Under the pieces are notes generated by a model, which saw nothing but the letters and a program-made list of their open reading frames with translations, did no database searches and was not told the origin of the DNA. A stretch of DNA of 64,000 nt, from assembly GCA_002269645.1 (NCBI GenBank), contig NIVC01002295.1, positions 1 through 64,000 on the forward strand, given 5' to 3'. Positions 1 through 64,000 of the stretch are shown here, piece by piece. Each line of letters starts with the position of its first letter. Positions within the stretch are counted from its first letter, which is position 1. The stretch is from Macrostomum lignano (Eukaryota). The translations under genes and the position numbers were made by a program.

Positions 1-404
1 GACTGTTTTAAACAAACAGTGAATAGCTTTAGGATTAGCTGGCCAACACAAACATATTGTGCTCAGGTTCACGCAGACGGAACAGTTGCACAACAAGGAC
101 CTGCCTGACATTGGAGGAGAAAAATGAGAAAATTTACAATAAATCAACACACCTAAGTCATGTTAAAGTACCAACCTTAGTACCAATATTAATATTATTA
201 GGATCTATTGGAAAACACAGCGCTACAAGCAGCTGATTGCTGCTCTACTAATATTAACCATTAACTGTAGCGACAGTAACAAGGATTTCTACTAACGAGC
301 ATAAACTCAAACGACTCGTTAATAGATTATTAGATTATTAGATTATTAGAAATTGGCTTGGCCAGGCTGACTTTGAGAATGAATTAAAAAAATTGTCTGA
401 CTTA

Positions 405-577
405 AACAGACAGACAGACACTAAGACACACAGAGAATGACAGACAGACAGACACTAAGACACACAGAATGACAGACACTAAGACACTAAGACACTAAGA
501 CACACAGAGAGTGACAGACACTAAGACACTAAGACAGACAGACACACAGAGAATGACAGACAGACAGACACAAAGAC

Positions 578-628
<51 letters not shown>

Positions 629-754
629 CAAAGACAGACAGACACTAAGACACACAGAGAATGATAGACAGACAGACACTAAGACAGACAGACACACAGA
701 GAATGACAGACAGACAGACAGGCAGACAGACAGACAAACACAAAGACAGACAGC

Positions 755-825
<71 letters not shown>

Positions 826-850
826 ACTAAGACAGACAGACACAAACGTT
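405..850. repeat. (CAGA)n microsatellite interspersed with CACTAAGA/CACACAGAGAATGA variants
   Basis: Direct read of tandem GACA/CAGA units; the ORFs 645..845 and 661..852 are translations of the repeat. Confidence 0.95.
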
Positions 851-999
851 AACATGGGCTGTCAGTCTTGAATATGATTTTTACCCCCTCTGTATTCGAT
901 ACAAAAAGCAAGTGCTAGAAAAGTACAAATAAAAAAGCTACGGTGGGCATTCAATTTTATCGCAATTTTCTCCCAATATTTGGGCCATGAACCAACCGT

Positions 1000-1646
1000 G
1001 GCAGACACTGGAAGCGAAATCAGTGCGACCGGAGGCGGCCGCTGACAGTCGAGACGAAGGCTGCCGACATTGGAGAGCCGCCGCTGGCGCCAACGCTGAC
1101 ACTGAGGTTGCGACTGGCGCCGTCGCCGCGCCGAGTCACGGAGACGCGCAGCGCCCTACGACTGGCTGCTGGCTGCTGCCGAAGTGCTGCTGCTGCTGTT
1201 TCAATTGCTTGAGATTCTGCTTCCGCTGTTGCTGGTGCCTGGTCAGTTGAGGAACACTAGCCCTGCTGGGAACCATGGCAACGGCTGAGGAGTCGCCGCG
1301 ACAATTATCAAACAGTTGCAGCGGCGGTGGCGGCGGCGGCGACGAGGAAGAAGACGACGACGGCGCGTGCGGCTGGTGCAGCGGCGGCGGGGATGAGGAG
1401 GAGTCCAGCGGGCCGAGCAGCGAGGCGATGTCAGCCAGGTCGGCAGCGCAGTCAACACTGTCGGAAGCCGGGGCAGCTGGAACAGGTCGGCTGGCAGCAG
1501 CGACATGAGGTCGGAGGAGAGCTCACCGGACAGCTGGTCGGCGCCATCGACGGTTAGCTGGCTAAGCGACGATTCTGTAGCTGCTGGGGCGTCGGCGTCG
1601 GCGGCGGCGGCAGGGACGCCGATTCGCTAACTGGCGGCGTCGGGGC
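1000..1646 (-). CDS. Probable internal exon of an unidentified gene; low-complexity Pro/Ser/Gln/Ala-rich, frameshifted as assembled
   Basis: GC-rich island with an acceptor-like TTTTCCATTCAATACAG ending at 1647 on the - strand and a donor-like GTTGGT near 999. Plausible peptides (SSLSQLTVDGADQLSGELSSDL; DLADIASLLGPLDSSSSPPP) lie in different frames. A possible terminal exon VLVVQLFRLREPEHNMFVLAS* lies at about 36-101. Confidence 0.35.
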
Positions 1647-2842
1647 TGTATTGAATGGAAAATCAAATATCAGATAGTTTAATCATAACACAGATCGCCT
1701 ACTGAAAAGTAGCGAGAAAAGAATTTTAAGCAACTGTTTTATAGTCTGTACAAAAAGTATATCTACATCATTGGCCGCGACTGTGCAAACAAAATTAGAA
1801 CAAACCCGGGAGCTTGTCCGGCATTTCAAGAGCCTCTGCTGGTTAGTAGTCAGATTGAAAATGACCAGCTATTTTAAGTTACGAAATCATTTTTTCTACT
1901 TTTAGGTTCACAGTCCACAGACCGAAATTTCGCAAACGCCTAAAAAGACGTCCCGGTGTTTTCGTGATGTACCACTAGTAAGTGAAATTCAACAGATGCT
2001 CAGCTCTTAAACGGCTCATATTTGTCTTACTAAACATACGTATGTAAAAACGCAGGTAGGTAAGATTCGTGAGAACTTCATATTATACAATTGTCTACTA
2101 TGCTCTATCGGTCATGTTGGGCCTACGGCAATTGACTGTTACAGATTGAACTGCCACCCTAACCCTAAACTTAACCTAAAGCTCCTGGTCAAGTTTGTGT
2201 GGCACTTTGGGTGTAGGCATTAAATAACATGAAATAAAACATTATTAATATTTTCCATAGCAGCGATACAAATGAAGGCGAAACCAGTAAGCACGAGGGA
2301 GTAAAAATTATATTTTATAAAATGACTAAAACTAAGTTACTAGGAATTCTGGGTACAGTGGGGACAATATTCAGACAATGGATCAAATTTAAAGGCTTAC
2401 ATGTAGATCATTAGTATGCTTATAGTGCAAAGATTGCATCACAACCTGTGCATCTACCTGCGGCCCTTAGACATGACATTAAACAATCAATAACTGCATG
2501 CACACTTGAAATATCATTAAAACACTCGTTCCATTTTCGCACCTGTATAATAATTTAAGCAGAATCAAACTAGGAAAATTAAGCTACAATAAATAAAACA
2601 AAGTAAATAAATGGAGAGCTGCGAACTTGGAATATACCAAAAGAAAATAAAAATTTCCCTCTATACAATACAAATATCTTAGGATCGGCGACCAAATAGT
2701 AGAAATTGTCTCAGTCTTTTTTCTAGGCAGATTTTTGAGTCTATATAATATGGCCTGTATAGGATAACCACTGTCTCTTATTATGGAATATATATTGCTA
2801 CTAAAAATGACTGTGATAAATACAATAATAGCATGATTTTGC

Positions 2843-4158
2843 TCAGCCGGCATCGCAGTCGGCAATCAGGCCAGCCAAATAGCTCGAGTCCGGCTGGAAC
2901 TGAGAACAGGCAGCCACCGACAGATAATTGGCGCTGCGATACTTTTGGTACACGAATCGGTGCTGATGATGATCCTGATGGGGATGCTGGTGACGCGACT
3001 CAGCGCCACCAGCTGCGGCTCTGAGCACGGCGCGAGCCAGGCTGGCGCAGACTGAGCGCAGTGACTCAGCTGAGTAGCCAGAGTAGAAAGCCAGCTGTTT
3101 GGACCAATCTCGCAATTCTGAGCCAAGCGAAACTCTTAGAGCGCCGGCGGCCAGCCGACTGGCCGGCAGGCAGGACAGCTCGTGCTGAGCGTGGCCAGCT
3201 CCAGCAGGTATTTGCAATAAAGTGCAGCGATTATCGACGCCGCTACTTGGACAGTCGGCGCAGAAAGGTAATTGGCAGCGGAGGAAGCAGGTGAAAATCA
3301 AGCGCGCCAACCAGGCGAGTCTCCAAGTCAGATCGCGCCGGCCACAGGCGCCGGCGCAGACGTGCAGCAAGTCGCCAAGGCTGATGCAGTAGACCTCTTC
3401 GAGCTTGGAGGCCAGCCAGAGCGCAGCAGCGCCCAGCGACTGCAACTGGTGCTTGCTAAACACGAATCAACAGCCAGGTAGTGGTCTAGCAGGCGTACGG
3501 ACAGGTGGAAAGTGTCGATTGAAGCTCAAATCTGCCCTCAATTGAAGCAGCCAATCGACTAAGACAGCGCGAGATCGTTCAGTAATCTCGGCGTGTCCAG
3601 ACAGTAGATTATTCGGCAAGGTGTAAGCTAATTCCCGTTCAGCCAGGTACACAAAGATGTCCTTAGCGTAGGCAGTTACCATGGTGCAGTGGCCTCGTTG
3701 ATCTGCGTCTGGCACGTCAGCTGGCAGAGTCGCTGATCGATCCAAGCAGGGCAGCCTGCTTGGCTCAGCTGGTGCAACCTCCACCGTAGATGTGGAGTCG
3801 GCCTCAGCGACTTTAACATCGGACTTGCATGTATTGTCATTCTTATTACCTGTAGCTTTCTGACAACAGAGCGGCGCAGCGACTGTTGCTGGCTATTGTT
3901 GGAGCACTGCCTTAGCGGCTCTCTAACAGGCTGCTGTCGACGTTTCCCGTTGATTTGCTGCTGAGAATCTTTTTGATTGACCGACTGACTAATGCGACGT
4001 TGCTGGCGGAAATTCTGATAGCTTTTATCAGCAAAGCTGCGAATGTTCGACGCGACGAAGTCGTCCGGTTGTTGCTGTTGTTCTTGTTGTTCGCGTTGCT
4101 GCTTCCTTCGATTGCGCATGGTTTCAGCTAACAGACGCTGCGCCTTGTACATTGACAT
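2843..4158 (-). CDS. Mitotic cyclin (cyclin B/B3/A family, most B-like); apparently intronless, with about 7-9 single-base deletions as assembled
   Basis: D-box-like REPLRQCSN (RxxLxxxxN, 3898-3924); YAKDIFVYLAERE; RSRAVLVDWLLQ; DTFHLSVRLLDHYL; LQSLGAAALWLASKLEEVY; LDFHLLPPLPITFLRRLSK; KYLLELATL; LPASRLAAGAL; VYQKYRSANYLSVA. These cyclin-box motifs are spread across three frames. Confidence 0.9.
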
Positions 4159-4602
4159 GCTTTTGAGATGTTGAATAAATAATAGACAGAAAAACAACTA
4201 CCAAATCACTGATTGCAACGGGCCGCAATTTGGTTAGTAAAAATCGATCGCAAGGCGTGGCTAAATATAATTATTTCAAAAATAAATTTACGTACACCCT
4301 AGATAATAACAAGGCTTAGATTAGAAGAGCCTGGATTTATTGTATGCATTCCGTCCCCCCACCCACTATAACCATTCTAGTTGATATTTTTAATTAGTTC
4401 TTATCTATGGCCGATCACTCCCCATGACTGCGATTGGACGAAATTGGGGCGGGTTGGAGAGCGAGAAGCGCCCCGCCCCACCCCTCTAGGCACACAATTT
4501 CTAACAGTGTACGCTGAAGAGCTGAAGTGTGTGCTCGTATTTTTCTATTCAAATAAGTCTGATTTGTAACCTGTGTACATTTACGAGTAATTGGCCTTTA
4601 AA

Positions 4603-4682
4603 TGGGGAGCCGTAGCCTAGTGTATGTGCTCAATTGCAGTCGCATGAATTTGGGGCTACATTGGAATCTCGGCTTGGCTCTG
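4603..4682 (+). other. Degenerate tRNA-like / SINE head
   Basis: GGGGAGCCGTAGCCTAGTG resembles a tRNA 5' end and A-box; the 3' CTCGGCTTGGCTC can pair with GAGCC; no intact B-box. Confidence 0.25.
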
Positions 4683-4806
4683 CTCGTGTAATTGACGCCC
4701 TTGAGGCCAAACCCACAAAGCACAGTAAAGTGTGCAGCCCTTAGCCTAAAAAAGATGAATAGATAAAGTTTTTAGGACCGCTAAACACTCCTAGCTGTGT
4801 GAGTGT

Positions 4807-5058
4807 CATACATGCCCAACACCTGGCCGATTCGACCGGGTGGTGAGGTCTGGCCAAGGTAAGTCGCAAAAACGCCAACAAAAAAATTCGACGTAATACT
4901 AATTAGATGATGAGGAATTAACCTGAATAATAGTTAGTTACTCCTGCTGTTTACCCAAATTTACGTTAATTTTAGCTTTAGGGTTGATAGGTAAGTCGCA
5001 TTTTTGGTCAAAAAGTGAGTCGCACGGCCGGATGAAATTTCGAAGTTGGGCATGTATG
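4807..5058. mobile_element. hAT-family MITE, 252 bp
   Basis: 14-bp perfect TIR CATACATGCCCAAC...GTTGGGCATGTATG; 8-bp TSD GTGAGTGT at 4799-4806 and 5059-5066. Confidence 0.9.
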
Positions 5059-5187
5059 GTGAGTGTGTGCCTGCGCGTAAGATTGTTGTATGTATCCGTG
5101 CGCCGCGCTTATGTCTCTGCTCAGAGGAGTCGGCGGAATGAGCTGTAATGCCTCTCGCCGGTTTGTGACAATGTCGCTTAAAGTGTG

Positions 5188-5360
5188 CCAGGGCGTGGGG
5201 TCAGGACATCACAAACCCGAAAAATCACAACTCTGAAAAGCGCTTTCATCATCCTACAATCATAACTCCGAAAGTGTAGCCTAGCAACGCCCAACGCTAA
5301 TATGGGTTTTAGGAGTTGTGATTTTCGGGTTTGTGATGGTGACCCCAGTGCGCCCCCAGG
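5188..5360. mobile_element. Small fold-back / MITE-like element
   Basis: CATCACAAACCCGAAAAATCACAACTC (about 5207-5233) is inverted as GAGTTGTGATTTTCGGGTTTGTGATG (about 5313-5338), flanked by GGGGTCA/TGACCCC; no clear TSD. Confidence 0.55.
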
Positions 5361-5467
5361 CCTTTAAATGACTAACAAGTTGTACTGGAAAATGTTTAAG
5401 CACCACCGAAATCTTCCAGCTTTTACAGCTATTTAAAGATATAAACACATTTTAAGCTCAAAAGACT

Positions 5468-6013
5468 CACCGGCAGTAAATACACGCGGCATCGCTCTGT
5501 TGTAGGGCATCATTTTAATAACAAACGGACCGGTAGATTGCCGTTGGCACTGCTGCATCTGCGAATTTACAGATGCTGGCCGCAACGGCTCAGCTCGATG
5601 ATGATGATGAAGCCCAAACTGATGCTGCACCGAGCTGGAGGCAGTGCACGCAGTCGGCACGGGCAATAGTTCAAAGTCAATTGCCAGACGGCTGCTTCTC
5701 CTAGCTGTCACCTGGTATCCGGGCCGACAGTCCGCGTCCGGCGAGTCGGACTGTCCGGGTCGGAGGAATCGCATGTACTTTTAAGCACGCTACCGATAGG
5801 CAGTGCCACCAAGGCGCTCAGTGTGGATAATTCCAGAGTGAATCGGACTGGCAAAGGTGACGTCATTGTTCTTCTTTGATGCAACAATGAGAAGCAAATT
5901 TAGTTTGCTGTCCGAACTGCTTTGGCATAAAACTCTCGATTGGGATATTATGTCTTTTTTTCCTCGATGAAAGCTCGCGAATTGAATCAAATATTTTTTG
6001 GTATAAGGAAGCT
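5468..6013 (-). CDS. Probable exon of an unidentified gene, frameshifted as assembled; weak resemblance to Cramped/CRAMP1-TKI1 SANT proteins
   Basis: Acceptor GATCATTGCAG near 6014 and donor CCG|GTGAGT near 5467 on the - strand. Peptides YQKIFDSIRELSSRKK, DSKLNLLLIVA, FVIKMMPYNRAMPRV occur in shifting frames. The family resemblance is by eye and weak. Confidence 0.3.
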
Positions 6014-6999
6014 GCAATGATCAAGCTTCATTTGTTATAGAAAATAAAACTATTTCTATATATATCTATAATATCACAGCTCAGATCTTACTCTCAGCAG
6101 GGCGAGTTTTGTACTAACCGCGGCCACTTCTGCTTAACTTGCAGCGCTGGTGGTGAATGAGCTAACCTACTAGGCTAGTGATACTCATTAGTTACAGCTG
6201 AACTACTAATTTGAATAGGAAGCTCCATATGAAATAAATAAGAAAGCCATACGAGCGTGAATAAAGTGACTGAAATTTATGCAACTAGCAAGGCAGTACA
6301 AAAACGTTTATATATATACACCCGATGTGCAATTTTTCACACAATGTGCAGAGGGCATCCGGTACACGATGAATATGCACTAGCATTATTCATGGATGTC
6401 AAGGCTCATAAAGGGAGTTTCTGAGATCGAGATGTCAAGGCTCATAAAGGGAGTTTCTGAGATGTCAAGACTCATGGGAGAGTAGCTTGAAATGCTGTGG
6501 CTTATGGGCTTGCTAAGATGCAAAGGATCAATTGAGAGTGGTTGGTAGGCCAGACATCAAAGGGATAGTAAGAGTTAGGGTTTAGCCATGGCTTAAGTCG
6601 AGGCTCTGATGCTTTTTTGTTTTAAACATCGATTTCTACAAGAAAACTGGCAATAGTGGCAGTACAAGGTCAATAGCTATGCACATGTAGTTTATTCAGA
6701 ACTTTTTATTCCTTTTTCTGTAGCCTCCCCAACGTGGAGTGAAGATTGCTAGTCTATTCTAGCTCGTACACCTAATCATAGCTTGGCATTTTGACGGGAA
6801 ATGTTTTTGAGTCGAATTTGTGCTAATGAACACTCGAAAATATTCGAGTTGACAAATGGACCAAAATTTGAACATAGCACATGATTTTTTTAGACGATAT
6901 AACCCTGATTTCTACGGCTTGATAGGACCAGCAAATGTAAATTGAGAAATGCACGCGAGCAATTTAAGTTTGTCTCTGTTGGACTTAAACTGCTTGCAC

Positions 7000-9900
7000 T
7001 CAGGCATTGGACAGTGGAGTCAGGGCGGCCAGGACATGGTCCAGTTTCTCCAAAGCATTAGCGCCAGCCAGCCGGTCCAATTGAACCCGGCGCCACTTGT
7101 CGCCGTTGCCGCCTCGATTAACTGAGACAACAAATTTCCTATTAGAATCCAGCTGCACTAGCAGAGAGCACTGGCCGTCAGGGGAGCGGAGCAGGCTAGC
7201 GGCCGGATCGGAGCTGTTCGCCAGCAGGTGCCAGCCGAGACTGGTGGAGGCGGAGTGCACGCACAGCAGGAGGTGCCGATCGGCCTCGCGCAGCAGGCAG
7301 GGCTGCAGGAGCCGTTTAACGTCGCCTAAGCGGGCAGCGACTCGCTGACCGCAGGTGGTGAGCAGAACAGCCTGCGGCGAGGAGGGGGGTGTCCAGCCTG
7401 ATTTTGTATAGCCATTTTGAACCATCGTTAATTCCTGACCTCATAACTAAGGTAGCCAGTTGTCCAATTGCTAGTCGGACAAGCTAGTCGGACAAATAAT
7501 GAAGACAGAACTGTCACTTAGCAGAAGCTAAATTTAGCAACAGACGGACAGTGACGTTTACGCTCGTAAAAAGTCGGAAGATGGTTGACGGGGGCGAGAG
7601 TCAGGCTATAATTAGGAGACGCGCAAGGAGAGGCCTAAAATTATCGATCGTGCAACTATTTGCACAGTTCTGAATACACGCACATGCACAAAGATAAAAC
7701 GGCCCAATTGGGGGCTACTAAATCTGGGATTTTGGAGATGCGAAACTTAGGGATTGTGAGGCCGGGTGTAATTGTGGGTTGTGAAATTTAATTGGAAATG
7801 TGAATTTGACAATTGCCAACAAGCCCTACTCGCTACTTTCAGTAGTAAGCTGCGAATAGGCAATGAATTAACCAATAACGCAGACAAACCTTCCTATCGC
7901 CGATGCTAATAAGCGCCCGGCTGCGCAACAGATCGTAGCTTCGACGAACAAATTCTACAGCTACGTGGGCGGATGTTGACGACCCGGTCTGCCAGTGCCA
8001 GACTAGGCGAGGCTCCGCCAACGGCCAGGCCTCCAGCAGGTTGGCAACTTCGCGATAGAGCGCCGAGTGCCGGCAGATGGCGGCCAGCCGGTCAAGCAGG
8101 CCGGTCTCCGGCTCCGGCACCGGCCGGAGAACGGGCCGGCCTCGCAGCGCCGCTCGGACAGTCCGGCCGGAGCGCAGCTGGGGAACGGGCCGGGCTCCGG
8201 ACGGGCCTGTTGGTGCCGCTTTAGTAGCAGGCATTCGAGCACGTTGCTTAGATAGTTTGGCCGGGGCAAGCGTTGTGCTTGCTGCTGCTGCTGCTGCTGC
8301 TGCTGGATAAAGGCTTCGAGCTCTGATCGGTGAGTAGAACAAGCAACAGCTATGAATACACAGTGAGTACGATTGAGATAGTTGGTGGGTGACCTAATCT
8401 GTAGATTTGGAAAGAGAAAGATCGCTGCCCAAAATCAAAGGATCTGGGAAGGCAGTCCAGATAAAAGATCTGGGAAAGCGGATATACAGCCTAAGGATCT
8501 GAGAAAAGAAAGCGGATGCACAGCCTGGGATCTGGGAAAGCGGATGCACAGCCAAGGATCTGGGAAAGCGGATGCACAGCCTGGGGATCTGGGAAAGCGG
8601 ATGCACAGCCAAGGATCTGGGAAAGCGGATGCACAGCCTGGGGATCTGGGAAAGCGGATGCACAGCCTGGGGATCTGGGAAAGCGGATGCACAGCCTGGG
8701 GATCTGGGAAAGCGGATGCACAGCCTGGGGATCTGGGAAAGCGGATGCACAGCCTGGGGATCTGGGAAAGCGGATGCACAGCCTGGGGATCTGGAAAAGC
8801 GGATGCACAGCCTGGGGATCTGGGAAAGCGGATGCACAGCCTGAGGAAGGTCTTATAGACGCAGCAATCTTACCATCCCGGCGGACTGCTCCTGCTGCTG
8901 CTGCTGCTGTATCTCGGGTCCAACAACTTTGTACAGACTGACATTGGCGCACAGTCCAGGCGCCAACGGCAGCTCCACAGCGTCTGGTCCGGCGCGAATA
9001 CCAGCCTGGACGCACTCGCAGCAGATGGTGTTGTACAGCTCTTGGGCTAGCAAGAGGCGCTGACTATTGCACAGGCTGACTCGCGGCAGCTCGGTTGCAG
9101 CCGGCTGCGGAAATAGCGACTCGCCAGACGACGTTCGCAGTGTCACCTGCGGGTGCAGATAATTGGATTGCATAGATTTCCTGGCGCCTTGGTGGGCAAC
9201 CATAGTCTAGCACACACTACTGGGCGATCGGAGTGTACAGTAGGACCATGTCCTTCCATTATTCAATAAATGAGTCGCGATGAGCTAGAAGAGGATTATC
9301 TATGACCTTCGCAGGCAGGTACAAAGCAAAATCTCACCTGCACACAAGCCTGACCATACAGGTGCCCCGGCAATAGCACTTCGAAGCTGCTATCTTTGGC
9401 GGTCCGCAGCTCGAATCCGCCACTGTCCGGATAGCGGCTGCCGGCCGAGCGCAGCGATAGGTCGCCGCTAATGGTGTTGGCGACGCGGCGCAGCTTCCAG
9501 CACTGAGCGATCTGTTGCAACTCGAAGTTGCCAATAACCTCCTGCTGCAGCATTTGATTGCTGCCCCGGCCTTTTTCTAGCACCTCGGCGGCCGCTTGTA
9601 CGCACTTTTTCTTGCCTTGAACAACTAGCTGGATTCGTTGTTCGTACTTCTCAACGTCGCGCTGCATCGGCTCTAAGGTAAGCGCCTGCGGCCGTTGACG
9701 CAGCGCAATCAACAGGTCCATCAGCGCAGTGGTCTCGTCAAGAGCCGCCGCTATCGACAAGCGAATCTGGAGGTGGAATTTGGAATTTTTTGTAAGCCTC
9801 ATAAATCTGATCTAAGCTAATTGTGTGACGAACTATTTAGTTTCTGGGCTAATAGCAAAGCGGAACCAAATCTCATATCTAGAGGCTACTAGCGGAATCA

Positions 9901-11022
9901 AATCTTATATCTAGAGGCTACTAGCGGAACCAAATCTGATATATAGAGGCTACTAGCGGAACCAAATCTTATATCTAGAGGCTACTAGCGGAATCAAATC
10001 TCATCTAGAGCTTACTAGCGGAACCAAATCTTATATCTAGAGGCTACTAGCGGAATCAAATCTCATCTAGATTTTACTAGCGGAACCAAATCTTATATCT
10101 AGAGGCTACTAGCGGAATCAAATCTCATCTAGAGCTTACTAGCGGAACCAAATCTCATATCTAGAGCTTAATAGCGAAACCAAATCTAGAGCTTACTAGC
10201 TGAACCAAATCTCATATCTAGAGCTTACTAGCTGAACCAAATCTCATATCTAGAGCTTAATAGCGGAACCAAATCTAGAGCTTACTAGCGGAACCAAATC
10301 TCATATCTAGAGCTTACTAGCGGAACCAAATCTCATATCTAGAGCTTACTAGCGGAACCAAATCTCAAATCTAGAGCTTACTAGCTGAACCAAATCTCAT
10401 ATCTAGAGCTTAATAGCGGAACCAAATCTAGAGCTTACTAGCGGAACCAAATCTCATATCTAGAGCTTACTAGCGGAACCAAATCTCATATCTAGAGCTT
10501 ACTAGCTGAACCAAATCTCATATCTAGAGCTTAATAGCGGAACCAAATCTAGAGCTTACTAGCTGAACCAAATCTCATATCTAGAGGCTACTAGCGGAAC
10601 CAAATCTCATATCTAGAGGCTACTAGCGGAACCAAATCTCATATCTAGAGACTACTAGCCGAACCAAATCCTCTGCAACACTCGGACTCAAAGCTCTAAT
10701 TAGTAAATCTTACATTCTGCCAGTAGGACGCAGACTCTGCATTAGCTGGTCCCAAGCTTGCAGCCTGCTGCTGCCCTCCCCCAGTCGATAAATTTGAGTC
10801 ATCGAGCTGCTCATCGGCTGAGCCAATAGTCGGCTCCACTTCGCTAACAAACTCTTCAAGATCCTCGTCCCATTGTTGGAACTTGATCTTGCTAACCAGC
10901 TGGCAGAACGCCTCGGAAGCGGTTGGCGGCTTCTCGTGCACCTCGGAGCCGTCAGGATTGATTCGTTCAACGGTGTACTCTGGCAGGCATTCCGCAGAGA
11001 TTTGAACGCCAGCTGGGTTCAT
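7000..11022 (-). CDS. MED17: Mediator subunit 17; exons 11022-10714, 9766-9338, 9146-8874, 8322-7890, 7371-7000
   Basis: N-terminus VQISAECLPEYTVERINPDGSEVH; YWQN|IRLSIAAALDETTALMDLL; QCWKLRRVANTISGDLSLRSAGSRYPDSGGFE (MED17 [21 protein letters not shown] block); NSQRLLLAQELYNTICCECVQ; C-terminus SLLRSPDG...LAGANALEKLDHVLAALTP. All introns are GT-AG. Exon 4 has a frameshift near 8110, and the exon 3/4 phase needs one more base. Confidence 0.92.
8445..8845. repeat. 29-bp minisatellite (GGGGATCTGGGAAAGCGGATGCACAGCCT)n in MED17 intron 3
   Basis: About 13 tandem copies read directly; source of the repetitive ORFs between 8382 and 9015. Confidence 0.95.
9858..10670. repeat. About 30-bp minisatellite (AGCGGAACCAAATCTCATATCTAGAGCTTACT-type) filling MED17 intron 1
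   Basis: Tandem copies with short deletion variants, read directly. Confidence 0.95.
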
Positions 11023-12577
11023 GGCTGGTTAAAGCATGCACGCAATCAACAGTTGGCTATAGTTGCACTTTAGTATGCAAATTTAATATCAAATCAACAC
11101 CTAGATTTTAAATGGCAATAACTGCTGTATGGCCAATTTATTGCAGTTTGTGTAGACACTGATAACCAAATGTCACTCGCAATTAAAGTTGGGAATAGTA
11201 GAGCGTCGGGCCTTTTTTCAGTAGTCTGTCTGAGCATTGTCACTTAAATTTAAAACGGCAGCTAAAATTTATATATATTTTTAATCAGGATTTGCGGCCT
11301 CAGCAGCATATGGTGTTAAGAGTATACATGTATATATCAATAGATAATTTTCTTACACAACAAATTGGCTATTTTAATGTTGAAATTTTGAAAACTGTTT
11401 GTTAAAAAAGCAGAAAACAACTTCTTATTTGGCTACTTTTTCTGCTCTAAACTAAAAATTTGTATCAACTTTGAGTGATTGCAATGCAACTTTTTTTTAT
11501 CTTCTTGGCAGTGCATGTCTTTCTAGTGGAAGGGTGGTAGCATGTTTTGAAAAGGGGTAGAGGAGATTAGTAGGCCAAGAACAATAATAGGGGCCTAGGC
11601 CTAGCCTAGTCAATATAATAGGCAATCCTTCAGTTTCTTGCTTTCAGTGTTTGGCATGATACTCAAAAAAGTATTGGTGAAAACCAATACTCTGAAACCC
11701 TTTCTGAAAAAAGTATCGCCAATACCTGAAAGTCCGATACCCAAATTTGAGTATCGGTGATACCCTAATTCCAATACTCTATTCCAATATCCAGTTTTTG
11801 CAAAAAGAATGCTTAACAAATATAGATGCATATAATTAAAGCCTCTCAGACCTTCTCCTAGATTTTTAAGGCAAATAAAACAAGCTTAGCATTGTTTTAA
11901 ATCATGAAGCCTTCAATAAAACTTATAAAATTAAAGTAACAAATGAAAACCAACAGTTGCCACTGTAGTCGATAATTAACTATTTACTAGCCTCTATAGT
12001 AATTCTTCTTTACACCTATTAGCACTGTCATTGTTTTAGTATAGTGTGGCAGCCTGTTAGTCTGCGATTGGTACACCTGTAAGCTTAACCTCAGCCTTGT
12101 TTTTAGGGTTGAGCGCACTTACATGTACACATGTACTCAGCCAGCCAGACCAAATGTTTTAAGCTGAGGTAGAGACTTAAAGCCTTACCTCTGATTGGGC
12201 AACACATCACCTCTCCACTCTCTATACATGTAATCCTAAGTAAATTGCGTACTTCTCTACCCTTTACTCAACTTGGCCTCACAATATATGTTTCCAAAAT
12301 AGTGGATTTATTTATTTATTGCTATATGCATGTACATGTATGCATGCACATATGTTTGTATATGCATGTACGCATTGTTCACTAAATTGCTTGTGTTACT
12401 AGTAGTGTAGCACTAATGTATTTGCTAATGTAGAAATTTTATAATTAATTGGCAATCAGTGACTGACAGTGTTGCAGAACTTGCAACATGATAATTGACT
12501 AAATAATATCATTTTAATGATAATTACTAATTATTATATTAGCTTTTTGTGTTCTAGTTTGACTGTGGGCTTTTAAT

Positions 12578-12938
12578 TTGGTCACAGAGTTGAGCAAAGC
12601 CCAGAGAATGCTGACTAGTCTATGGCACAAACCAGAAGCAACTGATGGGCTTTTAAATTCGATAATGGACACAAATTTGGACACAGAAGACAAGAAGATC
12701 AAAGTTAAGAATGACAGTAATCAGTTTTTGAGGGTAGGTTATGAATCTATATATTTGGCCCAAACATTGAACTTATCCAAACCATAGATACAATTTTCTA
12801 AAACTTTAAACTTTAAGACTCTTGCATTGTCAGAGCCTGTTTCTTCCTTCTAAAAAACTTGTCATGTACTTTGTGCGCTGGCTCAAGAAAAAAGATGCAA
12901 GAGAAGGAAAAGACTGTCCAAATTTGATCAGTTCCTTG
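12578..12938 (+). CDS. Two putative phase-0 exons of an unidentified gene (about 12560-12733 and 12834-12938)
   Basis: AGG|GTAGGT donor at 12734, TGTCAG| acceptor at 12833, second donor TTG|GTTTGT at 12939. The spliced frame reads ...NDSNQFLR|SLFLPSKKLVMYFVRWLKKKDAREGKDCPNLISSL. Confidence 0.35.
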
Positions 12939-13139
12939 GTTTGTGCTATACTACGCACCTTGGCATTATAGCTCATTTCTGCCCGATGTGGCCTATTCAT
13001 ATTAGTGTTATAGTTAGCAGGCATGAAACCGCATTTGATGGGCCGCTAAGACTGTCTATGGTAAAATCCCATTTACTCCAATGCATTCAGTTGGTTTCAT
13101 GGCCCGCTAAAAATGTCTATGGCAAAGTCAGAAGAAAGC

Positions 13140-13206
13140 GGGGTCAAGGGGGCACTGAGCCCCCTTGCGGGGGTATGGGGGCACAGCCCCTACATTAGCA
13201 CACTAG
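13140..13206 (+). mobile_element. Helitron-like 3' end (GC hairpins followed by CTAG)
   Basis: AAGGGGGC-ACTGA-GCCCCCTT and GGGGC-ACA-GCCCC stems, then CTAG at 13203-13206. Confidence 0.4.
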
Positions 13207-14217
13207 CACACAAGACAAAGAAAGAAATAATGAAATCCAAAAATTGTCTATAGCCAAAACTTGCTCGGTTTGCCTTTGTTTGGTCTGCAAATTGTAAAAA
13301 GAGTAACTGATACTAAGAATTATTAAGCAGCACTAAGCTTTACTTTTAAAATATACAAGTTGTAGAAACATTAACTAGATACTTGTATGCATACAAGTTT
13401 TTTTACTTATTGAAGTTGGCCATAAATTATTGCAGCAGGCGGGATGCCGTGCATTTTTCCCCATTTCAACATGCCTAGGATAACTATAAAAAGCTATATA
13501 AGCTAATTAATAAAGTAGGCGAAGGCTATTTTAAAAGTTCTAAAAACTTGCTTTAAGATCAAAAGTATTAATTATTTCAGCTTCATTAACCTAAAAGTGA
13601 AATATTTATCAATACTTTCTATACAATTATGCAACCATTTTATTCATTTTAACAAAATTTTGATTGTTTGGATACTCAAAATTTTAAAAGTATCAGCTAT
13701 CAGACTATTGGGAAAATTTGAAAATTGTATTGGAAGTTACCGAAGTCCGATAATATAAAAAAGTATCAACTTCCAATACTCCAATACCCAAAAGGTGTCG
13801 CCAATAGTATTGGAATTATTTAAACCCCTTTTTTGAACTTTTCTAAGCTACTGCCAATATGGCTAGCCAACCTCTAGCACTGTGCTCCCAGGAATACGCA
13901 TTATTACAGACTGGGTGCTGACCAGTTTGGCGACAGAGATTCACAATGGACGAATTCGGCAAAAGCAAATTTGGCGACAATCTAGGCAAATTTGGCAACA
14001 ATGAATGAAGGAAAAACAATTACATATGATTTGAATAATTCCTTTTGTAGAATGGTAATCTATAATGCAGATTAGGCCTAGCTTTCCCTTTTTAACTGAG
14101 TTTGTTTTATCAATCATTTATTCTTAGTGAGTTTTAAGTCCTTTCCAAGAAATGCTTGTTAATTTCAGGCTGAGCGGCCTTGTAAGCAAAAACCTTTGGG
14201 ACTTGGAATAGGACTTC

Positions 14218-14600
14218 CTATATACTAAAAATGAGTTGTCTGTGGGTAGGTAGGTAGGTAGGTATGCGATAGATTTCAGAAAAAATGGCTCAACCGATTT
14301 TCTTCAAACTTGCACCATTCGATCAGAAATTTTCCTGGGACGGTACATGCATCTTGGCTAAGAAATTGCTCAATTTTAAAGGGATTAAATATTCGAAAAA
14401 CATGCTTTTTTGCAAAGGTCAAGCAGCTCTTTCGACCTGAAATGCATTGTAAGAATGCTAGAGAAAAAACTGACTGACTGAATTCCGATTGTGATAAAGA
14501 TTGCATCACAACAAGTTGAAAACAGTACCGAAGAAATGCACACACGACTTGATTTAAATTGCGTAACCATATTGCTAACTTAAATTGAGACTGATACTGG
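14218..14600 (+). mobile_element. Helitron/Helentron (DINE-1/HINE)-like non-autonomous fragment
   Basis: CTATATACTAAAA start, (GTAG)n microsatellite, then CAGAAAAAATGGCTCAACCGATTTTCTTCAAACTTG, a layout typical of these elements. Similar ATATACTAAAA starts occur at about 19050 and 38843. Confidence 0.45.
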
Positions 14601-14699
14601 CTGACTGAGAAATTGATTATGTCATAACTTTTTACTCCAATTGACTTGCTGTAAGAATTGAATTATAAGGGCCACAATTCATGTTCTCCAATTGAAAAG

Positions 14700-14790
14700 A
14701 GATAGCCCTGATGCGAACAGACTGGAATGCTAATGTAGCGACCTGGGTTCGAATCATAGTAGTGCAAAAAGATTTTTTTATTAAAACACC
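14700..14790 (+). other. tRNA-derived SINE-like head
   Basis: B-box GGGTTCGAATC at about 14745-14755 with a degenerate upstream tRNA body. A similar B-box (GCGGGTTCGATC) lies on the - strand at about 40391-40402. Confidence 0.35.
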
Positions 14791-14819
14791 TTAAAAACAC
14801 AACAAAACTGCTAAACATC

Positions 14820-16710
14820 AAAAAAGCGCAATGTCAAACATAGAAGAGCCAACATATCGAACATAAAAGAGTTACCATGTCAAACATAAAAGAGCTACCA
14901 TGTCGAACATTAAAGAGCTACCACGTCGAACATTAAAGAGCCACCATGTCGAACATAAAAGAGCCACCATGTCAAACATAAAACAGCCACCATTTCGAAC
15001 ATTAAAGAGCCACCATTTCGAACATTAAAGAGCCACCATTTTGAACATTAAAGAGCCACTATGTCAAACAATTAAGAGCCACCATGTCAAACATAAAAGA
15101 GCCAACATGTCAGACATTCAAAAGCCACCGTATCAAACATAAAAGAGTTACCATGTAGAACAAAAAAGATCCACCATGTCGAACATAAAAGAGCCACCAT
15201 GTCAAACATAAAGAGCCACCATGTCAAACATTTAGGAGCCACCATGTCAAACATATATGTGACTTTATGTCAAATATTAAAGAGCCACCATGTGAAACAT
15301 TAAAGAGCCACCATGTCAAACATTTAAGAGTCACCATGTCAAACCTAAAAGAGCCACCATGTCGAACATAAAAGAGCCACAATGTCAAACATTAAAGAGC
15401 CACCATTTAAAACCTAAAGGAGCCACCATGTCGAACATTAAAGAGCCACCATGTCGAACATAAAAGAGCAGCCATATCAAACATAAAAGAGTTACCATGT
15501 CAAACATTAAAGAGCCACCATGTCAAACATAAAGCAGCCACCATTTCGAAAATTAAGGAGCCACCATTTCGAAAATTAAGGAGCCACCATGTCGAACATT
15601 AAAGAGCCACCATGTCAAACATTTAGGAGCCACCATGTCAAACATATATGTGACTTTATGTCAAATATTAAAGAGCCACCATGTGAAACATTAAAGAGCC
15701 ACCATGTCAAACATTTAAGAGTCACCATGTCAAACCTAAAAGAGCCACCATGTCGAACATAAAAGAGCCACAATGTCAAACATTAAAGAGCCACCATTTC
15801 AAACCTAAAGGAGCCACCATGTCGAACATTAAAGAGCCACCATGTCGAACATAAAAGAGCCACCATATCAAACATAAAAGAGTTACCATGTCGAACATTA
15901 AAGAGCCACCATGTCGAACATAAAAGAGCCACCATGTCGAACATAAAACAGACACCATTAAGAACATTAAAGAGCCACCATGTCGAACATTAAAGAGCCA
16001 CCATGTCGAACATTAAAGAGCCACCATGTCAAACATAAAAGAGCCACCATTTCGAAAATTAAGGAGCCACCATTTCGAAAATTAAAGAGCCACCATGTTA
16101 AACATTAAAGGGCCACCTTGTCAAATATTAAAGAGCCACCATGTCAAACATAAAACAGCCACCATTTCGAAAATTAAAGAGCCACCATGTCGAACAATAA
16201 AGAGCCACCATGTCAAACATAAAACAGACACCATTAAGAACATTAAAGAGCCACCATGTCGAACATTAAAGAGCCACCATGTCAAACATAAAACAGCCAC
16301 CATTTCGAAAATTAAGGAGCCACCATTTCGAAATTTAAAGAGCCACCATGTTAAACATTAAAGGGCCACCTTGTCAAATATTAAAGAGCCACCATTTCAA
16401 ACCCAAAAGAGCGACCATGTCGAACATACAAGAGCCACCATGTCGAACATAAAAGAGCAGCCATGTAGAACATAAAAGAGCCACCATGTCGAACATAAAA
16501 GAGCCACCATGTCAAACATAAAAAAGCCAGCATGTCAAACATAAAAGAGCCAACATGAAGAACATTAAAGAGCCACCATGTCGACCATTAAAAGAGCCAC
16601 CATGTCGAACATACAAGAGCCACCATGTCAAACATAAAAAAGCCACCATGTCGAACAATAAAGAGCCACCATGTCAAACATAAAAGAGCCACCATGTCAA
16701 ACATTCAAGA
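14820..16710. repeat. 23-bp minisatellite (AAAGAGCCACCATGTCGAACATT/A)n, about 80 copies, with a higher-order duplication of about 390 bp
   Basis: Period 23 measured at 15971/15994. The variant block containing ACATATATGTGACTTTATG recurs at about 15250 and 15640. Confidence 0.95.
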
Positions 16711-16809
16711 TATACAATTTCAAATGTAAAGGTATAAAGCGCCATGCCAATTTAAAGGAGCCACTATAAAGCTAAGGAAATTGTCGCTCTAGCTACTTTT
16801 TGTCTGGTG

Positions 16810-17430
16810 GATGGTTGCTATTTGGGGGATGCTTGCTTTCTGGGGGATGCTTGCTATCTGGGCGATGCTTGCAATTTGGGGGATGCTTGCTATCTGAGTG
16901 ATGCTTGCTATCTGGTGGATGCTTGCTATCTGAGGGATGCTTGCTATCTGAGTGATGCTTGCTATCTGGGGGATGCTTGCTATTTGGAGGATGCTTGCTT
17001 TCTGGGGGATGCTTGCTATCTGGGCGATGCTTGCAATTTGGGGGATGCTTGCTATCTGAGGGATGCTTGCTATCTGGTGGATGCTTGCTATCTGAGGGAT
17101 GCTTGCTATCTGAGTGATGCTTGCTATCTGGGGGATGCTTGCTATCTGAGGGATGCTTGCTATCTGAGGGATGCTTGCTATTTGGGGTATGCTTGCTATC
17201 TGAGGGATGCTTGCTATCTGGGGAATGCTTGCTATCTGGGGAATGTTTGCTATCTGGGGAATGCTTGCTATCTGGGGGATGCTTGCTATCTGGGGGATGT
17301 TTGCTATCTGGGGGATGCTTGCTATCTGGGGGATGCTTGCTATCTGGGGGATGCTTGCTATCTGGGGATGCTTGCTATTTGAGGGATGCTTGCTATCTGG
17401 GGAATGCTTGCTATCTGGGGGATGCTTGTG
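16810..17430. repeat. 18-bp minisatellite (GGGGATGCTTGCTATCTG)n, possibly coding on the - strand
   Basis: About 34 copies. The - strand reads (DSKHPP)n or (QIASIP)n, preceded in frame by about 50 unique open codons. Confidence 0.9.
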
Positions 17431-19129
17431 GTCTTGGGAAGATTTCTTATTGCAATTCACTTCATTTGAGCAGTTTGTCTGGCTCTTTGTGAAGGATTTT
17501 CTGGCTGTCTTTTTGTTACTTGTAGAGAACAGAGATTCTATCCAGATGTCCCCCATCGGGGGGCGAAGATTGCTAGTATCATTTTCTATTGTTTACAATG
17601 TTGGGGAAAGAATTCAGCCTTTAACTGCCCCCCTTCATTTGATATGAACCATTTAAGGTGCCCAATTCATTCTAATTTGAACCCCCTTTTTGCAGCTATC
17701 TATCTGTTTTATTACTCTGCTATTAGTCACCCACCCCACCTCTGTGCATGCCCGCCAAAGAGTACATGCAGGGCGGTGACTGGTGCCTTGTTCCAACGCG
17801 TGAATCTCCTTTTATTCATCGTTTGGATGGCCTCTTGAGTATATAAGGCTCAAATATACCGTAAATTACGGTGGTGGTAGCTCTACCCTACTGAAAGTAA
17901 CAAGCTTAGCAAATTGACGCATTAACCTATGGTGTCAAAATTTTAGTTTCTACCATTTGAATGACTGCACTGCTATACGTACAATCGCTCCACTACGATA
18001 TGACTACCCTCCCCCAGAATTTGAGGACCCCAGCAGTTGGAGTAAAATAGGAGAAAGAATTTTGTTGTAATTGGTTTACGCAATATCTTTGGATTTATTT
18101 GTACAAATGCAATGCCAGCAGGAATTCAAATGTAGAATCTGCCCCCACGTCATTTATGAGTGTTAGCAACTGACCAATTTCAAGTTAAACCCCAAGTTAA
18201 TTTTCTTTTTCCACCCGCACCTCATTTGCTTTAAGTTATCTTTAGGCTAGCTATAAAAAGACGTGTTGCCAAATTTGCCTAGGCTAGATTGTTGCCAAAT
18301 TTGCTTTTGCCAAATTAGTTCATTGTAAATCTCTGTTGCCGAATTTGTTTGTTGCCAAATTTGCATGCATCTTTACAGACCAATGGGCTGCCTACAACAC
18401 ATTGGCCAACCATCTAATAGTCAACCATTTGCTGCAACTGCAAAGCCAAGTTTCAAGCTATGCATAGAAATAGCAACCCATACTCAGGAAGGTGGCCTGC
18501 ACGCGGGAATTTTCCCGTGTGCACAAGCCACGCTAAAATTTTGGCGTGCAAAGTTGGCGTGCAAATAGGGGTCTCAAGCCATGCCTAAATTTTCAGCGTA
18601 CAAGTTTTTTACTTGGCGTGTAACCTTGGCGTGCAATTACAAACTGACAGTATATCAACAAGTCAGATATAGATGTATACACTATATATATACAATATAT
18701 AAAGTTAAACGTGAACAATTGAATTTGAATATTGATTAAACCAACTAGTTGAGGCTACAGCCTAGCCTACAGCCAGGCCTACACTCTACGGCGCATGACC
18801 AAGATGGCCACAGCTCTGAATGGCTGCTTGGATAGGAATAGGTCTATATATTTCCTCATTTCCTATTGGCTGTGATTGGGGTGGGGTATGACGTAGCTTC
18901 AAGTCTCGGAGAAGACAGATTTCGTTAGTGAAATTAGACTAAGTAAAACAAAAAACACTTCCCTTTACAGCAGGTATTACTACCTACTAAAGCTAGTAGC
19001 ACTACTAGCACAAGACATTTGATTTTTGTATCATGGATAATAGTTTCAAACGTATCTCAATATACTAAAACTGACGTGTTGTTTGTATATGTTAAAAGTT
19101 AAAGGTAGAGGGTAAAGGTATTAGTTATG

Positions 19130-19963
19130 ATAGAAGTAAGCAAAAATTGGAGTGCCTCTTGTCTCTCATCTTTTCTCTCATCTCTGCACTCTCGTCTCTT
19201 TTCTTTTCTCTGTCATTTCTGCCCTCTTGTCTCTAATCTTTTCTCTCTCTCTCTCTCATCTCTGCCCTCTCCTCTCTTATCTCTTGCCCTCTTGTCTCTA
19301 ATCTTTTCTCTCTCTCTCTCTCTCATCTCTGCCCTCACCTCTCTTATCTCTTGCCCTCTCCTCTCTTATCTATTCTCTCTCATGTCTGCCCTCTTCTCTC
19401 TTTTCTCTCTCATCTCTGCCCTCTCCTGTATCATCTTTCTCTCTCTCATCTCTGCCCTCTCCTCTCATCTCTTGCCCTCTCTCTCATCTATTCTCTCTCT
19501 CATGTCTGCCCTCTTCTCTCATCTTTTCTCTCTCATGTCTGCCCTCTCCTCTCATCTTTTCTCTCTCTCATCTCTGCCCTCTCCTCTCTCATCTCTGCCC
19601 TCACCTCTCTCCTCTCCTTTCTCCTCATGTCTATCCTCTCCTCTCTTCTCACCTCTTTGCTATCATCTCCCTTTTCCTCTTCATTCTCTTCTCCCTTCCC
19701 TCCTTTCTCCTCTCCATTAATCTCCCTTCTCTCTTTCCGCTTGTATATAATCTCTCCTCTCATCAACTCTCTTCTCCTTTATTCCTTCGCCTCTCCTTTA
19801 TCCTATGCTTGTATTTCTCTTCTCTATTCCTTACCCTCTCTCCTCACCGCTGGCCCGCTCTGTCATCAAGACTCCTCGCTTTGCTTTGGGGGCCAATGAA
19901 GCGGACTAGAAGGGCAGTCATGAGCTGGGTTCTCAATCGAGGTAAAAATTTTGCCAACCCCTG
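19130..19963 (-). mobile_element. CT-rich microsatellite ending in a Charlie-type hAT terminus
   Basis: AAAAATTTTGCCAACCCCTG at 19944-19963 (reverse complement CAGGGGTTGGCAAAATTTTT); shares AGAGCGGGCCAG and a GA-rich core with the element at 27575. Confidence 0.45.
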
Positions 19964-20571
19964 CACTAAAAGCACCTGGCTTAGTCACATTAGATAAAAA
20001 CTACATGTATAGTGGAATGGGATTGAGAACAACATGAACTAGCCTCTCTACTCTGAACCTCTCTACTCTCAGCCTCTATCTACTCTCAACCTCTCTATTC
20101 TCAGCCTCTCCATTGTCAGCCTCTCTCTACTCTCAGCCTCTATCCACTCTCAACCTCTATCCCCAGCCCCTCTCTACTCTCAGCCCCTCTCTGCTCTCAG
20201 CCTCTCTCTACTCTCAGCCTCTACTTTCATCTTCTCTCTCAGCTCAGCTTATATCTAGTTCTAAAATCTGAAGTCATACTCAAACAAAAACTTGTCTTTC
20301 AAAAACATGTATCGGCAAAATCTCTGGCCTCCTGTCTCTCTCTATGTCCCTCGGATCCTTTGAAACTCTATCTTCTCTTTTGTTTCCTCTCTCTCTCTTC
20401 TCTTCTCTTCTTTCCTATCTCCTCTCTCCCATCTTCTCTCGTCGATCTTCCCTCACCTTTCTTCTCTTTCATCTTTGCTCTCTCTTCTTATTTATCTCTG
20501 GTCTCCACTCTCTCCCCTTAGGAAAGAAGGAAAGATAGAAAAGATAGATAGCAAACATAGGAAAGAAGCCT

Positions 20572-20800
20572 ATGTTTGAAAAAGTGCCCGACTTGTACCA
20601 GCTAAGGCCAGCTAGAAGGCAACGCGGGAGAGATATTGTTGTAGAGTATCCAATCAAGAATGTGCCCACCCACCTTCTGGTGGATGGGGGCAGTGCGCTG
20701 TCTTTGCTAAGAGCCAAAGACTATTCTAAAAAAATCACTGGAAGGAGCATGGAGGCCTTGGAGCCCCATGTGTGAAGGCCGTGTCATGTCATTAAAGATT
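20572..20800 (+). pseudogene. Retropepsin (LTR-retrotransposon aspartyl protease)-like fragment
   Basis: YPIKNVPTHLLVDGGSALSLL resembles the V.ING.P..hLVD(S/T)GA..Sh motif, followed by KITGRSMEALE; no adjacent gag or RT. Confidence 0.4.
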
Positions 20801-22265
20801 ATAGGACTGAGAAAATTTATTTATTAGGAGTTAGTCTCCCGTTCGACCCCCGCTGAGTGGCAGAATTGTAGTCAGCCCGTGATTGCTTAATCCCCTCCCA
20901 ATTAGCGTATTGAAAGATTGCTCGTGTTGCCCCATTGGATACTGCTTTTTGCTTATTTATGTGCGCTTTCCATCATATTCAAACTATGTTGTGACTCCGT
21001 GCTCATGTGGCAATGTTTAAATATCTAGGATTTGAGCTCGAACTTTGAGCTCAAATTTGAGCTTGTACGGTATGCGTTTATTCCCTATAAGTCAATATTA
21101 TCTTGGAAACCGGAAAAATTTCTATGGGTCTGCCCCGCACAAGGTCCTGCCCCGCTGTTTAAAATTTTGTAGGAACAATGGAAGTCTGGGACTGTTAAAA
21201 TTAGCACATTTCAGTTTGCCATTTGCCATGACAGTGCAGTGATAAACGCTTAGTGCAGCGATAGTACATGTTGCCATTTCGCCGCGTTTTTTCATCGCGA
21301 ATTTTGAACAGGGCATGAAATTTACCCAGTTTTTATCCCTTTAAACAAGTAAATTAGTCTCGACCAATAAGAGAAACTGGAAAAAGCTACACCAGATTTT
21401 ATATGAAGAAGAGATTTGTTTAATACGAAATATGTTTACACCTCTTAGGGGCCTACTATAAGTAGGAAATTAAGACTTGTAACCATTTTGTCTTTAGCCC
21501 TGCAATAACTAATAAAATTTTGACTGCCTGTCTAAACCCCCCCATTGCAACCCCACATCTCCCCACCCGAAGCTATCCAATAGTAAACCAGCTGTCATTT
21601 TCCGTGACCCCCACCCTAGCTGTGGCCATCTTGGTGTGTGGCCATCTTGGTCTTACACCCACTCTACAGCCTACATTAAAATTAAAATATCCAATAACTT
21701 TTAAATGCTCCTATTTTGTGACTCTTGTAGACTTTTATTTTATTTGTTTCTTGAAATGTGAAGAAAAAGTTTTTGATACTCACTATGTTCTTTGTAGCGA
21801 ATTTCCTTTTTTTATATAAACTTTGTTTAACGTAAGTAGAAAATTTATTTAAAAATAGTATCATCTAATATGGTATACACAATTTTCGGCGTACATGATT
21901 TTTGGTAGGGCCTATTCAAGATTTTTGGCATGCAACAGAAATGTCATGTTAAGGGTTTTAAAAAATTGGCGTACATTGGCGTGCACCAAGGATTTTTCCA
22001 TAAATTGATTCCCGCGTGCACTTGCCACCTTCCTGACTATGGATAGCAACATTTTTTTGAAATGTATTGCAAAAGTTCATGTGGTTCCAAGCTTCCCCTG
22101 GCCCTATCAGCACTTTGGCAATACCTTCCACTGAATAATATATTATTACCCTATGTAGAACTCTGTGAACTCTTGCAAGAACTCTGTTCCTGTTGGACTT
22201 TGAAAATTTCAAAAAGGGGTTTAAATAATTTAGAGCAGGAAACCAAAGGATTGCCAATATAATAA

Positions 22266-22828
22266 CCACAGCCAGGAAGACGGTAGAATCCTCGGAATTT
22301 TCCGGCGCAAATCAGCAATTTGCCGGCGCACGGCGCACACTTCACTGCGCCGCGCGCATGGGCTCGGCGCATCGGCGCATGGCTCGGTGCATCGGTGCAT
22401 GGCTCGGCGCATGGCGCACAAGGTACGTCAGTGTACGTGACAATATAACAATGAATAATAAAAAACGTATATTAAATGTCAATCAATCAATAAAATAAAC
22501 GATAGTCGATACGATAGTCGTTATTTCCAATGTTGTTTCTATTTCAAATTTCATTAATCGACTTAACAAACTTAACAAATTTGCGCCTTTCGCGGCTTTT
22601 GTTGCGTCTTTTTGCTTATATTTTGCAAATAGAAGCCATGATTGAACTGCTTGAACTTCCATTGATATTGATTTAATTTAGATACTTAATACTTGATGGT
22701 ACTTTTTCAAGTGTATTTTTCTCGGCGCATGGCGCACAAGTAATTTTTTTTTCTCGGCGCACGCGGCGCACAACAAAAATTTTGATGGATGTTATTCCGG
22801 CGCACACGCTGCACCTTCCTGACCATGG
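22266..22828. mobile_element. hAT MITE, 563 bp, same TIR family as 18478-22042
   Basis: CCACAGCCAGGAAG...CCTTCCTGACCATGG; 8-bp TSD TATAATAA (22258-22265, 22829-22836); subterminal GGCGCA motifs. Confidence 0.88.
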
Positions 22829-25800
22829 TATAATAAAACATGCTTAGGCTTAGGCCTATCAATTCCTTTATTAGCATGATCATGACTAGGACTCAGCCCC
22901 TAGACCTACTGTTTTAAGAAAGGAGAGGCCTTTGAACTTTATAATATTATGCATATTTATTATTCATTCAAGTTAGGCCTTAGTAAAATAATTCTATAGT
23001 AGGGGGGCCTACAACTACAATAGGCCTACTATACATGTATTGTAGATTATCCTATGTATTAGTTGATTTGATTACCAAATATAGTAAATAGCCTAATTTA
23101 TTTGTCTAGAGTCTAATATTATATAAATATCACTATAAACTACACTAGGCCTTAGGCCTATAGTCTAAGATAAAAGCATAGGCAACTTAATTAATTATTG
23201 TCATGTGTCATGACTCATGTGTGGGTTTCCTGTCAGACATCCAGACAGACATTCAACATGTTCAAAAAGATTGCCTGTAAATTAAAAAAATAGATGCAAG
23301 AAACGTATAACCGTTTTCAAGATATCGTTTTCACTGTCTGGAATATAACATATAAGTAAGCCAGCATATAAGTAAAGTATCGAATGATTCGAATCGATCG
23401 ATGGCACATTTTAAATTGTAGTAGTAGTAGTAGTAGTAGTAGTAAGAATTTGGCTCAGGCAATTAGCCTGTTTGGCCAATATATTATACGGCAATGTATT
23501 TGGAAAAACTTTCGAAATAGAAGTGTTTATGTATACAATACATACATACGATTCGACGACTATTGTAAAATATATGTAAGTATTTGAAAGAGCGCCAGAA
23601 TTTTTACGGTATTTTTGGACGAAAAGTGACGTCCGACTAACAACGAAACGAACAATTTAAAGTATTTAAATAAAAGAATTATAATATGGATATGAATATG
23701 AGTTTAAATATGAGTACAAAAATGGGTACGAATAACGAGGTATTGCTTTGATTACGAGATTGCGAGATAAGGTAAGTAAGATAAGTCAATTGCCAGTTTT
23801 TAATTAAAAATCAAATTCACACCAAAATAAATGTTGACGGACAGAACGTAAAATAGTTGTATTGTTAGAGTAATGAGGGACCAACATAATAATAATATCA
23901 TCCAGGCTGAATAAATCCAGTCACTTAACTCTATGGTGAACCTTCACTATTCGGCACAGGGGTTAACAGACGTTCTGTAACGGGTCACTTTGGAGAAGTA
24001 GCTCCATATAGTGGATTGCAATGAGAGAGATTCTTCGCAAGAGATTCTTGAAGTAGTATTGATTCGCTTCAATTTAACCTCGTAATCTCGTGACATCGCT
24101 CAGAATATTAATGTATTGTAGTAAAATAGACTGTTAGCCATCTCGTCATAATCGAATTCTGACGACGCCTAGAAGTTTCAACCGTCAGTACACGGACTAA
24201 AGTAAAGGTGTCTTTGAACACGCGTACTTGTAAATGTAATCATGCGAGTAATAATAAACTGCTTGGATTTCTTAAACTATCCAAGCACTCAAAGCCTGGC
24301 GGTAACTGTTTATGGTTGTCCTAAGCAGGGAAGTGAAAGCACGACAGACTGCTGTTAATACATGCACATTGTACACGAGAGCATCGATTGTGGGGAACGA
24401 AGCGTATGTATAAAGCTAATTGGATCATTAGATTTGCCCCCCCCCCTGCCTCGCTTGACTGGAAAATTTAGACCCTTATGCAAAAATCGAATACGAACGT
24501 CATTGTGTTGTGTATTCAAACTGTAAGCGATCGATCGAACGATTATGGCGGTGTATATAGCAAACGATACTCAGCGACACTACACTTTACGGAACTATTG
24601 CAACCGCGAACTAGATCAGAAAAGTTTATCAATGCAACTAGGGCTCTTTTAATGTGCTTAGGGACGAATTCTCGCAGCTGTTTTTGGGGGGTGGTTAGCT
24701 CACATGATAATGATTAAGAGGGCGGGTACATCTAAATTTAAATGTGTACATACAGTCAAGCGTTGATAATGCCAACCGCGCATGCACCCCTGCTAAGTGA
24801 TACGAAGAATTTCTAGTATTTTCGTGCCCTGCTCATTCGACTAAATGTAGTAGCCTTTAGTAGGGTCTAGTCTGTTGCGTCTTGCGTGCGCCACGTGGCT
24901 AAAATAAATCACTTCTACACGACTACACAACATGTGCATGTACATGTAGGTGTGAAACTTAGCTCGATGTACATGTACATTACTCTTTTCTTACTTCTGG
25001 GAGTTTCTCTACAATGTGTTTTTGGCTTTGCGTAATTTATATTACTATTACATTATTTCAGAAACTAGCATGAAACAAACAAGCGAAATAAACAAGCGAA
25101 CGACACTATACATGTCAGTGTAAATACACCAAAGCATTAAGGGTTGCAATTGATAGCTTTACTTGAAGTATATAGTATATGTATAAATAATAAGTATTAA
25201 CAATTAAAAGTTACAGGCTACAGATGGGGAGCGCCATTTCAAACAAAAAAACAAACTTCAAGACCATAATTTGTGAATTAGCAAATGAAAGAACGGAGGA
25301 AAGCCAATGAAGAGAAATTAGTTTACTGTTACATTGTCTGCTAACGCGAAGGGATTGGTGCACGTTCCACAATCTAAATAACCTGGGAACACTTGTATTT
25401 TGTTGAAGATTATTGGCAAAAGAAGGCTTTGCTTCGAGTTGTTAATGCTTGCTTAACTTACAAGTCAAAAAGCAAACAGGGAGATCAGATTGCGGCTCCG
25501 CTGGTCCACAGGGGGCCTCCGGGCAACCGAAGACTACGGGATGGGGAATTAAAGATTTTTTGCAGCCTTCGAACGGGCGCGGCATGGCCGACTTCTGGGA
25601 AGGCACACGAATTAGCAAAGCATGGATATAATTAAGTAGCTAAGCTGGCGCACACTTACAACTTTGACAATTTAAGGTGCCGGGTACATACAAGCTTAGC
25701 AATGGACAGGCAGCTAAGCGTTACTGTTAGTAGTAGATTATATATTAACGCTATGCTTTGTTAGTCATGCATTACATTCTTATACGATTATAGATATATA

Positions 25801-26352
25801 GGGGGCTTAAAACAATCATTTTCTATTCTACAAAAAACTTGATAAATTTACACGCACAAGTAAACGTACGGCTGGGATATAATTGATTTAACTCCGGTAC
25901 AAAAGGAAATTTTGCAATTAATGCCAGGTTGAGCTTAGATACGAGTATAGAACCAACAGGCTAAAAGAACATGAAACTCAAATCTCGCACGCTGTTTACC
26001 GAGCTATTCAAATAGCTGAAGGAAAATCAACTTTATCGATACGCACACTTACAGACACAAGTACAAGTAAACCTGAAAATATGCATCAACTAAAGAACAA
26101 ACATTTAGGAGGGGCTCTAGTAACAAAATTAAAGGGTAGAACATCGTTTCCGAAGTATGATTGATATAAGTTGAGCCGCATGAAGGCAAACAAACAGGCA
26201 GACAGACAGACAAACGGAAGGGGCAGACAGGTGGTCTTGCTAGCTAAATAATTAGAGCAAAACAAATCATTTAATTAGAAGACTTACATTACAGAATCAT
26301 TTCGCGCATTTGATATGATCATTGAGAATAGCTTCATATGAGATTAAGGTAG

Positions 26353-26720
26353 GGATAAGCGCTGTTGTCTCTATGGAAACCAAGCATATCAGAGACACTT
26401 GGATAAGCGCTGTTGTCTCTATGGAAACCAAGCGTATCAGAGACACTTGGATAAGCGCTGTTGTCTCTATGGAAACCAAGCGTATCAGAGACACTTGGAT
26501 AAGCGCTGTTGTCTCTATGGAAACCAAGCGTATCAGAGACACTTGGATAAGCGCTGTTGTCTCTATGGAAACCAAGCGTATCAGAGACACTTGGATAAGC
26601 GCTGTTGTCTCTATGGAAACCAAGCGTATCAGAGACACTTGGATAAGCGCTGTTGTCTCTATGGAAACCAAGCGTATCAGAGACACTTGGATAAGCGCTG
26701 CTGTCTCTATGGAAACCATC
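26353..26720. repeat. 48-bp near-perfect tandem repeat, 7.7 copies
   Basis: Unit GGATAAGCGCTGTTGTCTCTATGGAAACCAAGCGTATCAGAGACACTT; period 48 measured at 26401/26449. Confidence 0.97.
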
Positions 26721-27574
26721 ATTTAGACAGAAAAATGAATCACGGATTTTAACTTTCCTAATGTGGAACTAAAAGTTGTTGTTGTTCTACAGGCAAAGAC
26801 AAGTAATACGCTTCCCAAATAAGTGCATATGAGAAGCGACGCAAAGTGAAAGATAGAAAATGAAAAAAATCTTAATAAGCAGAACCCTAGAAAACAAGAA
26901 TACGATTCGGAATTATTATTAGGAAAACTGTATTAGCACAACGCTGTACAGGTAATGATAAACTGTATGGGGTGAATTTTCAGTTAAGTTCCAGTGCAGT
27001 TTAAGAAAAAGTACACAGAAAGCACTCGCTCTTCTTAAGTTAAGTTAAACTATAATTTTTTTAAGTTAGTAATACGCACAAGAATATTTGATTTGCAAAC
27101 GACACATGGCCACGAAATTTGGCCAGCGCGTGTCATTAATACAGAATAATTAGATTACAGCATTAAATAAACTATACCAATAATTTAGATAAGCGAAAGG
27201 GAAAAACACAATAAATTTAAGCAATGCATTAAAGTCAAATTTTTTATCCACTCGATTACTTGATAAGCAAAAGTGTTGCAAGGCTGGAATAAGTGCAACA
27301 GTATATGGTGCAAAAATAATATTAATAATCCGCAGTATACGTAGAGTACAGGTTAGAAAACTTAATAATTAAATGAATCAATTAAAAGGGACAACGAAAA
27401 AATGGCCTTCTTTTCTTAGAAAAATAAACTGTAGTGAAGAATTAAGCTACTACATATGGATAAATATATATTATACTCGCGGGTCTGATCGCAAGGCAGA
27501 GAAGAATTCACGGTGTCGTTTTTACAGTTCCTAAATTTGGTGTAGCCTGGGACAGCCTGTTTGTTTATTTAGAG

Positions 27575-27890
27575 CAGGGAGTCCGCAAACTTTTATGACT
27601 CAAGGGCCCGACAAAGAATCCAGCTCGCCGCTGCGGGCCAGGTGAGACAGGGAGGGAGGAAAGGAAACGGAAAGAATATTAAAGATGAGACGAGAGGTAA
27701 GAGAGGAGAAGAGAGGCGAAAGATGAGATAAGAGATAAGAGGACAGATGAGAAGAGATAAAAAAAAAGTGAGAGAAGAGAAGAGACACAAACCCAGAGCG
27801 GGCCAGATGTGACGTATCAAAGGACCCGAGGGCCGAATAGAGAGGCTTCGCTGGCCGCATGTGGCACGGAAGGGGCTCATCAAAGCAACT
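27575..27890 (+). mobile_element. Charlie-type hAT MITE fragment with GA-rich core
   Basis: Starts CAGGGAGTCCGCAAACTTTT; GGGCC subterminal motifs; right terminus not found. Confidence 0.4.
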
Positions 27891-28086
27891 GTGCAAATCA
27901 GATCTTAGATTCAGGTAAATCCACTGCAGTTGACATAAACCCCAATTCTAATCCCCTTCAGAGCCCAACTGGAGAAGGTAGCCAAATAAGGAAGTGTTAA
28001 AAACGGCCCGCCGTCTCAACAGAAACAGTAGATGGGGGGGGTGTCTGGCCGCCAGTCCACAAGGCTAAGAATAATTCCGTATCCTG

Positions 28087-31000
28087 CTAATCGACATCGG
28101 CGTCGTCCTCATCGCCGCCGGCTATGAAGTTGCCACCAACCGGATTGAACTTGCCGGCCGCGCCTCGCCCGCTTTTGTCATCGTCGTCGTCGTCGTCCCC
28201 GCCTCCGCCGCCGCCGCCCCCTCCTCCGCCGGCGGCGCCGCCAGTCTCCGAGCCGTCGTCGTCTTCAGCTAGGAAATCCCAAACTAAAATTGTATCGTCG
28301 TGCGACGAAGAGACAATTTGGAATTCGTCGAATTGCAAGCGGAACACTCGGCCGGTGTGCTCCACTAGGGTGCCGACGCACATAGCCGCAGGCGACGAGC
28401 GCGGATCCAATGCCGCCGGCAGGTCCCAGACTTTGATTTTGCCGTCGTAGGCGCCGGAGACGATGCGCTTGCTATCGAATCGGATGCAGCGAACCAGCTC
28501 TTCGTGGCCTGCGGGTGGCGGCATTGAGCGCGCACAATGTAGTCAGATTGTTGAAATTGGCGCGCAAACTTTTTGGTTTATATTAAAAATTTTTCTTGCA
28601 TGGTAATTAGGTATCATCTGTTGCAGTGCGCTTATCCCAAGATTGATTAGATAGTGTCTGCGCGTTTATCCCTATATTGATTAGAAAGGATCTGCGCGCT
28701 TATCCCCATATTGATTAGATAGTGTCTGCGCGTTTATCCCTATATTGATTAGAAAGGATCTGCGCGCTTATCCCCATATTGATTAGATAGTATCGGCGCG
28801 CTTATCCCCATATTGATTTGATAGTATCTGCGCGCTTATCCCCATATTGATTAGATAGTATCTGCGCGCTTATCCCTATATTGATTAGATAGTATCTGCG
28901 CGCTTATCCCTATATTGATTAGATAGTATCTGCGCGCTTATCCCTATATTGATTAGATAGTATCTGCGCGCTTATCCCTATATTGATTAGAAAGGATCTG
29001 CGCGCTTATCCCCATATTGATTAGATAGTATCTGCGCGCTTATCCCTATATTGATCAGATAGTATCTGCGCGCTTATCCCTATATTAATTAGATAGTATC
29101 TGCGCGCTTATCCCCATATTGATTAGATAGTATCTGCGCGATTATCCCTATATTAATCAGGTAATATCTGCGCGCTTATCTACATATTGATTTGATAAAA
29201 CCTGCGCTTACTTTCATTCCCATTGCATAAGGAACTGAGCTTCAATGGAATTGCAATTCCTTACCTTCCAGCACGCGCAGACAGCTGCCAGTCTCGATGT
29301 CCCACAGCCGTATTGAGTTGTCGGACGAGCCGCTGACCACTAGACGGTCGCGATATTGCAGACAGGCGATGCCGCGCTTGTGACCGCTCAGGGTGCGCAC
29401 AAATTCGCAGCTGGTTGTGTGCCACACCTTCAATTGAGTCGGTAAAGGAATACTCAGGTTGTATCGCGAAATGAGACCGGATGCAATATCTGCTTCACCC
29501 TGAAGCTTCAGTGTCCTCCCCAAAACTTCAGTGTCTTCTCCAAAACTTCAGTGTCTTCCCCAAAACTTCAGAGTCTTCCCCAAAACTTCAGTGTCTTCTC
29601 CAAAACTTCAGAGTCTTCCCCAAAACTTCAGTGTCTTCTCCAAAACTTTAGAGTCTTCCCCAAAACTTCAGAGTCTTCCCCAAAACTTTAGAGTCTTCCC
29701 CAAAACTTCAGAGTCTTCCCCAAAACTTCAGTGTCTTCTATAAAAACTTTAGAGTCTTCCCCAAAACTTCAGAGTCTTCCCCAAAACTTCAGTGTCTTCT
29801 ATAAAAACTTTAGAGTCTTCTCCAAAACTTCAGAGTCTTCCCCAAAACTTCAGAGTCTTCCCCAAAACTTCAGAGTCTTCCCCAAAAGTTCTGTGTCCTC
29901 CTCAAAACTTCAGTGTCTTCTCCAAAACTTCAGTGTCCTCCTCAAAACTTCAGTGTCTTCTCCAAAACTTCAGTGTCCTCTTCAAAACTTCAGTGTCCTC
30001 CTCAAAACTTCAGTGTCCTTCTCTAAAACTTAACTTCTATGTTATTATAATCCTAAAACTTGAATTGCTATTATTATTATTATTATTATCCGCTCAACTG
30101 AAATGCCACTGACAAACTACTAGCCCCGCATAGCAGCAGCAGTAGTATATAAAAGCGAGCAAACCTTGATAGTTCGGTCGCCAGACGCAGACACAATATA
30201 GCGCTGGTCAAAATCTACAACGTTAACAGCGGCCCGATGGCCAACTAACACACGGCGAAGAGTGATTTCTTTAGGCGAGACCATGTCCCACACGGCGATG
30301 GATCTGTCTTTAGAGCACGTGACCATGAGACCCTCGGCGAAGCGCAGGTGCAGTACGGCCTCGCAGTGATGGTACAGAGTGTTTAAAGCTTCGCCGGAGT
30401 GCACGTCCCAGACGCGGACTGTGCTGTCCGATGAGCCGCTAATGATGATGTTTTCATCGTATTGAAGGCAGAGCACTGAGCCGGAATGCCCGGTGAGCAC
30501 CTTGGGGATTAGGAGGGATTTAGATATGGTTGAAAGCAGCTTGCCTAGCTAAGGCGATTTTACTTGATTTTTTAGTTGTAAATCAAGTTTACAAATCTGG
30601 AATTCTTATAGCAGATTCTCAAATCTGTACAGTTTATAGCAGATTCTCAAGTCTGTAAAGTTTATAGCAGATTCTCAAGTCTGAACAGTTTATAGCAGAT
30701 TCTCAAGTCTGTACAGTTTATAGCAGATTCTCAAGTCTGTACAGTTTATAGCAGATTCTCAAATCTGTACAGTTTAAAGCAGATTCTCAAAACTTCAGCA
30801 GCATAACTAACATTATAAAAGACTCACCTTGATGCACTGAAAGGTCCTCCGATCCCAAACCTTGATAGTATTGTCCCGCAAGCCGCTGACAATCTTGTCC
30901 TCGTCGTACTGCAAGCAATACACACCCTTGGACGCTTCGCTCTGGCACTGGATTTTGTGCAGCCTATACTTGCCGCTGCGCCAGTTGTTCTCAATGCGCT

Positions 31001-31463
31001 CAATATCCTGCAGTATTCTGGGATACAACTGCCTATAATAGGCATTATCTTTTGGTTGGCAGCCCCGCTGCGGCCTAAACAGATCCTGTAGCCAGCCTTT
31101 GCGCTCGGCTAAGCCGCGCCAGAGATTGTCGGAGCGGACCTGAAGTTCGATCAACTTCTTCCATAGCAGGCCGTCGGCAACAACCCGGCGCCATTCGCGG
31201 CAAACCAATTCGGCAGATTTGAGCGATTCGGCGTCTAAATAAGCGAGTATCTTCTCGGCCAGGTGGTCCAGGCCTCTAGCTGGCAGGGCGCTGATAAAGT
31301 CCCGCTGCAGCATGGGAGCCAGGAAGGCTTGCACCCTGCCGTGCTGATAATGCGTCATCTGCTGCAGCAGCGACTCTACAAAGTGCGTCTGCTCCTCCTC
31401 CGACCAGGAGCTGAAACGCTGGGCGCAGCCGCTGCATTCGTCAATGTAGCGCTGTGACAGCTC
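28087..31463 (-). CDS. BTRC: beta-TrCP / slimb (FBXW1/FBXW11) F-box WD40 protein; exons 31463-30828, 30500-30165, 29427-29265, 28508-28087; 5' exon(s) not located
   Basis: D-domain ([23 protein letters not shown]...[23 protein letters not shown]), F-box, and seven WD40 repeats ([24 protein letters not shown]; [12 protein letters not shown]; [12 protein letters not shown]; [13 protein letters not shown]; [12 protein letters not shown]; [30 protein letters not shown]). All introns are GT-AG, phases agree, no frameshifts. Confidence 0.97.
28625..29210. repeat. 34-bp minisatellite (CTGCGCGCTTATCCCYATATTGATTAGATAGTAT)n in a beta-TrCP intron
   Basis: About 17 copies; period 34 measured at 28861/28895. 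Confidence 0.95.
29500..30025. repeat. 20-bp minisatellite (CCAAAACTTCAGAGTCTTCC)n in a beta-TrCP intron
   Basis: About 26 copies read directly. Confidence 0.95.
30605..30790. repeat. 28-bp minisatellite (TATAGCAGATTCTCAAGTCTGTACAGTT)n in a beta-TrCP intron
   Basis: About 6.5 copies; period 28 measured at 30607/30635. Confidence 0.93.
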
Positions 31464-33713
31464 CTGGGGGTTGTGGCAGAAATTATTATTTTCTACTTTT
31501 GATAACTTTAGTATTGAAAGCATTTTTATTACCAATCTTTCATAGTTTCATTTCAATTCCTATGCAATTGCATCTTTAAGGGGAGTTTACACATATTTCA
31601 GATTTATTCTAGAAGGGATTATAGAAAAACATCATTTTTAAGGAAAATATTTGGCAATGATAATTTTTGCTAGTGAATTAGCATTCTAGCAACAAATTGA
31701 CTTCTTAAATATAATAGAAAGTGTAAGCTTATAGGCATATAGCTATTGGTAATATAATTCCCAATAGCTAAATTCAAATAGTAGCTAAAAACATATTTAT
31801 AGACACCCATTTTATTTCAATGTGACCCTTGGCTATAAGTAGGCTTTTAGTTTTAGAGTCAAAAATGCATATCACTAGCCATTTTTTCATTTTGTCTATA
31901 ATTTTGGGCTAATACTTCAGTTCAGTTGTCTTTATTTATAATTTTAATATATTAAAAAGTAACTAAAACTAAAACATTTAATATTTAAAAAATTATATAT
32001 AAAAGTTATATATTTTAAAAATATATAGAGACTTTACTAAGGGTCCCTTGACCTGTACAAATTGTTTTATTGAACTTTTGTTTACTGATAAGTGAGCAAA
32101 TAGGAAAAAATATTTTGTCAAATATAAATAGAATACAAATACAAATAGTTAATTTTAACTTGGTTCAAATCTCTATAGTCTTAGTTATTTAAAGCAGTGA
32201 CTGCAAACAAGTGAGGAGTTCAAAGCAGTACTTGCCAAATAAAGCAGAATTGCAAAGTGAACCTGTTTTAGGTAGCAAAAACGGCATTTTGCCAGTTGAA
32301 TAAGCAAAATTATTTATTTAAAAATTCTTTAAAATTATAATTAACTTTATTCAATGATTATTGAATAAAGTGTTCTGCAAAAGAAAAAGGGATAGATTGC
32401 CTAGTGTCATATAAAAGGGAAGGAGATACCCAAAAATAAGAACATTTAGACAGATTAAGAATGATGCAGTACTAAGGTAAGTTGTAATAGACTGTAATTC
32501 CATGAAGGAAGTCAGAAAACCCCTTAATTATTAGTAATGTCATTTTGAAATTTGTAGTTAGTAATCAACAATGTCTTGCCACTTAGGCACTGAAACTACC
32601 AAGGGTAAATTATACTGACAATAACCTATAGTCCATACTCCCAAAGATGCTATTTTTGGGAAATTCTTGAATGCAACAAGGTCCTAAGGAGTCTAGTGCC
32701 ATGTGCATAGCATACATTAAGGAGTTGACAAAGTTTTTTTGGCATGCTCCTTGCAGCAATGCATGCTAAAAAAATTTTAGATATCACCATTGTCAGAGTC
32801 ATGCACTATGCCATACAAAAATTTCTTGGGTCTTAAAACATGATGTGATATTTTTATTTTTTAAGCTTTTTATGACAACTTTAAAATAAACATTATTTTT
32901 TATTGATATAAGATAAAAAAGAATAACTATTTAGGTCACTACAAAATTTAAGCATTTTTAAAACTGTTGTTTGTTAGCACTCTCATTTCTAAAAGTTTTG
33001 AATACTTTTTCTAACATTGATTGGACCTTTCATAGCCTGCATATATTATAACTCCCTTTCCTCTCTTTTGGTCTACTGGTCCATTGGTATACACTAGGTA
33101 GATTTGATCTAACCCTCTTGCATGCAATGTGTAGGGTAGAGCCCGACCAGGATCCCAATCCCAATCCTGACTTGGTCGGGACCCAGCTGTTTTTTCAGAT
33201 TCCTGACTATGTTGGGAGTAAGTGTGTGGAGTTGGGAAAAGTCAGGCAGGATTATAAAAAGTTTTTTTTATATTTTAAGTATACCCTAAAAATTGTTTAG
33301 AAGCAATTTTGAAAGGACTAAATGAGGTAAGTGTGCCAAATTGATTTGTTTTTTTTAGTTTGAGCCTTTGAGGTTTTCTGATTTCCTAGAATATCTTCAC
33401 TTAAATGAATCAATCAACTTACTCAAACAAAAAGTAATTGAAAAGCCCGATTTTGTACTAAAAGTAATATTTGATAATCTTTAATTATTAATAATACTAA
33501 CAAAATGAAAATTATAAAGTTCAGTGCAAAAATATGACAATAGTCAAATAGGTTGAGGTTTGAAATTCACTAACTACTAAATTTTCTTTCTACTCAACTG
33601 CTCAACAAAACTTGACTTGAATACTCAGCTCAAACTCCCAAATTTCAATCAAGTACTTGACTTGACCAAAACTTAAGTTTGTCTGGGCTCTACAATCTAA
33701 TAGTACTAACTTA

Positions 33714-36396
33714 TATGAGGGGTATCCCAAAAGTAGTGTTAATTTTAATCATAGCTCTCATTCTATAGCTTCCTGTGATTTAAAATTTTATGAACTAATA
33801 GCGGCGAATCTCTTCTACAAACTGCTTCTTGAATTTTAAAAATTGATGCTGGAGAAAAAAGTTATACCCACAAAAGTAACAAAGCCTACACCATAGAGTT
33901 ACACAAACTATCAAATTTTATAATATAGCTTTTTGCAGCCCATTTGGGCTTCTGCACATTAAATTTAATCAAAGATAGGTTTTCCAAAGTAAATGAGCTT
34001 TTGTCTATTGTCACAAGGGTGGCAGAGCAGCATTTAATTTGGTCCAACAAGCATCAATTTGGTTCATAGCGACTATGAAACCCAATCAAGAGTTGCAGCT
34101 ATAGAATTCAATTTATTTAAGCAAATTTCACTGTACTAAAGTAACACCTGATAACATCAGAAATGTATTCTACTTAACTATAATTATGGAACAGATTTTT
34201 TTAGCATAGTCGAAACTCTGCTGAGGAAAACAAAGATTAATTGACATTTTCTCCTGAAATGCAAGTAGGCACGAAATGCAGCATCTGCCAATACCAACCT
34301 GCACACTTTAAAGGTGTGATGGCAGCTGTAGCAGCCTCTGCAATCCACTGAAGTACCAGTATTCTCCATTGGCCAAGGGTGGTTGATCAAGCTCTAGTTG
34401 GGTGGCCAGGTCACTGAGCTCCTGTTTGATTACAGCCTTCAGGCAGGAATGGGCAGCCTCAATAGGATTCAGAAATGGAGAATATGGGGGCAATTGGATG
34501 AGCTGGATCCTGTCCTAATGTACTTCCAGAATCTGGGTTCCGTTATGAAACTGCGCACCATCCATAATGATGCGCACCTGTTGTTGGGCATCTAATCCAT
34601 GAAGTTTGAGTAGGGACCACACAAGTTCATTGATGCACTGCTGAAACAGATCACCAGTCATAGTCTGGCTCACAACTTTGTGGTAGACAAGTCCAATGGT
34701 TGGTGAAATTGCTTGCAGTACATTCACTTGATGACCTCACTGAGAATAAATGGTGCACCATATATGCTGACCTTGATGACCATGACCTTGCATTCTTCGA
34801 GTCCAAATGTTAAATCCTGTCTTGTTCAGATAAATTAGAAGTCACAGGGTCAAGAGCTGTCAGCCATTCAGCAAACTCCTGTCTTCTTGCAACCATCTGC
34901 AGGCTGTTGCGCACTGCTGGAATGTCAGTATCTCTACCAAGAATTTTTAGCATAATCAGTTGCTTTTCCAGAGCTCTGCTGATAGTGGAGATACTGACAA
35001 CTAACTGGAACTGTTGGTTTAGCTCCTGCTGCAGCATTTGCTGCAACATCAACAAAGGGTTTCTCTCAATTGCATTGAGTAGCAACTGGACCTAAGGCTC
35101 TAGGAATTTGCTTTGGCAATTGCCACCTCTTTGCAGACGATCTCTTCTGCCAGTGGTTTCAATGCACTGACAGATGCTTACATAAACCATTTTTTCTTTG
35201 GCATTTAGCAACGTTGCAATGTCCTTAGGGTGTTTATGTTTACCTCTATCAAGTGCTTCGATTACAAGCCTATGCCATTCATTTGACAGTCTAGCATATG
35301 GACCACAATCCTGGGGCTGAGCTTGCTTCTCCGCAGCTGTTGCAAATGAAGCTATGCTTCCATTCTCACTTGCTTGTGTCAGTCATGTCTAAGTTAAAAG
35401 CTAGGGGTAAACCTATAATCTACAGCCGCTATGGACCAAATTGATGCTTGTTGGACCAAATTAAATGCTGCTATGCCACCCTTGTGACCATGAAAAAAGC
35501 TCATTTACTTTGGAAAACCTATCTTTGATTAAATTTAATGCGCATAAGCCCAAATGGGCTGCAAAAAGCTATAGTCAACTTCTGCACTCATTCATTAAGA
35601 AGACATTGATAAATGTCTTGTTTAAGCAAAAACAAGGCCCAATTGCAAAATGATGCTCTCTGTGGCTGCCTGAAATTAGTTTATGGATAAGATCATATGC
35701 AGAAAAATAAAGCAATTATTTATCGATGACCATAAATTAAGCAATTAATTTATTACTTTACTTGCAAACAGAGGAGCTTATATTTTGCAATTTGTTCATT
35801 ATTTCATTGCCCATACTTGACAACACACATGGATGTGCACTCAGTTATTGCTCAGCGAAGTGCCATCATCACTCTTTGGGCCAGTGCCTCAGAAATTCAC
35901 ACAAAACTTTGCTCTGCGTATGGATCCTCTGCAGTCAGCAAAATGACAGTTTATTGATGGATGGAGTAGTTCAACGAGGGAAGGACTGATGTTGCAGATC
36001 AGCATTGGACAGGGTGGCCATATGTTCATTGACCTGATGTACTGGCAGACTCTATTCTAGAGCTTCTTGACGAGGACTCCCAAATGATCATTAGAAAGAT
36101 TGCTAACAGGTTAGACCAGCCAAAATCAACAATCTATCAAAGCATACTCAGCATGGATCTTGTGAAGCTCAGCACTATGTTGCAATGTTGCAGTTCCTAT
36201 AGTTTGTGTAACTCTATGGTATAGGTACTATTACTTTTGTGGGTATAACTTTTGTTCTTTGGTATCAATTTTAAAAAGTCAAAAAGCAGTCTGTAAAAGA
36301 GATTTGCCACTATCAGTTCATAAAATTTTAAATCATAGGAAGCTATAAAAAAGAGCTATGGCTAAAATTAACACTACTTTTGGGACATCCCTTATA
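33714..36396 (+). mobile_element. Decayed mariner-like element with TIRs of about 200 bp (host of a nested Tc1)
   Basis: TATGAGGGGTATCCCAAAAGTAG...TTACACAAACTAT (33714-33910), inverted at about 36199-36396, in TA context. Transposase remnant ASEIHTKLCSAYGSSAVSKMTVY*W..FNEGRTDVAD...IIRKIANRLDQPKSTIY at about 35880-36170 is Mos1-type HTH. Confidence 0.85.
33924..35573 (-). mobile_element. Nested Tc1/IS630-type element with a pseudogenised transposase (about 34180-35390)
   Basis: TIRs of about 150 bp (TATAGCTTTTTGCAGCCCATTTGGG...CCCAAATGGGCTGCAAAAAGCTATA). LIYLNKTGFNIWTRR (decayed first D), RIIMDGAQFH and LPPYSPFLNPIE (D33E spacing as read); in-frame stops. Confidence 0.9.
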
Positions 36397-37472
36397 TTAA
36401 AGTACAAGTTAGGCAAGTATAGTAATAGCACTTGACTATTAATACTAATTAATACACATGCATATATAATAATAATAAATGCATCCTTACTTAGCCATTG
36501 TATAACTAAATACGCCTGGATGCCAATGGTGAATCTTGATCCCAATCCCAACCAATTGTAAGTTCCAACTTTTATAAATTGAATCCCACCTGGCTAGATT
36601 TTTCCTAGGACTATCCCAGCCAGGCTCTAGTATAGGGCAACAATGTTCTCCCATGCATAGCGCATACTTGGGAATGTGGCCTATACTCAGTATCCAGCTA
36701 GTAAATAATTAAGAAATTAGTTATAAAAAAAGTTAAAGCATTAGTATAAGTTTTAGAGATTTTAGAAAAATTAGGTTAGAAAAAAACTTAAATGCAACAT
36801 ATTACAGTTCTAGTGTGCGGATCATATATCCGTATACGCCAGACCAAATTTGGGCATCAAGGACTTTGTATGCCAAAAACAAAATGTTGTGCTAAAATGT
36901 ACACCAAAATTCCTAAAAAAGTAATACGGTTTTCACCAGTTGAGTTTTCTAAGAAAGGCTTTTGTATGAAAAGTGTTTTTAAAATATTACGAATGTTTTA
37001 AATTTAAACAAACTTAAATTATACCTACAAAAAATATGATGTAAAATTGATACTCTTAGCAAAAATTTACACTAATTTTATTCATTGTTAATTTCAAAAG
37101 AAGCAAAAATTTTATCACTGACAATACAAATTGTCTGATACTTTACATAAAAACATTAATTTACATTATAATTTTTATACATTGCGCCAATTTATTCACC
37201 AAAATTTGTATACCAAAAAAGTATATGTGGCTAAGTTACTTGTGTATGCCAACAAAGTTCACTAAGGGTTGTTTGTGTATACTGATTGTGTATACCAAGG
37301 ACTTAGGGTAGCCATTTTATACGCCAGAAAAGTTCCAGCATACATGCATACTATCCACAACCTGGTTACAATTGTGGGATTAGATCAAATTAGAGGAAAA
37401 AGGGCTATCACAACTTGGTTTTAACAATGCATTGTTGGGAAATGCATTGTATACCTGCTAGCTATCAGTAAA

Positions 37473-38063
37473 GGCAGTGCTTATCTCCACGGTACCGTAG
37501 GAATAATTTCTGTCTTATTCCAATGGTACCGTAGGGATAATTTTCTGCTTATCCGCATGGCACACTGACGAGATAGCTGCCCCATCTTCTACATATGCTG
37601 TGGGTTCATAATTTAGTTTAGTACTTACGGTTTGAGTGCAATATAACAACATAACTTTGCTTGGCCATTATTTCTATAGAAGTAAAGATTTAATGGCCTT
37701 TTTACGCAAAAAAACACTTTTTTGTATTTATGACGTATGATTTAAGATGAATTGCTCTAGTAATTGTTTACAATTTAAGAACTTTTAGCAACTAGTCTAA
37801 TCCCGACATCCCCGAAAAGTCCATTGCCGCTGCTTCTGTAGACTTCTTACTAGACATGTAAATTCTCAATTTGTTTGTATAGATTATTGCATTGCTTCAA
37901 CAATTCACCCGTGCGGATAAGCAGAAAATTATTCCCACGGCATATGTAGAAGATGGGGCAGCTATCTTGTCAATGTGCCGTGCGGATAAGCAGAAAATTA
38001 TCCCCATGGTACCGTTGGAATAAGACAAATTATTCCTACGGTACCGTGGGGATAAGCACTGCC
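37473..38063. mobile_element. Mutator-like MITE, 591 bp
   Basis: TIRs of about 130 bp (GGCAGTGCTTATC...GATAAGCACTGCC); perfect 9-bp TSD ATCAGTAAA (37464-37472, 38064-38072). Confidence 0.92.
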
Positions 38064-38152
38064 ATCAGTAAAAATGTATAACCTAGACAATATAATGGCT
38101 ACAACTTGGCCAAAAATGCTATGGCTGTCTAGTTATAATTAACACTAAAATT

Positions 38153-38708
38153 CCATAGTCCGGATGGTGTAATGTGGTACACTGGAAGGAAAAAGGAGGA
38201 TTCCCAAGTGGTACGCCAGTGGTTCACCAAAAGAACATTTCAACTTTGAAAACGGTAAAAATATGGCGGACAAACTTTAATAATTATTAAAAAATAACAG
38301 ATATAATCAGCGCTCAGAAATTTATTTACCAATAATACTAGGCTAAATTATTTTATTAATATATTTATAAAATGATTAATCAAGTTATACAATGCAGGAA
38401 AAAATATATGCAATTTTTTACTTAAAATACATTGTCGTGTGATGTAGTCGTATTTTGTATGTTGTAATTTACGCAAAATTACAAAAAGTTTTTACTCTGG
38501 CAACGATTTTTTTGCCTGGTAGTGCCAATGGTACGCTAAAAGTGGTAGGGCCTATGCCAATTCAACTTCAGCTTGGTGGTACGCCAAAGGTGGTATGCCA
38601 AATGCTTTTTCGAATCGGTGGTACACCAATGGTGGTACGCCAATTTTTCGGAAAACTCATTTGGTACGCCGGAAATCTCTGGCGTACCAGTCACCTTCTG
38701 GAGTATGG
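38153..38708. mobile_element. hAT MITE, 556 bp, CCATAGTC TIR family
   Basis: CCATAGTCCGGATGGTG...CACCTTCTGGAGTATGG; 8-bp TSD CTAAAATT (38145-38152, 38709-38716); subterminal GGTACGCC motifs. Confidence 0.88.
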
Positions 38709-41700
38709 CTAAAATTAAGAAAACTATTAACATAACACTTAAAAAAACTGATAAAAATAATTTTAATATAATATAGAAATTATATACCTAGGCCTAGGAC
38801 ATTGCCAAGCTCAAAACTTCTAAATATACTAAATCTCTAATCTATATACTAAAAATCAATTATCTAAAGCTTAAAAAGCAACAAATATATAGATAGCTAT
38901 AAATACATAAATAGTTACTTACTTTAGAGGCTGATTCAAGAGATAATGATGTACTGCTTTCAGCCTCTTCTGGATTCATTGATTGAGGTTTTTCTATTAA
39001 TAGTATTGTCTTACAATTAAAACAATATTTAATAGGCCCTAGATCAGAGACAATCTAATCTAGGCAGTAATAGGCAAAGTTTGCCCTTAGAAAGAATCAA
39101 ATGTTTAATTTAAAGTAGGTCTAATATATACAAAATTAAGACGTTTCACTCTGGTACTTCTGGTACTAGGGCTGAAGTTGTGCTTATTTATAGTATTCGA
39201 AGTATGGTAATTTAAATTCAAGGCAGTGTTTCATACAACACAAATTAAAGATCACAATTATACAAAAAAGGTCCCTGGCTAAAGTAATCTTTAAGCTAAG
39301 TAAACAATTATGGCAAGTTAACAGCTAGCCTGCTAATCTTACTGTTTGCTTAAACAGGAATGCTTAAACAGGAACCATTTAAATAGGCCTAGCTCAGTAA
39401 GGAATTATCGATTGGATGCGGTGTAACCCAGAAGGAAAACGGAGTTCTTTCTGTACTAGGTAGGCCAATGCTAAACTTCCAGAGGTAGGTAAGTACTAAA
39501 GAGAAAAGGAGAGATATCAAGTTCAGTCTACTACATTTATTTAAGCTTATGCTTAATATATGCAGAAAAAAACGTATTAAATTTTGAATAATTCGTTTTA
39601 AAAAGTTTTTAAAATTTGATAATTTCCCTGAACTTTCAAATATAACTAAGTCTCCTAATTTTTGTTCTAGTTTTTTAGTAAAACGCAAAACTTGTAATGA
39701 AATAAATAATATTCTTATTTTTGCATACAAGACAACAATGTTAAAAAACCTAAAAAAAACAAGAACGAGTTACTAAATAAGGTATACAGAATCTATAAGT
39801 AACTTTTGATTGTACAAGTGTAAATCATGAAATAAAAATATTATTTTGTACAAGTGTATCTAAATATATATCAATATATATCAATGCATGTGATCCATGT
39901 GTGAAAATACGAGTATGGTGCGATGTAGTTTCACGTTAAATCGTGAAATTTTATGTAAATTCGTTTTTAAAAGTGTGTATACATGTATTGCATGACATTT
40001 ACTTTGTATATACATGTATACTTAGTATGAACTTGTACATATAACTCTAACAACTGCAATAGATAAGCAGATCCAGAGTTAAATACGACAAATTCAGATT
40101 TATATATTTTAACTGAATTTGAGAGAAAAACATGCAAAGCAAATCTGCTCCATCGAATCAAGGACGACGAGTTGATCTTTGGCCCCAGAATCAGACAGCT
40201 TAAATGAGAATGCAGTGAATTGCAGGTACTGAAATGGAGCTCATAGTTCAGCTCCGGACCATACCTAATTTAATATCACAGATTTTTTTACCTTAGAAGT
40301 ATAATATTCTCCAGCATTGGCGCTATGTTCTGAGAGGCTGTCTCTCGGCCCGAAAACTCCGGGGTTAGGGAAGCTACAGTCTATGGTCTGATCGAACCCG
40401 CGGTTTTCGCCAGGCGGCTGGAGTGGCTCATCTGGGTAATATAGAATCTGTGTTAATTACATCGTTTCGGTCAAGCAGACCATGCAGCAACTGACACAGC
40501 TCGCTCAACATTTCACTTTAAGTCCAAAGTCCCCTAGCTTACAGTGTAGCTAGGTCATTATAGTGCATAGCGCATGCAGTCCTCGGAAAACAAATACACG
40601 TATGGACAACTGCATTGTCTTTGACCTAGAAATTCCAGCTACACAGAGATTCTCTGCACAGTAGTTACTGTCAATATAATGAATCTGTAGTATATATAGG
40701 CTCAAAATTAATAGATTGAAAATTCTGATCGAAATTGTATCTCCAGCCACCTGGTCGGCCTTCTCCCCCGTAATTCAATGCGTTGCATGCATGAGGCCGG
40801 AGTTGCTGAGTCCATCATTTGCACATTGTACAGTAGCTGTTCGCACTGCCATGCCGTACACAATTGTACAAGTGAGATATTGATAGAAAATAGGATTTTT
40901 ATAACAAAATTGCATGTATTATGCATGTACAAATGTACATAATAGTATAATTTTGTCGTCAAACGCTGAAAATTGAATTTTCGCGTTTTGAATTTCAGCT
41001 TTTGTTTTGAAATTGTATGCTACGGGGGGATGTTGAATCCTTGATTCATGCAGTTCTCAGAAATTCTGACTGTTAATCATTTCTGCAGTGTACGAGCGTA
41101 CATTGCGTGCATGAATTTGCCATTAATTGCAAGCCCCGCAAGCTCGCATTTGCAATTGGGTACTGCAGCTCGGTGGGCAGCAGGCCCAGCTGAAATTGCC
41201 CTGCCATCGCGAGCATAGCATTGGACTGTGCGTATAGGCCTAACTGTAGCTGATTGTCGAGACGCGTTCGCAAATCCTTAGGGAGAAAATATGGGATCAA
41301 GCGCCGCCAGCAGACGGCAATTTATATTTCCTGCTTCTCCAGCGCTAGCTCCGCCACATTGCTTTCAGGATACTCCCGAGTATGCGCAGACAATGTTCTA
41401 GCGGAGCATTTGGTCGATTAGAAATTTGACCCTGGACATGCCAATCTGTAGCCAGCAGGCAAGCAAGATTCCCCTGCTTTTATGTGTACTTTTAAACCGA
41501 AATGCATGTGAAACTAACCGTTTGACGAGCCACACCCAAGCAAGCGGATGCAGTTCAATACCAGTCAGTCCGTATAGATGAGCAGTGCAGAGTGACATGT
41601 ACCTTGAGTGAAATTGTCGCACCACTAGAATGCAGGTTGGCTGTGCTGTCGTGTTGTGTTGATAGAGGCATTTTTATGCATGAATTTAAATTATAAAATT

Positions 41701-41949
41701 TCGGTTTCGAATTTCGGTTTTAGAACGGCTAAACTGCATGTTACATCTAAATTCATTTCGACCCTTTCAAAAGCGTCAATATTGATGCTTTAGGCCTAGG
41801 GTGGTGATTAGTAATTTGCTTGAATGAATTTGGTTAGCCAGCCTGTTTCAATTGCAACTATGCAATACATCATACTCGTACATGCATATTAGCAGTTTCT
41901 TTTCAGATTTGCATAAGTGCAGGCGCTGGAAGATCGATGCGTGAATTGG

Positions 41950-42620
41950 AAAGAAAAGCTATAATAATCTCTCAAGTTCGAATCCCCTCGAGCTAATGGA
42001 GAAAAAATTTGATCGAGTGGAGAATTCTCGTCGCGTAGCCCCGCGGCAAAATCTATCGCGTCTCTCGAAGTTGGCAAACGGCTCGTTTTATCTTATTTTT
42101 CTCGGACGGCCCCGCCCTGTCTTCCCGGTCACCCGCATCCCCCGTTCTTTGCTCGCAATATGCATAGAAATATATCTCAGCGCAATATACACATTTAGCA
42201 ACACAGCGGATCGCTCAGCCCGAGCTGAGCAGAGCGCAGGTTTCGCGTGCATGCCAGTCCGATGCCAGTCCGCTAAATCCCCCCGGCCACCCTCTCCCCT
42301 CTCTGGCGATCAGTGATTCTCCGGACAGCACCGGCCGGCAGCTGGGGGTGGGGCGAGGAATTAGAATCACTACCCAACCACCCCGCCCCCATCCTTCAGT
42401 CTTCCTTCTCTTGCATCCTCTTGCAGGTCTCGCCATCGCGGCCGCTATGAGCTAATACTTCTCCGCCAACCCCAGCTTGCCCCTAGTCTTCTTCTGTGCC
42501 CCCCGCTCCGTGCAGCCAGACAGTCTCTCTCAAGGGCAAATTTAAAAGAAAGAAAAACACTGAGACGCCGTCTAGAGGTTTGAACTACTGGTACACTTTT
42601 TCCAGCGTTTTCTAACCCTC
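41950..42620. promoter_or_regulatory. CpG/GC-rich island, candidate (possibly bidirectional) promoter and 5' exon region
   Basis: Sharp rise in GC and CpG, GGGCGG-type boxes; lies just upstream of the GT31 gene (+) and 5' of beta-TrCP (-). Confidence 0.4.
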
Positions 42621-42917
42621 CTTGGGACTAACTTCCCCCTCCTCTTGCGGCAAACTCTCCGTTATTTCCCTGTCCATTCCTTTCCCAATTTCCGTCTTTC
42701 TAACGTCGCGTCAGGGTTTCTCATTGGCTTTCCTTTCCTCACATCGCGCGTCCTCCATGAGAAAGACATTACATGCCAATTCTATACTTCCATACAGCAT
42801 GTCCACCTAGCTGAGACTACATTATAAAACACTGAACTCTCTGGCACTTTTATAGCCACAGCCCAGCTACAAAACGGAGTAAGGCATTTGCATTCACGGC
42901 AGCTGTAGCAGGAGAGA

Positions 42918-44420
42918 ATGGCCCGGACTGCTCAAGCCACCGCTCGCGTGCTAGCGCAGCTGCTCGGCTTCATCAAGCACTGGTCAGTCAAGCTAGCCCG
43001 CCTGGCCGTGCTGGGCCTGGTCAAGTTCTCCATGTACTGCTGCATCAGCCTGCTGGGATTTGTTGTACTGCTCACCCTGGTGGCCTTCGCTTTCACCGTC
43101 TACTCGGTAATTCGCTACGGTCGAGTCAACAACCACGCCATCGACCCGGCCGGCCTGGACGACGCGGACACGGACCAGGAGGCCGGCTTACTGCACTACG
43201 AGGCGCTGCAGCGAAGTCCAATGTTCATGCGTCGGCAGCACCTGCAACAATTTCAGCAGCGTGCCGGCGCTGGAACGGGCTCCGCTCTGAAGCCTTACGG
43301 CGACACCGAGAGTCTGGTGAAGCCAAACGACTTCATTGCTGACTACGATCCGTTTGCTGCCGTCGACCTGTCGCTGCAGGCGGCGCAGCCTCAGGATGAG
43401 CAGACACTGTTGATGAAGTCGCCAGCAGCCAGTCTAGTTCGGGTGTCGCTGAAGGTGACAGACGAAGACCCCAACCGACGTTTGTCGCCGGAAGCGCGTC
43501 AGAGCCAAGCGGAACTGCTCAAATTGGAGGAGGCAGCCCGAGCAGCGTGTCAAAGCACGCACCGCGGCGTGGCATCAAACCCGTTCGCCAAGGTCGAGTA
43601 CCGCGTCATCGAGCGCAACTTGTGCAGCGGCGAGGTGGCCATCGTATTGTTCGTGCATTCGCACTTTGCTCACCTGTCGCGCCGTCAGCTGATCCGCAAC
43701 ACCTATGGCTCATTAACTAACGTGCGCGGCATCCCAATCCGTCTGGTCTTCTTTGTCGCCCTACCAAGCACGCCAGATCAGGAGGAGCTGCTGTCTAGGG
43801 AGAGCGCCATCTATCGCGACATCATAGTCGGAGGCTTTCCAGAGCGACAATCGAACCTGCTGCTCAAGAGTTACCTGGCTTTGCACTGGATAGTCAACTA
43901 CTGCCCGTCCATTGAGTACGCTGTAAAGCTTGAGGATGACACATTTCTGGATGTTGTACACTTGACGAATTTCCTACGCGTTATACCCGAGACGAAAGCC
44001 GCGAGCGAAAGCCAGGACTTTCTGTACTGCGCTGTGACGCCCAACCGCAGCCCGGTGCGCCGTGCCAAAAGTCTCTGGTACGTGCCCTATTCGGACTGGG
44101 TGTTGAACAAGTTCCCGCCCTACTGCCTGGGCTTCGGCTACGTGCTGTCGCGTGGCGCCGTCGCCAAGACGCTGGGCTGCAGCCAGAGCCTGCGCGCGGT
44201 CCGCCTAGACGATGTGCACTTCACCGGCGTGGTGGCAAAGTACGCCAAACTGCGCCAGATAAATTTCTGGAAGGGCCACGCTTTCGTGTGGATGGAGCCG
44301 TCCAGTTCTGGCCCCCCGAGTCTCAACGACTATATTTTCTTTGCCTCGAAGAATAACATTGTGCAGGACTACCTGTGGAAGAGGGCGTGGAAGAGCGCTG
44401 TAACCCGGATGTACTTTTGA
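42918..44420 (+). CDS. Glycosyltransferase family 31 (beta-1,3-galactosyl/GlcNAc-transferase-like), 500 aa, single coding exon
   Basis: Type II TM segment (ISLLGFVVLLTLVAFAFTVYSVI), stem, then FVHS...RRQLIRNTYG, VFFV, ESAIYRDII, NLLLKS, YAVKLEDDTF, PPYCLGFGYVLS, LDDVHFTG; intact ORF. Confidence 0.93.
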   Translation: MARTAQATARVLAQLLGFIKHWSVKLARLAVLGLVKFSMYCCISLLGFVVLLTLVAFAFTVYSVIRYGRVNNHAIDPAGLDDADTDQEAGLLHYEALQRSPMFMRRQHLQQFQQRAGAGTGSALKPYGDTESLVKPNDFIADYDPFAAVDLSLQAAQPQDEQTLLMKSPAASLVRVSLKVTDEDPNRRLSPEARQSQAELLKLEEAARAACQSTHRGVASNPFAKVEYRVIERNLCSGEVAIVLFVHSHFAHLSRRQLIRNTYGSLTNVRGIPIRLVFFVALPSTPDQEELLSRESAIYRDIIVGGFPERQSNLLLKSYLALHWIVNYCPSIEYAVKLEDDTFLDVVHLTNFLRVIPETKAASESQDFLYCAVTPNRSPVRRAKSLWYVPYSDWVLNKFPPYCLGFGYVLSRGAVAKTLGCSQSLRAVRLDDVHFTGVVAKYAKLRQINFWKGHAFVWMEPSSSGPPSLNDYIFFASKNNIVQDYLWKRAWKSAVTRMYF

Positions 44421-45639
44421 CACCACAAGAACGCTGGCGCATCCGTCCCGTTTGCAAAACTGTACACTTCTCGTTGATGTTAAAAAATGAAAGATTGTCG
44501 CATTCGTCTGCTAAATTGAATTCAGCTGGTGCCAAGTCGGGCAAATTAGAAGCTCCAAGTGTCATAAAGTAGTTTGGGAACAGTTGTAACTTAAAATAAG
44601 CACCTGTGGCTGTTAGGCTTCAAGATTATTGCATTCAAAAGGTAAGACAGCATTCAAATATAAGTTTTCTACGGCTTACTTACCGATTTAGATTATGTAG
44701 CGTTGCTTTCCATAGCTAGGTGTTGTTGTTTTGCGTAACTTTAAATTACGCCAAAAGTGACAATGTATGCATGCACGAGATTTGACAACTTTTTAGGCTT
44801 TCAAAGATTATGAATCATTAAACATCATATTTTAAAAGGTTTTAGCAGCAGGTGACAACATTCAGTCAGTTAAATCACTAATACCATTCTGTACAAGGAA
44901 GGTAACCTCAGCTTTACCAGCCCTTTAAACTGCGTTTTGTTGGTTGGGATTGAATTCGAGTTGTTAATGAAGTAATTTTTGTCTCTTATTGTTAAAAGCA
45001 CTGCCTCCACCAAGCAAAGGTCCCTGAAACGCTTGGACATTGAACTGGCTTTTCCGGGATACACTTGCCAAAAATATATGCCACACGGTAAATTGAAGCA
45101 TTCCACTATTGAATAGAACATTATTGATCCTTTATTTATTAGAATGTGTTGTCAAGCGTTGTGCAGCTCATTTATTTCAAGCATCAATGCACTTCTATGC
45201 ATTGCATTGACAAAATAGTGCAATAAATGAATGCTTTGGATGCTATATGGATATTTTCTCTCAGTAAACTGCCTTCAAGAACTTATTTAAGAATCAACTG
45301 TACGATGTATTCATAAGGACCTTCGTTTTTATCCATAAGCCTTAATTAGGTAGGCCATTCAGGGCTAACTAAGGGCTTCTTAACTGGAAGGACATTAGCC
45401 TGAAAAAAGGTGTAAACACAGAGGTGCGAAGGCTGGACAGACAATTTGGAGTGTCGAATCGATGAGAAGTACAATGTCAAATCAAAAAATATTCCTAAAG
45501 GACTTCTTTAAGGTATCTTTCTGACTCATTACACTGTTAACCTTAGAAGACGTGAACATTTCCTTGAAAACATCGTTGTTCGAATGTCAGCGTCTTTTGA
45601 CGGTCTGCCAACAATTCAACCACTGAAAATTGACTACAG

Positions 45640-45710
45640 ACCCTAACAATAACTCCAATCCTAAACCCTAACCTTACCCTAACCTTAAACCCTAAACCTA
45701 AGCCTAACCT
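45640..45710. repeat. Degenerate (CCCTAA)n-like tract, interstitial
   Basis: CCTAAACCCTAACCTTACCCTAACCTTAAACCCTAAACCTAAGCCTAACC; a shorter similar tract lies at about 2157-2180. Confidence 0.7.
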
Positions 45711-46129
45711 AAATCGTCGGGAGTCAAAAGTCGCTTGCAGTAGATATAATCTGGCAGTCATATTGTGGCAAGCCAGTAGTCAGAAACCCTTCAAGTAGTG
45801 ATAGAGGGAGGGAGAACTTTTGAAGCTTCCACCGAGGCATAGCTCCGCTCTCTCCTCACCAGCCTAAGTCAGGGCCTTGTGAGGCAAATGGCATCATCCC
45901 ACAGGTGTGAATTGCATCACTGGAGCTGAGATTTGAGAAAAATTGACCACTGGTTTCGGGACAAACTTCAACAACAAGTAGGAGCAACATGTCCCTCCCC
46001 TTTCACTCCCGCTGTCACGCAGCACAAAAGCTAAGCAATGTCATTAATTATTCAGTAATGGGTGAAACAACCAGAAGTGCCGTCATTCGTCGTGTATCTG
46101 GGGCGTAGCCAGGGTCTTCCATTGGGGAG

Positions 46130-48640
46130 GCGTCGATTCATCTGAGAGTGCGCTGATTTATCTAAGAGGGTGCCAATTTATCTGAGAGGGCGCCAATTTA
46201 TCTGAAAGGGCGCCAATTTATCTGAGAGGGCGCTGATTTATCTGAGACGGCGCTGATTTATCTGGGAGGGCACCAATTTATGAGAGTGCGCCAATTCTTC
46301 TGAGAGTGAACGGATTTATCTGAGAGTGAGCCGATTTATCTGAGAGTGAACCGATTTATCTGAGAGTGAGCCGATTTATCTGAGAGTGAGCCGATTTATC
46401 TGAGAGTGAACCGATTTATCTGAGAGTGAGCCGATTTATCTGAGAGTGAGCCGATTTATCTGAGAGTGAGCCGATTTATCTGAGAGTGAGCCGATCTATC
46501 TGAGAGTGAGCCGATTTATCTGAGAGGGCGCCAATGCATCTGAGAGTGAGCCAATGCATCTGAGAGTGAGCCAATTTATCTGAGAGTGAGCCAATTTATC
46601 TGAGAGTGAGCCGATTTATCTGAGAGTGAGCCGATTGATCTGAGAGTGAGCCGATTTATCTGAGAGTGAGCCGATTTATCTGAGAATGAGCCGATTTATC
46701 TGAGAGTGAACCGATTTATCTAAGAGTGAGCCGATTCATCTGAGAGTGAGCCGATTTATCTGAGAATGAGCCGATTTATCTGAGAGTGAACCGATTTATC
46801 TGAGAGTGAGCCAATTTATCTGAGAGTGAGCCAATTTATCTGAGAGGGCGCCGATTTATCTGAGAGGGCGCCGATTTATCTGAGAGTGAGCCAATTTATC
46901 TGAGAGTGAGCCAATTTATCTGAGAGGGTGCCAATGCATCTGAGAGTGAGCCAATTTATCTGAGAGTGAGCCAATTTATCTGAGAGGGCGCCAATGCATC
47001 TGAGAGTGAGCCAATTTATCTGAGAGGGTGCCAATGCATCTGAGAGTGAGCCAATTTATCTGAGAGTGAGCCAATTTATCTGAGAGGGCGCCAATTTATC
47101 TGAGAGTGAGCCGATTTATCTGAGAGTGAGCCAATTTATCTGAGAGGGCGCCAATGCATCTGAGAGTGAGCCAATTTATCTGAGAGGGTGCCAATGCATC
47201 TGAGAGTGAGCCAATTTATCTGAGAGTGAGCCAATTTATCTGAGAGGGCGCCAATGCATCTGAGAGTGAGCCAATTTATCTGAGAGGGTGCCAATGCATC
47301 TGAGAGTGAGCCAATTTATCTGAGAGTGAGCCAATTTATCTGAGAGGGCGCCAATGCATCTGAGAGTGAGCCAATTTATCTGAGAGGGCGCCAATTTATC
47401 TGAGAGTGAGCCAATTCATCTGAGAGGGCGCCAATTTATCTGAGAGGGCGCCAATTTATCTGAGAGTGAGCCAATTTATCTGAGAGGGCGCCAATTTATC
47501 TGAGAGGGCGCCAATTTATCTGAGAGTGAGCCAATTTATCTGAGAGGGCGCCAATGCATCTGAGAGGGCGCCAATGCATCTGAGAGGGCGCCAATTTATC
47601 TGAGAGGGCGCCAATTTATCTGAGAGGGCGCCAATGCATCTGAGAGGGCGCCAATTTATCTGAGAGGGGGCCAATGCATCTGAGAGTGAGCCAATGCATC
47701 TGAGAGGGCGCCAATTTATCTGAGAGGGCGCCAATTTATCTGAGAGGGCGCCAATGCATCTGAGAGGGCGCCAATTTATCTGAGAGGGCGCCAATGCATC
47801 TGAGAGTGAGCTGATTCATCTGAGAGTGAGCCGATTTATCTGAGAGGGCGCCAATGCATCTGAGAGTGAGCCGATTTATCTGAGAGTGAGCCAATTTATC
47901 TGAGAGGGCGCCAATTTATCTGAGAGGCGCCAATTTATTTGAGAGTGAGCCAATTTATCTGAGATGGCGCCAATGCATCTGAGAGGGCGCCAATGCATCT
48001 GAGAGTGAGCCAATTTATCTGAGAGTGAGCCAATGCATCTGAGAGTGAGCCAATTTATCTGAGAGGGCGCCAATGCATCTGAGAGTGAGCCGATTTATCT
48101 GAGAGGGTGCCAATGCATCTGAGAGTGAGCCAATGCATCTGAGAGGGCGCCAATGCATCTGAGAGTGAGCCAATTTATCTGAGAGGGCGCTAATGCATCT
48201 GAGAGTGAGCCAATTCATCTGAGAGTGAGCCAATTTATCTGAGAGGGCGCCAATTTATCTGAGAGGGCGCCAGTTTATCTTAGAGGGAGCCAATGCATCT
48301 GAGAGTGAGCCAATTTATCTAAGAGGGCGCCAATTTATCTGAGAGGGCGCCAATTTATCTGAGAGGGCGCCAGTTTATCTTAGAGGGGGCCAATGCATCT
48401 GAGAGTGAGCCAATTTATCTAAGAGGGCGCCAATTTATCTGAGAGGGCGCCAGTTTATCTTAGAGGGGGCCAATGCATCTGAGAGTGAGCCAATTTATCT
48501 AAGAGGGCGCCAATTTATCTGAGAGGGCGCCAATGCATCTGAGAGTGAGCCAATGCATCTGAGAGTGAGCCAATTTATCTGAGAGGGCGCCAATGCATCT
48601 GAGAGTGAGCCAATTTATCTGAGAGGGCGCCAATTCATTT
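46130..48640. repeat. 20-bp minisatellite (ATCTGAGAG[TGA/GGC]GCC[A/G]AT[TT/GC])n, about 125 copies
   Basis: Direct read; preceded by a hAT-like GGGGCGTAGCCAGG terminus at about 46099. Confidence 0.97.
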
Positions 48641-49103
48641 ACAATTTTAATGCCAAAAAAATTGATCATGACGTGAGTGTATGAAATACCGACAGCTAGA
48701 CAAGGGGTGCCGTGGTGATTAGTCAGTCACGTGGTGTTAAATAATGAGTAATGCAAATTATACACTGTAGGCACACGTTGACATCCAGTGGCGTCAAACA
48801 AATTAACCACAGAATGAAAAGAGAGACTTAACAGGTTGATTGGTGAGATAAATAATCAAATTTAAACAAGTCTAAAAATCCAACCTTTTAATTGGTCGCT
48901 TAATTAGTTGCGCCACGTACAAATTTTAGCTTAATTTTGAGTACAAATTGAGTAGCGTTTTGCCTATATAAACACAACTTTTTGGTTGACTTATCATCAC
49001 TGAGTTAAACTCGCGAATCACATACAACTGGTTTAGCATCAGAAAAGTCAACAAGTGTGAAACTACAACCCACCAGATAGTGGAATATCAAATCAGCGGC
49101 AAG

Positions 49104-52100
49104 ATGATTGCGCTACTGCTGCTACTGATGCTGGCACCAGCTGGCCTCGCTGCTGCTCAACCAGCCAACGGAACTGACCAGTTTGGCAACTTGTGAGTGA
49201 CGAATGAACGAGAGATTTATTGCAGTCTGATTTCTACTTTATCTGCTGAAAATCATATTCTACCCTCTCCCTCCTTGCTCCCTTTCCCGCTCCCTTCCCC
49301 AATCCCTTCCCGCTCCCTTCCCCCATCCATTCCCCGCTCCTTCCCCGCTCCCTTCCCCGCTCCCTTCCCTGATCCCTTCCCCGCTCCTTCCCCGCTCCTT
49401 CCCCGCTCCCTTCCCCGCTCCCTTCCCTGATCCCTTCCCTGATCCCTTCCCCATCCATTCCCCGCTCCTTCCCCGCTCCTTCCCCGCTCCCTTCCCCGCT
49501 TCCTTCCCCGCTCCCTTCCCTGATCCCTTCCCCCATCCATTCCCCGCTCCTTCCCCGCTCCCTTCCTTGATCCCTTGCCTTATCCCTTCCCCCATCCATT
49601 CCCCGCTCCTTCCCCGCTCCCTTCCCCGCTCCCTTCCCTGATCCCTTCCCCGCTCCCTTCCCCGCTCCCTTCCCTGATCCCTTCCCTGATCTCTTCCCCC
49701 ATCCATTCCCCGCTCCTTCCCCGCTCCCTTCCCCGCTCCCTTCCCTGATCCCTTCCCTGATCTCTTCCCCCATCCATTCCCCGCTCCTTCCCCGCTCCCT
49801 TCCCCGCTCCCTTCCCTGATCCCTTCCCCGCTCCTTCCCCGCTCCTTCCCCGCTCCCTTCCCTGATCCCTTCCCTGATCCCTTCCCCCATCCATTCCCCG
49901 CTCCTTCCCCGCTCCCTTCCCCGCTCCCTTCCCTGATCCCTTCCCCGCTCCTTCCCCGCTCCTTCCCCGCTCCCTTCCCCGCTCCCTTCCCTGATCCCTT
50001 CCCTGATCCCTTCCCCCATCCATTCCCCGCTCCTTCCCCGCTCCTTCCCCGCTCCCTTCACCGCTTCCTTCCCTGATCCCTTCCCTGATCCCTTCCCCCA
50101 TCCATTCCCCGCTCCTTCCCCGCTCCCTTCCTTGATCCCTTGCCTTATCCCTTCCCCCATCCATTCCCCGCTCCTTCCCCGCTCCCTTCCCCGCTCCCTT
50201 CCCTGATCCCTTCCCCGCTCCCTTCCCCGCTCCCTTCCCTGATCCCTTCCCTGATCCCTTCCCCCATCCATTCCCCGCTCCTTCCCCGCTCCCTTACTCG
50301 CTCCCTTCCTTTTCCCTATCCTCCACATCCGTCTTTTCTCCTCCTCCAGGCGTCAGTATTCTTTGGGCTCAAATCCCCAATGTGAATTGATGCACTCGCA
50401 GAACCCGCAAAATAAAATCTAAAACCGCTCACCAAATGGCCCTAGGCACTACCTGGTACTGGCGCCCAAATTCGGTCGGCTGGGGTCCACTTACACGGTC
50501 AGCTGCTCTCTGCCTGGCAAGACCATCGTCTCTGCTAGAGCTCAAATTTCCACCGTGAAAATGGCCGAGGGAGCTCGGAATCTCAGCGCCGAGGATTACT
50601 GGACCAGCACCGGCGGTGGCCACAAGACTGGAGACACAGGTGAGAGAAATTTCAATGTGAAAGATTTGGGAGTATTTTTACTCCTGGATAGAACTGCTGA
50701 CAGAAGATCCGGACTTGTAGATGAGACGGTGTGTGAGTAAGCAACCCTGTGGGTGAGCAGCTCTGTGAGTAAGCAACCCTGTGGGTGAGCAGCTCTGTGA
50801 GTAAGCAACCCTGTGGGTGAGCAGCTCTGTGGGTGAGCAGCTCTGTGAGTAAGCAACCCTGTGGGTGAGCAGCTCTGTGAGTAAGCAACCCTGTGGGTGA
50901 GCAGCTCTGTGAGTAAGCAACCCTGTGGGTGAGCAGCTCTGTGGGTGAGCAGCTCTGTGAGTAAGCAACCCTGTGGGTGAGCAGCTCTGTGAGTAAGCAA
51001 CCCTGTGGGTGAGCAGCTCTGTGAGTAAGCAACCCTGTGGTTGAGCAGCTCTGTGGGTGAGCAGCTCTGTGGGTAAGCAGCCCTGTGGGTGAGCAGCCCT
51101 GTGGGTGAGCAGCCCTGTGGGTGAGCAGCCCTGTGGGTGAGCAGCCCTGTGGGTGAGCAGCCCTGTGGGTGAGCAGCCCTGTGGGTGAGCAGCCCTGTGG
51201 GTGAGCAGCCCTGTGGGTGAGCAGCCCTGTGAGTGAGCAGCCCTGTGGGTGAGCAGCCCTGAGGGTAAGAAGCCCAATTCAAGCTTACGAAAAGGAAATC
51301 CCTCTAATTATTATTTTTAGATGCGCTAACCCTGTCACTGCCATTGGAAAATGACGTGAGAATTTTGTTTATTTTTGCTATCTTTCGTTCCAAGTTCCAC
51401 CCAAAGATAATAAAATATACTGTATGCACGAGATAATATAAATGTACAGTTAGTACATATCCTTGGTCTTTCGAAACTTAAAGCTTTTGGGATTCATAAA
51501 TTTCCGATATCTCTTTCTCAATTATTCTCAAGCATTGTCACTGAGACCAACTAAAATAGCAAAAAATAATCTAAGTCATTTTTCTGTGTCTCTGGGGAAT
51601 CACAACTATCACGTTTATAGTGCTATGGGAATTAAATCTATCAGTATAGGGATTAAATCTGTATAGGGATTAAATCATACGGATCACGTTTATACTGATC
51701 TGAGACAACTTTGCGCGTTTTTGTCCCTCAGGACTCGATTGACTTGTCAGGCAGCTACAAACTTAGCGTGGAACTGACCAGCTCAACCGGTTCCGTCTAT
51801 CGCAACGAGACCAACGTCAACCTCCAGGGCCCCAGCTTTCTGACCTTCGTGCAGACCGACAAGGCCCTGTACCAGCCTGGGCAGACTGTCAAGTTTCGCG
51901 TCTTCTGTCTGGACAGCTCGCTTCGACCTGTGGCCGCCAACTTCACTGCGCTTATTAAGGCGAGTATAAATGCTTTCAGATGTCAATAGATGCTTTCAGA
52001 TGTCTATAGATGCTTTCAGATGTCTATAGATGCTTTCAGATGTCTATAGATGCTTTCAGATGTCTATAGATGCTTTCAGATGTCTATAGATGCTTTCAGA

Positions 52101-55100
52101 TGTCAATAGATGCTTTCAGATGTCAATAGATGCTTTCAGATGTCTATAGATGATTTCAGATGTCTATAGATGCTTTCAGATGTCAATAGATGCTTTCAGG
52201 TGTCAATAGATGCTTTCAGATGTCTATAGATGCTTTCAGGTGTCAATAGATGCTTTCAGATGTCTATAGATGCTTTCAGATGTCAATTGATGCTTTCAGA
52301 TGTCAACTGATGCTTTCAGATGTCAATAGAAGCTTTCAGATCTCTATAGAAGCTTTCAGATCTCTATAGAAGCTTTCAGATCTCTATAGATGCTTTCAGA
52401 TCTGTATAGATCCGCTAAGCATCACCGCCACCCCTCTTTCCAGGACGCCCAGGGCAACCTGGTCGATCGACTGCGCCACGAGGTGCCTTCGGACCTGGCC
52501 GGAAACGTCTCCCAGACGGTGATGCGAGGCCAGTTCCAGCTGGCCGACCCGCCGAACCTGGGCACCTGGCGAATCGAAGTCAGCGGCAGCCGGGGCCAGA
52601 GCGAGTCCAAGAGCTTCTCAGTTGAGCGCTACACTTTGCCCAAGTTCACCGTGGAGGTGCACACGCCGGACTTTGTTTACGTCGATGACGACAGCTTCAA
52701 CGTAACGGTGGAGGTGCGGTACACCTACAAGCAGGCGGTGCAGGGCCTGCTAGTGGCTGACATCGGACCGTGGAACCCCTGCCGAACCTGCAAGAACAAC
52801 TACGACATGGTGAAGAGGTTCAGCGCCAGTCTGGCTGGCGAAAACAGCGATGGTCGAGCCGTGTTCACCTTCCCGATGGCCGAGTGGCGGGCCGAGCTGG
52901 CTGAGAGGATCAACAGAACTGGCCTGACCTTCAACATGCGGGCCAACTTTGCGGTGAATGTGAATGTGCGATTCACGGAGCGCTTTAGCGGTGAGCGGCC
53001 TCTTTATTGCGTTTATTGTCTTTACTGTCTGTCGGACGCATGTTTTATTTTCTTGCCTTCCTTAGCAGTATCATCGGTATGTTGCGTCTGTAGTGTCCGG
53101 ATCTGTCTGTCTGTATCCTGCTGTAGTCCTTTTTTCTATCTGTTTTGTCTACTGTCTGTTGTGTCTTCTGTCTGTTGTGTCTTCTGTCTGTTTTGTTGTG
53201 TCTTCTGTCTGTTGTGTCTTAATCTGTCTGTTGTGTCTATCTGTCTGTTGTGTCTTCTGTCTGTTGTGTCTTCTATCTGTTGTGTCTTAATCTGTCTGTT
53301 GTGTCTTAATCTGTCTGTTGTGTCTTTATCTGTCTGTTGTGTCTTTATCTGTCTGTTGTGTCTTAATCTGCCTGTTGTGTCTTAATCTGTCTTTTGTGTC
53401 TTTATCTGTCTGTTGTGCCTTTATCTGCCTGTTGTGTCTTAATCTGCCTGTTGTGTCTTAATCTGTCTGTTGTGTCTTTATCTGTCTGTTGTGTCTTTAT
53501 CTGTCTGTTGTGTCTTCTGTCTGTTGTGTCTTTATCTGTCTGTTATGTCTTAATCTGTCTGTTGTGTCTTAACCTGTCTGTTGTGTCTTAATTTGTCTGT
53601 TGTGTCTTAATCTGTCTGTTGTGTCTTCTGTCTGTTGTGTTGTGTCTTCTGTCTGTTGTCTTAATCTGTCTGTTGTGTCTTAATCTGTCTGTTGTGTCTT
53701 AATCTGTCTGTTATGTCTTAATCTGTCTGTTGTGTCTTAATCTGTCTGTTGTGTCTTAACCTGTCTGTTGTGTCTTAATCTGTCTGTTGTGTCTTTATCT
53801 GTCTGTTGTGTCTTCTGTCTGTTGTGTCTTAATCTGTCTGTTATGTCTTAATCTGTCTGTTATGTCTTAATCTGTCTGTTGTGTCTTAATCTGTCTGTTG
53901 TGTCAATCTGTCTGTTGTGTCTTAATCTGTCTGTTATGTCTTAATCTGTCTGTTATGTCTTAATCTGTCTGCTATGTCTTAATCTGTCTGTTGTGTCAAT
54001 CTGTCTGTTGTGTCTTAATCTGTCTGTTGTGTCTTGTATCTATTGTGTCTTCTGTCTGTTGTGTCTTAATCTGTCTGTTGTGTCTTGTATCTGTTGTGTC
54101 TTCTGTCTTTTGTGTCTTAATCTGTCTGTTGTGTCTTTATCTGTCTGTTGTGCCTTTATCTGCCTGTTGTGTCTTAATCTGTCTGTTGTTTCTTTATCTG
54201 TCTGTTGTGTCTTAATCTGTCTGTTATGTCTTAATCTGTCTGTTATGTCTTAATCTGTCTGTTATGTTTTAATCTGTCTGTTATGTCTTAATCTGTCTGT
54301 TGTGTCAATCTGTCTGTTGTGTCTTAATCTGTCTGTTGTGTCTTGTATCTGTTGTGTCTTCTGTCTGTTGTGTCTTAATCTGCCTGTTGTGTCTTAATCT
54401 GTCTTTTGTGTCTTTATCTGTCTGTTGTGCCTTTATCTGCCTGTTGTGTCTTAATCTGCCTGTTGTGTCTTAATCTGTCTGTTGTGTCTTTATCTGTCTG
54501 TTGTGTCTTTATCTGTCTGTTGTGTCTTCTTTCTGTTGTGTCTTTATCTGTCTGTTATGTCTTAATCTGTCTGTTGTGTCTTAACCTGTCTGTTGTGTCT
54601 TAATTTGTCTGTTGTGTCTTAATCTGTCTGTTGTGTCTTCTGTCTGTTGTGTTGTGTCTTCTGTCAGTTGTCTTAATCTGTCTGTTGTGTCTTAATCTGT
54701 CTGTTGTCTTCTGTCTGTTGTGTCTTAATCTGTCTGTTGTGTCTTAATCTGTCTGTTGTGTCTTAATCTGTCTGTTGTGTCTTAACCTGTCTGTTGTGTC
54801 TTAATTTGTCTGTTGTGTCTTAATCTGTCTGTTGTGTCTTCTGTCTGTTGTGTCTTCTGTCTGTTGTGTCTTCTATCTGTTGTGCCTTAATCTGTCTGTT
54901 GTGTCTTTATCTGTCTGTAGTTTCTGCATCAGGCTGTATCTGTCTGTAGTTTCTGTATCAGTCTGTAGTTTCTGTATCAGTCTGTAGTTTCTGTATCAGT
55001 CTGTAGTTTCTGTATCAGTCTGTAGTTTCTGTATCAGTCTGTAGTTTCTGTATCAGTCTGTATCTACCTATAGTGCTTGTACCTATTGATGGTGCTATAC

Positions 55101-57214
55101 GCTTGAATAGTTTACATGCTAAAATAAAAAAATGCTTTTTTTCAGAAATCGTGAAAGCTGTTGAAAAATCTTTCACCATCTACGGCAAAAAGTACAAGCT
55201 GGTTATGGAGACCCCGGACTTGCCCTACTTCCTGCCCGGTTTCAAAGTGCCGGTGCACGTGAGCTTATGCTTGTTGTGTTGCAACTCAGAACGACTAAGT
55301 ACTGAATTATGAGCACTAATTTATGATCCCCTATGGGGAATTTTCCCTCCCGCCGGCAGTTGCTGCTTAAACGGCCAAATGACGTCATCTTCACTGCCAA
55401 CTCGACCGACGACATCCGCCTGTGGATGGAATTCAGCCACCGCGGCAAGCCAAAGAGCCTCGAACTGTACAGGGGCCGCCTGGTGCAGTCTTCCAGTCAG
55501 ACTGGGCTCAGCCTCCTGGTCACTGTGCCCGAATATGTCGACTTTGTCACCGTCACTTTTATGGCAAGCCTTTTCGGCTCATGACCTGCGCCCCTACTCT
55601 TCGCTCCCCTCTTCCTCCTGTCCCCTCTTCTTCCGCTCCCCTCTTCCTCCGCTCCCCTCTTCCTCCGCTCCCCTCTTCCTCCGCTCCCCTCTTCCTCCGC
55701 TCCTCTTCCTCCGCTCCCCTCTTCCTCCGCTCCCCTCTTCCTCCGCTCCCCTCTTCCTCCGCTCCCCTCTTCCTCCGCTCCCCTCTTCTTCCGCTCCCCT
55801 CTTCCTCCGCTCCCCTCTTCCTCCGCTCCCCTCTTCCTCCTGTCCCCTCTTCCTCCTCTCTCCTATTCCCCCGTTCCTCTTCCTCCGCCCCTCTTCCTCC
55901 AATCTCCACTTCCTCCAATCTTTACTTCCTCCAATCTCTACTTCCTCCACCCTCTCTTCTGCCTGTACTTTGGCATTAATAATATCAATAATAACAGCAA
56001 TAGCAATACAATAACCATTTCCAGGCGGAGCTGCTAGACGCGCAGAAAATTCGGTCATCTTTTAGTCTGAAGCCGTACTTAGCAAACACGGACGATTTTG
56101 TTACGACAAGCGTGCTATCTGCTTCTAATGGTGTCCATGTGAGATATTGCTGCTATTATTGAATCTGTGCATTACCATTTATTGTCAACAAAACTTCTAT
56201 TAAAAATTTTGCAGGTGCAAGTCAACCAATCCAGTGGAATCAAACTGGCTTACTCTGCTGTAAGTAGTATCGTCCATTTCTATACAAAAGACTGTCTTTC
56301 CGTCCACTGGGCCAATTCAACCTGCAGATTATTTCCCAAGACCAAATTCGACTTTGGAGTAAGCTGGACAAGTCCGACGAGACGCTGACAGAACTGAACT
56401 CGAAGCTGCTCGACGATTTCATACCGACATTGTCGGCTGTGACTTTTGGCATCGTTGAAACCGGCGAGATTGTGGCGTCCTATGATGACTTTTCTCTGCC
56501 GAATGTCACGGGAAAGGTGAGGGCAGCTTTCTGACCCTAATTGCTGACCGCACTGGGTGGATGGATGTAGAGCTGATCTCATTTAATGCTGGGGTGTCAG
56601 CAGGGATGATCGCACTGGTTGCCCGGGGAGTCAGCAGGGATGATCGCACTGGTTGCTCGGGGAGTCAGCAGGGATGATCGCACTGGGTGGCCGGGGAGTC
56701 AGCAGGGATGATCGCACTGGGTGGCCGGGGAGTCAGCAGGGATGATCGCACTGGGTGGCCGGGGAGTCAGCAGGGATGATCGCACTGGTTGCTCGGGGAG
56801 TCAGCAGGGATGATCGCACTGGTTGCTCGGGGAGTCAGCAGGGATGATCGCACTGGGTGGCCGGGGAGTCAGCAGGGATGATCGCACTGGGTGGCCGGGG
56901 AGTCAGCAGGGATGATCGCACTGGGTGGCCGGGGAGTCAGCAGGGATGATCGCACTGGGTGGCCGGGGAGTCAGCAGGGATGATCGCACTGGGTGGCCGG
57001 GGAGTCAGCAGGGATGATCGCACTGGTTGCCCGGGGAGTCAGCAGGGATGATCGCACTGGGTGGCCGGGGAGTCAGCAGGGATGATCGCACTGGGTGGCC
57101 GGGGAGTCAGCAGGGATGCTCGCACTGTGCCGCTCGCCCGCCCGCCCGCAGCTGAAGCTGAGCAGCAACCTGACGGACAACACCGGGGAGCCGCAGGCGG
57201 GCGTGCGCATCTGA
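49104..57214 (+). CDS. Alpha-2-macroglobulin/TEP/CD109-family gene, N-terminal part (signal peptide, MG1 to start of MG6). Exons 49104-49192, 50446-about 50728, 51732-51959, 52444-52990, 55146-55258, 55360-55563, 56025-56138, 56215-56516, 57152-57214 (cut off)
   Basis: Signal peptide MIALLLLLMLAPAGLAAA; HYLVLAPK; FVQTDKALYQPGQTVKFRV; DAQGNLV; GTWRIEV; FSVERYTLPKFTVEV; YFLPG; GEIVASY. Splice phases agree. One frameshift near 56289; the 3' end of exon 2 is uncertain. Confidence 0.9.
49262..50330. repeat. Pyrimidine-rich 11-12-bp unit repeat (CCCCGCTCCCTT / CCCTGATCCCTT / CCCCATCCATT) in TEP intron 1
   Basis: Direct read; G-run-rich on the - strand. Confidence 0.95.
50735..51265. repeat. 15-bp minisatellite (GTGGGTGAGCAGCCCT-type / GTGAGTAAGCAACCCT-type) at the start of TEP intron 2
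   Basis: About 33 units read directly. Confidence 0.95.
51970..52410. repeat. 20-bp minisatellite (AGATGCTTTCAGATGTCTAT)n in TEP intron 3
   Basis: About 22 copies read directly. Confidence 0.95.
53130..55070. repeat. About 19-bp (TCTGTCTGTTGTGTCTTAA)n array followed by (TCTGTAGTTTCTGTATCAG)n in TEP intron 4
   Basis: Direct read; explains the Cys/Leu/Val-rich ORFs at 53093-54603. Confidence 0.95.
55600..55900. repeat. 16-bp (CCGCTCCCCTCTTCCT)n in TEP intron 6
   Basis: Direct read. Confidence 0.93.
56590..57125. repeat. 34-bp (CCGGGGAGTCAGCAGGGATGATCGCACTGGGTGG)n in TEP intron 8
   Basis: About 16 copies; period 34 measured at 56881/56915. Confidence 0.95.
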
Positions 57215-57859
57215 AATATTTTAAAATATATGTTATTGTTCTTCTTCTGGTCTCTCACTTCTATGGCTCTTGTTCTACTTCAAATATCAATGTGAGAGCC
57301 AAATAACTGAGGCGGCGGATTCAACTGACTTTTCCTGATGATGCAAACACTTGATGGTAACTTACAGACCGTTGTATTTGATGGTCACAATCTCGAGATG
57401 TTTTCTCACAAAATATAATGTCTAAGGTGGAATTCCAAATAAGAAGCTCGTTCGATTTAAGTCACAAGGTGTTTCTAGTTGTTCGGGTGAACCGAAGGTT
57501 CAGTCTATTGTGAAACGTGGATTGAGTGTTGGTTTGGCTTTAGTAAGTCGACTTATAAGTTTTGGTGTTTGGGTTGAGACCCTAACTGTGTCAATCAAAA
57601 TAGTCAAACGAGGTAAGCTAGGAGAATGGCGAAGGAGAGGCAAGGGCGAGGAGAGGCGGAGCGAGCAAAAGGCGAGCTTCTTGCTTGGTTAACATGAGCT
57701 TTTATAGTACTTTTCAGTCTTGATCGCATTGGATGGTACATAACTGCTTTTCATTGGTTGAGGTTGGGGTCGTGTCCTCAGCTTTTGCTATTTGGAGCGC
57801 ATTCATTGGTTAAAATACATTCAATCTGGATGGGAGCTTTCTAGAGCCAAAATGTATCA
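57212..57859 (-). promoter_or_regulatory. Candidate 3' LTR of about 650 bp with U3 promoter
   Basis: TG...CA ends; purine-rich tract GAAAAATAGAGCGAATGAAG immediately upstream on the - strand (57860-57879); three CCAAT boxes (about 57730, 57755, 57806) and TATAAAAG (about 57700-57707). The inner boundary cannot be confirmed without the 5' LTR. Confidence 0.5.
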
Positions 57860-58506
57860 CTTCATTCGCTCTATTTTTCGGGGAAGCGAGGCCCTCCGAG
57901 CGCATAAAAACAGAAAAAGTATAGTAGGGGGTTAAAATTGATAAAATTGCAGAAAAAGATAACGCATTGTAGTGAACGAGAAAAGTTGTCGCAGAAAAAA
58001 AATAGTGCGCAGTGAATAATATTAGCAAAAATGTTTGAGTAAAAGGGAACCAATTTAAGCAAGGTAACATAGGTTAAAGTTCAACATCAGTTTAAATAGC
58101 GAAAGAAGGGATAGCGCAGAGGGCCTTTAGTTAGGCGAAGCTAAACTAGCTAAGCAAGGATGGAATAAAACACAGCGAGGGTAACCAAAAAATTGATAAA
58201 ATAGGTGTACAGAGCAAAATGGAGGTTTAGCGACGCAAGCTTAAAGCGAAAACGCGTTGAATTTAAAAGAGGGTAATAAAAATCATTGTACAGCGAAAGT
58301 TGGGGGGGGGGGTTAGCGAGGAACCGCTCAGCTAATAAATCATGTACAAAGTAGAGGTTAAAATTTTTTAAATGGGGAACGAAGGACTGTAAAAATGCCA
58401 GGAAAAGTGTACGGTCAAAAAGGGTATATAACGCGAAACTGAAAACGAGGAGAGTTAGGTGACTTTTAACCGAAAGTTAATAGTTAATTAAGTCTTTACT
58501 TTAGTC

Positions 58507-58785
58507 ATGAGTACCATGAAAAATTTAAGGTTTTTACTAGGCGACCTGGCAAAGCAGTCGCAGGACCACTGGGACCGAGCCGACAGTCGCTGGGCGTCCA
58601 CCGTCGCGTGCTTGGTGGTGCTAGGAGCGCTGGTGCTGGTGTTGTTGTTGTGGCAGTGCTCAGCCTGCTGCCGGTGCTGCTGTTGCTGTCGGCGTAGTTG
58701 TTGTCGGTCGGGCGCGCCTGAGGCATCGGCTGCTGCGGCTGATGAAGAAGCGCCGCCGGCCGAGTCGGCAGAAGCGGCCGTGTAA
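58507..58785 (+). CDS. 92-aa single-pass membrane micro-protein with a Cys-rich juxtamembrane cluster, antisense within the Gypsy 3' region
   Basis: ATG preceded by acceptor-like CTTTACTTTAG; TM segment TVACLVVLGALVLVLLLW, then CSACCRCCCCCRRSCCR and an acidic/Ala tail; GC-rich island in A-rich DNA. Confidence 0.55.
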   Translation: MSTMKNLRFLLGDLAKQSQDHWDRADSRWASTVACLVVLGALVLVLLLWQCSACCRCCCCCRRSCCRSGAPEASAAAADEEAPPAESAEAAV

Positions 58786-59345
58786 GAGCCCTGGTTGCTC
58801 TGTCGGCTCTGCCGGTCTTTTGAACGTTGAAACGGCCCTTTTCAGGGCCACCACTTGATGTGATGCCGAAAGTGTCAGATAAGCAGAATGTGCAGTCATG
58901 AAGGAACAAACGTTGTTGAGCCGTATGCTTTAGTGCTAGTTGGTGGACTTAGATGAAAGCAGCGCCAGGGACAGAGCGATTTGCAGAGACCAGGCATAGC
59001 GTAGGGCGATGGCTGCGTAGATCAAGGTTGTGGCTTGAATTTGGTTGAAGCAGCGCCAGAGACAGCAATTGGCAGTGACCAGGCACAGAGCAGCAGTCGT
59101 GTAGGTCAGGGTTGGGCAGGGTTGAGCAGGGTTGAGCAGGGTTGAGCAGGGTTGAGCAGGCTAGCGCGTGATGACTTTTGAAAAAGCAGTTGACAGAATA
59201 ACAGAGAAAAATAGCGTAAGCTTTACACAAGTGAGCGCAAAAGAGCGGAGGAGTAATAGGCAGATAAATGGAAAATAGTTTTTTTTGAGTATTTTTTTTA
59301 CATTTTTTGTAGTGTTTCAGCGCTAAATATTGAAGAAAAAGCGGA

Positions 59346-60302
59346 TTAAAATAGTGAGCGATGATGGTGAATCAAGTCATAAAAAAGAGCGTATGCCAGT
59401 CGAGCAAAATTAATATTAGGATCAGAAGGCGGAGAATGTTGAATACGCTTGATGGAGAAGGTATGAAGAGTGGCGTACTCTGGCAAGGTGTTAGGATAGC
59501 CAACAAGAGCATTTCGTATACGGTGAATATCGTATAAATATCGACGAAGGGGAGGACAAGAGAAAGGAAAAATAGTATGGGCAACTACCGAGCGAGAATA
59601 AAAATCGATAATTATAAAAGCAAAGTTTCTTGAACGCGTGGAGAGAATGAAAACAGCGTGGGTGAAGAAAAAATTGTGCGGATACAGACGATTTAGCGTG
59701 CGTATGATAGCGCTCTTAGTAGCACGAGGAAAAAACGGAGGAAAAATTTGATAAACATAAGGGGCGAGAGAATCGAAGGAGGTTAAATAATTTTGTAGCG
59801 TAGAAGTTAACTGTTGCGCCGAAAGATTAGCAGCATCATGGCGGAATTGTTGCCATGGGTAGCGCAGAGAGGAAAGCAACAGAGGCCAAGTGTCTTGGTT
59901 AAAGCGCATGCATGGTTGAGGGAGAGTAGAAGCAGAGAGTTGAAAGAAATCGTCGATAGACATTTTAGGAGAAAAAAGAAAATGTAGGATTGGTACGAAG
60001 CTGCGGTTGAGAACGTCAGTCATAGTGGGAGAAAAGTTCTGTATACGTGGTCGTGAGTGAGTACGACGCAGCACACCAAATAGACTAATTCGCAGAACGC
60101 GGAGCATCTTAGGATAAAAGCGATGGCAGCGGATAACATAAAAACGAGAGAAGAAAGCGGAGGCCATGCGTAGCCGTTGGGGTTCACCAATAGTTTCAGA
60201 ATAAAATATTGCTTCAGTGAACCAAGCAACAACGGTTGCGAGGCAAATAAGATCATGATTTAACTGTGGTCGAATATCCATCGGTTGCGGAAATGGATCC
60301 AT
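59346..60302 (-). CDS. Gypsy ORF3 (318 aa from the first ATG), env position; putative catalytically inactive Ulp1/SENP (C48)-fold protein
   Basis: More than 370 open codons in AT-rich DNA; strong splice acceptor (TTTTCTCTTTTCCCTCTTTACATTGCAG, AG at 60365-60364) about 60 nt upstream of the ATG. The fold call is a by-eye alignment only. Confidence 0.65.
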   Translation of the reverse strand: MDPFPQPMDIRPQLNHDLICLATVVAWFTEAIFYSETIGEPQRLRMASAFFSRFYVIRCHRFYPKMLRVLRISLFGVLRRTHSRPRIQNFSPTMTDVLNRSFVPILHFLFSPKMSIDDFFQLSASTLPQPCMRFNQDTWPLLLSSLRYPWQQFRHDAANLSAQQLTSTLQNYLTSFDSLAPYVYQIFPPFFPRATKSAIIRTLNRLYPHNFFFTHAVFILSTRSRNFAFIIIDFYSRSVVAHTIFPFSCPPLRRYLYDIHRIRNALVGYPNTLPEYATLHTFSIKRIQHSPPSDPNINFARLAYALFYDLIHHHRSLF

Positions 60303-60586
60303 AAGAGAAAGGAAAAAGAAGAAAAGCAATAGATACACAAAATATTGTTTTAGCGTGTGAGCTCTGCAATGTAAAGAGGGAAAAGAGAAAATTTTTGTAG
60401 CTTTTTGTTGATAAAACGGAAAATAAACGTTCACTTGTGTCAGTTCGTTAATACTCGTAGTCACGTAAAGAGTCGCAATGCAGGGAGAGAGAGCAAAAGC
60501 AGAAGAGAAAGAAAGGAAGAGAAAGCAATATTATCAGTCAAGGAAAAGAAAGGAGAAAAGAAGTTTAGAAGGTTTTTTTTGATCAT

Positions 60587-63500
60587 TCACGACTTCTTGT
60601 TCTTCGATCGTAGGTTGTAGCCATGCGTCTGTGGCTGAACTGGTGGCTCATCAGTGGACGTGGTTTGCAGCGCGATGGACTTGCTCAATGGCGGCCGATG
60701 GTTGTGGTGGACCTGAATGTCATCAGTTGTGAACTCAGGTAGGTGACTAGGTCCAGCGCTGAGTCCATCTCCAGGCCATGGTTTCAGCTTGGAGGCATGC
60801 ACCACGATTGGTCGTTCGCTTGGTCGGTTGACGTCAGAAATCAGTGCGTTCTGATCGGAGAGCCATGCTAGTAGACGCATTGGGCCACGATAAGGATTGG
60901 AGAATTTTGTCTCCTTTGTTGCTGAGACATCCAAGTAGCATCGTGCACCTGGGCGTATGTAGCGGCGGTTGATCTTCTTGTCAGAGTTTTCAGCGCGCTG
61001 TTCAGCTGAGTTGTACAGAAGCTCCTTGGCGACTTCTCTGGCAAGCAAAATAGCTGAACAGGTCAAATTGACTGGTTTAATAACGTCCATGTATGCAGTT
61101 GTCTGGTGTTCCATGATCCGTGCGTTGGGTGGCAGGAAGTCTCGAGCGAAGAACAAGTAGAATGGTGATTCATTCATCGTTGAGTGTGCGGCGGTATTGA
61201 TTGCTAGTGTCACCGCAGGTAGGAAGTCAATCCAGAGATCTGGTTTGTCATGGACAAAGGCCGTAAGGGTTTGCTTCAGTGTCTTGTGTGCGCGTTCGAC
61301 GAAGTTGCTGGATGGTTGGTACACCGAGGTGTAGATTAGATGGATTCCAAGGGCACCCATAAACTCTCGAAATTCTTGCGAGATGAATTGGGGTCCGTTA
61401 TCTGAGATGATGTGTGCTGGTAGTCCTGCGAAGGCGAACACACGGTTGAAGAGACTGTTGCAGATGGTTGCAGAAGTTGTCTCAGTTAGCGGGATTGTGA
61501 ACAGGAATTTGCTAACGCCGCATTGGGCTGTGAGTATGTACTTGTAGACGTCGCGGCCGTGTGAAGCTGGTGGCAGTGGACCTACAAGGTCGATAGCCAA
61601 ATGAGAGAAAACCTCGTTGAATTTGACGGCTTTGTGCAGCGGTCGCAGTCGAGGTGCTGTTTTCGCTTTGTGGCAGATTTCGCAGTTGTTAATGAAATTG
61701 AAGACGTCTTGCCGTAGTGTAGGCCAGTAGTAGAAATGACTGATTTTGTCTGCTGTCTTTTGGTGACCTAGATGACCACCAAGGGCTGTCGAGTGGTTAC
61801 TTGTCAAAAGAGCTTCACGGTAGCGTGTTGGTATCACGAGGCGGCTTCGTCCTTCGTCATCTTCAAAGTATAGAGTGTTTCCGTCCAGGAAATAACGTGC
61901 CAGGTGTCGGCGAACATATTGTTGGTCTTTCTTGGACAGCTCGTGAGTGGGTGATTTTTCCGATAGAAGTGCTTTGATTGTTGACAGTAATGGGTCTTGA
62001 TCAATGGCATCCTGCAGTCCGTTGAATGTTGACAGCGATTGTATCTGACAGACTTTGGGGATGCGTGAAAGGCAGTCCGCTACTACATTTGATTTGCCTT
62101 TCACATAGTTGAGAGTGAAGTTGTAATCTTGTAGCGCTAGAATCCACTTCTGAAGTCGTTTTGAAATTGGCTGCTTGTCACTGAATAGACTCTTGAGTGG
62201 CTGGTGATCAGTGAAGACGTGGAACTGTTGATAAGAAGCGTAGAGGAACACGTGTAGCTTCTTTATTGCCCAATAGATGGCGTATGCTTCGCGTTCGAAT
62301 CGGTGGATAGCGTTGTTCAATTGAGCTTAACGTCTTAGAGATGTAGGCAACCGGGCGTTGGTGGTTGCTGTCGTCTAGCTGTGAGAGTACTGCTCCAATG
62401 GCGGTATCCGAGGCATCAGTGTGAAGGAAGTACGGTTTTCGCGGATTTGGATGAACCAGTAGTATATCCGTAGAGAGAAGTTGTTTCAGCTTTTCAAAGG
62501 CTGTTTGCGGCGTTTGTCCAGACGAATTTGTTGGGTTTTGAAGTGTTTTTGATAATACTCAGAAGTGGTTGTACTACTCGTGAGTAGCCAGCAATGTGCG
62601 TTCGGTAGAAATTTGCAAGTCCAAGGAAAGATTGTAGTTGTTTTACCGTTTGAGGCACAGGGAAGGTCTTGATTTTCTCGATGAGGCTGGGTGCGGGTCT
62701 AATGCCTTGAGCAGAAACCACAAATCCAAGATATTGTACCTCTGTTTTAGCAAAGATGCATTTTCGTAGTGAAATTCGCAATCCATGATGTCGTAACTTT
62801 TGGAAGAAGCGTTCGATTTCTTTGAGCATGCCGGTGAAGTCTTCGGCGATGAGCATGACGTCATCCAAGTAGGCAATCTGATTTGGAGAGTCAGCTGTTA
62901 ACAATGCTACAAGACGGCACATTAAGCTAGGACTGGACTTGAGTCCTTGAGGTAGTCGATTGAATTCCCAAAGTAGGCCGTTGGGTGCAATGAACGCAGT
63001 GTATTTTGTGCTTTCTGGATCGATCCGAACTTGGTAGAAAGCATCTGCTAGGTCACAGAGTGTGTACAGTTTAGCGTTTTTCAATCGATGTAGCAAATCC
63101 GGAATCTTAGGAGGTCGGATGCTAGGAGCACGAATTAGCTTGTTCAGTTTTCGGTAATCCGTCACGAGTCTTAGTTGTCGGCGACCTTGAGCGTCGAGCG
63201 TCTTCTTTTCCACGAGAAGACATGGACTTGAGTATTCAGATTCACTCGGACTGATGATTCCTTTTGACGGAAGTTTTCGATAGTTCGTCAAACCGTTCTT
63301 GTAGTCATGAGCGATTGGATAGGGTCTGGACGTGACTGGCTCAGAGTGTGGGTGTAGATGCAGGTGAGCCGTGTATTGGGTAGAGCAACCCATGTCGGTT
63401 GGCAGTAGTGCCAAGACGTCACGGTACTTGTTCATTAGAGTAACTAATTGTTCACTCTGCTCGTTGAGAGGTGCTGGTTGGCTTGCTTGAGTTGAGTACG

Positions 63501-63998
63501 AATCATGTCAGTCGTTGGTGTTCTTGCTGCAGCGTGCGTAGATTGTTGATTTGAGCTGCTGGTCGTACGATGTTGTAGTCAGACATGTTAGCCAGATTTC
63601 CAATGACTTGTTGAGGATGCAAGGTTTGCGTTGTCAGCGACGGTTGGCAATTTCCACAGTGATAGTTTGTCCGTCCGGGTTGACAGAAACAAGGCAAGTT
63701 GGTATCATCAACTGGTGTTTCTGGATCGTGTGGTCCTTAGGGACGAACAGGACAGGAATCGTTGGCTCATGTCGAGAAGAGAGTTTCAGCGTGACTTGGT
63801 GGCGTTGTCTGTGGTGGTAACTCTAGCTTGTTTTGCATCACCGCAGAGGTTTCTTGCAACTGTTGGATGGAGTTGAGCATCGTGCAAATTGCTCATTGCC
63901 AGCTTAGCTGTCGCTTTCGAGTAGTCGAATTGTAGTGGTATTCCCAGTGACTTAAAGGTTTCTACTCCTAAGAGCAAATCATAGTCAGCGTCGGGGTG
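60587..63998 (-). CDS. Gypsy pol (protease C-terminus, RT, RNase H, integrase) with several frameshifts
   Basis: DYDLLLGVE; SEYSSPCLLVEKK; LRLVTDYRKLN; DLADAFYQ; RLPQGLKSSP; AYLDDV; FLGLANFYR; HTDASDTAIGAVL; EREAYAI; FTDHQPL; H..GHLG..KT...CEIC; LAIDLVGP; ISDNGPQF; NFVERAH; GPY/F-like PYRGPM. Frameshifts at about 63500, 63280 (compensated), 62505 and 62310. Confidence 0.95.
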
Positions 63999-64000
63999 TC

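Follow-up and report, generated by a model that had tools for sequence, protein, structure and literature searches.

A selected accessory gene beyond pol in a flatworm Gypsy element of probable gag-env-pol layout, with a candidate catalytically dead Ulp1/SENP-type domain

Ulp1 domains have been described in several kinds of mobile element. They occur in Ginger1 and Mutator transposases (PMC2836005), in Kaonashi/VANC MULEs and, fused to an anti-silencing protein, in Vandal (PMC13317346), and in the NeSL and Utopia non-LTR elements (PMC4640811). As presented in these sources, the domains are recognisable by PF02902, are mostly fused, and reside in DNA transposons or non-LTR elements. The Macrostomum lignano element described here resembles them as a mobile element bearing a clan CE domain, in this case a predicted one. 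It differs in that the open reading frame concerned, ORF3, stands alone as a gene within an LTR element, is undetected by Pfam and has no catalytic triad.

The LTR retrotransposons of bdelloid rotifers carry non-env ORF3 cargo in the form of family-specific captured genes past pol, as is the case here, but the GDSL and DEDDy ORF3s described in that report retain their catalytic residues, unlike the present ORF3 (PMC5408684). Planarian Burro has captured genes past pol, an env located in the gag-pol interval, and domains related to ubiquitin, one of them SUMO-like (PMC6431247). SENP-like cargo is not named in the available text of either report. The present family is also like the GAG-ENV-POL errantiviruses with HSV/gB-type ENV of Platyhelminthes, Nematoda and Bryozoa in being a Gypsy LTR element with an env-like region between gag and pol. 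Unlike those elements as they are described, it has an extra gene past pol, and the terms 'SUMO', 'RING' and 'additional ORF' do not occur in the main text of the report (PMC13524379). The sole entry for this flatworm species in the same source has an LTR of ~860 bp, as against 654 bp in the ORF3 family. Ulp1 cargo in other mobile elements, non-env ORF3s in rotifer LTR elements and ubiquitin-related domains in Burro are therefore already known. No SENP-like or pseudo-protease cargo was found in any LTR element in the literature covered, with subscription journals and Repbase reports outside its scope. Anti-silencing proteins of animal retrotransposons are, to our knowledge, barely known, and a dead SENP fold in ORF3, if truly present, would tie LTR elements directly to SUMO-dependent silencing.

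The window, by which we mean the whole stretch of 64,000 nucleotides that was analysed, terminates within the 3' portion of a minus-strand Gypsy LTR element (Table 1). Along that strand pol is followed by a 223-nt pyrimidine-rich gap, ORF3, a 1.5-kb 3' region and the LTR. The gag gene, which encodes a zinc knuckle, and the env-like region lie outside the window, beyond its pol end. The Pfam domain order of pol is PR-RT-RH-IN, the LTRs run from TG to CA and there is a TGG primer site, all as expected of Ty3/Gypsy. The LTR pairs of two copies are 100% and 98.8% identical, with element spans of 16.9 and 12.9 kb, and 4-bp target-site duplications were present in both copies examined; the family is young. 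The copy in the window has no 5' LTR and its polyprotein frame is broken. That the host is a flatworm is also shown by its SENP, for which a protein labelled Macrostomum lignano was a 96% match. The insertion is adjoined by exons of a host gene of the thioester/alpha-2-macroglobulin type (MG2 and MG3 domains; window 51700-56530), and a 20-bp tandem array begins at about position 46000 of the window.

Table 1. Features of the element in the window
Feature	Position	Strand	Remarks
ORF3, accessory gene	59346..60302	-	318 aa, basic, pI 10.1
ORF3 residues 135-318	59349..59900	-	likely of clan CE fold (Ulp1/SENP-like) but lacking the catalytic His, Asp and Cys; the evidence is weak, with no single line significant
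ORF3 residues 1-134	59901..60302	-	predicted all-helical, no family match (model, Pfam)
Candidate splice acceptor, pyrimidine tract + CAG	60364..60390	-	61 nt before ATG, no ATG between
pol (protease, RT, RNase H, integrase)	60587..64000	-	single-base indels break the frame in the window copy
3' LTR	57212..57865	-	654 bp, TG...CA; donor-like GTAAGT ~500 nt inside
Antisense small ORF	58507..58785	+	92 aa; hydrophobic stretch, then Cys/Arg string

ORF3 is present as predicted, on the same strand as pol, with its ATG at 60302, 285 nt past the pol stop at 60587, and its own stop at 59346. Arg (29) and Lys (4) outnumber the 17 acidic residues of its product. A search of the genome recovered at least 18 near-full copies (95-100%) and at least three fragments (82-83%). 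The whole frame is preserved without gaps in 11 of the 18 near-full copies; three of the others have one indel near the end and four have internal frameshifts. Pairwise pN/pS among the 11 intact copies ranges from 0.10 to 0.48, and comparison of ORF3 with the most distant gap-free copy gave a dN of 0.027, a dS of 0.109 and a dN/dS of 0.24 (binomial p 1.4e-5). Shifted-frame controls gave 0.71 and 2.27. One antisense frame also gave 0.25, as expected because its third positions coincide with those of ORF3. Against a diverged fragment the ratio was 0.35 over 157 codons. Segregating sites are distributed 23/16/40 over the three codon positions, and there are four gap columns in the 957 nt of ORF3, whereas the flanks have 123 over 223 nt and 115 over 396 nt. 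ORF3 (46 synonymous, 51 replacement changes) is under weaker constraint than the integrase (69 and 36). The original prediction looked for a frame conserved across genome copies with dN/dS below 1, and this is what was found. We are in little doubt that ORF3 is a real accessory gene maintained by selection, and as a small, stand-alone gene it should be easily expressed and tested.

ORF3 had been placed in the env position while being said to lack env hallmarks. The lack of hallmarks was confirmed, there being no signal peptide, no transmembrane segment and a maximal 19-residue hydropathy of 1.43. The positional assignment fails, as the env-like region of the family sits between gag and pol, and ORF3 is for this reason a further gene and not env. 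The gag-env-pol order is known in flatworms, nematodes and bryozoans (PMC13524379). Inspection by eye of the interval between gag and protease showed a stretch resembling a signal peptide, parts rich in Cys and in Thr, furin-like sites and a stretch resembling a transmembrane segment. The corresponding region of a sister family matched the Pfam profiles PF24664 (Monjiviricetes fusion; E 5e-4) and PF00606 (herpes gB; E 0.0099), both under the cut-off. The two env-like fragments of the present family had no Pfam match, and their likeness to the region of the sister family was judged by eye. With these features located between gag and pol and absent from ORF3, the latter was rejected as env.

Neither tblastn nor a listing of ORFs found ORF3 in two sister families whose integrases are 60-66% identical to that of the ORF3 family. 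Both branch outside the ORF3 family in an integrase tree (midpoint root, no clade test); one 83% relative is truncated by the end of its contig. Because both sister families are without ORF3 and branch outside, gain of ORF3 in this Gypsy family appears the simpler reading, and a SENP-like gene would likely have been captured by this one family after its split from the sister families. Capture from the MULE Ulp1 of the genome or from other SENP paralogues is unsupported, as tblastn gave a sizeable alignment only with SENP1-like loci (E 0.06-0.5). No homologue of ORF3 outside this genome was found by a word-index search or among PDB sequences and viral and metagenome contigs.

The structure models of ORF3 are of low confidence, with pLDDT values of 36.8 and 38.0 (full-length and domain models). 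Foldseek searches of the PDB, in which the score includes amino acids and no match reached E 0.001 or better, returned clan CE chains as the first 11 matches to the domain model and as 26 of the 44 matches listed (best E 0.097, TM 0.32), and as 14 of the 49 listed for the full-length model. VIA superimposed residues 186-303 of the model on SENP1 residues 492-610 at a constant offset (Z 3.9, rmsd 4.8, 101 residues), and a second VIA analysis with the domain model gave clan CE chains only Z 2.6-3.0. In the ESM Atlas, at a recognition value of 1829, below the 2300 mark, unnamed giant-virus clusters lead (0.90-0.91), and all three named family sets (0.88-0.90) are C48 (17% of members), ElaD-C48 and poxvirus C57, the last a core protease that also belongs to clan CE. 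The order of elements in the low-confidence model, helix-helix-three strands-helix-helix, fits clan CE. A BFVD fold search gave nothing significant (best E 0.067). ORF3 is like the catalytic domain of SENP1, SENP2 and Ulp1 (PF02902; PDB 2xre, 2hkp) in its predicted element order and in being colinear over ~120-160 residues, and unlike it in having only 8-16% identity in the structure searches and no His-Asp-Cys, WLND or QQxNxxDCG. Because two blind searches, Atlas and Foldseek, returned the family that had been named beforehand, the C-terminal domain as modelled probably has a clan CE (Ulp1/SENP-type) fold. The prediction of such a fold is thus backed by the leading Foldseek matches and the Atlas sets, neither of them significant, but not by profile methods.

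Residues 135-318 matched no Pfam family at E 10, PF02902 included, and NCBIfam, a PDB sequence search and HMMER were blank for ORF3. A home-made HMM built from 123 SENP domains did not detect ORF3, and HHalign gave a probability of 0.1-1% for its likeness to SENP. With a home-made Ulp1 profile the MULE Ulp1 of the same genome scored z ~9 and ORF3 1.7-1.8. The pairwise score of ORF3 with the host SENP was reached by six of 2000 shuffles. Averaged over 41 SENP domains, the score was reached by 17 of 400 shuffles for ORF3 and by 167 of 400 for its reversed sequence. Gapped local profile scores were equalled by 14-88 of 150 shuffles, and in a glocal test reversed ORF3 tied with ORF3 (21-24 versus 16-28 of 500). 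Overall the shuffle-test p for likeness to SENP spans 0.003-0.6. The SENP motifs originally read by eye are present in the order given, but a score as high as that of the ungapped 36-aa block among them arises by chance (in 339-371 of 3000 shuffles). In the best local alignments the SENP catalytic His falls on ORF3 residue 226 for 80 of the 123 SENP domains; these domains are kin, and their agreement does not therefore amount to 123 independent tests. Pairwise, profile and VIA alignments give one colinear SENP register over 130-160 residues, in which the aromatic residue that follows the His and an FxxFF-like motif are kept; in the pairwise and profile alignments it is the register originally read by eye.

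This register leaves ORF3 without the catalytic His, Asp and Cys, as had been predicted. Residue 226 is N in nine of 17 copies and S in eight, residue 243 is T and residue 295 is P or L. More broadly, the catalytic Cys maps to residues 295-299 (P/L, N, I, N and F), ORF3 is without any Cys past residue 249, and neither the oxyanion Gln nor the QQxNxxDCG motif was found in it. ORF3, if it is a clan CE member, cannot on this alignment work as a SENP protease, because the three residues are absent, and it is not a member of the C48 enzymes. The WLND motif of Ulp1 and SENP1, in the SUMO-binding cleft, is a SUMO contact that includes acidic contacts. It is invariant in all six SENPs compared, whereas the corresponding helix start of ORF3 has no Trp and no acidic residues. 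This loss weakens the idea of a SUMO decoy and argues against canonical SUMO binding.

We tentatively propose that the last 180 residues of ORF3, a selected, non-env accessory gene of a young gag-env-pol Gypsy family, form a dead clan CE fold that would bind rather than cut. In Drosophila, transposon silencing depends on SUMO (PMC10363806). ORF3 might bind host proteins modified by SUMO or ubiquitin-like proteins and so hide them from silencing or restriction factors that read SUMO, with the helical N-terminal region supplying target or location. Such a role as a SUMO/ubiquitin-like binder is possible but doubtful, and action as a SUMO-binding trap is the weakest step of the proposal. Nearly as likely is that the domain is derived from clan CE and dead, has no SUMO or ubiquitin binding, and acts as a scaffold for another partner, such as a host protein, nucleic acid or the particle. 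Loss of both WLND and the catalytic residues, the strongly basic character of the protein and its divergence past profile detection all suit a scaffold; the aromatic residue and FxxFF-like motif retained in register, and the ubiquitin-system cargo of neighbouring families, count against it.

A chance likeness, with ORF3 having another fold (for example RWD/E2-like) or originating from the T-rich 3' region and serving an unrelated accessory role, is unlikely on balance. RWD-type domains came first in a wide VIA search (Z 5.0, 72 aligned), among the best 50 matches of which there was no clan CE chain, but this Z lies below the tool background of 7-8. The T content of ORF3 is 0.36, like that of the non-coding 3' region, compared with 0.22 in pol; no homologue was found among 1.84 billion representatives, the single match being repeat-like and false; and no sequence test is significant. 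Against chance stand the return of a family named beforehand by two blind searches and the single colinear register. An active protease or isopeptidase with relocated catalytic residues is hardly credible: His215, His242 and Cys249 do lie within the domain, and Ulp1 domains on transposons are usually intact, as in the MULE of this genome, but the host SENP residue aligned with Cys249 is a Cys without a catalytic role, and copies of ORF3 differ from one another at the His and Cys positions.

The pyrimidine tract and CAG on which spliced expression of ORF3 had been predicted are present in all 18 copies, but the tract alone is weak evidence for splicing, because three other acceptor-like sites occur in the same pyrimidine-rich 3' region. 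The distance from candidate acceptor to ATG is 61-67 nt across copies, with no upstream ATG and no fixed frame, and therefore no leader peptide is needed. The donor-like GTAAGT is the sole match in the LTR and leader of the one copy scanned. Contigs from four of 24 listed runs, putatively RNA, were used to check for transcripts, and those of all four runs cover ORF3, one only partly. The predicted junction ending at 60363 is not among the seven joints listed in these runs, for which the compared stretch included the LTR with the donor, and one contig reads through the candidate acceptor unspliced. The chances seem even that ORF3 expression would rely on a subgenomic RNA in which splicing joins the LTR donor to the CAG at 60364. 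Spliced-leader trans-splicing occurs in flatworms, and this or an internal promoter could serve as an alternative.

Other accessory genes and mobile elements were observed in this genome. The antisense small ORF (86-113 aa) has an open frame in 15 of 17 copies, and because both sister families also have it (67-84 aa) it is older than ORF3. By eye it resembles sORF2/FAST-like proteins, which are apparently not antisense in the source that describes them (PMC11952523). A second accessory ORF of ~268 aa in the interval between the 5' LTR and gag (L054:3340-4143, + strand; dN/dS 0.49-0.58) had no Pfam match, has a SOCS/BC-box-like motif by eye only, and is deleted from the window copy. Distant Gypsy families (L083-L088; pol ~34% identical) have one to three RING-finger ORFs past pol (best Pfam E 4.8e-7) and share a short hairpin-like motif upstream. 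In a mosaic locus (L066-L067, G000:C87) RING ORFs occur together with the 5' accessory ORF, a truncated start of gag and a fragment of diverged ORF3 (84% DNA identity), and accessory genes therefore appear to be shuffled between families. More speculatively, and in our estimate improbably, an enveloped LTR element would have captured a SUMO protease that, now a pseudo-enzyme, binds and blocks SUMOylated silencing factors, within a ubiquitin-system toolkit that includes RING ligases and a SOCS-box-like gene and is exchanged among flatworm Gypsy families as counter-defence cargo.

A Mutator-like transposase (L118, L120) carries a Ulp1 domain that keeps its His, Asp and Cys, followed by a PHD-like finger. 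Seven intronless SUMO-like copies (L121-L127) lie on four contigs, with an inverted pair on three of them. At three further loci (L079, L080, L082) a cut Gypsy pol is joined to deoxynucleoside-kinase-like and family-B-polymerase-like ORFs that look Polinton-like by eye.
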